IMG/VR virus record: IMGVR_UViG_3300014202_001521
Location: 66,931-130,930 of that record
From: a virus
DNA: 64,000 nt
Direction: 5' to 3' (one strand)
The translations under genes were made by a program, and so were the position numbers. Under the pieces are notes generated by a model. It worked only from the letters and a program-made list of their open reading frames with translations, ran no database searches and had not been told where the DNA came from. Shown here piece after piece: positions 1 to 64,000 of the stretch. Position 1 is the stretch's first letter, and each line of letters opens with the position of its first letter.

Positions 1-339
1 CCTAAGAAGAACGCCAAGATCGTTCCTATGGGCTTTGGTGGCATTGTAAACCACAGCGATGACCCCTGGCTACAAAACTGTAGGCTGGAGTATGTAGCTG
101 GTCTGAACAAGCGTAATGAGCATTCTGGACAAGTGATCTATCGCTTTACCAGAGATATCCTCGTCAATGAAGAGTTGATTGGTAACTACGGCCCCGATAT
201 CGGGGAAGAAATTAAGAAAATGAACACAAATGTTAATTTCCTCGACAGCAATATCGAGGAAATTAACCGATTCCTGAAGTTTGACCTTTATGATACAAAT
301 AGTATTGTTGACAAATTGCGCAAAATTGGTATAAAGTAA
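1..339 (+). CDS. SET-domain protein (5'-truncated by window edge)
   Basis: Frame open from position 1; GFGGIVNHSDDP...TRDILVNEELIGNYG matches SET NHS and RDI..EE...Y motifs. Confidence 0.75.
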   Translation, partial: PKKNAKIVPMGFGGIVNHSDDPWLQNCRLEYVAGLNKRNEHSGQVIYRFTRDILVNEELIGNYGPDIGEEIKKMNTNVNFLDSNIEEINRFLKFDLYDTNSIVDKLRKIGIK

Positions 340-411
340 CTTTCATGTTCGCAGACACAATTATCTATGCCTTGTTTTTCTTCTTCGCCTATAAGATGGT
401 TAACAAGGAAC

Positions 412-1836
412 CTAAAAATCAATGTCGTCCTTGATTACCACTTCATGCTTTTCCTTCTTCAAAACCTTGATTCTTTGGTGCGAGTGGTCATCCAAATAAG
501 GGTTGATTTCAAAGATAAAGTCATAGTAATTCAATATTTCCTTGTCAGCCGCCGTTCTCAAACCACGACCCATTCTCTGAATAATGTCATGCTCTGCCTT
601 ACCGCCAGCCGCATTAATCATGTTGTGGACGAAGAAGTTGATGCCAACGCTGAAAATACCCTGCGTAGCAATGGCCACAACGTTATCTTTAGCCTTCTGT
701 AACTGTTCAATAACCTGCTCTCTTGTCTCCGTTGTATCCTTGCCATAAACCCACAGAGAGTTCGGAATCAAACGATTTAGAATATCCCCGTGAATAACCC
801 TTTCTACCAAGATTAGTGTTCTGCCCTTGAGACTCTTCGCTAGCTTTTCCACCATATGATGGAAAGTCCAGTTATTGGCGATGCCATTCGTCACCGCGTC
901 AATGTAGATATCATACGGAAGTTTAGGCTCAGTTACCTTGTAGAAAGTGCAGCGTGAGTCTGATACGGTGCCACGATCTTGTAAAAAGTTGGTAGTCAGG
1001 ATGCCAGACTCAGTTATCTTTTTGTCAATTTTAAGGACTGGCCCAAAGTAACCCTTAACCGTGTATATTTGCACATCGTCTTTGCCACCATGCTTAAACG
1101 GAGTTGCGGACACCGCAAGACGGATGGATGCACCTTTACATTTCTTGAAGGTAGCAATGCCTGTATCATTGCTCAACATGTGGATTTCGTCAGCAATAAC
1201 CACTTGGAACTTAGGTAGCAACTTTTCTAAATGGTGGGCAGATTGCACGGTGGAGCATGTAATAATGTCTGGTTCATGATACTCGCCGTAGAAGCGACCT
1301 ACGTTCTTTAGCCCCCACTGCTTCATTCTGTTATAGTTTTGTGTAATCAATGACTTCCTGTTTGCCAGGAAAAGAATAGGGGTTTTGGGTGGCAAAGCCT
1401 TCATAATGGCAATCATTATTTCGGTTTTACCTGCACTGGTTGGAGCCTGGATGATACCTCTGCCGTGTTTAATCGACTTATTTACCAAATCTACCTGATA
1501 GTCATATAAGGTGATTGGGTTGTCTTTGCTGTTTAGGAAATTTTCATCTATGGACTCGTAAAGAAACTTCGTTATCTCCCGATCATCAACAACAGTGAAG
1601 GGAATGTTAAAATGATTAAGAACAAGACGTACTTCTGGCAATAGACCCGTCAGGAAACGACCTGTTTTCTTGTTGAAGAAGTCAATAAATCCATCCCAAA
1701 TGCCTTGTTTGTAGGCGCGGGTGTGGAAGTATCCTTCTTTGCGGAAACGGAGTTTGGTCCAGAGAAGGGTTCTCACGTTTTGGTCGGTGGTGACGACGTA
1801 GCTGTAATCGTTATTAATTTTTAGTGTCGTGTCCAT
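412..1836 (-). CDS. Superfamily II DNA helicase (UvsW/D10-like)
   Basis: APTSAGKT Walker A, IADEIH (DExH), SAT motif III, QRMGRGLR motif VI. Confidence 0.9.
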   Translation of the reverse strand: MDTTLKINNDYSYVVTTDQNVRTLLWTKLRFRKEGYFHTRAYKQGIWDGFIDFFNKKTGRFLTGLLPEVRLVLNHFNIPFTVVDDREITKFLYESIDENFLNSKDNPITLYDYQVDLVNKSIKHGRGIIQAPTSAGKTEIMIAIMKALPPKTPILFLANRKSLITQNYNRMKQWGLKNVGRFYGEYHEPDIITCSTVQSAHHLEKLLPKFQVVIADEIHMLSNDTGIATFKKCKGASIRLAVSATPFKHGGKDDVQIYTVKGYFGPVLKIDKKITESGILTTNFLQDRGTVSDSRCTFYKVTEPKLPYDIYIDAVTNGIANNWTFHHMVEKLAKSLKGRTLILVERVIHGDILNRLIPNSLWVYGKDTTETREQVIEQLQKAKDNVVAIATQGIFSVGINFFVHNMINAAGGKAEHDIIQRMGRGLRTAADKEILNYYDFIFEINPYLDDHSHQRIKVLKKEKHEVVIKDDIDF

Positions 1837-1914
1837 GAAGCTGATTGTAGCAAATATGCAATTTATTGTCTACTTGTATCTATCAAGATATTAATAAGAA
1901 TACTAACTAATTGT

Positions 1915-2661
1915 ATGTTCCTAGAATTTGTCAATCGTAAAAGAGCCAAGAAATTCAACGAAGATTTGATCCGTGCAACGGAAGGTAAGTCTGATTTGAT
2001 GCAAATTGGCACAGAAAAGGACGAACAGATATTCAAAGTTGTCATCAACCCAAAAGCGAAACAAACGATCTGTTTTATCGCAGGGATACACGGAAATGAA
2101 CAGGCTGGACCTTACGGAGTGTTGTCGTTCCTAGAGAGTGGATATCAAGTTCCTAGTCACAAGCGGGTTATCATTATTCCGTTAGCCAATCCGATTGGAT
2201 TTCAAAAGGATAAAAGAGAAAATGCCGATAATGAAGACATTAATCGGCATTTTCTCGACAAGGAACTAAAAGGTGAGTGCAAAATTCTATGGGATGCTCT
2301 CAAACAAGAAAATATAGATTTGCTCCATACGCTTCATGAAGACCCTTCTACAGATAAGTTCTATTTGTATTACACTCACCATAAAAAACTTGCCGAGGAC
2401 TTAAGAGAGCTAGCTAAAAAATATTTCGATATTCAAGAAAAAGGTGAGGCTTTGTCTAAAGACGAAAAACAGGGGCAGGGAGATAAAGTCCATAATGGTT
2501 TAGTCCCACTGCCCCATGTAGTTCGAGGCTGTCTCGAAGACAAAGCAATTATCGAACGAGCCATACCGTATATTACTACGGAAAGTCCTGGCAAGGTTGA
2601 TCTTAAAAAGAGAATCGCTTACAACAAAGACGCTATTAAAATGTCAATTAATTCATTTTAA
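1915..2661 (+). CDS. M14-type zinc carboxypeptidase / succinylglutamate desuccinylase-aspartoacylase family
   Basis: AGIHGNEQAG, NP.G...KREN...DINRHF, LHED, terminal TESP motifs. Confidence 0.75.
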   Translation: MFLEFVNRKRAKKFNEDLIRATEGKSDLMQIGTEKDEQIFKVVINPKAKQTICFIAGIHGNEQAGPYGVLSFLESGYQVPSHKRVIIIPLANPIGFQKDKRENADNEDINRHFLDKELKGECKILWDALKQENIDLLHTLHEDPSTDKFYLYYTHHKKLAEDLRELAKKYFDIQEKGEALSKDEKQGQGDKVHNGLVPLPHVVRGCLEDKAIIERAIPYITTESPGKVDLKKRIAYNKDAIKMSINSF

Positions 2662-3641
2662 CAAGGCGTTGACACTGGCTTAGTCTTCTCATAGATAATA
2701 TGAGCAAACTCTGGAATTAAAAAGCTACCGTCTTTCCTACTGGAAATTAATCCTTGTTTCATTTCATAATTCTTTTGAGTTTGCAACTGCTTATATGCAA
2801 CCAAAGAAATATGAGAAGGATAGTTTTCAGGGAAACGAGTATCTGGCTCATGTTCAAATAGGCTAGTAAGCCAGCCGCTTACATAATACTGGTGGCCAGA
2901 CCCACATTGATCGAGCTTGAACATATTCCTCCACAAGTCAGGATCATTGAAAGAAAGACAAATCCTTTCTATTGTGTCTTGAACGCGAGCCATGTAATCC
3001 TGATGCTTTGTAAACATCGGTGTAATCTTACGCCAACTGTCTACTAATTTGGTCCAATCGCTCAAATCACCACGAACGTCAATGGCTGGGAAGCCACAGC
3101 AGTACATACAGTAATTGTAATATGGCGACACCATATCAGCAAATGCAGCATAACGTGCAAAAATCGACCGCTGGTTAGACGTAGAAAATTCAGGCAAGAA
3201 TGCCTTAATCTCAGATGGAATCTTCTTCTCCAAAGCTGCCATTAGAGTGTCCAATGGCATTACTGTCAATGATGGAGAGTAAACAGTGATAGTTTCCTTT
3301 TCCTGGGATGTAGTGAATAAATCCCTGTAGGTATCAACGTGAGTAGCTACAATGCTTGTTAGCTCACACTGAAGAGTATACCAGATGATATCGGGATTGA
3401 TAACAATGCCCCAATGAGAATCCCACGCCGCCAACAGGTAGTCAATGTAGTTCTTATGAGAATACTCGCCAGTTATGTTGTCTTCAACATAAAATAGCTC
3501 TTGAACCTTTAGTCTTTTGCTATAGTTCTTCGGGTCGGGATATTCCGTCTTGGCATTAGACAATTTTTCAATTAGTTCATTTTTTGGATGCGGCTTGTAG
3601 TATTTTGATTCTTCTAGTTTTTCATTCAGTGTGATAATCAT
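2658..3641 (-). CDS. DUF4419-like protein
   Basis: AAWDSHWGIVINPDIIW, FSTS, CGFPAIDVRGDLSDW, SGWLTSLF resemble DUF4419. Confidence 0.6.
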   Translation of the reverse strand: MIITLNEKLEESKYYKPHPKNELIEKLSNAKTEYPDPKNYSKRLKVQELFYVEDNITGEYSHKNYIDYLLAAWDSHWGIVINPDIIWYTLQCELTSIVATHVDTYRDLFTTSQEKETITVYSPSLTVMPLDTLMAALEKKIPSEIKAFLPEFSTSNQRSIFARYAAFADMVSPYYNYCMYCCGFPAIDVRGDLSDWTKLVDSWRKITPMFTKHQDYMARVQDTIERICLSFNDPDLWRNMFKLDQCGSGHQYYVSGWLTSLFEHEPDTRFPENYPSHISLVAYKQLQTQKNYEMKQGLISSRKDGSFLIPEFAHIIYEKTKPVSTPC

Positions 3642-4246
3642 TAGTGCCTCGGATACTTTCTTCTCAATAATCTAACTACATTCATTGCGTCTTCTAATGC
3701 AGTATGCTGGTTTTTCATTTCCAGGTTTGCTCGCTTCATGCAAACATCTGTGCTGGGCAGAGTGTCGGCGTCCAACTCTGGATCGAAATACAGCATTGCT
3801 GGGTCTAATATACGGTGATTGAACTTAACAAGCAAGTTGTGATGTGGTAATTTTTCCAAAAACTTACTGTCAAAGTTACCAAAATTCTTACCCGCGACAT
3901 TGATCTTGATGATACCGAGATTGTTACGCCCAAGTGGGTCTTTGGGGTTGGGATACCCAGCTAATGTAGTAAGGAATGTATGCAAACGCGGTAGTAAGTC
4001 AGCGGGAGAACACACATTAATGCCGCTCTTTTGCCAATTGCCTATCTTTTTGAAAATCTCAGCGTGCATCCCTAACGCATAAGGTTCGCCAATATAATGA
4101 TCTTGCAGAATATAAGTCTGAAAGACTGGTAGGCTTTCAATAGGTAATTGACATTTCAAATCGTCAGCAATGGCAGCAAATTCAATAATGTTACAAATAT
4201 CGTGATTCAGACCAGTGGTTTCTATGTCAATAGAGACGTATTTCAT
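3641..4246 (-). CDS. DEDDh 3'-5' exonuclease (DnaQ/oligoribonuclease-like)
   Basis: SIDIETTGL, AGKNFGNFD, HTALEDA motifs. Confidence 0.85.
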   Translation of the reverse strand: MKYVSIDIETTGLNHDICNIIEFAAIADDLKCQLPIESLPVFQTYILQDHYIGEPYALGMHAEIFKKIGNWQKSGINVCSPADLLPRLHTFLTTLAGYPNPKDPLGRNNLGIIKINVAGKNFGNFDSKFLEKLPHHNLLVKFNHRILDPAMLYFDPELDADTLPSTDVCMKRANLEMKNQHTALEDAMNVVRLLRRKYPRH

Positions 4247-4632
4247 TTACTTTCTCTTCCTTTATCGGGAGTAGGGTCAGTAACTACACCATAGGTTTCT
4301 CTGGCTTCATGCCCTTCTGGTAGATATTCCGTTATTGGCAATCCATCAGGCCGAACAAATAATAGACAATGACAGAACTTGTACTTTTTCATCTCGTCAC
4401 AAGCACAAACCCAACGCCGACCATTTTCTTCTAGTTCTTTTTTCTTGTCTGGATAGAAGTTACACGGGCATAAAGGACGGCCCACTTCTTCCATGTTGGC
4501 CGATAGACCCAAAACGACAGCTTCGGTTACACCCTCGTCAGGATGACCGTTAGTGCCAGTCTTAGTGCGATACTTCTCGACGTAATTGTTGATTTTCGCT
4601 TTAGTTTCTTCGCTGGGTTCTTTTCTCATCAC
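4243..4632 (-). CDS. Ferredoxin:thioredoxin reductase catalytic subunit
   Basis: GRPLCPC...WVCACDEM...FCHCLLF = CPC/CxC/CHC FTR signature. Confidence 0.85.
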   Translation of the reverse strand: MMRKEPSEETKAKINNYVEKYRTKTGTNGHPDEGVTEAVVLGLSANMEEVGRPLCPCNFYPDKKKELEENGRRWVCACDEMKKYKFCHCLLFVRPDGLPITEYLPEGHEARETYGVVTDPTPDKGRESK

Positions 4633-4660
4633 AGAATGATACGGTAATGAAAATTAAAAA

Positions 4661-5179
4661 TCAATAGTGCTTTGCGTTTTCATTGCTAATAACATCTGGT
4701 GCAAATTGACCAATAAGCTGCAATGGCTCATCCAAGTTGTGGATTGGCAAACCAAGCCTTGGCAACCACAATTTTAACATCGGAATTGATAATCCTTCAT
4801 AAGTGATAATTTCTATTTTACAGTTATAACTAACACCTATATTGATTGCACCTTGAGTGTTATTAATTCTTCCTTGGTAGGCTTGGTCCATGTCTTGATA
4901 GAATCCACCCTTGACCATCGACCTAGCGTTGGCCTCTGGCTCTCTAATAACGATGATAAAGGTGATTTCTTCAAACCCAGCAAGCCGCAGATCGTCAGGA
5001 ATGGATTCTATATTAGGTGGATGAATCCAGACAATATCTTTGGCGTCTAGTGGGATTTCACTTATAGATTTGGGCTGATTAGTGCTTCCTTCGCCCCAAC
5101 AACCAGCACGGACTAGAATTGCACCAACAAGTCTATTGCCACTACTTGGCGGTCCACAAACGATAAATGCCCTTTTCAT
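4661..5179 (-). CDS. Sulfotransferase-like P-loop protein
   Basis: N-terminal IVCGPPSSGNRLV, IVIIREP, IITYEGL. Confidence 0.5.
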   Translation of the reverse strand: MKRAFIVCGPPSSGNRLVGAILVRAGCWGEGSTNQPKSISEIPLDAKDIVWIHPPNIESIPDDLRLAGFEEITFIIVIREPEANARSMVKGGFYQDMDQAYQGRINNTQGAINIGVSYNCKIEIITYEGLSIPMLKLWLPRLGLPIHNLDEPLQLIGQFAPDVISNENAKHY

Positions 5180-5342
5180 ACCTTATATATGAAAAGGGCA
5201 TTAGTATCTTAAACAATGATCGTATGTAAAAGTATCAGATAAATAAACATACCTGTCTTTAATTTCTTTTGGTTTTTCACCATATACCCGCTCACGAAAA
5301 GACTTGTCCCTTCCGCAAACAGGACACTCCCCTACATGCATT

Positions 5343-5570
5343 TTATACCAGTGCTTTTTTGCTGGTTTTCTCTTCGTTTTCATGTAGCCTCCTGTGGAGA
5401 TTCTCCAATTCCTTAAGAGGTAGATCATCAGCCTCAAACTGGTGTTTTTCCGCTAAATGTCTCTTTATGTCATCGGGAGTTAATGGGTGTGATGTTAAGT
5501 TCTTCAATGTCCATTCTGGCAACCTGCCAGGAATCCATGTTTTAATTCACAGAAAATCAATCTCTTCCAT
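5343..5570 (-). pseudogene. 75-codon frame with in-frame TGA at codon 8 (pseudogene, readthrough or sequence error)
   Basis: ATG coupled to the cobB stop (TAATG), AAGGAG upstream; MEEIDFL*IKTWIPGRLPEW...HLAEKH...LENLHRRLH...; not in ORF track. Confidence 0.45.
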
Positions 5571-6304
5571 TATGCTCCTTTTAACAACTGTTCCGCTAGC
5601 TTTGGCAATTCATCACCCGCCTTGCCAGTCAAGAGTGTATAATCCGCGATTCTCTTCGGATTTGGGTCAATGATATACTTGTTCTTGACCTGTGCGAAGA
5701 GTGGGATTAGTGCTGCGGCAGGATAGACCTGTGCCGATGTGCCCACACAAATGAAGACGCCATCGTTGTATTTAACTTCTTTAACCAACTCGCGGACCTG
5801 TTCAAAGTTAAATAGAACAGGTTCATCGAACCAAACTACGTCAGGCCGCATCTGACCACCGCACATAATGCATTTGTCGCCTAGCTTTACCGCTTCTTTA
5901 TGTTCTTCGGCAAATAGACAAGTGTATCTGGTGTCACCGTCTAACATACAACAGCTTTTATGCCATTCACACTTGCGTAAGTTAATGCTGCCGTGCATAT
6001 GCCTTACAAGGGCACAGCCTGCTCGCTCAAGCAAATCGTCAATGTTCTGTGTAATATTGACGACATTAAATTTGTCTTGGAGCTTGGCGATAGCCTTGTG
6101 TGCGGCGTTAGGCTCACACTTCTTGCATCCTTCGAAGCGTTGGCGGTAGAACTCAATGACTAGCTCTTTGTTTTTGGCCCAACCGCTAGGGTGTGCTACA
6201 TCTTCGACCTTATGGTTTTCCCATAGGCCATTGGAATCCCTGAACGTTGGGACGCCAGATTCGGCAGATAATCCTGCCCCTGAAAAAACTACGATTGTTC
6301 TCAT
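5570..6304 (-). CDS. cobB: NAD-dependent sirtuin deacylase (CobB/Sir2)
   Basis: GAGLSAESGVPTFR, TQNIDDL, HMHGS, RPDVVWFDE, VGTSAQVYPAA. Confidence 0.95.
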   Translation of the reverse strand: MRTIVVFSGAGLSAESGVPTFRDSNGLWENHKVEDVAHPSGWAKNKELVIEFYRQRFEGCKKCEPNAAHKAIAKLQDKFNVVNITQNIDDLLERAGCALVRHMHGSINLRKCEWHKSCCMLDGDTRYTCLFAEEHKEAVKLGDKCIMCGGQMRPDVVWFDEPVLFNFEQVRELVKEVKYNDGVFICVGTSAQVYPAAALIPLFAQVKNKYIIDPNPKRIADYTLLTGKAGDELPKLAEQLLKGA

Positions 6305-6310
6305 GGTATA

Positions 6311-6907
6311 TTAGAGTGGGTTTGTTAGGGTTTTCTTAACGTCAGGATGCAGAAGTAAGTCTAGTTCTTTTTGATCTTTGGATTGAAGGGCGTTTCTCAC
6401 TCTTGTTGAACTAAAACCATCTCTTGGTGTTGCCACCCATTGAAAACCGCCTTGATTAGCGATCCCTGGATACTTTTCTAGGCTGCAATTGTCTTCTCCA
6501 CATACAAACATAACGTTGATATCAGGGTGCATTTGTCTTATTTTGCTAACAACTTCACTTTTATTGCGCGGTGAATTTTGTCTTGATTCCCAATCGAAAA
6601 CTTTAATCCAATCCATTCCAGCATTATTGATTGCCTGATTAATCATCCCGATACGTTGGTCTATATTGAAGAAAGGTTCCCCAGGCCGTAATTTGCTCTT
6701 AACATATTCGTCATGTTTAGGGCTAATATAGCCGCCAACTATTTCATGTCCCTGTGATTCTAAATATTCTCTCGCCTGCCTAAACATGTCTAAATGTCCA
6801 CGGTGGATTGGAGCAAAAGCACCAGTAGCTAGAAGAACCGCTTTTCCTGGCTCATTCGCCTCACATATGTCCTCTAAGAGACGTTTAAATACATAAAACC
6901 TAAACAT
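6311..6907 (-). CDS. Nicotinamide/nicotinate mononucleotide adenylyltransferase (NMNAT/NadD family)
   Basis: TGAFAPIHRGH (HxGH), GGYISP.HD.Y, CGED, SSTRVR. Confidence 0.8.
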   Translation of the reverse strand: MFRFYVFKRLLEDICEANEPGKAVLLATGAFAPIHRGHLDMFRQAREYLESQGHEIVGGYISPKHDEYVKSKLRPGEPFFNIDQRIGMINQAINNAGMDWIKVFDWESRQNSPRNKSEVVSKIRQMHPDINVMFVCGEDNCSLEKYPGIANQGGFQWVATPRDGFSSTRVRNALQSKDQKELDLLLHPDVKKTLTNPL

Positions 6908-7742
6908 GGAATTATATATTACTTCAATATCATTATTATAGAAAGAACTAATGACGCCAAAGAAGCTAGTGTGGACATGACAGTAAGAACGGTTATGACC
7001 TTGGTGAAATAAGCGAGGTCATAAGTGTATTTGAGCATTTTCTCGTTTAGTTTTTCATTCTCTCTTCGCACTAACTCTTCGCAGAAAAAGACTGGCCCTA
7101 GATTCGCAGACTCAGCCAGCTTGTTGAACTCTTCAATAAGCTCCTCATCAGACAGTTGTTTTAGTCTGTAATAGTCGTGCGGCATCAATTAGTTATGCAG
7201 GCGAAGATAATTGCAGCTTGGGCAAAATTTTCCATTTCTATAAGAAGGATGCTGAGCCAAACCTGTAAAGCAACGTGGACATTTATTGATTGACCAGATG
7301 AAGAACCACATTATTAATACAAATACAATTACTGCTAAACACAGCAATACTGCGTACATATTAGTCCTTTGGCCAAACCCCTGATATATAACTACCTAAT
7401 AACAACACAAATACAATTGCGGCAATAGCTCCTGCGGCAGTGCCGTACCAAGCTGATTTTAACGAAATGTTAGAATGTGGATAGACAAATATCATCCAAA
7501 ATAACCACAATGTAGATGCAAAAGTGCTAACGAACGAAAAAGTGAATTTTATAGTTTCCATTGGGTTCTTTCATTGAAATTTATCTAACTTTTTAAATTG
7601 TATTGCATCCGAAAAGTGTGTCCAATAAGTCATGTTGTTGGCTTTTGGATTATTTATCTGCCACATAATAGATGTTAGGCTGACAAATATTAAAGCACAG
7701 GCTAAAAATGCTAAAAGCAGTTTTTTCATATTGCACCTGTAG

Positions 7743-7825
7743 TAGCCGAGGCGGGATTCGAACCCGCAAGCCCTAACGGGCGAGGGATTTTAAGTCCCTT
7801 GTGTATACCGTTCCACCACTCGGCC
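7743..7825 (-). tRNA. tRNA-Leu(UAA), long variable arm
   Basis: GGCCGAG/CTCGGCT acceptor, loop CT-TAA-AA, GGTTCGAATCC, A73. Confidence 0.95.
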
Positions 7826-8098
7826 ATTACTTTCCATAATTCAAACCAAATTCAAATGCCAGTCTCGACAAGTTACGAAACGCTGGATTTTCACGATCCG
7901 CCTTAGTCAGTCGTTTGTGCCGAACCGCAAACCATTCATCAAACACCTTATCAATTTCATCTTCTGATAGTCTTGTTTCCAATTCCATAATACGCCTGTG
8001 AGCCGCACAATACCCTACTTCACCCCGATTCATTTCAGGGTCGGATGCCATGTTATACCTGATTCTCTCACATGCTTCACAAGGCATAACTCACTCCA

Positions 8099-8380
8099 TT
8101 ATTTTTTAACTGGCATAGTTCCATAAACGTCACCGTTCTGCTTGATCTTTTCGTCTTCATAAGGCGCAGCAATACGTCGGTAGTATTCCTGCTTTACACA
8201 TTCCAGAACGCCAATCACTTCATTCAGGTTAGCATAGTTCTTGCCTTTCACCTGAATGTAGGTGTCAACAATTCTGCTAATCAGGTAATTAAGTTCTCCT
8301 GCATCGGATGGCATTGTCTGGACGAGTTGATGCAGGAGATTTTCAAAGCGATTTCGGTTGGCTAATTTGATGTATGGCAT
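8099..8380 (-). CDS. Conserved small phage hypothetical protein
   Basis: MPYIK...GELNY...Y...[17 protein letters not shown]...PYED.K...NGDVY pattern recalled from other large phages. Confidence 0.6.
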
Positions 8381-8865
8381 TAACGTCTCTGAACAAAGGA
8401 TTTGGGGAGTGCGCCATAGCCGCTGCCCGACGAACTATTGTAGAGCGATTTCTTAGAGATTTCGATTCTCATGCCTTTAGGCAAATCGGGCGTCTTCGTA
8501 ACCAGTTTCTCAATTTTAGCATTGTCCGTCAAGTAGAAACTGGTTACTTTTCCGTAAGACTGAATAGGCGGATCAGGATGTTCCAATGTAAAAACTGCAT
8601 TCTCATCAGGCTGCAAATCAAGCAGCAATTCTATATTGTTACCAAAATACATTGCTTGGTTGATTACATCCCACTTTACTTTGGCTGCTGTTTTACCAGT
8701 ATTCTTAATTGAATACATATAAACATAGCCATCGCCAACTTTACTAACCTTACACGACATTTCTATAGAGGAATTGTCGCCGCCGAAACTACTTTTCATT
8801 TCTTGATCTAGTGGGTAGGGCGTTTGGGCGACTAATAACGACGACAGGGCTAGTGCCAAAAACAT
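8380..8865 (-). CDS. Hypothetical exported protein
   Basis: N-terminal signal peptide [13 protein letters not shown]. Confidence 0.55.
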
Positions 8866-9143
8866 AAAGACTCCTATGAGTTTACAAGATTCTCTTCTTT
8901 GTCAAAGTAGTATTTTAGCACATTTTCCATAGATGACCTAGTTTTTTTTAATTCTTTTACCAACGATTGTTCCATTTCATTAAGTGTGCCAAGATAGCCG
9001 TGTTCAACACAGTCTAGGTAGTTTTTCAATTGCATGTGGGCACCGATCAGCATAGAATGACGAACTCTGGTGGTTTGAAGGTCCATGTTTTTCTCCTCAT
9101 GGGAAATTCACAACATTTTAACGCCAGGGATATATAATACAAG

Positions 9144-9686
9144 ATGAAATTTTCACAATGGTTTGCTGAAATGGATCAACAACAGCCGCTACCCGACCCA
9201 AGGCAATTTTCCTATCTTGCCTGTGTCCTAGATTTGTCTAGTCAAACCCACTTGGAAGCCTTAGCAGAGAAGTGGGCTATGGAGAAAATGGGGCATAGTA
9301 TTCCTCCTAACTGGCGTTGGCGTTCCCACCACATGACCGTCTTACCGCCTCGTAGCGGTGGTCTAACACTGCCAGACCTAGAACTTTATAAGCCATTCTT
9401 TGGCCAAACGGTCAAACTACATGTTACCGCCATCGCCGCCGATGATAAATGCATGGCTGTAACCGTAAAAGCCGATCCAGCCAACTTCAAGATAGTTGCG
9501 CCAATACCTCATATAACTGTTGCACATAGCAATGATGTATCACCAGTTTACAGCAACAATCTATTGATGGATCGCAGTAAAATCCATGCTTTGGACACCA
9601 CTGAACTTCTCTCAACATTTGTCGCTGTAAAGAGAAATCAGTCAGATGTTTGGCCTATGCCTAGATTCCAGATAGCTAAGGCTTAA
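9144..9686 (+). CDS. 2H phosphoesterase
   Basis: Two HxT motifs (HHMTV, PHITV) about 70 aa apart. Confidence 0.75.
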   Translation: MKFSQWFAEMDQQQPLPDPRQFSYLACVLDLSSQTHLEALAEKWAMEKMGHSIPPNWRWRSHHMTVLPPRSGGLTLPDLELYKPFFGQTVKLHVTAIAADDKCMAVTVKADPANFKIVAPIPHITVAHSNDVSPVYSNNLLMDRSKIHALDTTELLSTFVAVKRNQSDVWPMPRFQIAKA

Positions 9687-10248
9687 ATATAACCCGTCTA
9701 CCAACAACCTCTAGTTTTTGGGCAGCAAACATGTTAATTGCCTGACGGTAAGCGACTTTCTCTTGTTCAAAGACCCTCGCCGCCAACGTCTCGGAAGTAT
9801 CTTCAGGATAGACTGATACAGTTCTTTGTATTATTATAGGTCCGTGGTCGTACTCATTATCAACGAAATGCACCGTACAACCAGACACTTTTACTCCACT
9901 GGCAATTACTGCGTCGTGAACATGGTGCCCATACATCCCCTTTCCACAGAAGGATGGGATAAGTGATGGGTGGATGTTCATAACTCGATTAGTCCAGGCT
10001 GGCGGTATTTCTAGTAACTTAATCCAACCAGCCATGACAACTAAATTGACTGAATGACTTTCCATGTAAGGGAAAATGTCATTTGTGCATGTATAGGGTA
10101 TGTTATTAGCTCTTGCATATTCTATTCCTGGCACTTCTTTGTGAGCTACTACACACTGGACAGTTGCATATAGTATGCTTTGCTTAGACAGGTCTATCAG
10201 ATGTTTTAGGGTTCTGCCCGTACCCCCGATTAAGACACCGATTTTCAT
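9676..10248 (-). CDS. purN: Phosphoribosylglycinamide formyltransferase
   Basis: NIHPSLIPSF.G.GMYG, SGCTVHFVDNEYDHGPII, LAARV...E. Confidence 0.92.
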   Translation of the reverse strand: MKIGVLIGGTGRTLKHLIDLSKQSILYATVQCVVAHKEVPGIEYARANNIPYTCTNDIFPYMESHSVNLVVMAGWIKLLEIPPAWTNRVMNIHPSLIPSFCGKGMYGHHVHDAVIASGVKVSGCTVHFVDNEYDHGPIIIQRTVSVYPEDTSETLAARVFEQEKVAYRQAINMFAAQKLEVVGRRVIFKP

Positions 10249-10971
10249 AGGTCCATCTCAAAAAGTTCTTCTTCACCAGAGAAAATACGTTTTACCGTTG
10301 CGTTCATTTCACCTTTAATTGAGTTGCGGTCTTTAGGGCTGCCGTGGAAGCCGATATCGTAGTAAATAGGGTGTAACACTTCCAATAACGTAAAGTTGGA
10401 CGTGTAATCAATTACAGGCTTATCTTCTTTCTTCTGGTTTGGCCCCCAAATTTTGAATTTGGTGTTCAATTTCACTGGAACATGTGCAATATTACATAAT
10501 TCGACATAGGAAAGACTAACCTGCTTGCCCTCTGTCTTGCTCTTACGCTTACGGACACCAAGCCATTCCAGCCAAATCTGGATATCTTTCTTCCATATCT
10601 GACCACTGCGGAAAATTTCAATGTAGGCTAGTTCATCATCCTTCTTAGCCTTACGATTCACTTCCTTATGCCAGTCGTCAATGCTGTTTATATCTGAATA
10701 AACGGAAACAATGGCAGAGAGAGCTTCATTGTTGGCGACGACGTTCATAATTTGTTTGAGCGTGACGCCTTCTTCGATATCACAGTGATGGTTAATGTGA
10801 CGGGCAGGTTCTTTTTCGAGATAAACTTCTTCTTTATCTAGTTTGTCATTCCAGCGGTAAGTTTTAAGGCCACGTTTCGTAAAAACGCAATAAGACATTG
10901 TTTCTCCTAAGTTTTCAGGAAGTAAACTCCTATTATATTGTTATTTTATTATGGAGTCAATGTAAATATAC

Positions 10972-11625
10972 TTGATGGAATTTCTTCTACAACATTACAA
11001 GATAATCAAGGAAGACAAAGAATTGGTCTATTTTGATGGCGGCATAGCTGTTCAAAAGGACCGTACTCAAAGTATTGAGTATGATAAAGACTACTTCGAA
11101 AAGTACACCAGCTATGAAGGTACGCCAATAGCTATTGTATTGAACGAAAGCCGCGTGTCAATCACGCAAAAATATTGTAAAAAAGCTTTACTTGATATCG
11201 GGATAGGTTCTGGAGAATTTATAAAGTCTTCAAGCCGTAAGGTTTATGGATTCGATATTAACCCTTTGGGGGTTGAATGGCTAAAATCCCGTGATTTGTA
11301 TGTCAATCCCTACGAAAGTGTTCCAGAAGATTTAGGCGGCTGGACGTTTTGGGATAGTCTTGAGCATTTTGCGGAACCGCAGGACATTCTGACACAGATT
11401 CCAGCAAATCACTATGTATTTATATCAATTCCCGTGTTTCATGATGTATTATTGGTCAAAGAGTGGAAACATTATAGACCTAATGAGCATTATTACTATT
11501 TCAGTTTTCGCGGAGTAGTCAACTACATGAAACACTCTGGTTTCAAGTTAATAGACCATAACGATGAAGAAATTGTAGCGGGACGCCAGGATATACTTAC
11601 TTTTGTGTTTCAGCGTCAACCATAA
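10972..11625 (+). CDS. Class I SAM-dependent methyltransferase
   Basis: LLDIGIGSG, YGFDINP, WDSLEHF. Confidence 0.75.
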   Translation: MMEFLLQHYKIIKEDKELVYFDGGIAVQKDRTQSIEYDKDYFEKYTSYEGTPIAIVLNESRVSITQKYCKKALLDIGIGSGEFIKSSSRKVYGFDINPLGVEWLKSRDLYVNPYESVPEDLGGWTFWDSLEHFAEPQDILTQIPANHYVFISIPVFHDVLLVKEWKHYRPNEHYYYFSFRGVVNYMKHSGFKLIDHNDEEIVAGRQDILTFVFQRQP

Positions 11626-11817
11626 AGAACTTCAACTGAATATCGCCCAATTCAGTTGCAATTTCCTTCTTGGTGGCATTGGTCATGCCCTTGCGGTAGC
11701 AAATCCATACTGCCCATTTGCCATGTTCGTTCATTTCAACTTTGGAACTCTCGAAGAATGGCTGTCTTTTTAAGAACTCGCTGTAATTTCTTTCCAATCT
11801 TTTTAACTTATCAAACA

Positions 11818-12183
11818 TTATTGAACCTTGTCTTCTTTACCCCTTACTTGGACATAAAACACAAAAGAGTTTGGTAAAGGCTGTCCTGTCTTTTTATCAG
11901 TTTGTTGATGATAACGCAAGAATAATTTAGTATTTCCTTGGTCATAATTCAAGATATCTTTCAATCTTGATGCACATGCATTGATAAACTGGTGGCTTCC
12001 CGTAACTCTTAATCCATCATACATATACGTCGAGCCACGGTACTCATCTGGAACAATATTCAGTGGCTGAATTGGGATAGATGAGGGAAGTGTCTTCCAA
12101 AATTGCACTATCTCCTTCTTTTTAGCCTTCCAGGGCTTTTGGGTAAATTCTGCTTGTTCGCACCAATTCTTGAAACTGAACAT
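11818..12183 (-). CDS. Hypothetical protein with capsid-targeting-like N-terminus
   Basis: Likely start MFSFKNWCEQ at 12183, preceded by CATAAATACAAT. Confidence 0.6.
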   Translation of the reverse strand: MFSFKNWCEQAEFTQKPWKAKKKEIVQFWKTLPSSIPIQPLNIVPDEYRGSTYMYDGLRVTGSHQFINACASRLKDILNYDQGNTKLFLRYHQQTDKKTGQPLPNSFVFYVQVRGKEDKVQ

Positions 12184-12539
12184 ATTGTATTTATGCCTAG
12201 TTAGCACTTTTATATAAAATTACCCAAAATGGATCGGAAGGTTGATTTATTTTGTCGTGTAGGACATAGAAATTCAGCCTGTGGAACTTTCTAGGTGCCT
12301 TTAAAACAGCTTCAATCCCAAAGTTGGAATAACGCAGGTGATGTGCTATTCCAACTTTGGGACCAAATTCTGAGGGACAAGCTGGCTGTTTTCTCTCAGG
12401 GAAAATAACTGGTAAAACGTTAGGCATTTTATTAAACCATGCCTTGGTTTCTGACGAACTTTTTACCAGAACTAACTCCTGCTCTAAAATAGCCTCGCCT
12501 CGGTTTAGCCAATAATTCATCATCGTACAGTATGTACGA

Positions 12540-13336
12540 TTATTGGTTGATTAATAGTTCAAATTGTCCCTTTTTCAATATTGCGTCTACATTGGACACC
12601 TTTTTGTTAAATCGGTGATCTGTAACCCTATGTTCTAAAAGGTTATAAGTTCTAATCTTATTGCCGCGATTACCGTCCATGAGTTCCTTCCTCATTTGGG
12701 AGTAAACTGACTGCTCCTTATTCTGGAGATAGTCATTCACTTTCGCGGTAATAATCCTAGTGGCTTCACGTTTGTTGCTATGCTGGTCACGTCCATTAAT
12801 GAATACTTGTATCCCTGTGGGGATATGACGCATACGAACAGCGCTAGCTGTCTTATTTTGGTGCTGTCCACCTGGACCGTGACCGCATTGTGTGGTAACA
12901 TCCAATTCGTTCTGAGGAATTGGTTTCTGAGTGTTATCAGGTGGCAACGGTAAGATAGCAACAGCCACTACGGATGTTTGCTTTCTTCCCCGCGTCTCTG
13001 TAGGAGGTATACGTTGAATAATATGCTTGCCAGTTTCGTGCTTAAAGAAGCGTCCTGCCCCTCTACCACTCACTTTGGCAACCACATGGCCATTTTCAGA
13101 ATCCAAAATCTCTACAGCCAGAGCATGAGCCACAGCATATTTCACATATGCAGCGAATAAGTCGTGGACAAAGAGCTTGGAGTCTGTGCCACCTTCACCG
13201 AATTGTATTTCTAAAATTATTTCCGAACTTTTGTCAAAGACAGTCTAGGAGCGGAGATTGGGCGGGAGTGGTAGCGGAGCTAAAGAGACACCATTTTCTG
13301 GCCATTTTCTTGCGATTTCCAATTTTTCTTCTTCAT
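12540..13336 (-). CDS. Class I peptide chain release factor (RF1-like, lacking domain 1) encoded through two +1 frameshifts
   Basis: GPGGQ, QRIPPTE (PxT), IRTYN. Conserved ILEIQFGEGG...F..DLF..Y lies upstream of the track's GTG start. SD AAGGAG with ATG at 13336, slippery CTT-TAG-C at 13285-13279 and CTT-TGA-C at 13239-13233. Confidence 0.85.
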
Positions 13337-13366
13337 GATACTTTCTCCTTTGGTAATATATAGAAC

Positions 13367-13693
13367 ATGAAAACATTTCTTTTTTGGCTTTTCCTTTTCG
13401 CCTTGATCTGGATTCACTCCGTAGATATGGAGCTTACCAGATACTATATAGGCAATCAATGGGAAAACGAAACCTTCCCATTAATGAGGATGTGCATTAA
13501 AGAATTTGGCATTTATAATGCCCTCTGGATCAGTAGAGTATTTAGCTACCTATTTTTCTTCTTCTGTTTCCTTCGCAGGAAAGAAGACAACATTGTATTC
13601 ATGATGTTCCTTATCACTATAATTTATTACACAGGTATGATCCCGTGGCTGTTTAACTTGGGTCTAATGGAATGGCCACTGCCCCAATGTTAA
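13367..13693 (+). CDS. Small integral membrane protein
   Basis: Three hydrophobic segments. Confidence 0.6.
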   Translation: MKTFLFWLFLFALIWIHSVDMELTRYYIGNQWENETFPLMRMCIKEFGIYNALWISRVFSYLFFFFCFLRRKEDNIVFMMFLITIIYYTGMIPWLFNLGLMEWPLPQC

Positions 13694-13930
13694 TCACCAC
13701 ATGTAACGGACAAAGTTCCATATTTCTTCAGCCTCAAGCCAGAAGTCTACTTCGTGGTACATTGGCTTACCTTGTTTCTCCCACAATTTGTAAGCAATGT
13801 AGGCCAAAACCGTATCCTTGATAGCGTTGAAATCCTTGGCTTCTGGTCCCCAACCGTGTTGACATTGTGGTAACTTTTTAATTTCCTCGTCAATCTTTTT
13901 CTTGATTTCGAGAACTTCTAAGTCGTTCAT
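13694..13930 (-). CDS. DUF2934-like protein
   Basis: AYKLWEKQGKP...DFWLEAE. Confidence 0.6.
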   Translation of the reverse strand: MNDLEVLEIKKKIDEEIKKLPQCQHGWGPEAKDFNAIKDTVLAYIAYKLWEKQGKPMYHEVDFWLEAEEIWNFVRYMW

Positions 13931-14577
13931 AGCGTACCTCGCATCCGTTCGGAAGTGTATCTAGTGCTTAAATTCCTGTAAAGCGCCCTGCCATCCTTCT
14001 TGGCGTAACACATATCATTGAAATAATGACTTTCATCTTTCATCTGTTCATAAAATGCCCAATCGTTTGCTATGCCGTTCTTCAAATTGTAACAGGTGGA
14101 ATACTTGTATTTCTCTGCCATCTTTCTTGAGAATGAATAATTGGCAATGTCAATCTTCCCCTTCACTATTGGGAAAATCGGCAGTTCAATTAAACCCTTA
14201 AACAGTATCTTCGAAAGGATAACATCTGCCTTGTCGTGGACTCCAGCAACAACATCAAGGAAGTTATGAGCATATACCAATAGGTCGGCATCAAAGAAAA
14301 AGTAACGCTCCGATTTGAAGTTTTCAATAGCGTAGTTGCGTCTTTTGGCAATATTGACTAATATGGTTTCTAACTTTGGCGTCTCTTCATATGGCGTCTC
14401 AACGTATATGAATCGGTCATCGTTTGCTGCAATTACGATATTTTTAATAATTGGGGATGCGCCATTACTAATTAATATATGTTTGAAATTTTTATAAGTT
14501 TGATCTTTAAGGTCTTGGAGTAATCCAGGTACGGCTGCGAAAGCTTCATCAAAAACAGGTGTAATTATACAAAACAT
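13927..14577 (-). CDS. Glycosyltransferase family 2-like
   Basis: IITPVF...HILISNG...FFFDAD (DxD). Confidence 0.75.
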   Translation of the reverse strand: MFCIITPVFDEAFAAVPGLLQDLKDQTYKNFKHILISNGASPIIKNIVIAANDDRFIYVETPYEETPKLETILVNIAKRRNYAIENFKSERYFFFDADLLVYAHNFLDVVAGVHDKADVILSKILFKGLIELPIFPIVKGKIDIANYSFSRKMAEKYKYSTCYNLKNGIANDWAFYEQMKDESHYFNDMCYAKKDGRALYRNLSTRYTSERMRGTL

Positions 14578-14586
14578 AGGATATTT

Positions 14587-15201
14587 ATGAATAAATGGAC
14601 CATTTTCGGTACTAGCGATTTAATGCTAGAAATGATAGACGCTATCTATGACACTGGTGATGAACTTCATCAAATAGTCATCAATATGCCCATCCCCGAA
14701 AAGTCTATGCCAGATATTAAAGAATATAATATCACTAAAATAGAAGATTATAAGCCAAATTATGAGCAAAATATATTTGGTTTCACCGATTGCAACAAAG
14801 ATGCCTTTCTTAAAGCCTTGCCAGTCATTGCTTTTTCTAATCTGATCCATCCAGTTTCATATCAAGCTTCTACCGCCCATTTTGGGTGGGGTAATTATGT
14901 TGCCGCAGGCGCTGTTATTGGTGCCAAAGTAGTCTTTCAATGCCATAACATAGTGAATCGTAACGCTTCCATTGGGCATCACACCGAAATTGATTCATTT
15001 AACAACTTTGGGCCTGGAAGCATTATTTGTGGGCGATGCCAAATAGGTTGTAAGAATTTCTTTGGTGCAGGTAGCATTGTCAAAGACCGAATACGAATAG
15101 GCAACAACGTCACCATAGGCGCTGGTGCCGTTGTTGTGAATGATATTTTAGATGCGGGAGTCTATGTTGGCATCCCAGCCAAGAGATTCAATCCTTCTTG
15201 A
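14587..15201 (+). CDS. Sugar O/N-acyltransferase (NeuD/PglD family, hexapeptide repeats)
   Basis: NLIHP, ASIGHH, IGAGAVVVNDI, YVGIPAK. Confidence 0.85.
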   Translation: MNKWTIFGTSDLMLEMIDAIYDTGDELHQIVINMPIPEKSMPDIKEYNITKIEDYKPNYEQNIFGFTDCNKDAFLKALPVIAFSNLIHPVSYQASTAHFGWGNYVAAGAVIGAKVVFQCHNIVNRNASIGHHTEIDSFNNFGPGSIICGRCQIGCKNFFGAGSIVKDRIRIGNNVTIGAGAVVVNDILDAGVYVGIPAKRFNPS

Positions 15202-15654
15202 TCTTGTCGAGTAGAGCTTGCTTGTCAGCCAAAGGCAAATCCTGCCCCTTGGCACCTTCAGCCCTGGCTAGCATTTCTCGCACCTGTTCTGATGCTTCAG
15301 GTGACAATTTAACTTCGGCTTCTTCCATGTCGTCAGGGTCGCCCAAGCAAATTTCCATCCACCGCTTCATGGTCATTTGGGGAAGGGGTTGGGTTGGGTC
15401 TGTAAAGGTATCAGGCATTTGTTTTTCTAGCTTGGGTGGATTGGCCTGAAACCACACTTCGGCGGGATAATTACCAACTTTAATGCCAATCCCGAAGTTC
15501 GGGATGGACATTTGAGAGTCTTCAAGAAGACTTTCCAGGTTGGCTGCTGCCATTTCGGGGGTTGGCCCGTCCATGCGGATATTAACTTTGGCAACTATGC
15601 TAAATTCATAAACTGGCATGATTTTTGTTCCTTTGGGCAATATATAAGTTTATA

Positions 15655-16032
15655 ATGAAGACGTTTAAAGAGTATGTGGTTATGCGAGAAGATGAAGCAC
15701 CACCTGTTGGTGTAGACCCTGACATGTGGGCCGCTGCTAGTGAGCGTATGAGAAACTATTTGAGAACTCAAGCTCAAGGTGCCGTCCCACAGGCTCCACA
15801 GGCCATTCCACAGCAGCCTGTCACTTACAGGGCCGCTAGAGCGTTGGGCACTAGATCGTCGTTGGGTGGCCCAATCCAGGGTCAAACAGGTCAGGGACTA
15901 GAAAGTATCCCAGCAGGCGGTAGAGTACCTTCCCATTTAGTAGCCCAAATACCTAGTGGTGATATCGCCCCAGGTTGGGAAACCGCCACTAAGTTCTACA
16001 AGGGCCGCGACGGAAGAATCTACAAGAAATAA
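15655..16032 (+). CDS. Putative internal head protein
   Basis: Likely start MKTFKEYVVMRE, nearly identical to the T4 IPI N-terminus as I recall it; TATATA 9 nt upstream. Confidence 0.55.
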   Translation: MKTFKEYVVMREDEAPPVGVDPDMWAAASERMRNYLRTQAQGAVPQAPQAIPQQPVTYRAARALGTRSSLGGPIQGQTGQGLESIPAGGRVPSHLVAQIPSGDIAPGWETATKFYKGRDGRIYKK

Positions 16033-17552
16033 TTTAACCAAATAGCTCACGACATATGATTTGTGCTTCCCGATCTTCGGGATCATTGTCAATTGCCTTT
16101 TTAGCACACTCCATGTGGACAAAAGTATCAAATTCAAAGCAGAACACAAGATCATCGTCTTTGGTGTTGCAATACCAACAACCGCCGTCTTGTGGCGAGC
16201 ATGTCATAATACATTCCTTACAAACCAATTGAACATGAACCCTAACAGGAAGACCTGTATCAACAATGATATAAACCCGACATAAAAAGGATCAGTGTCG
16301 GAACACCATTCCAGTCGTCTGCTGCGGCCAATTAGATTGGCGGTGATGCTGATTAACAGACAGACGATGATTAACAGTGGGTAAATCATAGAATTAGGTC
16401 AATTAACCTCTCCCGAAGTTCTGCTTTCGTCCACTTATCAGTAGTGTATTGGGCAAACAGCAGTTTAATGCTATACACTAGCTTACTGGCGCGTTGATCT
16501 TTGGGGTCGATTTCCCAGGTGGTGGGAACGAACCAATCAGAAAATTCTTTGGCTGTGATAACGCCGTCGATGTATTTGCATAGTTTATCAATGATGGCGT
16601 TCTCAAGAGACATTGGGTTGGCCTTTGGCGCAATCGAGGTAATCTTCGAGGGCTTTTTCCAAACCGTATTCCTCAATTTCATTGCCATAACGAATATTGA
16701 ACTCATTACGGTCGCCAACGAAGAACCTGTTTTGGCACGCATGGCATTCACACCCATTAGGAATGTAAGGGTATTCACGCTCTGAATGACTATCATATAG
16801 CCAGTTTACGGCTTTACACTTTGGGCAATAGAACTTCCTATAGAACTCATAAAATTCTTGGATGTATAAGTCGCTCATGCGGTTGCTGCTTCACAATGTA
16901 ACTTCAGTTTTTCTTGTAATTCTTCATTGGTTTTGACACCGAATAAGAAGTTGATTGGGACATACACTGAATATCCCCCTTCTTTGTACCAAAGCCAAGT
17001 GCCATGCTTCCTAAAGATGGCTTCTTTGTCATTTAGATAATTGTTTGCTTTTTTCTCTCCTCGCGTTATTAAAGTATTCATGATTCGACTTTCCTCCATT
17101 TTTTATATTGTCTGGTATGTAAACACCACTCTTCGAATGCATTGCTTTTGATCCCATCATTTTACAAATTTGTTCCCCTAATACAAAACAGGCGAACCAC
17201 TCTTGACATTCGGATTCATTTTCCAAGTCGATATCGTTTATCAGTGCCCATGTAGTGAAAGTCCTCCATAACGGATGATCTGCCAGCAAATTCCTATGTG
17301 GCATTAATAGTCCCCTATAATAGTGTCGGTCGCACTGTCATATAGGCTGACTCTACGGATAATCTTCCTACTAGGAATCTTATCCACTTTCACACCAGCC
17401 AATGCCTGTAAATCACTTCGCTCATCAACAAACACCACAAGCATCTTATCAAATGTCTGTGCGTCATGTGGAGCGTCAACTACCTCTAAAACACAATCTG
17501 CTTGTGCCCAAAACTTCTTCAATTGGTCTATTTTGCTCATATACTATTATAG

Positions 17553-17675
17553 TGGCCAAGGCTGGAATTGAACCAACTCCTACGGAACAGAGGTAAGGTG
17601 CTTACTATGATGTGGGCATTTTCAGCCTCACGACACCTTACTTTTTCCGCCGCTCTGCCGTTGAGCTACTTAGCC
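17553..17675 (-). ncRNA. 123-nt tRNA-like gene with ~50-nt structured expansion of the anticodon arm
   Basis: Acceptor GGCTAAG/CTTGGCC plus A73, D arm GCTC-AACGGCA-GAGC, T arm GTTGG-TTCAATT-CCAGC; stem GCGGA/TCCGT encloses GTAAGGTG/CACCTTAC and an inner hairpin. Confidence 0.8.
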
Positions 17676-18022
17676 AGCTTTGCTTTAGCTTTCTCTAATT
17701 CTTGCTCAAGTTCTCGCAAGTCTTCTGGAACGTCTTCTTCATCGTGGCAGGACCGCTCACTATCGGATTCATACCAGCCAATAACATCCTCAGCCGCCTT
17801 TAGTGCTGCTTCCAGAAGTTTGATTTTGCTCATTGTCCAATTCCTGATAGTGTCGCTCCACCATAACCATAAACGGCATGGCTAGTGAGTAGCCTACCGT
17901 AATGGCGATGAATATTGGCCAGCTTGGAACAGGCCAACAGATAACCAGAGTGAATAAAATCCAAGCGTACCAAATCCAGTGAGTCCAGATACGCTTGATC
18001 GTTTTGAAATAGTTGTGCATAG

Positions 18023-18047
18023 AAAAGGGGGCGGGTTTCCCCGCCCC
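18023..18047 (-). terminator. Intrinsic terminator
   Basis: GGGGCGGG-GAAA-CCCGCCCC-CTTTT. Confidence 0.8.
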
Positions 18048-19496
18048 ACCATTTTACTCTTTATCCCGCAGGTCTTTCAAGCTTTCTTTGAACTTAATGT
18101 TGGATTTCTTTTCCTGATCGGTCAAAGAACGCTTCGGAAACTTATCCTGATGACAAATGCCGCATTTAGGATTGCCGCAGTCCCACGCATCCTTTTTGCG
18201 GAATCTGCCTACCTGATCGTCACATGCGCAATCAACGACGTATGGATCAACCCCGATTTTGTCGGGGCGACCGCCACGATCCTTGTTGCTGTCAACGTGT
18301 GACTTCCTATGAATCTTCCACTGACGATAGAATACGTTGTATTCTTCGTGCCATCTTTTCATGAGAACCTCCGTAGTGAAAAAAGTACCTAATACTGAGT
18401 TCACTACTGCGAGTCTTAAATAACGTTCTCATTTGACCACCTCTTTAACTTCTTTGTCTATATCAAACTCTTTCCTTCGATAAAGCACCGCCGCCTTATC
18501 GTTGTAACGATCTTTCTCTATATATAGACCGCCCCAATCCAGAGGCTCCCAATTATTTTTATGGAATGTGCTGTAATACACCGACAAATTAACTTTGCTG
18601 TATTTCTCCGCAATCGTCTTAATCTGTGGTAGTATGTAGGTGTTCAAGGCGCTCCGTAGAGCATATCTGATCCTAGCTGGAACCGAATAGACCGATATGT
18701 GCGTATCGTAGTCCATGATGGTTCCAGGTTCTCCCCATCGCTTAGCATACTTAGCATACGACAAAAGATTGATCTTGGTAAAAGAAAAATCTCGGAGTCT
18801 TCTGATTTTCTTGGGATTGCCTGGACTGTAACTATAAGTTAAAGCCAGACCATCTGTACTAAGAACAGAAGTTATGTCCGTAGTCTGGAGAACATAACTT
18901 AAACCCTTCGGCAATTTGTTTTTAGATATTCGATCTTCGAATTTACAGACGTATAAATCACTCATATTTCACTACTATTACATCAGGTTTAATGTTATAA
19001 ACACCACGATAAGCAATAATGTCTTCCGCAGTGATGCGGGGCCGAAGTTTAAACCAATCCGTGTGGTCAGTATCAGAGATATGATCCACCGACAACTGGA
19101 TTTCTTCGGTCTTTTGTGGGTGGTTATATCCTTCAAAGCGGTATTCCGCATCAAGGTATTTCCAACTGTTTTCCTGGCCAACTGTACCCTTGATAAACGT
19201 CACATTTTCAAGGACACAATAACCATAACTGGCCCAATATCCAAGCTGTCTCTTGTTAGATATACAGTCGGGTGCCGTCCACGTCTCCAAAGTCACCTTG
19301 TCGTACTTTTCGCCAATTAAATCCAGATGCTCAGGCAGTGGATTCCAAAAGCGAATGGCAACTCTGTTAGGATCGTCGTAAAACGGGTGCGATCCCTCAA
19401 TGTCTGATGGCCTTGGGGACTTATACCAGTAGCAAGGAATAAGTTTATATTCCCCGCCAACTTCTATCCCAAAGAATCTACGGGTTGGGTGGGCCA

Positions 19497-19889
19497 TTAC
19501 TTCATTGTGACTGTGCCGCCACAATCCTCCAAAAGTGCCTTCAATTTCTCAGCTTCCGCCTTTGGCATATTTTCCTTAACAGTCGCAGGGCAGGCATTAA
19601 TTGCTGCCATTGCATCCTTCAAGCCAACACCTGTGGCTTCACGGTAGCTCTTAACCAACGAAATTTTCTTCGCCTGGTCATAGCTCTCCAAAACAAGTGT
19701 AAACTCAGTTTGTTCTGGAGCCTTTTCAACCTGCTTTTCCTTTGGCTGTTCTTGGATCGGTGGCGCACCGAATGGCTCGATGTTGTAAGTCTCTTTCAAG
19801 TAGGTGAGCAAGTCACCTGCTTTGGAAGGACTAAGAGCCGCAATCCTATCGCCAATTTCTACCACCGAAGCCGAATATTCTGCGCTCAT
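19497..19889 (-). CDS. rplL: Ribosomal protein bL12 (L7/L12)
   Basis: EQTEFTLVLES...KISLVKSYREATGVGLKDA...P..VKENMPKAEAEKLKALLEDCGGTV. Confidence 0.9.
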   Translation of the reverse strand: MSAEYSASVVEIGDRIAALSPSKAGDLLTYLKETYNIEPFGAPPIQEQPKEKQVEKAPEQTEFTLVLESYDQAKKISLVKSYREATGVGLKDAMAAINACPATVKENMPKAEAEKLKALLEDCGGTVTMK

Positions 19890-22014
19890 ATTAACCTCTT
19901 TCAAAAGAAAGCCCTACAAAGTAAATATAGCGTTAGCACTAACATTGCCAACGCTACTTTTGCTGCGTACCTACTGTATAATCCTATTAGCACACCATAC
20001 AGTGCATAACAAATCATGAACAAATGTGCTAAGAATGCTACCATGCGCCGCGTTTTTCGTCTTCTGTTCTATAGTCCACCGATGGATATTCCCGAAGGAC
20101 TTTGCCACAATTCTGACATATCAAACAGTCGTGGCTAAAGCCGCCACTGCATTTATATTCTTTTACTGGAAAACAGTTATTGCAACAACCCCAATTAGGT
20201 CTGTCCCAAAACTGCGGTAGTTGTTCCATTTGGCTCCTTTATAACAACAATCGGTTCTCGGCAAGTGTTAAGCTTCTTTTTAAGCTCGTCTGCTTTCTCA
20301 TTCAACTCTTTATATAATTTTTCACTGCACATCAACCACTTCCACTCTTTGGTGTCTGCATCTTGCACGGGCACCATATAACGCTTCGGTCCCAATTGCT
20401 CACAGGTTAAGCCCATGACAATCCCTTACCTTTTACGAGTAGATCATACAGGTTATTCACGAAAATGTCGAAATTCCCGTCCTTGCCAGGAATACCAACG
20501 TGAGTATGCATTTTACCCTTTGTGATGGTCGCTGTCCAGCCACCCCAATCTTCCTCAAAACCGATCTTTTCGCCCTTGTTAGCAAGTTCTATGATCTTCT
20601 CCAGAATGACTTTGCACTTCTCTTCAATTGTCACTTGGACACCGTGTTTCTCTTTAGCTAACAAATATTCCGTGTCCGTACAGCCAGGGTCACGAATTAA
20701 ACAGACACAGCTAATTTGGGGAGGTTCGCTCCAAGTTATGCTAATCTTGGGAACATCAGGACACGTCACGCTAATCGTGAAGGGCGGTAAGTCCTTGCTT
20801 ATTGGCGTTCCACAAATTATTGGTGGAAAGTTAATGTCACAAGGCGGAAAGCTTATAAACTGTGGAATGTTTGGTGTCGTGAACGCAAGAGGCGGAAAAC
20901 AAATATCATGTGTTCCGCTGGGTATATTGCCAACATCTTCTAAATTAATCTTGCTTGGTATTTCCATCACATTTCCTTATAAATTGAACTATATCTTCCA
21001 CTATATGATTATTTTTTCTATCGTCGTCAATAGTTATACTAATCTCTTTGGAATCCTTGTCTAGTATGACGTAGATCATCGTCTCGTCATTTGCTTCAGA
21101 CCAACCTTCTTCATCCCATGCAATCTTAGCAGCTTCGTCTTTGTATAGGAATAAGTCGATGCTGCCGTTTGAAGAAAAAAGCTCATGCACCATATTCGGC
21201 CAATGGTCTTGAACCAATAATCTAATTAGATTTTCAGCTATTGGGATTGAGCTTGTAAGTAGCGTATCAGAACCATGAATTTCCATTCTATATATTAGTT
21301 ATTTCTTCTCTCGTATTGAAAGTTCTTTTTCAAAATCTTCAATGCACCTGACTATCTTTTGCATTCGTTCTTTGTAGACTCTGGCTTCTTCCGCGTTATT
21401 GATTTCAACAGTAACAGAAGACCCAGCATTCGCATGTCGTATTTTCAACTTCACCGTGTTATTACTGCTTACATAAGTAGTAATTTCTTCCTGTGGTGCC
21501 GTGCAACCAATCAGAACGAACAGGCTAAGGGAAAGCAAAATGCCAGTAAGTTTTTTCATGATTATACTCCTATAGGTTATGCAAAAACTTATTACTCGTA
21601 TATGTTGGACAAGGCATGGCGTCGATCTTTTTACCGATGAAATTAACAATTATTTGGATGAAGGCTGGAATATCTCTGCTCTTAACATCGAGAAAAAGGG
21701 TCTAAGGTTTGTGTGCTTTGCAATATTAGTTGATCTTCCACTAGAGCCTGGTCTTGAAATAGCGGGCGAATAGCATCCTTCATTAACTCCCAGGTTTCAT
21801 AGTCGGGCACACAACCACCGTCAATAAACATTGCGGCAATTGCTGGGTCTTTATATTTAAACCCACCAATGGTGAAGCTCCACTCTTTGTTATCGAAACA
21901 CTGCCAGCATCGGATTTTGCGGCCTTCTACCCATAAATCCAATGAAGAAACAGGCTCTCGATTTACAATTGTTGTTGATCTACAGATGACTGTGACGTGC
22001 ATCAAAGACTCCAG

Positions 22015-22098
22015 TGGCCGAGGCGAGACTTGAACTCGCACGCCCTTACGGGCACTAGCTCCTAAGGCTAGCGTGTATGCCAATTTCACCACTCGGCC
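22015..22098 (-). tRNA. tRNA-Leu(UAG), long variable arm
   Basis: GGCCGAG/CTCGGCC, CTAGC-CT-TAG-GA-GCTAG, A73. Confidence 0.95.
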
Positions 22099-22223
22099 TA
22101 TTTCCCAAAAACTGATTTCACTACTTCTACTAGGAATCTCCAATAGAGTGTTGCTTTAATTGCGGCGGTGAAAATCCATCTTCTTACTGTATCCATACTT
22201 TATTTAGTAATCCACACCAATTT

Positions 22224-22820
22224 TTACGAAGGCAATGGACTAAAAGCAACCGTGATTGTGTCGTTAGCACAAGGTCCACAAGCACAGGTTCCAGTTTGGC
22301 TAAATATAATTGCCGCCGTACCCGTCATGGTATCACAGTCTAATGGAAAATTCAAGTGGTTTCCGTCAACACAGGTGAACCCTATTTCGTTTTTTAAGGC
22401 AAGATAGCACACCCAATTACTGCCCGAACAGTATAGTTCAGCATGAAAAGTGACGCAATCACAGATTCCAGGGTAATCAAATTCATATTTTTGATTTGCG
22501 ACGTTCCACGGCAAAATATAAGCTTCATTGACTAAGCAACTACAACCTGCATTGGTATCGCTAATAGTCAACAACATCACGCTCGGCAGACATTGTGAAC
22601 AACAAGGCTGTACTATTAGGCACAGGTTTGGAATTATTGATTCAGCATCATCTAATTGTAAGAAAGTTATAAAACAACACCCATCTACCCAAATCTGGAT
22701 AGGATACTGAACATCCAATGGATCGTAATGTAATATGCCTTCGTAGATTTGCCCTGTATAATCAACAATCGCTACGTTTTGACCATTATATAATTCTAAT
22801 TGTTCAGGAGTAACACCCAT
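22224..22820 (-). CDS. Cys-rich hypothetical protein
   Basis: Many Cys (PCCSQC, GCSC, CDC, CACGPC); no family recognised. Confidence 0.55.
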   Translation of the reverse strand: MGVTPEQLELYNGQNVAIVDYTGQIYEGILHYDPLDVQYPIQIWVDGCCFITFLQLDDAESIIPNLCLIVQPCCSQCLPSVMLLTISDTNAGCSCLVNEAYILPWNVANQKYEFDYPGICDCVTFHAELYCSGSNWVCYLALKNEIGFTCVDGNHLNFPLDCDTMTGTAAIIFSQTGTCACGPCANDTITVAFSPLPS

Positions 22821-22827
22821 ATATGCC

Positions 22828-23628
22828 TTATGCTTGCTGTGGCTGCATCATTTGTTGTTGCGGCTGCTGTCCTAATCCCGTCACGCCTTGCCAACCTTGC
22901 TGCTGTTGTTGTTCCTGTGCTTTCCTCTTAACTACCTTGCTGGAAATAATGTTTAACGCCTTTATCACTTGCCAAAAACCTTGACGTATAATATGTCCGT
23001 CTTCAGTTATAAACAATGGCACGCTAAACCTTTTAGCCAGGTATTCACTGTCAGCTATTGGGACTTCTCTATCATTAATACCATGAACGATAATACTTTC
23101 AGGGTTCAAATGATTAGGTTGAACGTGGAATATCTTCCATGCTGGGCACAGAAGCAACATCGGAACTTCAGGGTGTTCTGCCGCTAAAGACAATGCAATA
23201 GCTCCACCTTGACTGCTGCCAATGATTATATCAGGAGTTCCATCTACTTTATTACGATACAATTCTTTGTTTTTCTCAATATGAGCCTGCCCAAAGTTTT
23301 GCAATGCTTTAGGGACGTTGAATCCATGAGCCAATCTACCAGCACCAGCAGCGAATATGTTAGCCTTGGTGTTGACTGTCTTGATATTATACCCTAATGG
23401 CTTTAATAACGCCCCGTAGTTACCAGTTCCAGGTATACGTCCACTCCACATACCTGTAATCCAGACAATGTTTAGATCGCTTACACTCGGCGCAGACGCA
23501 GCGAAGCTCCTGATGGGGTCTTTTGGCGCAACCAATCCTTGCTTTCGCATCGCAAGGTGGTACGGGTTCTGTCCTTGCAATTTAGCTATATCAGCAACTT
23601 GGGCTTCGAAAAACTCCTTAAAGTTCAT
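22828..23628 (-). CDS. Alpha/beta hydrolase with Gln-rich tail
   Basis: GSSQGG nucleophile elbow, VHGINDREV, DGH; likely start MNFKEFFE. Confidence 0.75.
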   Translation of the reverse strand: MNFKEFFEAQVADIAKLQGQNPYHLAMRKQGLVAPKDPIRSFAASAPSVSDLNIVWITGMWSGRIPGTGNYGALLKPLGYNIKTVNTKANIFAAGAGRLAHGFNVPKALQNFGQAHIEKNKELYRNKVDGTPDIIIGSSQGGAIALSLAAEHPEVPMLLLCPAWKIFHVQPNHLNPESIIVHGINDREVPIADSEYLAKRFSVPLFITEDGHIIRQGFWQVIKALNIISSKVVKRKAQEQQQQQGWQGVTGLGQQPQQQMMQPQQA

Positions 23629-23818
23629 GCTAACCATACTGTAGTTAGTTTAGCTACAACTAATTTTGCGGGCGAATTGCAATTGTACCAAGATGGGTAG
23701 AGGAAGCCCCGCCCCCGCTTATTCTAGCCAAGAATAAAGAGGTCGCTTACCAAACGAAAGAAAGCTAGTAAACTGATGGTAGGCGGTAAAAGATGCACCA
23801 GAAGCACTATATAACTCC

Positions 23819-24568
23819 ATGAATTTCAGACAATGGACAGAAGCGGCTGCTGAGTATAATCCCTACGCCTTTCATGCTATCATTCTAGCTGGCGGGCCTG
23901 GAAGTGGTAAAAGCCGTGTAGGACGCACAATCGCTGGTGCTTTCGGCTTCAATATCTCTGATAGTGACCGCCTTCTTGAACTAATGGCAGCCCATAGAAA
24001 AGAAGAATATCTGCTGGGTTTAACCAGCGGTCAGCCAGGTTACGACCAGAAAATGTCCAATACCAACAAAGCGGTAGAACTAAACGTAAAAAGAACCGCT
24101 CTGTGGCGACAGCAAGGAATACCTTACATTGTTGACATAACTGGAAGAGACGTTGGCTTAGTCTCCAAGATTAAAGAAGAACTAGAACAAGAAGGATACG
24201 ACGTATTCATGGTCTTCATTAATACTCCCCTTGAAACCGCCCGAAAAAGAAACAAGGGAAGAAGTAGAATCGTGGATGATGATTTTTTGGTAGATGCTTG
24301 GAACAAATCGAGAAAGTCTATTAGTGCCTATATCAACATCTTTGGTAAGAAGTTCTTGATGATAGACAATGACGATGATATTAATAATCGAGCTTCTCTG
24401 CCAGCAGTTGAAGCAAGAATCCCAAGGATGATGACTCATCTGCTTACCCCAAATCAAATAGAGAACCCAATCGGGGAAAAAAAGCTCCAAGACATGAAGG
24501 GCAAACCGATTAACCAAATCTCGACAGACAAACCATTACCGCAGGTGGCCAATGTTGGACTATATTAA
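23819..24568 (+). CDS. Zeta-toxin/AAA_33-like P-loop kinase
   Basis: LAGGPGSGKS, IVDITG, VFINTPLETARKRN..R. Confidence 0.75.
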   Translation: MNFRQWTEAAAEYNPYAFHAIILAGGPGSGKSRVGRTIAGAFGFNISDSDRLLELMAAHRKEEYLLGLTSGQPGYDQKMSNTNKAVELNVKRTALWRQQGIPYIVDITGRDVGLVSKIKEELEQEGYDVFMVFINTPLETARKRNKGRSRIVDDDFLVDAWNKSRKSISAYINIFGKKFLMIDNDDDINNRASLPAVEARIPRMMTHLLTPNQIENPIGEKKLQDMKGKPINQISTDKPLPQVANVGLY

Positions 24569-24805
24569 AAACAGAATCAAAGCTAGGAAATGGTTTAAGG
24601 ATGTAGTTGAATCCAAATTGACTCCTGACTGTAACCGCGATGAAGTAGAAAATAAAGCACTAGAATGCGAATTTTATTTCTATCTCAAAGAAGGTCTGCT
24701 GTACTATAAGGCACATGATGATACTATCCCGTGCGTTATAGATGAATCAACTTGTCGTTGTAAAATCTGTGGTCTATAAACAATTGAATTGAAAGAGGTT
24801 CAATC

Positions 24806-25168
24806 ATGTGGATGTTCACGAAGTACGGGTTCTTCGCTTCTGCCAACGCACGTCAGGGCGAGGGAGAGCCTTGGCAACCCGTCGATAAGGACCGCATCGC
24901 GGTCAGGGCACGGGATAAGCAACACCTTGCTAATCTCGCGGGACGATTCCCAGCGTTGGCCAGCGTGCCGATTCACGATGACACGCTTGCAGACTATCGT
25001 TATAGGATTTTTATTCCCAAAACACAATGGGCAGAGATTGTTTCTGAACTTGCCGATGAAATGGATTATGACCGCTTTAAGCCTTCCGTAATCCCATTTG
25101 AAGGCGACAAGGACTATAAGCATACTCTTCTCGACGTTTGGAGCCTGATGTATGCTACTCAAAAGTGA
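24806..25168 (+). CDS. Hypothetical protein
   Basis: MWMFTKYGFF...VRAR...L...DYRYR pattern; locally GC-richer. Confidence 0.6.
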   Translation: MWMFTKYGFFASANARQGEGEPWQPVDKDRIAVRARDKQHLANLAGRFPALASVPIHDDTLADYRYRIFIPKTQWAEIVSELADEMDYDRFKPSVIPFEGDKDYKHTLLDVWSLMYATQK

Positions 25169-25640
25169 TCCAATCAAGAAAAAAGAAGCTAAAGTCCTGT
25201 TTTTGCACGGGTTGTTCTCAAACGGAGAACAAAGCTGTAAGTGTCATTCAATGCGTTGTGACGGCTATGAAGTAACCGCGCCGCCTCTCAATAACTGGTT
25301 TTTGTCTTGGGCTATAAGCTCAGTAAATCTCAACAGAATTAAACCAAATGTTATTGTTGGATCGTCCAGAGGTGGTGCGGTTGCTTTAAGCCTGAAAACC
25401 AAGCTGCCGCTTATCCTGCTCGCTCCCGCCTGGAAGTATTATGGTGTTAAATCCAAATTTACGAACAGATGCGTCGTGATTCATGGTGTTAAAGACACCC
25501 TGATCCCATATCAAGATAGCATTGAGCTAGTAAATAAGAATCCAAATGCCGAACTACTTCTAGTTGACGATGACCACAGGCTAAATTCTATTTTCACCCA
25601 CAGGTGGCTAATTAAGAAACTTGCTGAAGTAACCACTTGA
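25152..25640 (+). CDS. YqiA-like alpha/beta hydrolase (esterase)
   Basis: FLHGL, GSSRGG, IHGVKDTLIP, DDHRL. Confidence 0.8.
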   Translation: MLLKSDPIKKKEAKVLFLHGLFSNGEQSCKCHSMRCDGYEVTAPPLNNWFLSWAISSVNLNRIKPNVIVGSSRGGAVALSLKTKLPLILLAPAWKYYGVKSKFTNRCVVIHGVKDTLIPYQDSIELVNKNPNAELLLVDDDHRLNSIFTHRWLIKKLAEVTT

Positions 25641-26589
25641 CGCCTTCTTGCCCCAATGGTGGTGCATTTGGCATCTTACTCTGAAGAGTCTTGTTGACCA
25701 TATTCACCACCATTGGTGGCAAATCGCCGCTCGTATGAGCATATTGAGCAATCATTGGCTTCATCATCGGGTTGGCCATTACACCCTGACCCAAAGCATT
25801 CTGAAGCTGTTTCTGCCACAAATGCTTATTCGCGTAGATGTATTTATCTCTTAGTCCAGAACCACTTAGATTGAACTTAAATGCTCCTGTTTCTGGATTG
25901 TAACCCTGCCACTGTCCACTTCCTTGTGCCAAATTGCTCTTAGATATTAAGTCATAAAGCATCGGCATGACCTCTTTAGGCGGCTGAGCAATATTCATCT
26001 GCGGCGACGGAACTGCACCCTTCTGATGTAGTTTTGGCATCAGTTTCTGTGAAGAATCCAACATGTCTTTTAGCTCTTTATCGACACCCAAGAAGATTTG
26101 CAAACCCTGCTGATCCGCTTCGTGGGTTAAATGTGCCATTGCGGTCATTTTTGGCATTTTTGCTTGGCCGTAACTACCAGTTATCTTAACCCCGTCATCT
26201 TTTATTCTATAGGTAATTCCACCTACGTTACTTAATAACGTGGGATTGCTCTTTAGCAGACTGTTTATGGTAGCTTCGACGTTCCCACCATTGTTTTGAA
26301 GCTCTTGGTTGACGACATTCAATTCTTGTTCCGTTGGGAAAGTCCCATAGAAAGTCCAGGCTGGCGCTCTAGTACCACCAGATGCTGGCCGTGTCCACTC
26401 GCCGTGGGACCAGGAGGTAGCATTAGGGTCTTTATTATCTTTTTGGGCTATTGGGTCGTATGCTGATCGGTAAGCCATATACATAGCAGCTTCCATTGCT
26501 GGGTTTGAAAAAATTTGCTTGCCCGTCATTTTTTGAATTTGGGTTTCTCCAATTTCTTTTAACACTAACCAGTCCTGAAATCTTTGCAT
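25612..26589 (-). CDS. Hypothetical protein with capsid-targeting-like N-terminus
   Basis: MQRFQDWLVLKE; divergent from 26608 across 18 bp. Confidence 0.65.
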   Translation of the reverse strand: MQRFQDWLVLKEIGETQIQKMTGKQIFSNPAMEAAMYMAYRSAYDPIAQKDNKDPNATSWSHGEWTRPASGGTRAPAWTFYGTFPTEQELNVVNQELQNNGGNVEATINSLLKSNPTLLSNVGGITYRIKDDGVKITGSYGQAKMPKMTAMAHLTHEADQQGLQIFLGVDKELKDMLDSSQKLMPKLHQKGAVPSPQMNIAQPPKEVMPMLYDLISKSNLAQGSGQWQGYNPETGAFKFNLSGSGLRDKYIYANKHLWQKQLQNALGQGVMANPMMKPMIAQYAHTSGDLPPMVVNMVNKTLQSKMPNAPPLGQEGVKWLLQQVS

Positions 26590-26607
26590 AAACTATATAT
26601 ATTTTAC
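26590..26607. promoter_or_regulatory. Putative bidirectional late-type promoter (TATATATA)
   Basis: Only 18 bp (aaactatatatattttac) separate two divergent ATGs; same motif precedes many other genes. Confidence 0.6.
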
Positions 26608-29600
26608 ATGTTAAACTTTCGTAGTTTTTTGGAATATAGTGACCCGTTCTTCTTAGAGACGATCCTCCATCATCCCCAGCAGTGGAGCTACCTAAACCCT
26701 GAAACGGGCAAGAAATGGCGTCATGAAGACAAATATAAGCAATTAGCTAGAATTGTCAAAGATCAATCTAGGATGGGCGTCCACCCCAATAGACTTTGGG
26801 TTACATTCAGCGATGTGCCTAGAATCAACATTACAACGAAAGTTAAAAAAGATAAAAATACTCCACACGGTATATTCGCCTATCCAGTCAGCTATGTTTT
26901 GAAGAAAGAAGGTGCTGATTACGCTTCTGACCGTGCCTATATGATTGTTTTCAAAGTAAAAGGCAACGTGATCGAAGTAGGTCGAGACGATACCAAACCA
27001 AAGGACAAGAATCTAAACGCTCTTGTTAATAAAGATGATTTTCCAAGTGAACTTGATTACAGAAGAATCTCTTCTAAGTTCTATGATCTATCATATGACA
27101 CATATGATGCAACAAAAAAGAAACTTTATAGAGACTTTTCAGAGATTTTATCAGATGTAAGTAGCCATATTGCTGAAGCTGAAAGCGACGGCAGGGATTT
27201 GAAAAAACTTACCACCATTGAAGGACTCGCTAAAAGCTATACCGAAAGTGGATTCGCCACTTATTTGAAAGATTATTACGGCGGTACGATAGAAGGCGAC
27301 AATGTAATAATCAACAAACCATATCAGTATAACGATAAAGTAACGGTTGGCACCCATCCAATCCAGTATATGTTGGATAATGATGGTGATGCTGCGTATT
27401 ACATCAATGACATGAAGGCCAAACAAATCAAAGTAGCCAAAGCATTAGAAGATGAAGAGTTTAAAACGGCTTTGAGTAAAATGGCCTCACAGGTGCAGGG
27501 TAGAATAGACCATAAAAACAAGAAAGCAACCGACACAACCAGACCAATTATTAACAAGGTAGCGGAATTAGCCAAAGAATATGGCATTGATGATATTAAA
27601 CCACATATAAAGCGAATTAGCGCCAACAATACCTTCCATCGTGGCACGCAGTTTGTATACTTGCTACTCAAAGACATTGCTGGTGAAGTAGCCAACAAAA
27701 CAGGCAGAAATAGAGCTATTATTTGGGCTGGCATGTTGAAGAAAATAGGTTATACCCACGTTGTAGACACCAAACATAGTTCCGTTATCCATGCTGGCGA
27801 ACCAACTCAAGGTGTCTTTATGGACACCACACAAATCGAACCAGTCAGCGTTATCTTCAACAAGAAAAATGCTGATCCTAGAATGGTCCCACCAGGATTT
27901 CCTTGGACTGATGCAGATGCTGACCAACATTGGCAGAGCAGCGTAGGTCAACATTCTCGCACTGGATTAAAAACCCTAAAAGCTGGTGATGCGATTAGTA
28001 GCGGCGTTGACAAAAAGAACATTGTTTCCGTTCTTTCAAAGCGAATAGAACAGGTTAAAAACAGTGCTGGCTCTGATTTTTATGGCGATGAATTTCAGAA
28101 GAAAATATCCATATTAGTCAAGCTTACCAAGCAACTGAAAAGTTCTGTTGATCCAAATAACTTTGTGCAAAAGGATGAAGCTGAACGCACTCTCAAAAGA
28201 CTTAAATCACATGTTGAAGTCTTAAAAGATAAGTTGCTGTCAAATACTAAAGACAAGCAAATATCGCCAGCTATCCAAAAATATAATGATGACTTAAATT
28301 CTCGGTTTGACATGCTGGATAAGGTCATCAGTGAGCCTGGATTCAAAACTGGCACTGTCAAAAAGTTAGATGGATTCAACATAGAAGATTTTGTTACAGA
28401 TTTGCTAAAGAATAAAGGTCCATTAACCGCAGATGCGGTTAAGAAAGAGTTTATCAATTATGGCATTGGCAACCCATATGGCATGTGGGGGAATGTTGAA
28501 AGTCTTGTGTCAGATGGAAAGATTTCAAAAAAGTATTCCGACCTTTATGGCGGATATGTTTACTATTTATCAGGCCAAAAAATACCTTCTGTCGAAGATT
28601 ATGCTCCATATGTTATAAAAGCATTACAGAATACTTATAAAACCACAGAGGAGCTTGAAGAGATTCTTCAGGATAAGGTTCCCGCAGACATGTTGGAACC
28701 AATCCTGAGTAACATGGAATACGGCGTGTTTAGCGGTGATAACCAAATATCAAAAAGCAAGAAAGCAAGTGGTGAATGGGCTTGGCACATTGCTGGCCAC
28801 GACGTTGAAGGTAAGGAAACCGAAATCTACAAGGTAGCAATCCTTAATAAGCTTGAGGAAATGCAGAAGAAAGAAGCCACGTCTGCGATTCCAGCTAGAA
28901 ATATCATATTCTATTTTAAACATAATGAAAACGCTGATATCAAAAAAATACTTACCAAGTTAATTCAAGACAAAACAATCCACGTCGAAGAAGGAACATT
29001 TGGAAAAGACGAAATAGGAACATTGCATATAACAACCAACCCTGTTGCTGAATCCAGACCGCTGTATTATACAGACGTAAGGGATTTTATATACAATTTA
29101 TTTAAAAACGATGATGACAATGCCCTTGGAGACGATCCAATTAAAACTCAGGAAGGCATGAAGACCGCCCAAATAGCTAATAAAATAGCTTATGATTACA
29201 GTGTTGATTCAATTAGGGTGCAGTCAATACTTCAATACATGATTAAACATGGTGAACTTCATATTATTGAAGACCATCCAGAAAACTTTTGGGCAAAGAA
29301 AGTTAGTATTCATAAGCCAAAACCAGTTGCCGCGACAGCAACACCAGCCGTTACCCCTACAGTACCAGCCGCGACAACAACACCGACTCCAGCAGCGGCA
29401 CCACACCCTGGAACTACACCAGCGGCATCAGCCCATAAAGTCGCAGATGCTTATGGACATGACATTAAGGTGGGTGACACAGTTAAAAAGGTGGGGGAAC
29501 CAACCAAAGTTGGCACTGTTACAACTTTATCAGCAGGCAATTCGGTTGCTATTAATTGGGAAGATGGTGCGTATAGTGGAAATTATTACTATGGCACTTC

Positions 29601-30183
29601 CCTTATTGTGGTGAAGTCAGCACCAGCTGCACCTTGGCATGGTCTTGGTGCAGCACCAGCCGCACCAAAGGCTGCTTGGGCGGCTCCAACTCCAGAAGAA
29701 GTCAAGCAGACGACTTCTACAAAGGCTTTGGGTATTTTCAGTGGATTGCCAAAGGTTGCAAAACCTCTTCAATACGCAAGAGTTATTCGTGGTTTACACA
29801 CAATGCTTTCTTTCGATAATATTCTAAATGAATTGGAAGGTGTATTTGGAATCAAATTCAACCCTAGTGATCGTGAAGCAATTAAAAATGCTTATAACGA
29901 AGAAACCAATACAATTAATTACTATAAAGCTAGGGGACACTTGAAATTTCCGAAGGGTTTGTCAGCGGAACAAGCGTATTCTTCACAATTGGAGAAGTTC
30001 CCAAACCCACCGTATGTTACTATGGACGCTGACACTAATAAGGCGATTGATGATTTATTAGTTAAACATGAAGATGTGGCTGCCGTGAATTTAGTAAAGA
30101 AGGCTACACAGTTTGATACTGGTGCGGCTACTGGTGTTGTTATTTTGAAAAAGCTTGAATTGCATATAGAAGGCAAACTTTAA
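26608..30183 (+). CDS. Large (~1190 aa) multidomain putative virion-internal protein with possible ADP-ribosyltransferase-like N-terminal domain
   Basis: Likely start MLNFRSFLE; TPHGIFAYP...GYTHVVD...EPTQGVFMD..QI; Ala/Thr/Pro linkers; KOW-like IKVGDTV segment. Confidence 0.6.
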   Translation: MLNFRSFLEYSDPFFLETILHHPQQWSYLNPETGKKWRHEDKYKQLARIVKDQSRMGVHPNRLWVTFSDVPRINITTKVKKDKNTPHGIFAYPVSYVLKKEGADYASDRAYMIVFKVKGNVIEVGRDDTKPKDKNLNALVNKDDFPSELDYRRISSKFYDLSYDTYDATKKKLYRDFSEILSDVSSHIAEAESDGRDLKKLTTIEGLAKSYTESGFATYLKDYYGGTIEGDNVIINKPYQYNDKVTVGTHPIQYMLDNDGDAAYYINDMKAKQIKVAKALEDEEFKTALSKMASQVQGRIDHKNKKATDTTRPIINKVAELAKEYGIDDIKPHIKRISANNTFHRGTQFVYLLLKDIAGEVANKTGRNRAIIWAGMLKKIGYTHVVDTKHSSVIHAGEPTQGVFMDTTQIEPVSVIFNKKNADPRMVPPGFPWTDADADQHWQSSVGQHSRTGLKTLKAGDAISSGVDKKNIVSVLSKRIEQVKNSAGSDFYGDEFQKKISILVKLTKQLKSSVDPNNFVQKDEAERTLKRLKSHVEVLKDKLLSNTKDKQISPAIQKYNDDLNSRFDMLDKVISEPGFKTGTVKKLDGFNIEDFVTDLLKNKGPLTADAVKKEFINYGIGNPYGMWGNVESLVSDGKISKKYSDLYGGYVYYLSGQKIPSVEDYAPYVIKALQNTYKTTEELEEILQDKVPADMLEPILSNMEYGVFSGDNQISKSKKASGEWAWHIAGHDVEGKETEIYKVAILNKLEEMQKKEATSAIPARNIIFYFKHNENADIKKILTKLIQDKTIHVEEGTFGKDEIGTLHITTNPVAESRPLYYTDVRDFIYNLFKNDDDNALGDDPIKTQEGMKTAQIANKIAYDYSVDSIRVQSILQYMIKHGELHIIEDHPENFWAKKVSIHKPKPVAATATPAVTPTVPAATTTPTPAAAPHPGTTPAASAHKVADAYGHDIKVGDTVKKVGEPTKVGTVTTLSAGNSVAINWEDGAYSGNYYYGTSLIVVKSAPAAPWHGLGAAPAAPKAAWAAPTPEEVKQTTSTKALGIFSGLPKVAKPLQYARVIRGLHTMLSFDNILNELEGVFGIKFNPSDREAIKNAYNEETNTINYYKARGHLKFPKGLSAEQAYSSQLEKFPNPPYVTMDADTNKAIDDLLVKHEDVAAVNLVKKATQFDTGAATGVVILKKLELHIEGKL

Positions 30184-30863
30184 CTAAACTCTCCAGTGCC
30201 CATTGCATAAATGGCAATTAAAACTTGTTCGTAATCACCCTGCTCAATAGCATAACGGGGTGTTTTACGAAACGATGGGCTTGGTGTGTCTAGCCACATG
30301 TCTACATTCTTTTCGTTGATTACCGTTGCACAGGCTTTCTTGATGTGTTCCATGTCGTCACGACCCCAAGTAAATCCCCAAGGTTCTGTGCAATCTTTCT
30401 CCATGTTGTATGCGCCAGTTTCGTTTAGCTTCTTCCACAAATCTTTGTAGTCACTGCCTTCGATATCTTTGCAATCCTGACAATAAACGTAATACTTTGT
30501 TTCTTCGAATAATTCGATATCTGGATGGTGGTTGTATTCCAAATTTTCAACCTTGAAGTCTTTGTGGCAAAACTCACACTTGTCCATGTAGCCAGTGTTT
30601 GCTTGTTTCACTGGCTCCTGCTTCATGTATGTGCCCCAACTCACTAGATCGGATTTGTGGTATACATGAGTGCGATGATGCTCTGTGAAAATGAAAATGT
30701 GATCTTTCCACTCTCTAACGAAAGCGGATTTGAAGTTAAGTATCGTGCCTTCTTCATGGACTACTTCCACCATGCTATAAGGATGGAAGTCGTAGGCGGT
30801 TAGAGTCTTATCAACTTCCCTGGCAACTTGTTCCGCTTCACGGTAATTAGTGAAATTATCCAT
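30180..30863 (-). CDS. Hypothetical protein with CxxC motifs and Xre/MbcA-like C-terminal segment
   Basis: CEFC, CQDC, VDMWLDTPSPSFRKTPRYAIEQG. Confidence 0.5.
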   Translation of the reverse strand: MDNFTNYREAEQVAREVDKTLTAYDFHPYSMVEVVHEEGTILNFKSAFVREWKDHIFIFTEHHRTHVYHKSDLVSWGTYMKQEPVKQANTGYMDKCEFCHKDFKVENLEYNHHPDIELFEETKYYVYCQDCKDIEGSDYKDLWKKLNETGAYNMEKDCTEPWGFTWGRDDMEHIKKACATVINEKNVDMWLDTPSPSFRKTPRYAIEQGDYEQVLIAIYAMGTGEFS

Positions 30864-31148
30864 TATACTTCTCCAGATACTCAGTGAGTTCCTTTAGCCT
30901 GTTCTTCTGAAATTCTAATTGATCTTCATGTGCTTTCTTTTGGCCTTGCATATATTCGAGCAAACTACTAACTGCCTCTTCCTTGGTTGCACTGCCTTTG
31001 GAAGAATAATGCCAACCACCAACACTTGTAGTCGCTAGCCACGGTTTGTCCAGTGGCCAAGACTCTACTTCACAGTCATTCCAATATGTCTTTCGACGGA
31101 CATATATGCCATTAGGAAGGGTTTCATCATCTGTGAATGCTTCAAGCA

Positions 31149-32375
31149 TCAGAATTGCTCCGCTTCGGTTGACTCTTTAAGAGCCGTTAGTTTGGACCCT
31201 ATGGTTTCCGCAACCATATCAAAATACCCTACGCCAACTTCCCTTTGGTGCTTAACCGCTGTATATCCTTGATCTTGTAAATCAAACTCCTTCTCCTGCA
31301 CATCCACATAAGCTTCCATATCTCTACGGTTGTATTCATAAGCCAAATCAAACATACCTTGATTTAGAACATGGAACCCAGCCAATGTTATAAACTGGAA
31401 CTTATAGCCCATCGCCCCTAGCTCTTTCTGGAAATCGAATATTTGTTTTTCATTTAGCTTTTTCTTCCAATGGAAACTTGGAGAACAATTATAGGCTAAT
31501 AGCTTGCCAGGATACTTGGCGTGAATGCCTTCTGCGAACTTTTTGGCTTCTTCCAGGTCAGGATGGCTGGTTTCACACCACAGCAGATCGGCATAAGGAG
31601 CGTAGGCTAACCCCCTGGCAATAGCCATGTCAATGCCGCCAGTGATATTACAAAATCCTTCTTCGGTTCTCGCACCCTTGACGAAAGGTTTATCAATATC
31701 ATCTATATCTGAAGTTAGAAGTTTAGCTGAGTCAGCATCTGTGCGTGCGATAATGACTGTTGGCACATTGAGAACATCAGCGGCAAGACGTGCAGCTACT
31801 AGGGTTTTAATGAAATGAGAGGCAGGTATTAGTACCTTGCCTCCCAAATGTCCACACTTTTTGGCCGATGATAATTGATCTTCAAAGTGTATGCCTGCTG
31901 TTCCTGCTTCTATCATCGCCTTTGTTAGTTCAAAGGCGTTTAGCGGTCCACCAAAGCCAGCTTCAGCGTCTGCCACGATTGGCACCCAATAGTCAGTGGT
32001 AATTTTGCCTTCCATCCACTGAATTTGGTCAGCACGTCTTAAACAGTTATTGATTCTACGCACTAGATTGGGAACACTATTGACAGCGTATAGAGATTGG
32101 TCTGGATACATTTGCATTGAGTCATTATTGTCGGCGGCGACTTGCCAACCAGAACAATAGATTGCTGGTAATTTAGCTTTGGCCATTTGCATAGCCTGAT
32201 TGCCTGTTACCGCTCCCAAAGCATGAACATAAGGCTTGTCATGCAACCTTTCCCAAAGTTTCTCTGAAGTTAATCTCGCTAAGCTGTGTTCTTCGACAAA
32301 AGAACCTTGAAGTTTTCTAACCTGATCTATATTGTAAGGACGCTCAACACCATGCCAACGGGTTTGTGTTTCCAT
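31149..32375 (-). CDS. aceA: Isocitrate lyase
   Basis: KKCGHLGGK catalytic motif, [32 protein letters not shown]. Confidence 0.97.
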
Positions 32376-32431
32376 AAACTATCTACCCCTGAAAAGTTAT
32401 ATTAAAATATAAAAGTATTGATAAATATTAT

Positions 32432-32863
32432 ATGATAAACTTTATCAGATGGATTAAAATAAGAGAAGCATGGAATCAAAGCACCGTATGGACACCAGAA
32501 CGTGTTGCTCAACAAAATGGTGGTCGTAGTCTTAACCAACCAGAAGATACCAATAAGGTAATTGGCAGATTTAATCCAGTTTTTCCAGAATCCCGTGGAA
32601 AAGCTGAAATTTTGGCAGACCTTGTTTCTAAAGCTACAGGCATACCAACACCAGATTTACTTTCTAGCAGAAAACAAGGGACGGCTGACGCAAGATGGAT
32701 ACTTTATGCTTTATTATTAGACGCTGGTAAAATATCTGGCGCAAAAGTTTTACAAATGATGGGTCAAAGAAATTTAATCCCAAGAAAATTACTAGCTGCT
32801 CGTAATAGCCCATTATATCAAAACCTACTAGCACAATCTCATGCCGCTTTAGTCGCACGCTAG
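32432..32863 (+). CDS. Hypothetical protein with capsid-targeting-like N-terminus
   Basis: MINFIRWIKIRE; ATAAATA upstream. Confidence 0.55.
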   Translation: MINFIRWIKIREAWNQSTVWTPERVAQQNGGRSLNQPEDTNKVIGRFNPVFPESRGKAEILADLVSKATGIPTPDLLSSRKQGTADARWILYALLLDAGKISGAKVLQMMGQRNLIPRKLLAARNSPLYQNLLAQSHAALVAR

Positions 32864-33435
32864 ATTATATTTCTAAATGTCAAATTAATCCTTGGACCTA
32901 CAACTGTAGTAGTCTTTGGAACACAATGCTGCCAGTGATGTTGCATTGTGCCATCCATGATTAATAGACTACCGTGTTTGAGTAGATATTCCTTCTTTTC
33001 ACGGGATTTGATATGTCGAATCTGGAACAGTCTCTCAGCCCCTAATGAGATTGATGGCACTGTTGGATTCTGTCCTAGCTCGCGTTCATTATCGGAATGC
33101 CAGCCAATAGAATCCTTGCCATATCTGTAATAATTGAGGAGAAGACTGTTAAACGGTTTGCCTGTTTCTTTTTCGACTCGCTTTTTAACTTCCTCTAAAT
33201 ACCAAGGCCAAGGAAGTGAGTCGTGAGATACGCCCGAATAAGCGTAATTAACGCCTGGATCGGAGTAGTAAGCGGTCATGCGTGGAAAGAAGTTACCATA
33301 AAAGGTCTTCTCTTGTTTCCAAGTGGTTTTTAATTTTAATACCTGAAATAGCTTATCAGCAATTGGCTGTGTGAAAAAGTCAGGTATGTAAAGTAAAATT
33401 CCGCCGTCAGTTAGTTCTTCTTGCGTAGTTTCCAT
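32860..33435 (-). CDS. AlkB-family 2OG-Fe(II) dioxygenase (ALKBH2/3-like)
   Basis: NSLLLNYYR.GKDSIGWHSD, WQHCVPK, RINLTFR. Confidence 0.92.
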   Translation of the reverse strand: METTQEELTDGGILLYIPDFFTQPIADKLFQVLKLKTTWKQEKTFYGNFFPRMTAYYSDPGVNYAYSGVSHDSLPWPWYLEEVKKRVEKETGKPFNSLLLNYYRYGKDSIGWHSDNERELGQNPTVPSISLGAERLFQIRHIKSREKKEYLLKHGSLLIMDGTMQHHWQHCVPKTTTVVGPRINLTFRNII

Positions 33436-33496
33436 AGTAGTTTTATAGCTTCGGTAAGTCCGATAGCCTTGAAAAAGTCAGTCCAACTCATAGTAG

Positions 33497-33580
33497 TAGC
33501 CAAGGTGGGAGTCGAACCCACACACCCTTAACGGGTACTGGATTTTGAGTCCAGCGCGTCTGCCATTCCGCCACTTGGCC
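33497..33580 (-). tRNA. tRNA-Leu(CAA), long variable arm
   Basis: GGCCAAG/CTTGGCT, CTGGA-CT-CAA-AA-TCCAG, A73. Confidence 0.95.
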
Positions 33581-33584
33581 ACGA

Positions 33585-34187
33585 TCATTCCACATATAAT
33601 GAAATGTTCTTTCTGCAATTGTCACGCTTATAACAGCCTTCCAATGCAGCCTTTACTTCATCATAGTTTGTTCCATCCCATTTGATGCACCTTGGATGGG
33701 AATAATTCTTATTCGTATCATTAACAGGCATAATCCCTACGCCGCGTGGCCGTGCTTTTAACCAATTATCCATGTAGTCAGGAAAATCATCATAAAGGAA
33801 TTTTCCATAAACCATTGCCTTGTTTGAAGTTATGTGAACATCTATCAACTCGCCTAAATGAGTCTGACACCATTCTACCTTTTCTTTCCAGGCACGGGGA
33901 TAGCGTTTTGGACCTTTTGTTAGAATGTGATTTTTAAACCCGATGGTTTCAGCGAGAGTAAAAATCTTCATTCCTGCGGTCAGAACGGGTAGATTGCGCC
34001 ACCAACAAGGCTGTTTCTTGATTAAGCGAATCAGCGATTTGAAAGGCTCCTGTTCATCAGCCTGCCACATGCCAAGTTCGTCAAACCTTTTTAGGTCACT
34101 TTCGCTGACAAGTTTGCGAATGTCGGTTCGCAATTGTCCTTCATAGTCAGCGAGGCTACCATCCATATCAAACAGGCCGATGTTCAT
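33585..34187 (-). CDS. HAD 5'(3')-deoxyribonucleotidase
   Basis: FDMDGSLAD, ILTKGP, EKVEWC, LYDD. Confidence 0.85.
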   Translation of the reverse strand: MNIGLFDMDGSLADYEGQLRTDIRKLVSESDLKRFDELGMWQADEQEPFKSLIRLIKKQPCWWRNLPVLTAGMKIFTLAETIGFKNHILTKGPKRYPRAWKEKVEWCQTHLGELIDVHITSNKAMVYGKFLYDDFPDYMDNWLKARPRGVGIMPVNDTNKNYSHPRCIKWDGTNYDEVKAALEGCYKRDNCRKNISLYVE

Positions 34188-34453
34188 TGTATGCTCCTAA
34201 GCCATTCTCCAAATGCTGAGGCTGGTTGTGGTTGACCCTGAATTGTATCAATTTCTGTCATTTGCCACCACTATATTTTTTCATATTTTCTGTCTTGCAG
34301 TTTCCGTAATCCATGTCCTTTTCAAAGTGGGTTTCATCAGGATTTTGCATTAAATCCTGTTTCAGCCTTTTGCGAGCTTTCTTATTACCTTCTTTTTTAA
34401 GCTTGCTTTTTAGCTGTCTGTATTCGCGTTTATCCATGTTTACTCCGTTGTAT

Positions 34454-35482
34454 TTATATCATTTCAGCTATCATTGTTTCTAATGTATGTTCGCACTTCC
34501 AAGCAGGAAAATGACTCATGAACTTTCTGGTATCGCTGATCCACCAGCGATGATCCCCAATCCTACTCTCATTCACAAGCTCATAGTTTAGCTTAGAGTT
34601 TGTGATTCTTTCAGCTAAGGATATTGCTTCAACCACGGAGCAACTGTTCTTCCTGCCTCCCCCTATGTTATACGCTTCACCTGGACGTGGGTTTTGGTAA
34701 AACTCGAAAAAAGCTGCAACCAAGTCATCTGCGTGGATGTTATCCCGAACTTGTTTCCCTTCGTAACCATATATTATGTAAGGGGTTTGGTTTATTATAC
34801 ATTTCGTCAAGTAGGAAAGAAAGCCATGAAGCGGAACGCTTTGGTGTTCTTTTCCAGTAATACAACCACAGCGAAACACGCCAGTTTTTAACCCGTTAAA
34901 TTTTGCGTATTCTTGGGTTAAAAGATCGGCTGCGGCCTTTGACACTCCAAAGAAAGTGTGGAGTGAATTGTCAATCGACATGGACTCATCAATTCCGTTA
35001 TAGAATGGATGGTCAACTGGCAAGTCGCATCTTGTTTCCAGGTCTATTAGCGGTAGATGATTTGGAGTATTCCCATATACTTTGTTTGTTGACGTGAAAA
35101 TGAATACAGCTTCGGGAGAGTATCTTTTAGTCAAGTCAAGGACGTTAAGAGTCCCATTTGCATTGATGTTAAAGTCAGTTATTACATTTCTGGACCAATC
35201 GTGTGAAGGCTGTGCCGCCGTATGAATCACTAAGTCTATTTTGTGGGTTCTAAAGACGTTCTCAACGCTGTTATAATCCCTTATGTCCAAATCATAATTG
35301 TAGAAATTCTCAACACTGTTCTGTATAAGAACTAGGTTATTCTTTATAGATGCATTTTTACCAAAGAAAGTTTCGCGGCTATTGTTTTCAATGCCTATTA
35401 TTTGATCGAATTTGGTTCCCAAGAGCCTTACGCTTGCACTACCAACCAAGCCGCCCGCCCCTGTGATGAGAGCTATGGACAT
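34454..35482 (-). CDS. NAD-dependent epimerase/dehydratase (CDP-paratose epimerase-like SDR)
   Basis: ITGAGGLVG, HTAAQPSH, STNKVYG, FGVSKAAAD, QVRDNIH. Confidence 0.9.
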   Translation of the reverse strand: MSIALITGAGGLVGSASVRLLGTKFDQIIGIENNSRETFFGKNASIKNNLVLIQNSVENFYNYDLDIRDYNSVENVFRTHKIDLVIHTAAQPSHDWSRNVITDFNINANGTLNVLDLTKRYSPEAVFIFTSTNKVYGNTPNHLPLIDLETRCDLPVDHPFYNGIDESMSIDNSLHTFFGVSKAAADLLTQEYAKFNGLKTGVFRCGCITGKEHQSVPLHGFLSYLTKCIINQTPYIIYGYEGKQVRDNIHADDLVAAFFEFYQNPRPGEAYNIGGGRKNSCSVVEAISLAERITNSKLNYELVNESRIGDHRWWISDTRKFMSHFPAWKCEHTLETMIAEMI

Positions 35483-35485
35483 GCA

Positions 35486-36172
35486 TTATTTATGGTTATG
35501 AATAGCGAAATAATGGTAGAACCCATATTCTCTTGGCATTATTTTAGGTTTAACCCCTGTTTTCCATAAAGCATAAACTAAACAAGCTTGGCTACAAGGC
35601 CAAGCTGCTTTTGTTTCGTTTATATCAGTCCACCATGTTTCCGCTAGTTCATTTGAGAATTTATGCATGTTGTAAACAATGAATCCGTCCCAATAAAGAC
35701 CCAGCTTAGTCGGCATCCCTTCTTTTTGATACTTTTCAATTCTGCTTGTCAGGGCTTCACGACCAGTTTCTACATATTTACCTATGCTAAGAACGTGGGT
35801 GAGTTCTTCGATAGGGCAATGTCTGTCACCGTGAACACTTAAAGCAAGATTGTAGTCAAAAATGTTCGACTCAACAATTTCTTTAACGAAATTCTTATTA
35901 ATGATTTGATCTTGAGCGTCAAGGTGTATGACTAAATCATAACCTTCTAGTTTCTTACACTTGTTAGGAAATACTCTGTAGGCTTTAGCCTGCATACACC
36001 AAGGCCATCTAACCAAGTGAGGTGGTCGAGGATCGGTTAAAGGCATTAGGTTTTCTTCGTCATGAGTGTAATAAACGAAATCGCAAGGATATGTTTGTGG
36101 CTCATGAGTGTCTTGGATTTCTGGTCTATCCCAGCCACCAAGGTTAGCAGAATAAATACATACAGATGTCAT
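35486..36172 (-). CDS. Glycosyltransferase-like (DUF616-like)
   Basis: Likely start MTSVCIYSANLGGWD; HLDA, H.DR.C..EE, Q..L.YALW. Confidence 0.65.
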   Translation of the reverse strand: MTSVCIYSANLGGWDRPEIQDTHEPQTYPCDFVYYTHDEENLMPLTDPRPPHLVRWPWCMQAKAYRVFPNKCKKLEGYDLVIHLDAQDQIINKNFVKEIVESNIFDYNLALSVHGDRHCPIEELTHVLSIGKYVETGREALTSRIEKYQKEGMPTKLGLYWDGFIVYNMHKFSNELAETWWTDINETKAAWPCSQACLVYALWKTGVKPKIMPREYGFYHYFAIHNHK

Positions 36173-36184
36173 ACTGTATATAGG

Positions 36185-36268
36185 TGCGTAGGGCAGGATT
36201 CGAACCTGCGAAGAACTAAGTTCGCCAGATTTACAGTCTGGTGCAATTGGCCACTCTGCCACCTACGC
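36185..36268 (-). tRNA. tRNA-Tyr(GUA)
   Basis: GCGTAGG/CCTACGC, CCAGA-CT-GTA-AA-TCTGG, long V arm, A73. Confidence 0.95.
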
Positions 36269-36462
36269 ATAGAGCATTTGTTCTTGTATTTTAATCCATG
36301 CTAAAGTTTCGATTTCAAGTTCTTTGATAAGAAAATAACTTCTTGGAAACACCTCTTCGATTTCTTCGATACTATCCGCTTGGACATAACGGACAGGGCC
36401 GTAAAGATCATCGTCGTCTTCGCTTTCATATCTATAAATTGCATATATCATTGTATTATAAT

Positions 36463-36534
36463 CCTCGATTCTGTGTTCGTCAGGGCTTTCACCCTGGCAT
36501 GGCCCTGGCCTTTCGGCTGTTCCATGACTAACAG
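36463..36534 (-). ncRNA. Candidate structured RNA 3' of tRNA-Leu(CAG)
   Basis: Nested stems CTGT/ACAG, GTC/GAC, ATGG/CCAT, GCC-GAAA-GGC, AGGG-TGAAAG-CCCT. Confidence 0.45.
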
Positions 36535-36609
36535 TGACCACCGTGGGATTCGAACCCACACATTCCACGTTCTGAGCGTGGCGACTCCTGCCAATTGGTC
36601 TAGGTGGCC
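36535..36609 (-). tRNA. tRNA-Leu(CAG) with short (5-nt) variable loop
   Basis: GGCCACC/GGTGGTC, CCACG-CT-CAG-AA-CGTGG, V=AATGT, A73. Confidence 0.9.
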
Positions 36610-36822
36610 CTATTTTTCTTCATCGAATCACCCGTTGCATTACGATGATCCTTAATCTGCTTGTGATAATCTGGAATATCATCGTCGGCATGACAAGTAG
36701 TGCTTACACTAATTACTTTCCAACCATCATCCCACACACCTTCGCTGTCACGCAGTTTGAGGAACTTATTCAAGACAGCAAATTCCTCTGGAATATAACT
36801 AACTTGTTCTGAGTACGATGTT

Positions 36823-37536
36823 TCAGAATGCTTTTTCCGCATCTTGCATTGTCTGTAATAAACTGTCTTGCTCATATATTCTCAATTCAATCTTCCCGTT
36901 ATCTACTACTAGGTATGTTGGCGAAGATTCAGTCCAACAGCCACTATTATAATAATCTTTATCCTCTTCCGCAAGATGAGTGTGCCCACAACACACAAAA
37001 TCGCATCTTTCTTTTTCTTTATGCTTACGGGCCAACCCTTTAATTCGGTCAGCACACCGCAGGAACGTTTTGGAGTTGTGTTTGGCTAATTTAGCCAGGT
37101 AAAAACTCCCATCTAGTTTCTGTAGGAACCAGTATATCACATCTCCAAACCATGTTAGGATTGGATGTTCACTCAAGAAATCATCGTATATGTCTCCGTG
37201 GAAACATAAAACCTGTTTCCCACCTGATTCGAAAATAAATTCGTCAGTATAATGAACCCCTATCAAATGGGCGATGTATTGTGCTGGTCCATGAGCATCA
37301 TGGTTGCCCCTAATCCAAATTACTTCAATGGTGTCGGAAACTTTCCTTATAGTAGATAGGATTTTCCAGTGCCACTTGTGTAATCGGGAGTCGAAATTCT
37401 CGAAAACGTCACCGTTCAGGATCAGTTTCTTTGTTTCTATTTCTTTGTTTTGTATTTTTTCTAGGAAATTAACCAGCGACTTTGCTTGACAGTTATCAGC
37501 ACCAATATGTAAATCGGAAATAATGATTGCATCCAT
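36823..37536 (-). CDS. Calcineurin-like metallophosphoesterase (LpxH/YbbF-like)
   Basis: ISDLHIG, LNGDVFE, RGNHD, HGD, CGHTH. Confidence 0.85.
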   Translation of the reverse strand: MDAIIISDLHIGADNCQAKSLVNFLEKIQNKEIETKKLILNGDVFENFDSRLHKWHWKILSTIRKVSDTIEVIWIRGNHDAHGPAQYIAHLIGVHYTDEFIFESGGKQVLCFHGDIYDDFLSEHPILTWFGDVIYWFLQKLDGSFYLAKLAKHNSKTFLRCADRIKGLARKHKEKERCDFVCCGHTHLAEEDKDYYNSGCWTESSPTYLVVDNGKIELRIYEQDSLLQTMQDAEKAF

Positions 37537-37594
37537 ACTAAGTATTTACATTATTAGTCCCTTCGTATATGTTAATTTTCAGAGAAGATTTCAG

Positions 37595-37675
37595 TGGCCA
37601 AGGTGGGAGTCGAACCCACAATCCCGAAGGAACAAGTTTCTAAAACTTGCGCGTATACCGTTTCGCCACAAGGCC
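37595..37675 (-). tRNA. tRNA-Leu(UAG), long V arm, two acceptor-stem mismatches
   Basis: GGCCTTG/CTTGGCC (two T.T), CAAGT-TT-TAG-AA-ACTTG. Confidence 0.8.
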
Positions 37676-37784
37676 ATAAAGATCGACTAGCAGGTGTCAC
37701 GCCTTTTGATACCGCCGATCAGAATATCCGCCGCTCATTCTGGTTGTCATAGCTAGATGAACTTAAACCTCTTTGGGTAGCCAC

Positions 37785-38276
37785 TTACATATCCATATGT
37801 AAAGGAGGATCGCTCACCGCTCGCTCGACCAGCCCTTCGTTCGCGGAACTTGCGTTTTCGCCCCTGCAATGCTCACTGTCCGCTACGACCGTTCCTTTTA
37901 AATCTCTTTTTTGGGAAGGACTTAACCTTCTAATTTTGGTGTCAGAAGTTAAACAAATTGAAGCTCCATCATTCCAGATTTTCGAATTTGTCTCAAAAGC
38001 TTCAACAATTTTTCTTTCTTCTAGCTCCGCATTACCAAAAACTGCAAATTTTCCACCAAAACTACCAGCTACTATAAATGGGTTATTTCGGTCTATTTTA
38101 ACTTTTGTGCGTCTTATTTCCAAGTGAGCAAAGTCGAGTGTGGTCCAAACGTACTTCCACGGCTGGTCATTAAGCCGAGTGTACTTTTTAGGCCATTTTA
38201 TAACTTCAAGCCCACAGAAATGCCACTCCTGTAGTGGCATTTTTAAGAGCCAATAGTCCAATTCTTCGAAAAACAT
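37785..38276 (-). CDS. Hypothetical protein
   Basis: Likely start MFFEELDY just 3' of tRNA-Ser; the track's extension runs through the tRNA. Confidence 0.5.
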   Translation of the reverse strand: MFFEELDYWLLKMPLQEWHFCGLEVIKWPKKYTRLNDQPWKYVWTTLDFAHLEIRRTKVKIDRNNPFIVAGSFGGKFAVFGNAELEERKIVEAFETNSKIWNDGASICLTSDTKIRRLSPSQKRDLKGTVVADSEHCRGENASSANEGLVERAVSDPPLHMDM

Positions 38277-38279
38277 AAG

Positions 38280-38366
38280 CGGAGGGTGTAGGATTTGAAC
38301 CCACGGTCCCCTTGCGGGGACTCTAGTTTTCAAGACTAGCGCAATCGGCCACTCTGCCAACCCTCC
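38280..38366 (-). tRNA. tRNA-Ser(UGA)
   Basis: GGAGGGT/ACCCTCC, CTAGT-CT-TGA-AA-ACTAG, long V arm, G73. Confidence 0.95.
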
Positions 38367-38401
38367 AGCAATTTCACACCCCGTTAGACATATATAACAG
38401 T

Positions 38402-38992
38402 ATGCTAAACTTTAGGGGGTGGTTTATGGAGACTTTCAGCGTACCAAAGTCGCATATAAAAGTCAAGTTGCCTTCTGCTAAACAACCCAAAAACTTTTCC
38501 TGTGGGGCTTCCGCTTTAAGGGCTATCGCAGTCCATTTTAACGTCGGTCCTAACAACGAACAATTCTATATAGACAAGTGTAACACAACTTATAAAGATG
38601 GTACACACCCAAAAGATATTATTCGTGTTGCCCGTGAACTTGGCCTAACCGTAAGGTCTAAGTCCAAAATGTCCATCAAAGACCTACATGAGTATCTTGA
38701 TGACGGTATTCCTGTTGTCTGCTCCATCCAAGCATGGGGCGATCAGAAAAAATATCCCGACACCGACCACAGCGGGCATTATGTCGTCGCCATCGGCTAC
38801 ACCAATGACAAAATCTATTTCATGGACCCGTCAATTAAAGGCCACCGTGGATTCCTGCCTAATGACGAATTTATCGAACGCTGGCACGATGAAGAAGCTG
38901 ATGGCACCAAACTCAATCGCTATGGAATCGCCATCTGGAATCCCACAGCAATTAAAAAACAACATTTGAACAAAGTCAAAAAGATTCAATGA
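38402..38992 (+). CDS. Peptidase C39-like cysteine protease
   Basis: QPKNFSCGA, GHYVVAIGY, YFMDP. Confidence 0.85.
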   Translation: MLNFRGWFMETFSVPKSHIKVKLPSAKQPKNFSCGASALRAIAVHFNVGPNNEQFYIDKCNTTYKDGTHPKDIIRVARELGLTVRSKSKMSIKDLHEYLDDGIPVVCSIQAWGDQKKYPDTDHSGHYVVAIGYTNDKIYFMDPSIKGHRGFLPNDEFIERWHDEEADGTKLNRYGIAIWNPTAIKKQHLNKVKKIQ

Positions 38993-39749
38993 TAGTGTTC
39001 GGGCTTACGTCGATCCGAACGCTTTAACTTCATGATGGCCGACCTATAGCAATCCAACCAATATTCGTGTTGGAAGTTGTCAGGATTCCAGCCACTGAGA
39101 ATCTTTTTGATGTAATCGTCCCACTTCATCTTGTTCTTGGCACAATTATCATCCAAAACTCGTTCTTCAAAAACCGTTGTTAGTTCATCAAGGATATCAA
39201 CTAGGGGTATTTTCTTGCTCATTTTTATTTCCAATATAATTACCGTCGTCGTCCCAATCGTCATCGTTTCTTGGCTTGACTATCATCAATACTAATTTGT
39301 CTCCGCACCACACAGGAGCGCGAAGCGTCGTCCATTTTTCATGTGTGTATTTTGTGTTCAATTGAAGGTATAAGTCTTCTAGGGAATCTGCACAAAGCAC
39401 TTCTGAATCTATGCGTTTTCCTAGTTCTTTCAATTCTTTAAGTGTAATTGGTTCCCAACTCATTACCAACAATCCTCTTCATATTCATTGCGCTGTGAAG
39501 CATAGTAGTCTTCCCATGCTTCCTTTTCGTATTTCGCTTCTAGCTCTCTATCTCTGATTTCTTGCAGTGATGGATAGCCATTGGCTTTCCTGTCCCTGCC
39601 AGGGTTAATCAGTTTTGAAAGCTGTCGTTCTGGATCGGTTGCATGAGCGTCCCCGTAGTAGAACTCATATTTGCATTCTGGACAATAATCTCTGCGGGGG
39701 TCATTACCTAAATTCGGATGGTCGCAAAAATCCATTATTAAACTCCTAG

Positions 39750-39824
39750 TAGCACGGAAGGGATTCGAACCCTTACTGCCCACGTTTTAAATGTGGTGAC
39801 TCCTGCCAGTTGGTCTACCGTGCC
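39750..39824 (-). tRNA. tRNA-Leu(UAA) with short variable loop
   Basis: GGCACGG/CCGTGCT, CCACA-TT-TAA-AA-CGTGG, V=GCAGT, A73. Confidence 0.85.
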
Positions 39825-40019
39825 ATAAGTGGCCCTAGTCTTAACTCAGTATTACTAAATCGTTGCCCATATTGTCAGGTTTTGTATCCTTTTTAGTCGC
39901 GTCGTTAATTGCCTGGAAAAATCCTTGCATCTGCTCGTTAATATGTTCAACAGCTTCAATCTCTTCCTGACTCCAGCCAGCATCTTGATACATTTTCCGC
40001 AATTCGTCTTTTGTCATAG

Positions 40020-40107
40020 TGGCCTTGGCGGGATTCGAACCCGCACCCTCTTACGAGGACAACGTTCTCAACGTTGCGCGTTTACCTGTATGTTACACCA
40101 CAAGGCC
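40020..40107 (-). tRNA. tRNA-Leu(GAG), long V arm, enlarged D loop
   Basis: GGCCTTG/CAAGGCC, CAACG-TT-GAG-AA-CGTTG, A73. Confidence 0.9.
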
Positions 40108-40111
40108 ATAG

Positions 40112-40192
40112 TGTGGTAGGTGGGACTTGAACCCACACCCCTTTCGGGACACGCCCCTCAAGCGTGCGCGGCTGCCATTACGCCACTACCAC
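40112..40192 (-). tRNA. tRNA-Leu(GAG), long V arm
   Basis: GTGGTAG/CTACCAC, CACGC-TT-GAG-GG-GCGTG, A73. Confidence 0.92.
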
Positions 40193-40690
40193 ATGTTTTT
40201 CTTCGCTTCGTCAAAAAATATCTTCGAGCATTCAGACAGGTGCGTTTTTGTATATCTTTCTCCTGTCTTTATCCAGAAGAAATTGTAAATTTCTCTAATG
40301 GCTTGCACCAAGCCATCCTCGGTCAACTCACCTCTGTAAGCTGCCAAGCGAAAACTTGGTCAGCCATATTCAGGGCATTGTAGTCCTTGAGTTAAAGGAA
40401 GCCTATAGCCATCCCTCCAAGCCCAACATCGCGGATTGTTCCATTCCTGAATCCGCTTTCCAACTACAATTAGTTCTGTAGGTGTCATTTAACCTCCATA
40501 GGAAAAGGTTATATATCGTATGCTTCCCATTTCTTGTTATATTCTGCTCGCCATACTGAGTATCGTTGTTTTGGACCACGATATCCTAGTCGCTCTTTAT
40601 TACGGATTTTGAATCCACATTCTGTGACCATTTTCCTGCGAACGAACTTATAGAACCCAGGATGGTCTAATATTCCATATTTATTCATAG

Positions 40691-40765
40691 TAGCACGGGT
40701 GGGATTCGAACCCACACTGTCCACGTTCTAAGCGTGGCGACTCCTGCCAATTGGTCTACCGTGCC
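40691..40765 (-). tRNA. tRNA-Leu(UAG) with short variable loop
   Basis: GGCACGG/CCGTGCT, CCACG-CT-TAG-AA-CGTGG, V=ACAGT, A73. Confidence 0.9.
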
Positions 40766-41631
40766 GTTCTTCTTCTAACTGCTTGCGTAATTTCGCAATT
40801 CTTAACCGCAAGCAATCCACACAAGTCACCTGTTCATCGACATAACTAAGCACTACTTGATCGTGGCCACTAATACCATACATTTTACCGCAAAGAGCCA
40901 TCAAGTCACTGCCCATGCCAGCATGAACTAATCCGTCCATATTCTATACCCCGTTGGTTTACCGTGCCGATCATACTTCGTCCAACCTACCTGCCTACAA
41001 AACCAATTCCAAACCTTTTTTCTCCAAGGACGCGAGAAATCCATAGGATAACCGTCTGCGTCCAAAGTTGCTCTATACCTTTCTGTCTCACGGTTATGTT
41101 CTGCTAGTTCTTCTGGATGCGTTTCCCAATATTCTCTTGACCGCTTTATATTCTCTGACTCGGCTTCCACCATTACTTTGACACACTCGCTGTCACGATT
41201 CTTTTCACATTCAGGACAGAAAGTAAAACTAAGGTGGCCATCCCACCAGGACCAACTTTCGCCTTCTAGTTTAACTCTCTTGCATAAATCGCAATTCATT
41301 GTCCATATATCTTCCATTAATACCTCATGTCACTCTTGTCGCCGCCCTTATTCAAACGAGCAAGTATTGCTTCTGGAAATTCCTTGGTAGGTTTACCCCA
41401 CCATTTATTCATTTTGCGATCCCATATTTGCCAGCCCTTGGGATTAGTTCTTACGCAATATCTAGCGTTTCTTTTGCCCATAATCAAAGTTGCGATATTT
41501 GATCCTATAGTATACCTTTCTAGCCTTCTCTTCCAGGTAATTGTATCCTTTAATTACCCAATACATCGCTAAAAGAGAATAGAGATAGAATATACTACGC
41601 CACGTCATTCGTTCATATCTGTTTTCCATAG

Positions 41632-41715
41632 CGGTAGGTGCGAGAGTTGAACTCACAAAACCTTTCGGTTTGTCCCGCTTCAAACGGGGTGGGCCTGCCA
41701 ATGCCCAAACCTACC
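41632..41715 (-). tRNA. tRNA-Ser(UGA)
   Basis: GGTAGGT/ACCTACC, loop TT-TGA-AG, long V arm with GAAA, G73. Confidence 0.88.
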
Positions 41716-41718
41716 AAG

Positions 41719-41805
41719 CGGAAGGTGTCGGAGTCGAACCGACAAGCCCCTTTCGGGACTACTCGTTTTCGAAACGAGCCGACTTGCCAATGTGCAAAAC
41801 CTTCC
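41719..41805 (-). tRNA. tRNA-Ser(CGA)
   Basis: GGAAGGT/ACCTTCC, CTCGT-TT-CGA-AA-ACGAG, G73. Confidence 0.9.
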
Positions 41806-41808
41806 AAG

Positions 41809-41889
41809 TAGTCTAGGTGGGAGTCGAACCCACAATCCCGAAGGAACGAATTTTTAAGACTCGCGCGTATACCGTTTCGCCACAAGACC
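41809..41889 (-). tRNA. tRNA-Leu(UAA), long V arm
   Basis: GGTCTTG/CTAGACT (one T.T), CGAGT-CT-TAA-AA-ATTCG, A73. Confidence 0.88.
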
Positions 41890-41895
41890 ATGAAG

Positions 41896-41982
41896 CGGAA
41901 AGTGTGGGAGTCGAACCCACAAGCCCCTTTCGGGACTACTTAGTTTCCAACCAAGCTGACTTGCCAATGTGCAAAACTTTCC
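41896..41982 (-). tRNA. tRNA-Ser(GGA)
   Basis: GGAAAGT/ACTTTCC, CTTGG-TT-GGA-AA-CTAAG, G73. Confidence 0.9.
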
Positions 41983-42144
41983 GTTACTTATCCTTACAAA
42001 AATACCATATTACAAATCCTATAGCAACAAAAACTAATGTAAAAGCCGCTGCCTGCAAAAACATTTCTGGTGTAATCGGCGGATTATCATAATGGTTCTT
42101 ACCAGGCCCGCTTAATGCCTGATTTATAATTACAGTATCCATAG

Positions 42145-42219
42145 TAGCCACCGTGGGATTCGAACCCACACTGTTACCCTTTTGAGAGGTACGACTCCTA
42201 CCAGTTGGTCTAGGTGGCC
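42145..42219 (-). tRNA. tRNA-Leu(CAA) with short variable loop
   Basis: GGCCACC/GGTGGCT, TACCT-CT-CAA-AA-GGGTA, V=ACAGT, A73. Confidence 0.9.
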
Positions 42220-42224
42220 ATATA

Positions 42225-42308
42225 AGCGACTGAATAAAGCTGAAAGTCACCCTTATTCACTTAAATTGAGGGCACTCCGAATTTACGCAGACTACATCAA
42301 TCATCGCT
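42225..42308 (-). ncRNA. Candidate structured spacer RNA (possible pseudoknot)
   Basis: Ends pair (AGCGAT/GTCGCT); hairpin GCCCT/AGGGT whose loop TGAATA is complementary to downstream TATTCA. Confidence 0.4.
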
Positions 42309-42310
42309 AG

Positions 42311-42390
42311 TGTAGCGTGCAGGAGTCGAACCTGCAAGGCTTTCGCGTCAAGGTTACAGCTTGGTGGGCCTGCCAATGCCCAAACGCTAC
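42311..42390 (-). tRNA. tRNA-Tyr(GUA)
   Basis: GTAGCGT/ACGCTAC, loop CT-GTA-AC, V arm with GAAA, A73. Confidence 0.9.
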
Positions 42391-42397
42391 ATAAGAG

Positions 42398-42480
42398 TGG
42401 GTGTATGAGGATTCGAACCCCTTAGCACTTAGTACAATCGGGTTACAGCCGATTTCGCTTCCCACAGACGTAGTACACCC
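42398..42480 (-). tRNA. tRNA-Tyr(GUA), atypical D and T arms
   Basis: GGGTGTA/TACACCC, ATCGG-CT-GTA-AC-CCGAT, weak D stem, A.A at T-stem base. Confidence 0.75.
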
Positions 42481-42481
42481 A

Positions 42482-42657
42482 ATTTGGTAGCAGGCTTAAA
42501 GTGCTACTCGGACTATGACCTTGTTTTTCAGACGGAATTTCACCGCCAGGCCAGCCGTCCGCACCCTATTGCTTGCGTGCGAACCGCCTTACTACCAAAT
42601 AACTCGTATCCCTATTCCGTTAGACGAGTCCACTAACGGCTGAGCGGATTGCTCCAC
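42482..42657 (-). ncRNA. Candidate novel structured ncRNA (~175 nt): GNRA hairpin, H-type pseudoknot and multibranch domain
   Basis: GTGGA-GCAA-TCCGC; CCGTTAG/CTAACGG with loop GACTCGT pairing ACGAGTT; 14-bp closing helix ATTTGGTAG..AGGC/GCCT..CTACCAAAT enclosing GTTCGCAC/GTGCGGAC and a GG-TGAAA-TT-CC T-loop. Confidence 0.65.
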
Positions 42658-42667
42658 TTGGGTTTAG

Positions 42668-42756
42668 CGGAAGGTGAGGGAGTCGAACCCTCAGCACCCG
42701 TGAGGGTGCGCTAGCTTAGCAGGCTAGTGTGACGAACCGATAGTCACCTACCTTCC
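42668..42756 (-). tRNA. tRNA-Ser(GCU), first gene of the array
   Basis: GGAAGGT/ACCTTCC, CTAGC-CT-GCT-AA-GCTAG, long V arm, G73. Confidence 0.95.
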
Positions 42757-42769
42757 AAGGCAAACCGAA

Positions 42770-42782
42770 TTTTCAAAGAACA
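42770..42782 (-). promoter_or_regulatory. rrn-type boxA antitermination site
   Basis: TGTTCTTTGAAAA, 13 nt before the first tRNA and just after the attenuator terminator. Confidence 0.65.
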
Positions 42783-42814
42783 GAAAACTTTGGTACAATT
42801 GCAATTGCGGGTAT

Positions 42815-42860
42815 AAAAAAAAAGAAACCCGCCGTGACCTTTCAGCCACGGCGGGTTTCT
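42815..42860 (-). terminator. Attenuator intrinsic terminator of the tRNA array
   Basis: AGAAACCCGCCGTG-GCT-GAAA-GGT-CACGGCGGGTTTCT followed by a further T8; perfect 14-bp stem. Confidence 0.92.
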
Positions 42861-42879
42861 ACCCCTGTTTCCGCTAAGC

Positions 42880-42963
42880 CTATTCGGTCCATCTTCCTGC
42901 GCTCGACAACGAGAGCGATAATGAATAATAACTGGACAGTAGGTTAACGGAGAAAGTATGCAC
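42880..42963 (-). CDS. Attenuator leader peptide MHTFSVNLLSSYYSLSLSLSSAGRWTE
   Basis: SD AAGGA, GTG start; codons 8-21 CTA CTG TCC AGT TAT TAT TCA TTA TCG CTC TCG TTG TCG AGC; TAG 19 nt before the terminator stem; below ORF-track cutoff. Confidence 0.88.
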   Translation of the reverse strand: MHTFSVNLLSSYYSLSLSLSSAGRWTE

Positions 42964-43071
42964 CTTAAAGTTTCCTTTTAGTTAATATATGCAGCAAGCC
43001 GCAAATATTTTCGTGAAAATCATCAACTTCCCTTATCTTACGCCGAAAATTCGGTTTGTCAAGAAGATTTT

Positions 43072-43485
43072 TTATCGCCAGTAGCCCCAACGATTCCATC
43101 TGCCGTAGTTGTATGGGTTCCCATAGTATGGGTACGGGTACTGATACACTGGTGGTTGCACCGCTGGCAACGGCACTAATTGGCCATTACCATTGTAGGC
43201 GTAACCATTTGGGACAACACGACCATACCCATCAATATAGTAGTTTGCTGGAGCCGCCTGCACTGGTGCTGGATAGTACCAGTTGCCCCATCCATATGTA
43301 GGATGCTGCCAGTAGTGCCTTCCTGGTAGTGGACGAACGTTCGGTAGCGGTACGCCAACCCTTGGCACAACCTTCACATCTACGACACTCCTCTTCTGCT
43401 GAGGTTCACTCTTTTTTTCGTCCGCGACGGCCATGCTACCGCAAACAAGCAAACACGCAAACGCACTTACAATCATTTTCATCAT
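43072..43485 (-). CDS. Exported Pro/Tyr/Gly-rich protein
   Basis: Signal peptide MKMIVSAFACLLVCGSMAVA, low-complexity YP/YG body. Confidence 0.65.
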   Translation of the reverse strand: MMKMIVSAFACLLVCGSMAVADEKKSEPQQKRSVVDVKVVPRVGVPLPNVRPLPGRHYWQHPTYGWGNWYYPAPVQAAPANYYIDGYGRVVPNGYAYNGNGQLVPLPAVQPPVYQYPYPYYGNPYNYGRWNRWGYWR

Positions 43486-44321
43486 TTTATTGCCCCTTTT
43501 AACTCATCAAATACGTTATTTCCCTTTATATCCTTCATGTGTTCATCCTCTAATCCATACCACAGACCATTGTAATTTTCTTCACTTACTGGTAGCGGCA
43601 ACTCTTTACCTGTGATTTCTGAAAACTCAGAAGCATTAATTAAGTAGACCTTCATTGTTTTTGTTGGAGTTTCTTTCCATTCTTCAATTCCATATGGATC
43701 ATCGTATATCTTTTGAATGATCTTGCCACCCTTCCCTAGACCCATTTCATTCGTCAAACTAGCACAACCTGATGCGCATTGAACCAGTGAACAACACTCT
43801 AAACCCCCACCGAAAGCCAATACGTTTCTACCAACAAATTGATTTTTGAACTTTTCTGGATTCTTAGGCTCGTAAACTGAAAATACTATCGCATGATCCT
43901 TTGTTTTGGCTAACTGCTCACCTATTGTTTTGTTTTCCCCAGCTTCTGTGGCTATAAATTGATAAACACTTCCGTCTTCAGTTTTCCAACCGTCTAGCCA
44001 AGGCTGCGGTGGTGTCACTAAATAGTTATCCTTCTCTAGTTTCTCACCAAATGGCTTGCCGTCTAAAGCATTGACACTGCCAGCCCCGATCATAACCGCA
44101 ACTGGTGTAACTGTTTGGAAACTAATCCACATAGCTTCCTTTGAGTGCATGGCAATAAAGTATGCATCTTTATCCCAAGATTCAGGACACATATAATCTG
44201 ACACCTTAAAAAGCTCAAAATTTCCTAAACTTGGTGGCAAATTAGCGGGTTCTTCGTTGTCAGCAACCCTTACTGTTTTGTGGAAACTAAAAGATAATGG
44301 GCCTAATTCTATATTGTACAT
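43482..44321 (-). CDS. Conserved hypothetical protein
   Basis: SFHKTVRV...LPPSLG.F...V.DY..P..W...MHSKEAMWISF...QPWLDG pattern of an uncharacterised family. Confidence 0.6.
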   Translation of the reverse strand: MYNIELGPLSFSFHKTVRVADNEEPANLPPSLGNFELFKVSDYMCPESWDKDAYFIAMHSKEAMWISFQTVTPVAVMIGAGSVNALDGKPFGEKLEKDNYLVTPPQPWLDGWKTEDGSVYQFIATEAGENKTIGEQLAKTKDHAIVFSVYEPKNPEKFKNQFVGRNVLAFGGGLECCSLVQCASGCASLTNEMGLGKGGKIIQKIYDDPYGIEEWKETPTKTMKVYLINASEFSEITGKELPLPVSEENYNGLWYGLEDEHMKDIKGNNVFDELKGAIK

Positions 44322-44349
44322 TTTAACCTCTTTCGACTATATAACTTAA

Positions 44350-44685
44350 ATGAGAACGTTTCGCAAGTTTTTAAATGAAGTTTCACTATTAAATGAGCAA
44401 CCGCCAGGTGGCCCTCCTCCAATGGGTGGTCCACCTCCTGGTGGTTTAGGCGCTCCCGCTGGTTTACCCCCAGGTGGTCCACCATTAGGTGGTCCTCCAG
44501 GCGGTGGTTTACCTCCACCGATGCCAGGCGGCGGCGGTGCCCCGCCTATGGGCGGTCCTCCAATGGGTGGTCCACCTCCTGGTGGTCCAGGTGGCGCTCC
44601 AGGCGGTGGTATTATGAAACTGCCTGAACTTAATGTCTGGAAGATATTGGAAAAATTACTTTCAGGTGAAACTAAAAAACAGTAA
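44350..44685 (+). CDS. Pro/Gly-rich low-complexity protein with capsid-targeting-like N-terminus
   Basis: MRTFRKFLNE, repeated PP(P/M)GG units, short folded C-terminus. Confidence 0.7.
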   Translation: MRTFRKFLNEVSLLNEQPPGGPPPMGGPPPGGLGAPAGLPPGGPPLGGPPGGGLPPPMPGGGGAPPMGGPPMGGPPPGGPGGAPGGGIMKLPELNVWKILEKLLSGETKKQ

Positions 44686-44720
44686 TTGTGCTTTCGGAAG
44701 AATGTTGCTATAATCCTTTG

Positions 44721-45788
44721 ATGAGTAACATTCTTCTTTTTTCTGATGTGCATATTCATGCGCACAAAAAATCGTTCGACCGCCTGAAGGACTGTTTGAC
44801 TACGCTGGATTGGGTTTTTGAAACAGCCAAACAACATAAAATCAAAGACATTGTATTCGCTGGTGATCTTTTCCAAGATAGGCAAAGGATCGACGTAGCG
44901 ACATACAGCATGACTTTTGATGTTCTTTTCAAGCATTGTGACGGCAGTATCAATCTATGGTTGTTACTAGGCAACCACGACATGTGGTATCACGACAAAT
45001 GGGATATCAGTAGTGTCCTTCCATTCTCTGCATTGCCTAATGTAACAGTAATTAACAAAGCTTGCACATTAGAAATCCTTGGTAAAGAAATTGATTTCTT
45101 ACCCTATGTCCGTGACCCCATCGAACATCTTAAAGAACTAGAGAATATCGCTAAACAACGCAAGGGCTTAAAAACCTTAGTTGGGCATTTGGCGGTTCAT
45201 GGAGCAGAGTTGAATACTCTGTATCATACTCTTGCTGACGTTGTTTTAGAGCATGATGGTGACATGGTATGCGTAGGACCAGAGTTGTTCAAAGCATGGG
45301 ACAAGGTGTTTTTAGGACACTATCACGGCGCTCAACAAATTGAAAATCTTGAATATATTGGTTCGCCACTCCAATTAACTTTCGGAGAAGCATTTCAGGA
45401 AAAACATATAATTGTTTATGACCTGAAAACTGGCAAACAAGAATATATCACCAATGATTTCAGTCCTAAACATTTGATATTATCTGAAAGTGATGTTCAT
45501 AACCATGATGTTGAAAATAACTTTGTGAGGTTGAACGTTGAGAATCGTAAATCTATTGACATTCTTGACTTGAAGAAAGAAGTGCAGGGCAGAAAGCCAA
45601 GCACTTTAGAAGTGGTACAAAAGCCGAAGAAAGAACAGAAACAAGTTGTAGAAGATGCTAAGTCCATCTTGAATAAGGAAGACGAGATGCTCGAAACTTA
45701 TGTCAAAGAAGTGGACACAGGCGATTTGGAAAAACCGTATCTGGTTGATATCGGCAAGTACATTTGTACTCAATCGACAGTTGCATAA
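44721..45788 (+). CDS. SbcD/Mre11/gp47-type nuclease
   Basis: FSDVH, AGDLF, GNHD, GHL, GHYH, YIGSP. Confidence 0.92.
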   Translation: MSNILLFSDVHIHAHKKSFDRLKDCLTTLDWVFETAKQHKIKDIVFAGDLFQDRQRIDVATYSMTFDVLFKHCDGSINLWLLLGNHDMWYHDKWDISSVLPFSALPNVTVINKACTLEILGKEIDFLPYVRDPIEHLKELENIAKQRKGLKTLVGHLAVHGAELNTLYHTLADVVLEHDGDMVCVGPELFKAWDKVFLGHYHGAQQIENLEYIGSPLQLTFGEAFQEKHIIVYDLKTGKQEYITNDFSPKHLILSESDVHNHDVENNFVRLNVENRKSIDILDLKKEVQGRKPSTLEVVQKPKKEQKQVVEDAKSILNKEDEMLETYVKEVDTGDLEKPYLVDIGKYICTQSTVA

Positions 45789-45801
45789 AGAAGTTTAATA
45801 T

Positions 45802-47829
45802 ATGAGAAATTTACAATTTAAATACGCTAGGGCAGAAAACTTCCTTTGTTTTGGTGAAGAAGGAATTGAGATTAATTTTGAGCAATACGGCAACATAGTA
45901 TGCATTAAAGGCAAGAACCTGGACGTTAACAACGAAGATGGTTCTATTGCCAGTAATGGTAGCGGCAAAAGCAGTATACCAGAAATCATTGTGTATGCGC
46001 TGTATGGTAAGACTATCAAGAAGCCGAAGAAATTATCTCATTCCAACATCATCAACAACAAGGCTGGTAGCTCATTGATGGTGGAACTAAGATGGGACGA
46101 TTATCGTCTAGTGCGGACAAGAAGTGCTGACAATAAAGGCACTCTTAGGTTGTGGCGAAGTGATAAGGGTGAATGGAACAAAAAAAGTGAAATCACAGCT
46201 AGTGGATTACCAGCAACCCAAAAAGAGATTGAGAAGATCGTCGGACTGACCTACGAATCCTTCATCAACATATTCATCTTTAGCGATGATAACACACTGC
46301 CATTCTTAGAGTGTGACGGCCCTACCAAGCGAGAGATAGTTGAAAATCTATTATCTCTTGAGAAATATCGTAACTATTCTCAAAGCGCTAAGGATTTACT
46401 CAAGACCTTGAAAGACAAGATCAAGGATTTAACTAAGGACTATGAATCCCTTAACTCCCAAAAGGATGCGGCTACTGTAAGGGTTACACAGATAGAAAGA
46501 CAGGAGAAGGATTGGCACGATGCGCGAAAGAAAGAGCTTGATAGCCTATTGAATGAAATTAAGAAGAAAAGAGATGAATTAGAAAAGTCAAAGACTGGTG
46601 AGGCTCTGGCTCTTTATCAAGAAGCTCAAGATCAAATTGCCGAATTGAAGAAGACAATTCCTGATTTAGAAGCAAAGAAAGATAGAATTAATGATCTTGT
46701 TGTTGAGACTACTCCAAAACTAAGCACACTTGATGAGAAAATAAGTTCACTTGAATTGCATCTTAAAGAGATAAAGCCAGAATATCAAGAACTTGATAAA
46801 GTTGTAGCTGACAATAAGAAGATAATAGAAGATGCGAAGAAGAAAAGCGGCAAGGCTTGCCCATATTGTTTGAGCGTTGTCGATGAGTCTAGGTTCGCTG
46901 ATATTATTGCTAATGCGCAAGCTGTTTTGGATGACGCTACTCCTTTGTTTGAAGAAGCTGAGAAACAATATAATGCAACTAAGGCAAACTGCGAACACTT
47001 CATTGACTTAAAGAAGAGAATAGAGAAGGGACTTGCTGATGCCAGGAATAAGTTGAGCAAGATAAACTCCGAAATCAGTGCGGTTCATTGTGAGATTACA
47101 GACCTGAACAAGCGAGAGAAACCTGATGCAGCGGTTACTGAGTTGTTGGCTTGTGAACAGCTTGAGTCTTTGAAAAAGCAGTCTATTGAAAAACAAGAAC
47201 AGTTAGATGGGGATACGCCTTTCATTGACATTAAGCAGATTGCATTTACTGACTTAGCCCAAAAAGTAAAAGAATGTGATGATAAGAGGGAAGAAATTAA
47301 AAAGGTCGAGAAAGATGTGCCTTATTACGAATTTTGGGTAAAAGCGTTTGGTGATACTGGTATTAGAAAGTATATCATTGATGGAATCATTCCCACCCTG
47401 AATGATCGAATTGAATATTGGTTGCAGTTCTTAATTGATAATAAGATCAAGCTCACGTTCAATAATGAATTGGATGAGACGATTGACCGTTATCCTTTCA
47501 ACGGCAGACCTTACGTTTACCACGGTATGTCGGGTGGACAACGGCGAAGGTTGAATTTGACGGTGGCTGCGGCGTGGGCATTTATCTCTGCTCTCAATTC
47601 TGGCGCATCTCCATCGACTATTTTCCTTGATGAAGTTACTATGAACATGGATATCATTGGCATCCAAGGTATCTTCAGGATGATTTGCGAGTTGGCAAAA
47701 GAGAAACAAGTGTTTGTTATTGACCATAACGAGAATTTGTTACAGATGCTGGACGGCTGTGATACAGTTTATTTGGAAATGCAGGACGAAATTAGTCAAA
47801 AAGTTGTTGAAACTTCTGATGGCAATTGA
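45802..47829 (+). CDS. SbcC/Rad50/gp46-type ATPase
   Basis: NGSGKSS, coiled coil with CPYC hook, MSGGQ signature, FLDEV. Confidence 0.93.
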   Translation: MRNLQFKYARAENFLCFGEEGIEINFEQYGNIVCIKGKNLDVNNEDGSIASNGSGKSSIPEIIVYALYGKTIKKPKKLSHSNIINNKAGSSLMVELRWDDYRLVRTRSADNKGTLRLWRSDKGEWNKKSEITASGLPATQKEIEKIVGLTYESFINIFIFSDDNTLPFLECDGPTKREIVENLLSLEKYRNYSQSAKDLLKTLKDKIKDLTKDYESLNSQKDAATVRVTQIERQEKDWHDARKKELDSLLNEIKKKRDELEKSKTGEALALYQEAQDQIAELKKTIPDLEAKKDRINDLVVETTPKLSTLDEKISSLELHLKEIKPEYQELDKVVADNKKIIEDAKKKSGKACPYCLSVVDESRFADIIANAQAVLDDATPLFEEAEKQYNATKANCEHFIDLKKRIEKGLADARNKLSKINSEISAVHCEITDLNKREKPDAAVTELLACEQLESLKKQSIEKQEQLDGDTPFIDIKQIAFTDLAQKVKECDDKREEIKKVEKDVPYYEFWVKAFGDTGIRKYIIDGIIPTLNDRIEYWLQFLIDNKIKLTFNNELDETIDRYPFNGRPYVYHGMSGGQRRRLNLTVAAAWAFISALNSGASPSTIFLDEVTMNMDIIGIQGIFRMICELAKEKQVFVIDHNENLLQMLDGCDTVYLEMQDEISQKVVETSDGN

Positions 47830-47913
47830 TAATATCCTCCTCCCAAATTAATAACCGAAATAATTTAGTTCCTAACACTTACATATAGTCCCTCGATAGA
47901 AATAGGAGATAAA

Positions 47914-48888
47914 ATGGGCGTCTTCGATAAGCGCGTCGTTTTTAAACCGTTTGAATATCCCGAAATTTTGAAGTATAAAGACGCGATAAATCATAGTTAT
48001 TGGCTAGTCAGCGAATGGAATTTCATTGGCGATACACAAGATTTCAATGTGAAATTAAATGATGTAGAAAAGCATGTTATTAAGAATGCTCTGCTCGCTA
48101 TTTCACAAATTGAAGTCTCTGTAAAGAAGTTTTGGACTAAATTAGGGGACAGATTCCCTAAAGCAGAATTTGAACAAGTGGGTGTGACATTTGGTGAAAG
48201 TGAAGTTAGACATTCCGACGCTTATTCCCATTTACTCCAGGTTCTAGGCTTCAATGACGATTTTGCACTGCTGTTGCAGAATCCAGTTATTCAAGGTCGT
48301 GTTGACTATTTGACAAAATACCTTAAAGGCGCATCCGATAATAGCAACGAAAACTACACTCTTACTCTCACTTTGTTTTCGTTGTTTATTGAGAATGTTA
48401 GCTTGTTTTCACAGTTTGTTATCATTAAGTCGTTTAATAAATACAAGAACATGCTGAAGGATATAGATAACGTTGTCCAGGCTACTCAGAAAGAAGAAGT
48501 TATCCACGCGATGTTCGGCATGGCATTAATCAAGATTATTAAAGAAGAACAACCAGATTGGTTTAATGAAGAGTTTTATGCCAAACTTGCCAGAGCTTGC
48601 AAGAAGGCGTATGAGGCTGAGTGTAATATCATTGATTGGATATTTGAGAAGGGCGAGTTAGAGTTCCTGACTAAAGATGTAGTGAAAGAATTTGTAAAGA
48701 ATAGATTTAACGAGAGTCTCGAATTGATCGGTGGTGGTAAAATCTTCGAAGTCGATGGCAGTAAGCTAGAACAGGTGAAATGGTTCGATGAAGAAATTTA
48801 TGCGGAAGTAAATACCGACTTCTTCCACAAGAAGCCAGTTACTTACTCCAAGAAGATGCAAGCGATTAATGCGGAAGATATATTTTAA
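47914..48888 (+). CDS. nrdB: Ribonucleotide reductase class Ia beta subunit
   Basis: PFEYP, ESEVRHSDAY, ENVSLF, EEVIH, DFFHK. Confidence 0.95.
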   Translation: MGVFDKRVVFKPFEYPEILKYKDAINHSYWLVSEWNFIGDTQDFNVKLNDVEKHVIKNALLAISQIEVSVKKFWTKLGDRFPKAEFEQVGVTFGESEVRHSDAYSHLLQVLGFNDDFALLLQNPVIQGRVDYLTKYLKGASDNSNENYTLTLTLFSLFIENVSLFSQFVIIKSFNKYKNMLKDIDNVVQATQKEEVIHAMFGMALIKIIKEEQPDWFNEEFYAKLARACKKAYEAECNIIDWIFEKGELEFLTKDVVKEFVKNRFNESLELIGGGKIFEVDGSKLEQVKWFDEEIYAEVNTDFFHKKPVTYSKKMQAINAEDIF

Positions 48889-48900
48889 GGAAATAGAACA

Positions 48901-50541
48901 ATGAGTGAATATAGATGGCTAACAGACCTTTCTCGACAGTTTTTAGAGAGGGATTACCTAGTAAATGGTCAAACTGTAGAAGATAGAATTGATGTAATAT
49001 GCACTACTGCTGAGCGGATATTGAATAAGCCTGGGTTCGCTCAAGCATTTGAGCGTAACTTAAAGAAGGGCTGGTATTCCCTTAGCAGTCCGATATGGTC
49101 TAATTTTGGTACAAAGCGTGGTCTACCCATCAGTTGCTTCGGTTCAATGATCGAAGATACGATGGAGAACATCCTCTATACTCACGCCGAAGTTGGCATG
49201 ATGACCAAACACGGTGGCGGCACCTCTGCGTACTTTGGGAAGCTTCGTGGACGTGGCGAGCCTATTAAGAACAATGGAGAAAGCTCAGGCTCCGTCCACT
49301 TTATGTCCTTGTTTGAGAATCTAATTAATATCGTCAGCCAAGGAACCACAAGGCGAGGTAATTTCGCCGCGTATCTCCCAATTGACCACAAAGACATTCC
49401 TGAATTTCTTGGAATCAGAAGCGAAGGCCATATGATTCAAGATTTGTCGTTTGGGGTATGTGTGCATGATGCCTGGATGGAAGAAATGATCGCAGGCGAT
49501 GCTGAGAAACGAAAGATATGGGCTAAAGTCCTAGAAAGCCGAACCAACAAAGGATACCCATACCTATTCTTTACAGACAATGTAAATAAGAATAAGCCAG
49601 ATTGCTACAGAGATTTTCTTATTACGCATTCCAATCTCTGTACGGAGATTATGCTTCCTGACACAGTAGATGAATCATTCGTCTGTGACCTTTCCAGCAT
49701 GAATATTCTCTATTTCGATGAATGGAAAGACACCAATGCAATCGAACTATTAGTCTACTTTCTTGACGCTGTAATGACCGAATTTATTGACAAGGCCAAG
49801 AAGGTTGACTTCATGCAGCGACCTGTTCGTTTTGCAGAGAGACACCGCGCACTTGGTATTGGCTGGCTTGGTTATCACAGCTATCTACAGAGTAAGATGA
49901 TTCCATTTGAAAGCATGGAAGCGAAGTACGCTAACGTCACTATCGCCAAGAACATGAAGGAAGCTGCCTACAAAGCTTCTGCAAAGATGGCTGAAGAATA
50001 TGGTGAGCCAGAAGTCTTGAAGGGCTACGGTCGCAGGAACTCTACATTATTGGCTATTGCGCCAACAAAATCTTCGGCGTTCATCATGGGTCAGGTTTCA
50101 GAGAATACAGAGCCTAATCGTGCCAATATTGTCATTAAGGATTTGCAGAAGGGTAAGTACACAATGAAAAACACTTACCTTGAGGCTTTGCTTGAAAGCA
50201 AGGGTAAGAACGATGAATCAACGTGGTCCAGCATATTGAAAAACTCTGGCAGTGTTCAACACTTAGATTTCCTTACTGACCATGAGAAGGCTGTATTTAA
50301 GACTTTCGCTGAGATTACGCCTAGAGAGATTATCATTCAGGCGGCTCAGCGTCAGAAATACATAGATCAGGCACAATCTATTAACATAATGATTCATCCA
50401 TCTATACCAATTAAGGATGTGAATGCTTTGATTATAGAAGGGTGGCAAATGGGTATCAAGAGTTTCTACTACCAATACTCAGTCAATGCCGCCCAAAATT
50501 TTGCTAGAAATATATTAGCGTGTTCTAGTTGTGAGGCTTAG
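48901..50541 (+). CDS. nrdA: Ribonucleotide reductase class Ia alpha subunit
   Basis: ISCF, SNLCTE, IAPTKSS, C-terminal CSSCEA. Confidence 0.95.
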   Translation: MSEYRWLTDLSRQFLERDYLVNGQTVEDRIDVICTTAERILNKPGFAQAFERNLKKGWYSLSSPIWSNFGTKRGLPISCFGSMIEDTMENILYTHAEVGMMTKHGGGTSAYFGKLRGRGEPIKNNGESSGSVHFMSLFENLINIVSQGTTRRGNFAAYLPIDHKDIPEFLGIRSEGHMIQDLSFGVCVHDAWMEEMIAGDAEKRKIWAKVLESRTNKGYPYLFFTDNVNKNKPDCYRDFLITHSNLCTEIMLPDTVDESFVCDLSSMNILYFDEWKDTNAIELLVYFLDAVMTEFIDKAKKVDFMQRPVRFAERHRALGIGWLGYHSYLQSKMIPFESMEAKYANVTIAKNMKEAAYKASAKMAEEYGEPEVLKGYGRRNSTLLAIAPTKSSAFIMGQVSENTEPNRANIVIKDLQKGKYTMKNTYLEALLESKGKNDESTWSSILKNSGSVQHLDFLTDHEKAVFKTFAEITPREIIIQAAQRQKYIDQAQSINIMIHPSIPIKDVNALIIEGWQMGIKSFYYQYSVNAAQNFARNILACSSCEA

Positions 50542-51183
50542 AGTAGTTTTGATATTGGAATTATTTACATGATTGATTATTCTGTCTTGCAGAAACATTT
50601 TGGTGTCAACAATGCCGAGGCAGCAGCGAAGTTGTTGTTCCGCTGCGTAGGATCAAACGCGGAATCTCACGTTAAGGGTGTCTCTGCGGAAATCTATGGC
50701 GAGGCTGATCTGTCTAGCTATTTTGATCTTATAAAAGCTGGCGATAACGACAAAGGTAAAAGGTACGATTATGAGATTTTCATTAAGGGTTGAAACTAAG
50801 GTTGCTAACGTTAAGGGTGAAACTAATATAGGTTTTAGGGACAGCCGTACAATCGTACTATCAAATGGGGAGCTTATCAAATCTAGCAAATTAAGAAATG
50901 TTTTAAATGAAGGGTTTGATGTATTGCAAATTTGTCTCTGCAATATTACTGGTAGTTGGGAAGACTTTGCTTATGTCTTATCCAAGGACTTGCCGCTACA
51001 CGAAATCAATAATATGAATTTAAGATATTATAAACATTTGAGTGAGGCGGCTAAAAAAGAGTTAGAACACAATTACTTTAAATCTATTGTCAAATATCAA
51101 GATTGCAAGTTGACAGATAAGGCAGAATTGGCTAGTATGTTAATATCAAAGAATATTCAAATAGAAAAGGACAGGTACTTCTA

Positions 51184-52272
51184 ATGGTTATGAATGATAC
51201 ATATTTGAATCAAAAATTCAATATCTATTGTGGTGACAGTAAGGACTTGGTAAAAGAAATTGAATTAGTTCATTGTGTTGTTACTTCACCACCGTATTTT
51301 CAAAAGCGACAATATGGTGAAAGTGAGAAGGAAATAGGCAATGAAGACAATATTAATTTCTATGTAAATGCTCTTTGTGATTTGTTTGATTCTATTAATC
51401 TTCATCCACAAGGAAATATTTGGGTTAATATTGGAGATAAGCGCAACAAAGATGGCGGATTGTTGATGGTGCCTGAACAGTTTGCTCTAGCCATGATTGC
51501 TCGTAAGTGGCGACTGGTTGATAACGTCATATGGGCCAAAGTGTTCGATGAGGTTAATGGAGAAACAGAAGGCCATTGTATGATCGAGCCAGCCACCAAA
51601 CGGCTGAATGGTAATGGTTGGGAGTATTTCTATCGCTTTACCAAGAGTAAAGATGCTTATTGCGATCATTGTGCTGTAAGGATTCCTCGTCATGGTGGGG
51701 AGCATATAAGATATATGCCCAAAGAGCTTATGGAACTAGAAACATCTACAGATGGCAGGGTTGCTCACAATGTATGGAAAGTCCATATGGGACAAACCAG
51801 TAAGAAGCACTATGCAGTGTTCCCGACACAGCTATGCGAAAGACCTATTGCCATGACCTGTCCGATGCGAGTCAAAGCTAATGGTGATCCTATTGAACGT
51901 ATCGTAGAAATGGTAGAATATGATGAAGGCAGAAATGCCAAACGAGTTTTTGGCAAATACAAAAGTCTAGGCAATGAATATGATGAGGAACAGAGCAAAG
52001 CAATTACTGGAAGAGTAGATAGTGGTAAACAATATATACCTAGAAAACCAGCCACCAAAGGATGGACAAAGGCTGATGATTATGCTGCTGGGATAGTTTT
52101 AGACCCATTTTGTGGAACTGGAACTACTGGCGAGGTGGCCTTGAAACTTGGTAGATCATTCATAGGAATAGACCTCTATGAGGAGTTCCAAAAAATTGCT
52201 TACGACAGATGTAAAGATGTTTTTACCAACTTGAATAAACAAAAGTTAAATCCTTGGGAACTAGAAAAATAA
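51184..52272 (+). CDS. DNA amino-methyltransferase (N4-C/N6-A, beta class)
   Basis: VTSPPYF, HYAVFP, VLDPFCGTGTT. Confidence 0.9.
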   Translation: MVMNDTYLNQKFNIYCGDSKDLVKEIELVHCVVTSPPYFQKRQYGESEKEIGNEDNINFYVNALCDLFDSINLHPQGNIWVNIGDKRNKDGGLLMVPEQFALAMIARKWRLVDNVIWAKVFDEVNGETEGHCMIEPATKRLNGNGWEYFYRFTKSKDAYCDHCAVRIPRHGGEHIRYMPKELMELETSTDGRVAHNVWKVHMGQTSKKHYAVFPTQLCERPIAMTCPMRVKANGDPIERIVEMVEYDEGRNAKRVFGKYKSLGNEYDEEQSKAITGRVDSGKQYIPRKPATKGWTKADDYAAGIVLDPFCGTGTTGEVALKLGRSFIGIDLYEEFQKIAYDRCKDVFTNLNKQKLNPWELEK

Positions 52273-52619
52273 ATATTGACAAAAGTTGATTTATTAGCTA
52301 GCTTGTGGTTAAGGAGATATCAATGTATTCATTATTAGGAATCGGGTCAATTTTTGTGCTAGATGGCACCCATCATCGTATCACTGCGGTTGAGAGCGAC
52401 GAAAATGATGTGCAGCAAGTGTTTGAATATGATTTTAGGCATCGTGTTTATGCTGAAGATTTATATGCATCACTGGATGGAGAATAATTTATGGATTACT
52501 TAACTTTGTATATTAAAAGTCTCGCTGAGATAAACTTGTTAGTATCTCGGCGGCGTGGTATTAAACGTGCCATTGCTCGGTCAAAAAAACTTGGAAAATT
52601 AGCTGGTGTTTTATAACAG

Positions 52620-52653
52620 AAAAAGGCGAGTCTTTAAAGACTCGCCTTTTTTT
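52620..52653. terminator. Bidirectional intrinsic terminator
   Basis: AAAAGGCGAGTCTT-TA-AAGACTCGCCTTTTTTT between convergent genes. Confidence 0.88.
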
Positions 52654-52662
52654 AATTTCTTT

Positions 52663-53424
52663 TTATTCTACAAATGTCGCTGTCCAGAAATCATCTGCTA
52701 ATTGCATATTGCACAAATATGCGTATGGCATGTAGCAATAACCTTTATCACCCCACATGCCCCAACTATTGCGGACTATGAATCTTTGTTTAGTATCATC
52801 ATAGCCAACAATCATGATCGCGTGGCCACCAAGCATTCTTTCACTGCGGGCAGGCATTGGAACCATGCCAGTGCGGGCGACCGCTGGAGTTTCAAATGAA
52901 CTATAAACCGCAAACCCACCCACAATTGGAAAACCATTTGCAAGGCAGGATCGCATGTCTTCCAATCGGGAATTGTTTACGCGAGTATAACGCAAAACTT
53001 GATAATTCAATCCATCTTTGTAGACATTTGCATTTGGCTTAACTGCGAACTTTTTGATATCATACCACCAGAGATTTTCATTCGGATTGCCCAACTGAGA
53101 TACTACTTTGAAACCACTTCTGATGGTAGCACCTGCGTCTACTCTCACAGTGCCTTCCAAAACTCTCTCATTGTAATAAATGAACAATCTCGATGGAGTA
53201 AATGTCGTTTGGTTTTGTTTCTTCTTCAAGTATTCAACTAACCCAGCAATAGCTTGGGCTGTGCAAGACCCTAAACTACCCTGATCGTAAACCTTTGGGC
53301 AGCCAGGTCTTAAGTCAATTAATGGTGGTGATGCCGCCAATGTCATAGGTGGCGCATAATGGAAATCTCTAAAGTCGGGTACGCTATTCTTCCAGCCGTA
53401 ACCCTTTTTTGTTACTTTGCTCAT
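52663..53424 (-). CDS. Papain-family (C1A) cysteine peptidase
   Basis: DQGSLGSCT, GGHAI, RNSWG. Confidence 0.93.
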   Translation of the reverse strand: MSKVTKKGYGWKNSVPDFRDFHYAPPMTLAASPPLIDLRPGCPKVYDQGSLGSCTAQAIAGLVEYLKKKQNQTTFTPSRLFIYYNERVLEGTVRVDAGATIRSGFKVVSQLGNPNENLWWYDIKKFAVKPNANVYKDGLNYQVLRYTRVNNSRLEDMRSCLANGFPIVGGFAVYSSFETPAVARTGMVPMPARSERMLGGHAIMIVGYDDTKQRFIVRNSWGMWGDKGYCYMPYAYLCNMQLADDFWTATFVE

Positions 53425-53453
53425 ACAATAATTATAGTTTGTTTTGGGGATTT

Positions 53454-54110
53454 ATGAATAAAATAACATGTGGTAATTGTATAGAATTAATGAAAGCAAT
53501 GGATGCCGATTCTGTAGAAATGACTCTAACGGACATCCCTTACGATGTTGTTAACCGTGACTCAAATGGGATTAGAAACTTCGATAAGACTGATGCCGAT
53601 GAGAAGACGTTTAATTTGGATGTTTTTGTTGCGGAAGTGGCAAGAGTGACAAAAGGAAGTGTTTACATCTTTTGCTCAACTGAACAGGTAAGTTTCTTGA
53701 GAGCAGAACTAATCAAATATGGATTGTCAACAAGGCTATGTATATGGGAAAAAACGAACCCAAGCCCTGTAAATGGGCAATATATATGGCTTTCTGGCGT
53801 GGAATGCTGTGTTTATGGCAAAAAGAAGAAAGCGGCGTTCAATGAACACTGCAAAAACACAGTATGGCGTTATCCAGTGGTAAGAAAACAATTGCATCCT
53901 ACACAGAAACCACTTGATCTATTTCGCTATCTTGTTAAAGTAAGTAGCAATCAGGGAGATACTGTTTTCGATCCATGTGTCGGTAGTGGGACTACTCCGC
54001 TGGCGGCAGCACTGGAAGGGCGTAAATACATCGCTTTTGATCTTAGTGAAGAATATGTGGCAATAGCTAAAAAGCGCATTGAGGAAACTCAATTAGTGCA
54101 TGAAGTATAA
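53454..54110 (+). CDS. DNA amino-methyltransferase (N6_N4 family)
   Basis: TDIPY, HPTQKP, VFDPCVGSGTT. Confidence 0.88.
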   Translation: MNKITCGNCIELMKAMDADSVEMTLTDIPYDVVNRDSNGIRNFDKTDADEKTFNLDVFVAEVARVTKGSVYIFCSTEQVSFLRAELIKYGLSTRLCIWEKTNPSPVNGQYIWLSGVECCVYGKKKKAAFNEHCKNTVWRYPVVRKQLHPTQKPLDLFRYLVKVSSNQGDTVFDPCVGSGTTPLAAALEGRKYIAFDLSEEYVAIAKKRIEETQLVHEV

Positions 54111-54341
54111 TTCAATTTGTTGCATTTGCGGTCGAAAAACCCCTGAATGCGAAAGCATCTCAGAGCATGGCTACATGAAAAATAAGTTAGGGTTTTCGGA
54201 AGTTACTATTATAAGCGGTTATTATCCTAATGGATATCATTATTCAATACGCAAGATAGATTTTTGCCCTTCTTGTTCCAAGAAATCTTATACGATAGAG
54301 GATTTAAAGACTATCGGCAACTACAATCAGTGGAGCTACTG

Positions 54342-55982
54342 ATGGCAAAGTATATTGCAATTTTAGGTGGTGTAATTAGTGGCACTGGAAAGGGTATTTC
54401 CGCTGCTTCTATTGGTTTTCTATTGAGTTTGCGTGGTCATAAGGTTCAACCTATTAAGTTTGATCCTTATTTCAACACAAACGCAGGAGTCCTTGCACCT
54501 AGAGAACATGGCGAAGTGTTCCTCTGCGATGACGGCAGCGAAACGGATTTAGATTTAGGACACTACGAACGTATTATTGGCGTACCAGTTTCAGGCAAGA
54601 ATATCATGACCAGCGGTACGCTCTACAAGGAACTTCTCAATGAAGAAGAAGAGGGTAAATATCTTGGTCAGACTGTCCAGGTTATTCCACATCTTACAGA
54701 TAAAATACAAGCCCGTCTAACCGAATTAGGAAAGGACACAGAAATTGTAATTTGTGAGATTGGTGGCACCGTTGGCGACCTGGAAAGCGGCCCCTACCTA
54801 GAAGCTATACGCCAATTCAAACAAAAGAATTGGGACGATGTTTTGATTATGTTGGTTGGCCCTATTCTATGGATTCCAACAATCAAAGAGTTTAAGACCA
54901 AACCACTGCAAAACAGTGTCAAGGAAATGCAGTCATTCGGCTTGCAGCCTGATATATTGCTTTGCCGTATTGATCGTGAAATGCCAACGAAGATGTTAGA
55001 CAAAATCGCCAATCTAACCAATGTGCCCCGTGAAGCGGTCTTTGATGCTCCTGACGTTAAGACCATTTACCAAGTCCCAATCGAGTTTTATAACCGTCAT
55101 ATTGACGACCTTATCGCTGATAAGTTCCACTTAAAGCGTAATGGCTGTCGCATCCACAAGTATCGTGAGCTAGTAGAAAAGTATGTAGATCATGAGGATA
55201 TGCCTGTAGTGACCATAGCCATTGTAGGCAAGTATGATAACTGCGACGAAGCTTATCTTTCTCTAAAAGAAGCTGTTTATCATGCTGCGGTCGAACATGA
55301 AGTAAGGGCCGATATCAAGTGGATTAATGCCAAAGAACTTGAGCAAGCCAAGGATATGCGTGGTGTATGGAAGTATTTCGAAGACGTGGATGGCGTAATC
55401 GTTCCAGGTGGATTTGATTCATCTGGCGTCGAGGGTAAGATTCGTGCCATTAAGTATGTCCGCGAGAAAAAGATTCCTTTCCTGGGCATTTGTTTAGGTT
55501 TGCAATGTGCTGTTATTGAAATTGCTCGCAATCTGTGCCACTTGGAAGGTGCCAATAGCGTTGAGTTCGATAAAGAAACCAAGCATCCTGTTATTCACTT
55601 TGTAGAAGGGCAGGAGAAGATTAGGAAGAAGTCAGGGACAATGAGGTTGGGTGCTTTTGATTGTGAATTAGTCAAGGGCAGTATTATACATGAATTGTAT
55701 AAGAAGTCTTTAATTAGTGAAAGACACCGCCATCGTTATGAAGTTAATTCTGAGTATGTTAGTTCTCTTGAGAAAGCACAATTTATAACTTCTGGAGTAA
55801 ATCCTGACACCAAGTTAATTGAAATGATGGAGTTAGAGCGTGGTACTAATCAGTTCTTCGTAGCTACCCAGGCTCACCCTGAGTTTAAGAGTAGATTAGG
55901 GAGTCCTGCCCCACTGTTTATTGGTTTAATTCAGGCGGCTATTAAATCAAAAGGCGAAAAAGCTCCTGCTAATACTACATAA
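54342..55982 (+). CDS. pyrG: CTP synthase
   Basis: GGVISGTGKG, DLDLGHYER, EIGGTVGD, KTKPLQ, GICLG, HRHRYE, QAHPE. Confidence 0.97.
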   Translation: MAKYIAILGGVISGTGKGISAASIGFLLSLRGHKVQPIKFDPYFNTNAGVLAPREHGEVFLCDDGSETDLDLGHYERIIGVPVSGKNIMTSGTLYKELLNEEEEGKYLGQTVQVIPHLTDKIQARLTELGKDTEIVICEIGGTVGDLESGPYLEAIRQFKQKNWDDVLIMLVGPILWIPTIKEFKTKPLQNSVKEMQSFGLQPDILLCRIDREMPTKMLDKIANLTNVPREAVFDAPDVKTIYQVPIEFYNRHIDDLIADKFHLKRNGCRIHKYRELVEKYVDHEDMPVVTIAIVGKYDNCDEAYLSLKEAVYHAAVEHEVRADIKWINAKELEQAKDMRGVWKYFEDVDGVIVPGGFDSSGVEGKIRAIKYVREKKIPFLGICLGLQCAVIEIARNLCHLEGANSVEFDKETKHPVIHFVEGQEKIRKKSGTMRLGAFDCELVKGSIIHELYKKSLISERHRHRYEVNSEYVSSLEKAQFITSGVNPDTKLIEMMELERGTNQFFVATQAHPEFKSRLGSPAPLFIGLIQAAIKSKGEKAPANTT

Positions 55983-56004
55983 TTGTAGTTTTAGAAAGGG
56001 AATT

Positions 56005-56472
56005 ATGGAGTTTAAGAATTTTTTGCTTACAGAACAGAAAGGTTATCTAGCTCATAAGGTTAATGATGTATTAACTGGCATCCACGAATTGCTTGCGGCA
56101 AAGAAGCAAATGGGTGCAAAACAGATGGTTAGAAACGCGGAAGACGTTGCGAACCAGATTCGCAAAATTCTTCATTCAGCTTGGCCACGCTCGGAACATA
56201 AGTATTTAAAGGTCTTGCAACAATGTGGAGTTGCACTGATGAAAGCCATTGAGGACAAAGGCGACTTGCCCGACGTGTTTAATAGCGTAAGATCAGAGTT
56301 GGAAAAGCTGAGTCACAGGTTCCGAGTTCCAGCGAACAAGCTAGGCACAGGCAAGGAAGACACGCCAAAGCGTCCAGAAGGCCCACCACCTGGACAGGAA
56401 CAGGCACCGCTGCCTCCGACACAGCAGCCAACGATGCCACAACAAGGCGGGCCACCACCAATGGGAATGTAA
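56005..56472 (+). CDS. Hypothetical protein with capsid-targeting-like N-terminus and Pro/Gln tail
   Basis: MEFKNFLLTE. Confidence 0.6.
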   Translation: MEFKNFLLTEQKGYLAHKVNDVLTGIHELLAAKKQMGAKQMVRNAEDVANQIRKILHSAWPRSEHKYLKVLQQCGVALMKAIEDKGDLPDVFNSVRSELEKLSHRFRVPANKLGTGKEDTPKRPEGPPPGQEQAPLPPTQQPTMPQQGGPPPMGM

Positions 56473-56896
56473 ATGAGAATTGCTTCTGAAGTACATAAAT
56501 TAACCGTTTTAATCGAGAGATATTGGGTTGGGTGTAAGAAACAATTTCTCCACTATGGAGATTGTGAAATATACTCAGCCCATCGCCCTTTTTGTAGCTG
56601 TGGCTTACTCCACCAACTAAGATATTTAGACTATACACTTGCAGAGATAGTTTTTCCTAGATTCACCGATGATCTATATTACCAAGATATGGGGACCAGG
56701 AAAAAGAAAAGAAACAAGAAAGAAACAGCCGAGGCCATGAAACTACTAGAAAGTGTATTTGGACCTATACAAAAGCCTAACTACGAAGACTTAAAGATGG
56801 ATTATGAAGACATGAGTAAGATTCTTAATACTGTGTTTACCAAGAAAATGTTCCCAGGTGCTTTTAGAAGATTGGATAAATGGATTGAAAAAGAAG

Positions 56897-57409
56897 TCAC
56901 TCATCAGGAATAGGCTTTTGTTCTTCATGCTCATCTTCCAAATGTTCTAACACTTCTGCAACACCTTCGCTAGTCAACTGACCCAACGTAACCGCATGAT
57001 GCAATGCTTCCAACAATTTATTTTGTGTGGCTATTAATCGCTCCAGATCAGACTGTAGTTGTCTTTGAAGTCCTTTAATCTCTTCTTCGTGTGCGATATC
57101 CTGTTCTACTAGCTCTTTTAACTCTATAAAAATAGCACGATATGCTATATCTTGTTTCTTTTCAGAACGGTTTTGGCTCATCATAATGAATGGAGCCTGA
57201 AATGCGGCGACAAAACTGAGCAATAGATTGAGTAGAATGTAGGGGTAAGGATCAAAATGGTATGGCTGGAACATCTCTAATGAATTGAATATAATCCAAC
57301 ACGCCAGTAGAGAACCGAATAGAATAATGAACTTCCACGATCCTGCAAACTCGGCTACATCATCTGCTATTCTTTCTCCGAATGTCCTATCATCATTTTT
57401 CACCACCAA
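56897..57409 (-). CDS. DUF1003 membrane protein
   Basis: ERIADDVAEFAGSW, FDPYPYILLNL.LS..AAFQAP.IMMSQNR. Confidence 0.88.
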   Translation of the reverse strand: MVVKNDDRTFGERIADDVAEFAGSWKFIILFGSLLACWIIFNSLEMFQPYHFDPYPYILLNLLLSFVAAFQAPFIMMSQNRSEKKQDIAYRAIFIELKELVEQDIAHEEEIKGLQRQLQSDLERLIATQNKLLEALHHAVTLGQLTSEGVAEVLEHLEDEHEEQKPIPDE

Positions 57410-57463
57410 TTATTTATAGATTGACAAAACTTTTTAATATTGATAATCTTACTAAATAACTTC

Positions 57464-58000
57464 ATGGATGATGATTTTATTGTGGATGACAGCTTTCTTA
57501 TGCCAAAGAAAAAAAAGATTAATACAGGCCGCAAGGGTAAGCGACGTGAGCGTGAAGTAGCCAAGATTTTCAATGAGCGATTTGGCGGCGGATTCTCGCG
57601 GTCAGTAGGCTCTGGCAACCGTTGGTCACAGGTAGCCAATTTACCAAAGCACGCGCAGGATACGTTCTCTGGCGACTTAGTGACACCAGAAAACTTTGCT
57701 TTCACGATTGAAAGCAAAGGCGGCTATGATGACATAGATTTGGTGTCTGTTTTCGACGGTGGCCATTCGCAAATTGACGAATTTTTAGAACAGGCTCAAT
57801 TCGACGCTGATAGGTGCGGTCGCAAACCTATGCTCGTCTGGAAGAAAAGCCGCAAGCCTTTATTGGGCATGATAAAAACAACCGATATTCCCCATGAAAA
57901 TTGGGAATATCGGTTGTTTTATAGAGAATGGTCTATGGTCAATCTTGAAGAACTTCTTAAGGTTGACAACGCATTCTGGTTTAAGTCGGACTCCCACTAA
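57464..58000 (+). CDS. PD-(D/E)xK nuclease, probable Holliday-junction resolvase
   Basis: KGKRRER, GDLV, IESK, LVWKK. Confidence 0.7.
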   Translation: MDDDFIVDDSFLMPKKKKINTGRKGKRREREVAKIFNERFGGGFSRSVGSGNRWSQVANLPKHAQDTFSGDLVTPENFAFTIESKGGYDDIDLVSVFDGGHSQIDEFLEQAQFDADRCGRKPMLVWKKSRKPLLGMIKTTDIPHENWEYRLFYREWSMVNLEELLKVDNAFWFKSDSH

Positions 58001-58568
58001 GCGCATCTTCCACATCAGCCTGAATTGCTTCATCGGTTTGTCTGGTGTCAGACTTTGAGCTAACAGACGTATGTTGATTTCTCTTTGGTCGATACATTGT
58101 GCGATAGTTATTCTGCCACTCGAAAATGTCATCCAAAGCAGGACGTAGGTGTGTCCTGAACTTACCTCCCCGTAGAAAGATACGAATGGCCGCGACCGTG
58201 CGACGGTAAATTTCCTCGGTGTTATTGCGCTTGTTATGACGAATGAGCCATTCCCACAGCGCCAGGCAAGGATCACCGTGGCCTTTAAATTCACGCTTAG
58301 CAACCGCTTCTACAAACGGCTGCATCTTCTTTTTGCCTTCCCATAGGATTGCCTTACCAAGTGCGCCAGCGACCGCACTACTCATAGTTTTTGGCAACAC
58401 TTCTTCAAGGTACGCGATTGTTTCGCCATAGACTCTCTTGAAGTCTTCCATGTCCCTGTCGCTTGCGGCAACGTTGTTGGCTTTGATTATGCCGTTACAT
58501 CCTTTCATCATTTGATTGGCGATACTATCGAATCTGTTGCCACGGGCGCGAGTTCGATCAGAAGACAT
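57981..58568 (-). CDS. Stand-alone paralog of the C-terminal domain of the 61419-62648 protein
   Basis: GDPCLALWEWL / IYRRTVAAI / DIFEW vs GDPAKALYLWL / YYKKALAAI / DIFEW. Confidence 0.6.
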   Translation of the reverse strand: MSSDRTRARGNRFDSIANQMMKGCNGIIKANNVAASDRDMEDFKRVYGETIAYLEEVLPKTMSSAVAGALGKAILWEGKKKMQPFVEAVAKREFKGHGDPCLALWEWLIRHNKRNNTEEIYRRTVAAIRIFLRGGKFRTHLRPALDDIFEWQNNYRTMYRPKRNQHTSVSSKSDTRQTDEAIQADVEDALSGSPT

Positions 58569-58577
58569 TAGACCCTC

Positions 58578-59837
58578 CTATTCAAAATTATCGAGTTTAT
58601 AAGTCTTGCTTGTCGCTGGGATATAGGCAGACGAGGCGTTCCTAGTCATGAACCAATGCCATCGGTCGGGAATTTGCGGAGTCACTGGACCTCCCTTGCC
58701 ATCCGTAATCAGAAATACCCCTTCTGGATAGGCTGATTTTTCGCTACGGATGATCTTCTGAATGTTCCGCTCGATAATGTCGAATGCAGTCCCGCCGCCG
58801 CCGTAGATTTTTTTGGACGCCAGACTCGTTTCCTCTACCCGCGTGTCGAAGCAGAATAATCTTACTACGAAACGATCCTTTGGCAAGGACAGCGCAGCGC
58901 GGAAAAACCGTTCCTTGTACTTTATACAAGAACCAGATGTGTCCATATACAAATGAATAGGTATACGGTCAAAGTCCTTGGATTCATCCTCCATTTCACT
59001 TGGAAGGAAAATGTCTTGTGGAAGTAGCTCAAAACGGCGGGCCATCTTAGCCCACTGTTCATGTTCATCCAATCCATCCTTCATATACTTCAAGCTCCAC
59101 TTGAAGATAACACTCTCCCATTTCTTCTTAGCGGCAACAGGTTCTACCTTAACGAAAGACCATCCCCCATAGCCACTCCCACCAACATCATCGTCTGGTG
59201 GTGGTTCTTCAAAGTGCTTCTTAATTATGTCCTTAATCGTATCTTTTTCTTCTGGAGACAGTCTACCATCAAGCTTACCAATGATCTTATCGACTTGGCC
59301 TTTCATCATGGAATGATCGTCAATCGTGAACACTTCGATCACCATTGTTTCTGGAATCTTCTGATAGTAGTATTCATATGATTCATCCGTTGGGATTTCC
59401 GCCACAGCAGGATCATCTTTGAACACAGTATCAGTCCAGCATAAAACATCTTCATCCCTGATTCGCGTGCGGTCAAATCCGAATGAGCTTACCAACAGAT
59501 GGTTTACGACAATATCCAGTGCGGTGTTGATCCGTCTTGCATCAGTGCCCTTAGTAGTGCGGGTGCCGTGGTTCAAAACGACGTGCAGACATTCGTGCGC
59601 AATTACGAACAGTCGTTCATAGGGTGTTAGATTGTTCCAATAATCAGGATTAAACAAAAACTCTACAAACTCGCCACCGTTGGCAAAACGGACGGCAGCG
59701 GTTTCAATTTCGTCAGAGAAGAATGGACGACCCATATGCCATAGTTCATAGAACAAAGCATGATGGCTTTCTAGCTCAAGACTAATTTCCATCCAATCCG
59801 CTTGGCTAATCATTAATTGACCTTCCTTAAAGGACAA
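58578..59837 (-). CDS. DUF2201-type metallopeptidase-vWA protein
   Basis: AHECLH (HExxH), MDTSGS (MIDAS), GGGT, TDG. Confidence 0.85.
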   Translation of the reverse strand: MSFKEGQLMISQADWMEISLELESHHALFYELWHMGRPFFSDEIETAAVRFANGGEFVEFLFNPDYWNNLTPYERLFVIAHECLHVVLNHGTRTTKGTDARRINTALDIVVNHLLVSSFGFDRTRIRDEDVLCWTDTVFKDDPAVAEIPTDESYEYYYQKIPETMVIEVFTIDDHSMMKGQVDKIIGKLDGRLSPEEKDTIKDIIKKHFEEPPPDDDVGGSGYGGWSFVKVEPVAAKKKWESVIFKWSLKYMKDGLDEHEQWAKMARRFELLPQDIFLPSEMEDESKDFDRIPIHLYMDTSGSCIKYKERFFRAALSLPKDRFVVRLFCFDTRVEETSLASKKIYGGGGTAFDIIERNIQKIIRSEKSAYPEGVFLITDGKGGPVTPQIPDRWHWFMTRNASSAYIPATSKTYKLDNFE

Positions 59838-61291
59838 TAGATTCTCTTGTCCATACCACTGTCCTTCATCTTCCCTAAGAGTTTGTCGAACTTGTCGCCA
59901 TAGTTCGTCAAAATCTCATTCCAAGAAAGACTGCTGGCCTTGTTAATTTGGTCAATACAATGATTGAAGATCGGCACAAGCTTTCTAAATTGTTTGAGCG
60001 TACCCGCATGGGTGCGTGCCGCAAGCATGTTAACCAATTCCAACGATCCTTTGGCTTCTTCCAGGGTCATAGTCGCTGGAATCCAATCCGCAAGTTCATC
60101 ATAAATCTTCATTCGCTGTGGAGTGGTATCCATTGGCTCAGTAAGCCAATTTGCTATGCGAGTTGACCACGGCGTTCCTGATACACGACCGCTATGCCAG
60201 GGCTTTTCAAAGCCGACTGGTGCCGCATTGGTGCCAAAGGATGCCGCCAACAGTTTATTAGAGTCTATTTCTTTCCTCAGTCTTCGGACTAGCACCTTGT
60301 CTGTGTTAGTCCTTAGAGCATCTTTAACTAGACGCTGAAACAAGGGTACGGTATCACAGTTTGCAACAATGAATTTATAAGCCGATTCATTAGTGGCCAT
60401 CATTGATGCTAATTTTTCTGTAGACACTGCCTGTAGAAAGAACATCATCCAAGCGTTCTCTTCTACATCGTCTGGAATATGACTACTGAGCAGCTTGTAC
60501 GCCGCCGCGTAGTTATTCTCAACCGCAAGATACTTCTTAGCGGCCTCTAGATCGGCACCCTTAAACAAATCCTTCAACCGTTCGTCAATAGGACCAGTCT
60601 TTAATAGACCACTTAGCTTAGAAGGACCAGAAGAATGCGGCAGTACGTCTTTGATATCACCAGACAAATTGTAGACTTTCAGCGCATATTCGAGACGGCG
60701 CGGACTTACTTCCATCTTTTGTTCGTCTGAGAGAGCTTCCCACCAACTGACCGCTGCTTTCGCCTGGCGCTGGTCAAATCTCTTAATGAAATAGTCCAAG
60801 CTAACGTCATATGGAACGCCGATTTGGATTTCAAAACGATCCTTTTGTGTTTTGTCTAATGCTTCAACCTGATAATCCCCCTCTTCTTCGGGATTAATTG
60901 AAGCCCAAATCATGCGGAGATTATTGAATGGCCTGCCATTCATGCTCTTGAATTGGAGCAATTCCATGACCGCGTTGCGCACCTTTTTGTGCGAGCGGTT
61001 AAATTCATCCATGTAGATCACTTCAACGTCGCCATCCCGCATATCGCGTGGCAGAACGTATTCGAGATATGGACCACGTTCATCGGTCACGACTTTAGGA
61101 ACACCGATGAAGTCACACCACGGGTCCATTGTGGCTGCGCTGAAGTATTTGAATTTTAGATTGTGTCTTTTGAAAGCGTCGATAATGCGAGTTGTTTTAC
61201 CTACGCCATAGTGCCCTACCAACATGACATTGAGATTGTTCTTAATCCAGAAATCAAGTTTTTCGTCTCGCAACTCTCGAATGACTTGCAT
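59813..61291 (-). CDS. MoxR-like AAA+ ATPase
   Basis: Likely start MQVIRE; GHYGVGKT, MDEFNR, ASINP, DRF, SPRR. Confidence 0.85.
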   Translation of the reverse strand: MQVIRELRDEKLDFWIKNNLNVMLVGHYGVGKTTRIIDAFKRHNLKFKYFSAATMDPWCDFIGVPKVVTDERGPYLEYVLPRDMRDGDVEVIYMDEFNRSHKKVRNAVMELLQFKSMNGRPFNNLRMIWASINPEEEGDYQVEALDKTQKDRFEIQIGVPYDVSLDYFIKRFDQRQAKAAVSWWEALSDEQKMEVSPRRLEYALKVYNLSGDIKDVLPHSSGPSKLSGLLKTGPIDERLKDLFKGADLEAAKKYLAVENNYAAAYKLLSSHIPDDVEENAWMMFFLQAVSTEKLASMMATNESAYKFIVANCDTVPLFQRLVKDALRTNTDKVLVRRLRKEIDSNKLLAASFGTNAAPVGFEKPWHSGRVSGTPWSTRIANWLTEPMDTTPQRMKIYDELADWIPATMTLEEAKGSLELVNMLAARTHAGTLKQFRKLVPIFNHCIDQINKASSLSWNEILTNYGDKFDKLLGKMKDSGMDKRIYCPLRKVN

Positions 61292-61418
61292 GTTCGCGCC
61301 CCATGTTTTTTGATGCTTCTCTCCTATTAGTATACTACGAATTAACGGAAAGTAAAAGAACCAAAGTAGGTGGATAAATGTCCACCTACTTTGGTTCTTA
61401 AAGACTATACAACCTCTT

Positions 61419-62648
61419 TTATTCGGTTGGTTCGTTTTCATCGCTGTGGATGAAGACTTTACCCTTGCACAGCGCATTCTCTGGCACGTTCCATCCTGGC
61501 AACCATTCGAAGATATCCTGCTCTTTCGCTGTGATTCGCTTGGCGTCACGCTTAGCCGCGTGTGCATGAATCGCGGCCAATGCCTTCTTATAGTAGATCA
61601 CAGGGGAGACATAGGCGGTACGCCGTCCCTGTTGCTTGGCGTTTTGCAGCCACAAATACAACGCCTTAGCGGGATCACCGTCACCGCAGAACTGAACCGT
61701 CCGCAACCGTTCTATGAACGGGCCGCAGACCTCTTCGCCCCACCACAAAAGGCTCTTGCCAACCACGGCTTGCAGGTCAGCACGATAAGCCTTCATATGA
61801 TCCAGGGTCCAGTTAATGACCCGCTTGTGCTTGAACATAAACGCGGCAACTTCGCTTTCGGTATAACGAATGCCACGATTGCTCAAACCCCACATCATAG
61901 AACGGCAGACCGCCGCCGTCTTTTGGGTCATCTTCAATTCGGGGAACAAGAAGCCCAGCTTCTCGTTAATACCACGCTTATCGCCCGAATCCGTGGCATA
62001 GATGCCTTCTGGCGGTACATTCCAGGTGCAATAGAACGGCCAGCCAGAACCCGCCTTAATGACGGCCACGGCACGGTGTTGCCCATCGTGCATGTTGCCG
62101 AGCTTATTAATGGCGATGGATTCGTGCGTCTGGAGCCAGCGGTGATTCTGAATATCCCGCTTTAGCCCCTCAACGTGGGTCATCTTGATCTTGCGGTTCA
62201 GCGGGTTGAAGTCTAGCAGCCGCTGCGCCATTTCAGGCGTGATATAGACGAACTCACTATACTGGTGGCCCAAACGCGGATACTGGAACCACGGCTTGAC
62301 GTTGCCTTCCTTTGCGGCACAATCCAGGTAGTAATCGTGATTCTCCATCGCACGACGCCATTCATCAGCGTCACAGGAGCTAGGACAGGCAGGCCAGTGT
62401 GCGGGATGGACCACAGGTGGCACAGAAGGTGCGATGGCCAAAGGCAGATTAGACGTGGGCATGACCGCGAGTGTCGGCGGTGCAGTACCATTACCCATCT
62501 TTTTCATCGTCAATCGGTTAATAAGATCACCGATGGTATTCTCAGTCATTTCTCCCGCCCCAGCATCCTGTTGCAACGCAACCTGTTCATCCTTGCGGCG
62601 CTGGGAATCAATCCTACGGTACTTCCGCTGCCGTGACTTCTTGGACAT
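61419..62648 (-). CDS. ParB/Srx-like N-terminal domain protein
   Basis: ITPEMA..LL..NP.NR, W..T.E.I, DGQHR. Confidence 0.7.
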   Translation of the reverse strand: MSKKSRQRKYRRIDSQRRKDEQVALQQDAGAGEMTENTIGDLINRLTMKKMGNGTAPPTLAVMPTSNLPLAIAPSVPPVVHPAHWPACPSSCDADEWRRAMENHDYYLDCAAKEGNVKPWFQYPRLGHQYSEFVYITPEMAQRLLDFNPLNRKIKMTHVEGLKRDIQNHRWLQTHESIAINKLGNMHDGQHRAVAVIKAGSGWPFYCTWNVPPEGIYATDSGDKRGINEKLGFLFPELKMTQKTAAVCRSMMWGLSNRGIRYTESEVAAFMFKHKRVINWTLDHMKAYRADLQAVVGKSLLWWGEEVCGPFIERLRTVQFCGDGDPAKALYLWLQNAKQQGRRTAYVSPVIYYKKALAAIHAHAAKRDAKRITAKEQDIFEWLPGWNVPENALCKGKVFIHSDENEPTE

Positions 62649-62767
62649 ATTTCCCCCAAAAAATAGGCTGATCGGTTTAGGTCTACGTTAACTTACTACC
62701 TTTTTCAGCAACCGCAAATGGAATTTTAGTTTCAGTCGAAAAGGAGGCAACCCACATAAGATACGAC

Positions 62768-62801
62768 AAAATCCGCCCTTGGTAAGTGCCAGGGCGGATT
62801 T
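62768..62801 (-). terminator. Intrinsic terminator
   Basis: AAATCCGCCCTGG-CACTTA-CC(A)AGGGCGGATTTT. Confidence 0.7.
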
Positions 62802-62827
62802 GACATAAGTTGTTTAAAACAAACGGT

Positions 62828-63283
62828 TTAGTTCACGTTGACTTGATTGATTCTGCTGGTTTTGTAGTAGGACAGTACGACCTTGTTGGTCAAAACTTCG
62901 CTACTTCCGTAATCATATTCGGTCAAATGTTCTTCGATTTTCAATCCGACGAAATTAATTATGGTGATTGGCGTACCTGCACCGTCAAAATGGGTTAGTG
63001 TGGCGGTAGATGCGTTCTTATTTTTGTCTACTAAAGCCTGAAGCCAATCAAAAACAGTGCCTTTGGCATCGTCCATGACTTCGAGAATGATTTTCTTGTT
63101 TACATAATCGGTTTTCATGGTCCTCATCCAATAATGAATTTCTGGATGGTTCTCATTGGTGAATGTCCAACGAAATGCTCTAGGTATAACTATTGTAGGG
63201 GAATGCGCTGGATGACCCTGCATATCCATTTTTGGTTTTTCACTTCTTTTCTCTCTAATCTTACACTTTACGTCCTGATCCAT
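62828..63283 (-). CDS. T4 gp19-like tail tube protein
   Basis: PRAFRW, W, L..FDGAG, YDYGSSEVLT..V.L.Y. Confidence 0.55.
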   Translation of the reverse strand: MDQDVKCKIREKRSEKPKMDMQGHPAHSPTIVIPRAFRWTFTNENHPEIHYWMRTMKTDYVNKKIILEVMDDAKGTVFDWLQALVDKNKNASTATLTHFDGAGTPITIINFVGLKIEEHLTEYDYGSSEVLTNKVVLSYYKTSRINQVNVN

Positions 63284-63291
63284 TAGTCTCC

Positions 63292-63957
63292 TTAAGAATA
63301 AATTTGCAATTGGTTTGTGTCTGATATATAAACGTTGCCGCCAAAATCTAGCTCAAACCATATATCATATAAACCGCAATCAAATAGATTTGTGTCAATC
63401 TTATAAAATCCCCTATTTTTCTCTCTATAAAAAGTAGGTTCCCTATCTACGATTAATCGTAAATCGCTTTCGCACGGTAAGCAATCACCACATCTTTGTG
63501 CAATATATACGAAAAGTTGTGCTGAGATAGCTAGATTTTCATAATATGCACAAAGGTCAGTTGCCCTTGGCACGTTAGGTATGATTTCTATTTCAATAGA
63601 CTTAATCTCGCCCATTCTCATTTTATTTGGCTGGAAATAGAAACTAAAATCATAAACTATAGGAATTGGTGTCGTATACCACAATTCAGGGTAAATTTGG
63701 AACAATTGTGCGTGATTAGCTGGCAGATCGCCTGGCTGGAATACAACTTCCCACTCATCAATATAACGTCCTGTTTTAGTATAAATTACAGGGTCTAAGT
63801 ATAAATCATAATAGTATTCACCTTGTTGTGGATTCAGTACACTGGCCCCTGGTATAGTCTGAACTAATACCATGCCTGATGGATTCACTACAGTCACTGC
63901 CGCTGGGTCCAAATAGTATATTCGAACCACGTTAATTGCTGCAACTTCTGCGGTCAT
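63292..63957 (-). CDS. Hypothetical, probably structural protein
   Basis: Beta-rich composition, upstream of tail-tube-like gene. Confidence 0.5.
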   Translation of the reverse strand: MTAEVAAINVVRIYYLDPAAVTVVNPSGMVLVQTIPGASVLNPQQGEYYYDLYLDPVIYTKTGRYIDEWEVVFQPGDLPANHAQLFQIYPELWYTTPIPIVYDFSFYFQPNKMRMGEIKSIEIEIIPNVPRATDLCAYYENLAISAQLFVYIAQRCGDCLPCESDLRLIVDREPTFYREKNRGFYKIDTNLFDCGLYDIWFELDFGGNVYISDTNQLQIYS

Positions 63958-64000
63958 ATTGGAGTTTAAGACAAAGAATTTAAGTCTTACCGTGTCTCCA

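What the first reader, a model, noticed from the sequence alone, without database searches (positions are those of the whole stretch)
42770..42980. Leader-peptide attenuator that appears to sense all Leu/Ser/Tyr tRNAs and gate a phage class II tRNA operon
Seen (minus strand): SD AAGGA, then GTG CAT ACT TTC TCC GTT AAC, then 14 consecutive Leu/Ser/Tyr codons (CTA CTG TCC AGT TAT TAT TCA TTA TCG CTC TCG TTG TCG AGC), then GCA GGA AGA TGG ACC GAA TAG. These codons cover all five Leu anticodons downstream (UAG, CAG, UAA, GAG, CAA), all four Ser anticodons (GGA, GCU, UGA, CGA) and Tyr GUA, and nothing else. Nineteen nt after the stop comes a 14-bp GC hairpin with a U tract, then boxA, then tRNA-Ser(GCU). 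The segment GCGG..GGGGT after the stop can pair with the terminator's left arm (ACCCGC), giving an antiterminator that a ribosome at the stop would cover. TCCGTTAA and CTGT in the leader can pair with TTAGCGGA and ACAG (anti-antiterminator). Established: this is the trp/his/ilv attenuator layout. Inference: instead of amino-acid supply for biosynthetic genes, it reports functional class II tRNA levels and releases backup tRNAs, for example when a host anti-phage tRNase or starvation depletes them. I know of no described attenuator that controls a phage tRNA array.
Basis: partly seen in the sequence, partly recalled or inferred. Interest (0 to 1): 0.96.

Follow-up and report, generated by a model that had tools for sequence, protein, structure and literature searches.

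The report
Leader-peptide attenuator gating phage tRNAs
A 27-codon mini-gene written mostly in leucine, serine and tyrosine codons sits with a switchable stop signal in front of a giant phage's Leu/Ser/Tyr tRNA genes, so the phage probably makes these tRNAs only when ribosomes run short of them, a control I could not find described for tRNA genes.

Summary
On the minus strand there is a sigma-70-type promoter, an SD, and a GTG-started 27-codon ORF with 14 consecutive Leu/Ser/Tyr codons. A 17-bp terminator with a U tract follows, then a boxA-like motif and tRNA-Ser(GCU).

I found the same unit in 13 other metagenomic huge-phage contigs, always ahead of an array holding only Leu/Ser/Tyr tRNAs.
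- Eleven intact, distinct leaders are 26-28 codons long, and every in-ORF indel is a multiple of three.
- They are 52-59% Leu/Ser/Tyr, against 17.6% genome-wide, and only in this reading frame.
- Nine of the eleven contain a codon for every one of the ten anticodon classes.
- The terminator has eight compensatory pairs and none broken.
- The region 1:2 helix holds through C:G, U:G and U:A changes.
- A 12-bp region 2:left-arm antiterminator can form in every copy, but it is not statistically distinguishable from chance.

The best reading is a trp/ilv-type ribosome-mediated attenuator that senses class II aminoacyl-tRNA supply.

Caveats: there is no experimental evidence. One copy carries a 2-nt frameshift. 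The window's contig is a fragment of a roughly 0.6-Mb phage whose relative carries class I tRNAs elsewhere without such leaders.

I found no published precedent. This scan has noted analogous units in other phages.

The parts
43035..43062 (-). Sigma-70-type promoter of the leader transcript (TTGACA-16-TAAGAT, A-rich upstream)
   Evidence: Found by the scan. TTCTTGACAA followed by an extended -10 is conserved in all homologs.
42990..43003 (-). Small 5'-UTR hairpin (UGCGGCUUGCUGCA)
   Evidence: Predicted in all five MFE folds. It persists with a different loop in L001.
42973..42977 (-). Shine-Dalgarno AAGGA, 8-9 nt before the GTG
   Evidence: Read directly. The sequence and spacing are conserved in the alignments.
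42880..42963 (-). Leader ORF, 27 codons plus TAG (MHTFSVNLLSSYYSLSLSLSSAGRWTE)
   Evidence: Eleven intact homologs have 26-28 codons, and all in-ORF indels are multiples of three.
42901..42942 (-). Control codons 8-21: 14 consecutive Leu/Ser/Tyr codons covering all 10 anticodon classes of the array
42939..42956 (-). Region 1 (ORF nt 8-25: CUUU-C-UCCGUUAA-CCUA), which pairs with region 2 as P1, the anti-antiterminator
   Evidence: MFE folds of all copies. RNAalifold pair 32:108 is CG5/UG3/UA2.
42887..42937 (-). Inner helices of the leader hairpin: P2 GUCCA(42937-42933):UGGAC(42891-42887) and P3 CGCUC(42917-42913):GAGCG(42904-42900)
   Evidence: P2 is invariant. P3 is kept with different sequences, for example CGUUGCU/AGCAACG in L001.
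42861..42882 (-). Region 2 (UAGGCUUAGCGGAAACAGGGGU). It starts with the stop codon and pairs either with region 1 or with the terminator's left arm
   Evidence: It is the most conserved non-tRNA segment. Alternative pairings are shown.
42823..42860 (-). Intrinsic terminator hairpin (regions 3 and 4; 17 bp, loop GAAA)
   Evidence: Eight pairs show compensatory changes and none is broken across 10 sequences. Stability is -26 to -37 kcal/mol.
42814..42822 (-). U tract of the terminator
42770..42782 (-). boxA-like motif TGTTCTTTGAAAA, 13 nt before the first tRNA
   Evidence: The core TCTTTGA[AC]AATTYGG is conserved in homologs. It occurs once in the window. The likeness to Firmicutes/Mollicutes-type rrn boxA rests on my memory plus spacer-primer hits.
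42667..42756 (-). tRNA-Ser(GCU), first gene of the class II tRNA array. The array runs on to at least 41631, and probably to about 36183
   Evidence: ARAGORN and Rfam. No strong minus-strand terminator is found downstream to about 35600.

Best explanation
This is a ribosome-mediated (leader-peptide) transcription attenuator that sets how much of a huge phage's class II (Leu/Ser/Tyr) tRNA operon is transcribed. Host RNA polymerase starts at the conserved sigma-70 promoter and a ribosome translates the 27-codon leader. The outcome depends on where that ribosome is.
- Supply is adequate: if aminoacyl-tRNAs for all Leu, Ser and Tyr codons are plentiful, the ribosome runs to the stop codon. The stop codon is the first triplet of region 2, so the ribosome covers region 2. 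The 17-bp terminator then forms and transcription ends before tRNA-Ser.
- Supply is short: if any of these tRNAs is scarce, the ribosome stalls on the control codons and holds region 1 and the inner helices open. Region 2 (GGCU..GCGG..GGGU) then pairs with the whole left arm of the terminator (ACCC-GCCGU-GGCU), and the polymerase reads through.
- No translation: region 1 sequesters region 2, and termination follows.

After read-through, a boxA-like element may make the polymerase processive across the tRNA array.

The net effect is negative feedback: the phage makes class II tRNAs on demand.

The sequence elements, their conservation and the alternative pairings are shown. Translation of the leader, stalling, read-through and the physiological trigger are inferred.
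For: The anatomy is present in the window.

Homologous units precede class II-only tRNA arrays in LR756511 and in IMG/VR, JGI, ENA, Logan and NCBI contigs.

Evidence from the codons:
- Eleven intact, distinct leaders are 26-28 codons long, and in-ORF indels are only multiples of three.
- They are 52-59% Leu/Ser/Tyr, against 17.6% in the genome's long ORFs.
- Nine of the eleven cover all 10 anticodon classes, and the other two each miss one Leu class.
- CTA and TTA swap between codon columns 9 and 16 in L149/L151, and L001 likewise has CTA only in column 16 with TTA in column 8, so both classes stay represented.
- The enrichment is specific to the leader frame.
- The 14-codon run is an outlier in the genome.

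Evidence from RNA structure:
- The SD, the GTG and the stop position are conserved.
- The terminator has 8 compensatory pairs and none broken.
- P1 holds through C:G, U:G and U:A changes, and the TAA-stop copies carry the compensating GCUUA:UAAGC pairing.
- The antiterminator forms in every copy at -9 to -15 kcal/mol. It survives the CCG-to-CGC swap of the terminator arm by slipping 1 nt. The only G-to-A changes in region 2 fall on its two G:U pairs.
- Footprint masking gives the expected three states in 8 of 9 copies.

Other support:
- No sigma-70-like promoter lies between the terminator and tRNA-Ser.
- In two sediment metatranscriptomes, contigs cover the leader, and no contig covers the 330 nt after the terminator. 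This is weak evidence.
Against: - There is no experimental evidence of translation, stalling or conditional read-through.
- The region 2:left-arm complementarity is no better than shuffled or genomic controls (P = 0.02-0.4).
- The first five codons are invariant at the nucleotide level, which points to RNA constraint rather than peptide constraint.
- One copy (L145) has a 2-nt deletion that shifts the Leu/Ser/Tyr frame away from the GTG. This could be an assembly error.
- In the permissive folding model, stalls at codons 16 or later let region 1 re-pair with region 2.
- The hole in RNA coverage after the terminator could be an artefact, because DNA contigs also break at the hairpin.
- Several relatives have 60-330-nt insertions between the terminator and the first tRNA, which might carry their own promoters.
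Confidence: 0.7

Rival explanations
1. The element is a structured, untranslated leader RNA. It could be a stability or processing element, or a switch that binds a protein or a tRNA. On this reading the open frame and its Leu/Ser/Tyr content are by-products of the P1-P3 hairpin sequence.
For: - The three-tier hairpin and region 2 are the most conserved features.
- Codons 1-5 are invariant at the nucleotide level.
- Codons 6-7 change amino acid (V/A, N/S/I) while keeping the RNA pairs.
- The L145 copy tolerates a 2-nt deletion that keeps P1 but shifts the frame.
Against: - Leu/Ser/Tyr enrichment occurs only in the GTG frame.
- All other indels in the ORF are multiples of three, while flanking non-coding parts carry 1-2-nt indels.
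- The SD, start and stop are conserved.
- Codon-class coverage persists through codon turnover at an unpaired position (column 16).
- No T-box or other Rfam family matches.
Confidence: 0.12
2. The ORF is an ordinary small-protein gene with its own promoter and terminator. The tRNA array is expressed by constitutive leak-through or from a phage-specific promoter that the consensus scan does not recognise. The match between the peptide's composition and the tRNAs is a coincidence.
For: - The unit has a full promoter, SD, ORF and a strong terminator.
- The peptide sequence is fairly conserved.
- Non-sigma-70 promoters cannot be excluded with these tools.
Against: - The three amino acids enriched in the peptide are exactly the three isotypes of the array behind it, and this holds in every homolog.
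- The C-terminal third of the peptide is variable.
- The peptide matches no protein family.
- The stop codon is embedded in a segment with two mutually exclusive partners.
Confidence: 0.1
3. Leader translation controls the operon, but not through the proposed 2:3 antiterminator. One possibility is amber read-through that carries ribosomes into the terminator. Others are effects on Rho or on RNase access.
For: - The antiterminator is statistically weak.
- Nine of 11 leaders stop at TAG, the rarest stop in the contig's long ORFs (6 of 45), and a second in-frame TAG follows two codons later.
- The relative LR756511 encodes a tRNA with anticodon CUA.
Against: - Two leaders stop at TAA, with compensating changes in region 1. 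This argues that the triplet is constrained by pairing rather than by its identity as a stop.
- There is no sign of stop-codon recoding in the contig.
- The three-structure layout is complete without this mechanism.
Confidence: 0.08

Closest known systems
Multivalent leader-peptide attenuators of enterobacterial amino-acid operons (ilvGMEDA leader: Leu/Val/Ile; thr leader: Thr/Ile; also trpL, hisL, leuL, pheL)
   Same: The layout matches: a promoter-proximal short ORF with control codons for several amino acids, an intrinsic terminator, mutually exclusive 1:2, 2:3 and 3:4 structures, and a stop codon placed so that a terminating ribosome masks region 2. The helix energies are of the same order as those I recall for trp.
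   Different: The regulated genes are tRNA genes, not biosynthetic enzymes. The signal would therefore be the decoding capacity supplied by the operon's own products. The control codons sample every isoacceptor class rather than repeating one codon. There is no sequence homology: the best Rfam scores are Thr_leader at 20 bits and Leu_leader at 19 bits, against gathering scores of 55 and 50.
E. coli pheST attenuator (pheM leader peptide)
   Same: A leader peptide rich in the cognate codons attenuates transcription of a component of the translation machinery that handles that same amino acid.
   Different: pheST encodes a synthetase and has one control amino acid. Here the products are the tRNAs themselves, for three amino acids. 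This comparison rests on my own knowledge and was not tested here.
T-box riboswitches
   Same: They share the regulatory aim of reading tRNA status to switch a terminator or antiterminator ahead of tRNA-related genes.
   Different: A T-box binds uncharged tRNA directly, without a ribosome. No specifier loop or T-box motif is present, and there is no Rfam match.
rrn-type boxA antitermination (NusB/NusE loading site)
   Same: A 13-nt motif, TGTTCTTTGAAAA, lies between the attenuator and the structured-RNA genes, in the position where boxA sits in rRNA leaders.
   Different: Only sequence likeness and conservation are shown. The host and its Nus factors are unknown. The motif also resembles the -35 region of the leader's own promoter.
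Codon-matched leader ORFs ahead of phage tRNA blocks, noted earlier by this scan in other phages
   Same: The design is the same: a promoter, a mini-ORF spelled in the codons read by the tRNAs behind it, then a terminator.
   Different: Those are unreviewed AI notes on unrelated phages (phiCbK-like, Bacteroidota phages, another giant phage). In this case the unit guards one class II-only operon. The class I tRNA blocks I examined in the relative have no such leader.

Membership tests
Ribosome-mediated leader-peptide transcription attenuators | Short ORF with an SD and start codon close behind the promoter | tested here: met
   Promoter at 43062-43035, SD at 42977-42973, GTG at 42963. All are conserved in the homologs. 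Translation itself was not tested.
Ribosome-mediated leader-peptide transcription attenuators | Control codons enriched for the amino acids tied to the operon's products | tested here: met
   The leaders are 52-59% Leu/Ser/Tyr against 17.6% in the genome, and only in this frame. The tRNAs behind are all Leu, Ser or Tyr in every homolog.
Ribosome-mediated leader-peptide transcription attenuators | Intrinsic terminator between the leader ORF and the regulated genes | tested here: met
   A 17-bp stem followed by a U tract. Eight compensatory pairs and no broken pair in 10 sequences.
Ribosome-mediated leader-peptide transcription attenuators | Anti-antiterminator (region 1:2) that overlaps the leader ORF | tested here: met
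   P1 appears in the MFE fold of all copies. It holds through one-sided and two-sided changes, and the TAA-stop copies carry compensating changes.
Ribosome-mediated leader-peptide transcription attenuators | Antiterminator (region 2:3) that excludes both 1:2 and 3:4 | tested here: inconclusive
   A 12-bp gapped helix forms in all copies, and the slid controls are much worse: 54 of 60 cells paired, against 21-34 when slid. Its energy is not significantly better than shuffled or genomic controls (P = 0.02-0.4).
Ribosome-mediated leader-peptide transcription attenuators | Stop codon placed so that a terminating ribosome masks region 2 | tested here: met
   The stop codon is the first triplet of region 2. 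Masking a footprint at the stop returns left-arm pairing to baseline.
Ribosome-mediated leader-peptide transcription attenuators | Read-through rises when the cognate charged tRNA is limiting | not testable with these tools
   This needs reporter, Term-seq or in vitro coupled assays. The metatranscriptome contigs are only suggestive.
Rfam leader families (Thr_leader RF00506, Leu_leader RF00512, others) | Score at or above the family's gathering threshold | tested here: not met
   Thr_leader scores 20.2 bits against 55. Leu_leader scores 18.7 bits against 50, and on the opposite strand. Nothing reaches the gathering thresholds.
T-box riboswitch | Specifier loop and T-box sequence recognised by the covariance model | tested here: not met
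   No T-box match, even at E-value up to 10.
boxA (Nus-dependent antitermination site) | Match to the boxA consensus in a leader ahead of structured-RNA genes | tested here: inconclusive
   The motif is conserved among homologs and occurs once in the window. The consensus comes from my memory, and only spacer-primer hits support it. Nus factor binding cannot be tested here.

The most novel reading that the evidence does not exclude
Huge phages gather all their long-variable-arm tRNAs into one operon, under an attenuator that polls every Leu, Ser and Tyr isoacceptor. They do so because class II tRNAs face a class-specific threat during infection, either a host or rival nuclease that recognises the long variable arm, or the phage's own shut-off of host class II tRNAs. 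On this reading the operon, which includes Leu tRNAs that lack the long arm, is an inducible counter-measure and not just a supplement for codon usage.
Probability: 0.15. Interest if true: 0.9.

Novelty: new variant of a known kind. Interest (0 to 1): 0.8.

Why it matters
Leader-peptide attenuation is textbook for amino-acid operons, but I could not find it described for tRNA genes. Here the operon's own products would close the loop, which would give a direct homeostat for decoding capacity.

It would also show that huge phages regulate their translation-related genes by sensing ribosome speed. It offers a sequence signature (a mini-ORF spelled in the codons of the tRNAs behind a terminator) for finding such units elsewhere. 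And it raises the question of why class II tRNAs are singled out.

The element uses a sigma-70 promoter and an intrinsic terminator. It should therefore be testable in laboratory E. coli, even though the phage is uncultured.

Tried and rejected
- **Rfam.** No family reached its gathering score, and the E-value scan gave only weak, sub-threshold leader hits and no T-box.
- **Phage GenBank records.** Only LR756511 matches.
- **Short patterns in IMG/VR.** A 14-mer scan gave mostly chance hits. Patterns for region 2, the N-terminus and the boxA-like motif added only L104 and the truncated L138.
- **Metagenome scans.** The first found nothing. The second found L142 and L143.
- **Relatives.** Not available for a virus record.
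- **Stop-codon recoding.** Recoding TAG opens no more long ORFs than recoding TGA, so I kept the standard code.
- **Analogous leaders at class I tRNA blocks.** LR756511 has no terminator and no codon-matched ORF upstream of its 30 other tRNA blocks. A terminator before tRNA-Thr in L125 has no matching leader.
- **The 14-nt inverted repeat.** The repeat between the promoter spacer and the pre-tRNA region is not conserved in the homologs, so I dropped it as a mechanism.
- **A second copy.** The leader occurs once in the contig.
- **The peptide as a protein family.** No Pfam or PHROG hit.
- **Bacterial Schlafen as a class II-specific nuclease.** The one characterised cuts Lys, Met and Ala tRNAs, so it gives no support.
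- **The count of structure pairs.** I did not use it, to avoid typing long dot-bracket strings. I counted the pairs in a script instead.

Full report
**What is there**

On the minus strand of the window I read, in order:
- a sigma-70-type promoter, TTGACA-16-TAAGAT, at 43062-43035;
- a small 5'-UTR hairpin;
- the SD AAGGA at 42977-42973;
- a GTG-started ORF of 27 codons, 42963-42880, encoding MHTFSVNLLSSYYSLSLSLSSAGRWTE and ending in TAG;
- 19 nt of spacer;
- a 17-bp G+C-rich hairpin at 42860-42823, followed by a run of T;
- TGTTCTTTGAAAA at 42782-42770;
- tRNA-Ser(GCU) at 42756-42667.

Codons 8-21 are 14 consecutive Leu/Ser/Tyr codons. They include a codon for each anticodon in the array: Leu UAG, CAG, UAA, GAG, CAA; Ser GGA, GCU, UGA, CGA; Tyr GUA. 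This run is the longest Leu/Ser/Tyr run in any frame of the 103-kb contig. The next longest is 9, and shuffles gave a maximum of 7-9.

**Where it comes from**

The window lies in a single 103-kb virus record with 41.8% G+C. Its nearest public relative is LR756511, a 595-kb uncultured huge phage. Their SbcC-like proteins are 69% identical. The 137-aa protein encoded just upstream of the leader also occurs on a 623-kb contig. Related IMG/VR contigs are rated 7-8% complete. The record is therefore a fragment of a phage of roughly 0.6 Mb.

All 18 ARAGORN tRNAs of the record are Leu, Ser or Tyr. LR756511, however, has at least 60 tRNAs. Its class I tRNAs lie at 176-291 kb, and nearly all of its Leu/Ser/Tyr tRNAs lie together at 427-437 kb. 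What is real is a segregated class II operon, not a phage that carries only class II tRNAs.

**Homologs**

The leader region matches LR756511 at 73% identity. There it again precedes a terminator and 11 Leu/Ser/Tyr tRNAs.

Pattern scans found further copies:
- L104;
- the truncated L138;
- L142 and L143.

Homologs of the upstream 137-aa protein led to L145-L154. Wherever the contig continues, the unit is followed by tRNAs that are only Ser, Leu or Tyr.

**Evidence that the ORF is read as codons**

Eleven intact, distinct leaders were compared.
- They are 26-28 codons long, and every indel inside the ORF is three bases long (alignment columns 8, 13 and 19). The non-coding stretch between region 2 and the terminator carries 1-2-base indels.
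- Their Leu/Ser/Tyr content is 52-59%, against 17.6% in the contig's long ORFs.
- The enrichment is specific to the GTG frame: 14-16 Leu/Ser/Tyr codons, against 5-9 in the other two frames.
- Nine of the eleven contain at least one codon for each of the ten anticodon classes. The other two each miss one Leu class. For a single leader, the chance of full Leu coverage with five Leu codons is about 0.03, and of full Ser coverage about 0.34.
- Coverage survives codon turnover. In L149/L151, and independently in L001, the only CTA sits at column 16, which is unpaired. In the other copies CTA sits at column 8 or 9, and column 16 is TTA.

The SD, its spacing, the GTG and the stop position are conserved.

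The exception is L145. A 2-nt deletion in codon 5 shifts the Leu/Ser/Tyr frame away from the GTG. L146, the copy closest to L145 in sequence, is in frame. I cannot tell whether the deletion is an assembly error or a real variant.

**RNA structures**

All five first homologs fold to the same architecture.
- P1: region 1 (ORF nt 8-25) pairs with region 2, which begins with the stop codon.
- P2: GUCCA:UGGAC, which is invariant.
- P3: an apical hairpin, kept with different sequences.
- The terminator follows.

RNAalifold on ten sequences gives eight terminator pairs with compensatory changes and none broken. P1 pair 32:108 occurs as C:G (5), U:G (3) and U:A (2). The two leaders that stop at TAA have region 1 changed to GCUUA, which pairs with UAAGC.

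Folding the RNA as it exists before the right arm is made shows region 2 pairing with the whole left arm in three 4-bp segments: GGCU:GGCU, GCGG:CCGU and GGGU:ACCC. This costs -9 to -15 kcal/mol and forms in every copy. P1 is -14 to -19 kcal/mol, and the terminator is -26 to -37 kcal/mol.

Three observations favour this antiterminator.
- In L142 and L143 the terminator arms changed from CCG/CGG to CGC/GCG. The middle segment is kept there by a 1-nt slip, to AGCG:CGCU.
- In register, 54 of 60 cells are paired, against 21-34 when the partner is slid.
- The only two G-to-A changes in region 2 fall on its two G:U pairs.

The complementarity is nevertheless not significantly better than shuffled region 2, shuffled left arms or random genomic 22-mers (P = 0.02-0.4). 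I rate the antiterminator as plausible and conserved, but not proven.

**Ribosome masking**

I masked a footprint on the control codons.
- In a permissive model, the antiterminator is favoured for A-site codons of about 4-15.
- In a model where RNA 5' of the ribosome cannot pair across it, the antiterminator is favoured throughout the ORF. The fraction of left-arm bases paired to region 2 is about 0.45-0.8, against 0.0-0.36 with no ribosome or with a ribosome at the stop. This holds in 8 of 9 copies, and L153 is weaker.

These are the three states of a trp-type attenuator.

**Other checks**

- No sigma-70-like promoter lies between the terminator and tRNA-Ser in the window.
- No strong minus-strand terminator follows for about 7 kb.
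- The leader is single-copy in the contig.
- In LR756511, none of the 30 other tRNA blocks has an upstream terminator or a codon-matched ORF. In this lineage the device is therefore specific to the class II operon.
- In two sediment metatranscriptomes, contigs cover the leader. One has depth 40, against 18 for the upstream gene. No contig covers 42505-42832, while DNA runs do cover it. DNA contigs also break at the hairpin, and a filter removes some records, so this is only weak support for a terminated leader RNA.

**The boxA-like motif**

The core TCTTTGA[AC]AATTYGG is conserved just before the first tRNA in the homologs. It occurs once in the window. From memory it equals the Firmicutes/Mollicutes-type rrn boxA. 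The only check I could make is that GTTCTTTGAAAA turns up in papers on mycoplasma and phytoplasma; from memory it is part of 16S-23S spacer primers. A role in processive antitermination is inference.

**Comparison with known systems**

The layout is that of the multivalent leader-peptide attenuators (ilvGMEDA, thr) and of pheST. There is no sequence membership in any Rfam leader family. What differs is the regulated product, tRNAs, and the use of control codons that sample every isoacceptor class.

Full-text searches found no description of a leader-peptide attenuator ahead of tRNA genes. The huge-phage paper does not mention one. The bacterial Schlafen paper gives no class II-specific nuclease.

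This scan's own earlier notes describe analogous units in other phages. I treat those notes as leads, not as evidence.

**Verdict**

The most likely reading (about 0.7) is a functional ribosome-mediated attenuator that couples transcription of the class II tRNA operon to the supply of Leu/Ser/Tyr aminoacyl-tRNAs.

The rivals are:
- an untranslated structured leader (0.12);
- an unrelated small-protein gene (0.10);
- translation-dependent control by another route, such as amber read-through (0.08).

Noticed in passing
window 42481-42666 (-); L001:6369-6493; L104:2571-2687; L125:10790-10905; L126 near 2364-2385: A structured RNA of about 120-185 nt, closed by a long stem and with the conserved core GCGGTTCRCGCAWGAGCAATAGRGYGYGGAYGGCTGG, follows the first tRNA of the class II operon. 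The same core occurs inside class I tRNA arrays of two otherwise unrelated IMG/VR contigs. It has no Rfam match.
   Followed up: partly
window 36534-36609, 39749-39824, 40690-40765, 42144-42219 (-): Four tRNA-Leu genes of 75-76 nt, too short to hold a long variable arm, sit among normal 82-85-nt Leu tRNAs. L104, L145, L148 and L153 have such genes too.
   Followed up: no
L127 (LR756511 about 179.6 kb), reverse strand: The relative encodes a tRNA with anticodon CUA, an amber reader. Nine of 11 leaders stop at TAG, and a second in-frame TAG follows two codons later. TAG is the rarest stop in the contig's long ORFs, 6 of 45.
   Followed up: partly
window 43045-43058 and 42760-42773 (-): A perfect 14-nt inverted repeat links the promoter spacer (CAAACCGAATTTTC) with the segment just before tRNA-Ser (GAAAATTCGGTTTG). 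It is not conserved in the homologs.
   Followed up: yes
L145:3496-3520: One leader copy has a 2-nt deletion in codon 5. It keeps the RNA pairs but opens a long frame that runs through the terminator. The closest copy in sequence, L146, is in frame.
   Followed up: partly
L148:992-1262; L151:2798-2965; L143:1530-1611: Insertions of about 60-330 nt lie between the attenuator's terminator and the first tRNA. L148's insertion is flanked by two copies of the boxA-like motif. L151's contains tRNA-like fragments.
   Followed up: no
window 40020-40107 and 17553-17675 (-): Rfam finds two tRNA matches that ARAGORN does not call. The second is 123 nt long.
   Followed up: no
window 31149-32375 (-), 32860-33435 (-), 54264-55982 (+): The neighbourhood holds auxiliary metabolic genes. 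These include an isocitrate-lyase-family protein, an AlkB-like 2OG-Fe(II) oxygenase next to tRNA-Leu(CAA), a CTP synthase, both ribonucleotide reductase subunits and an SbcC-like ATPase.
   Followed up: no
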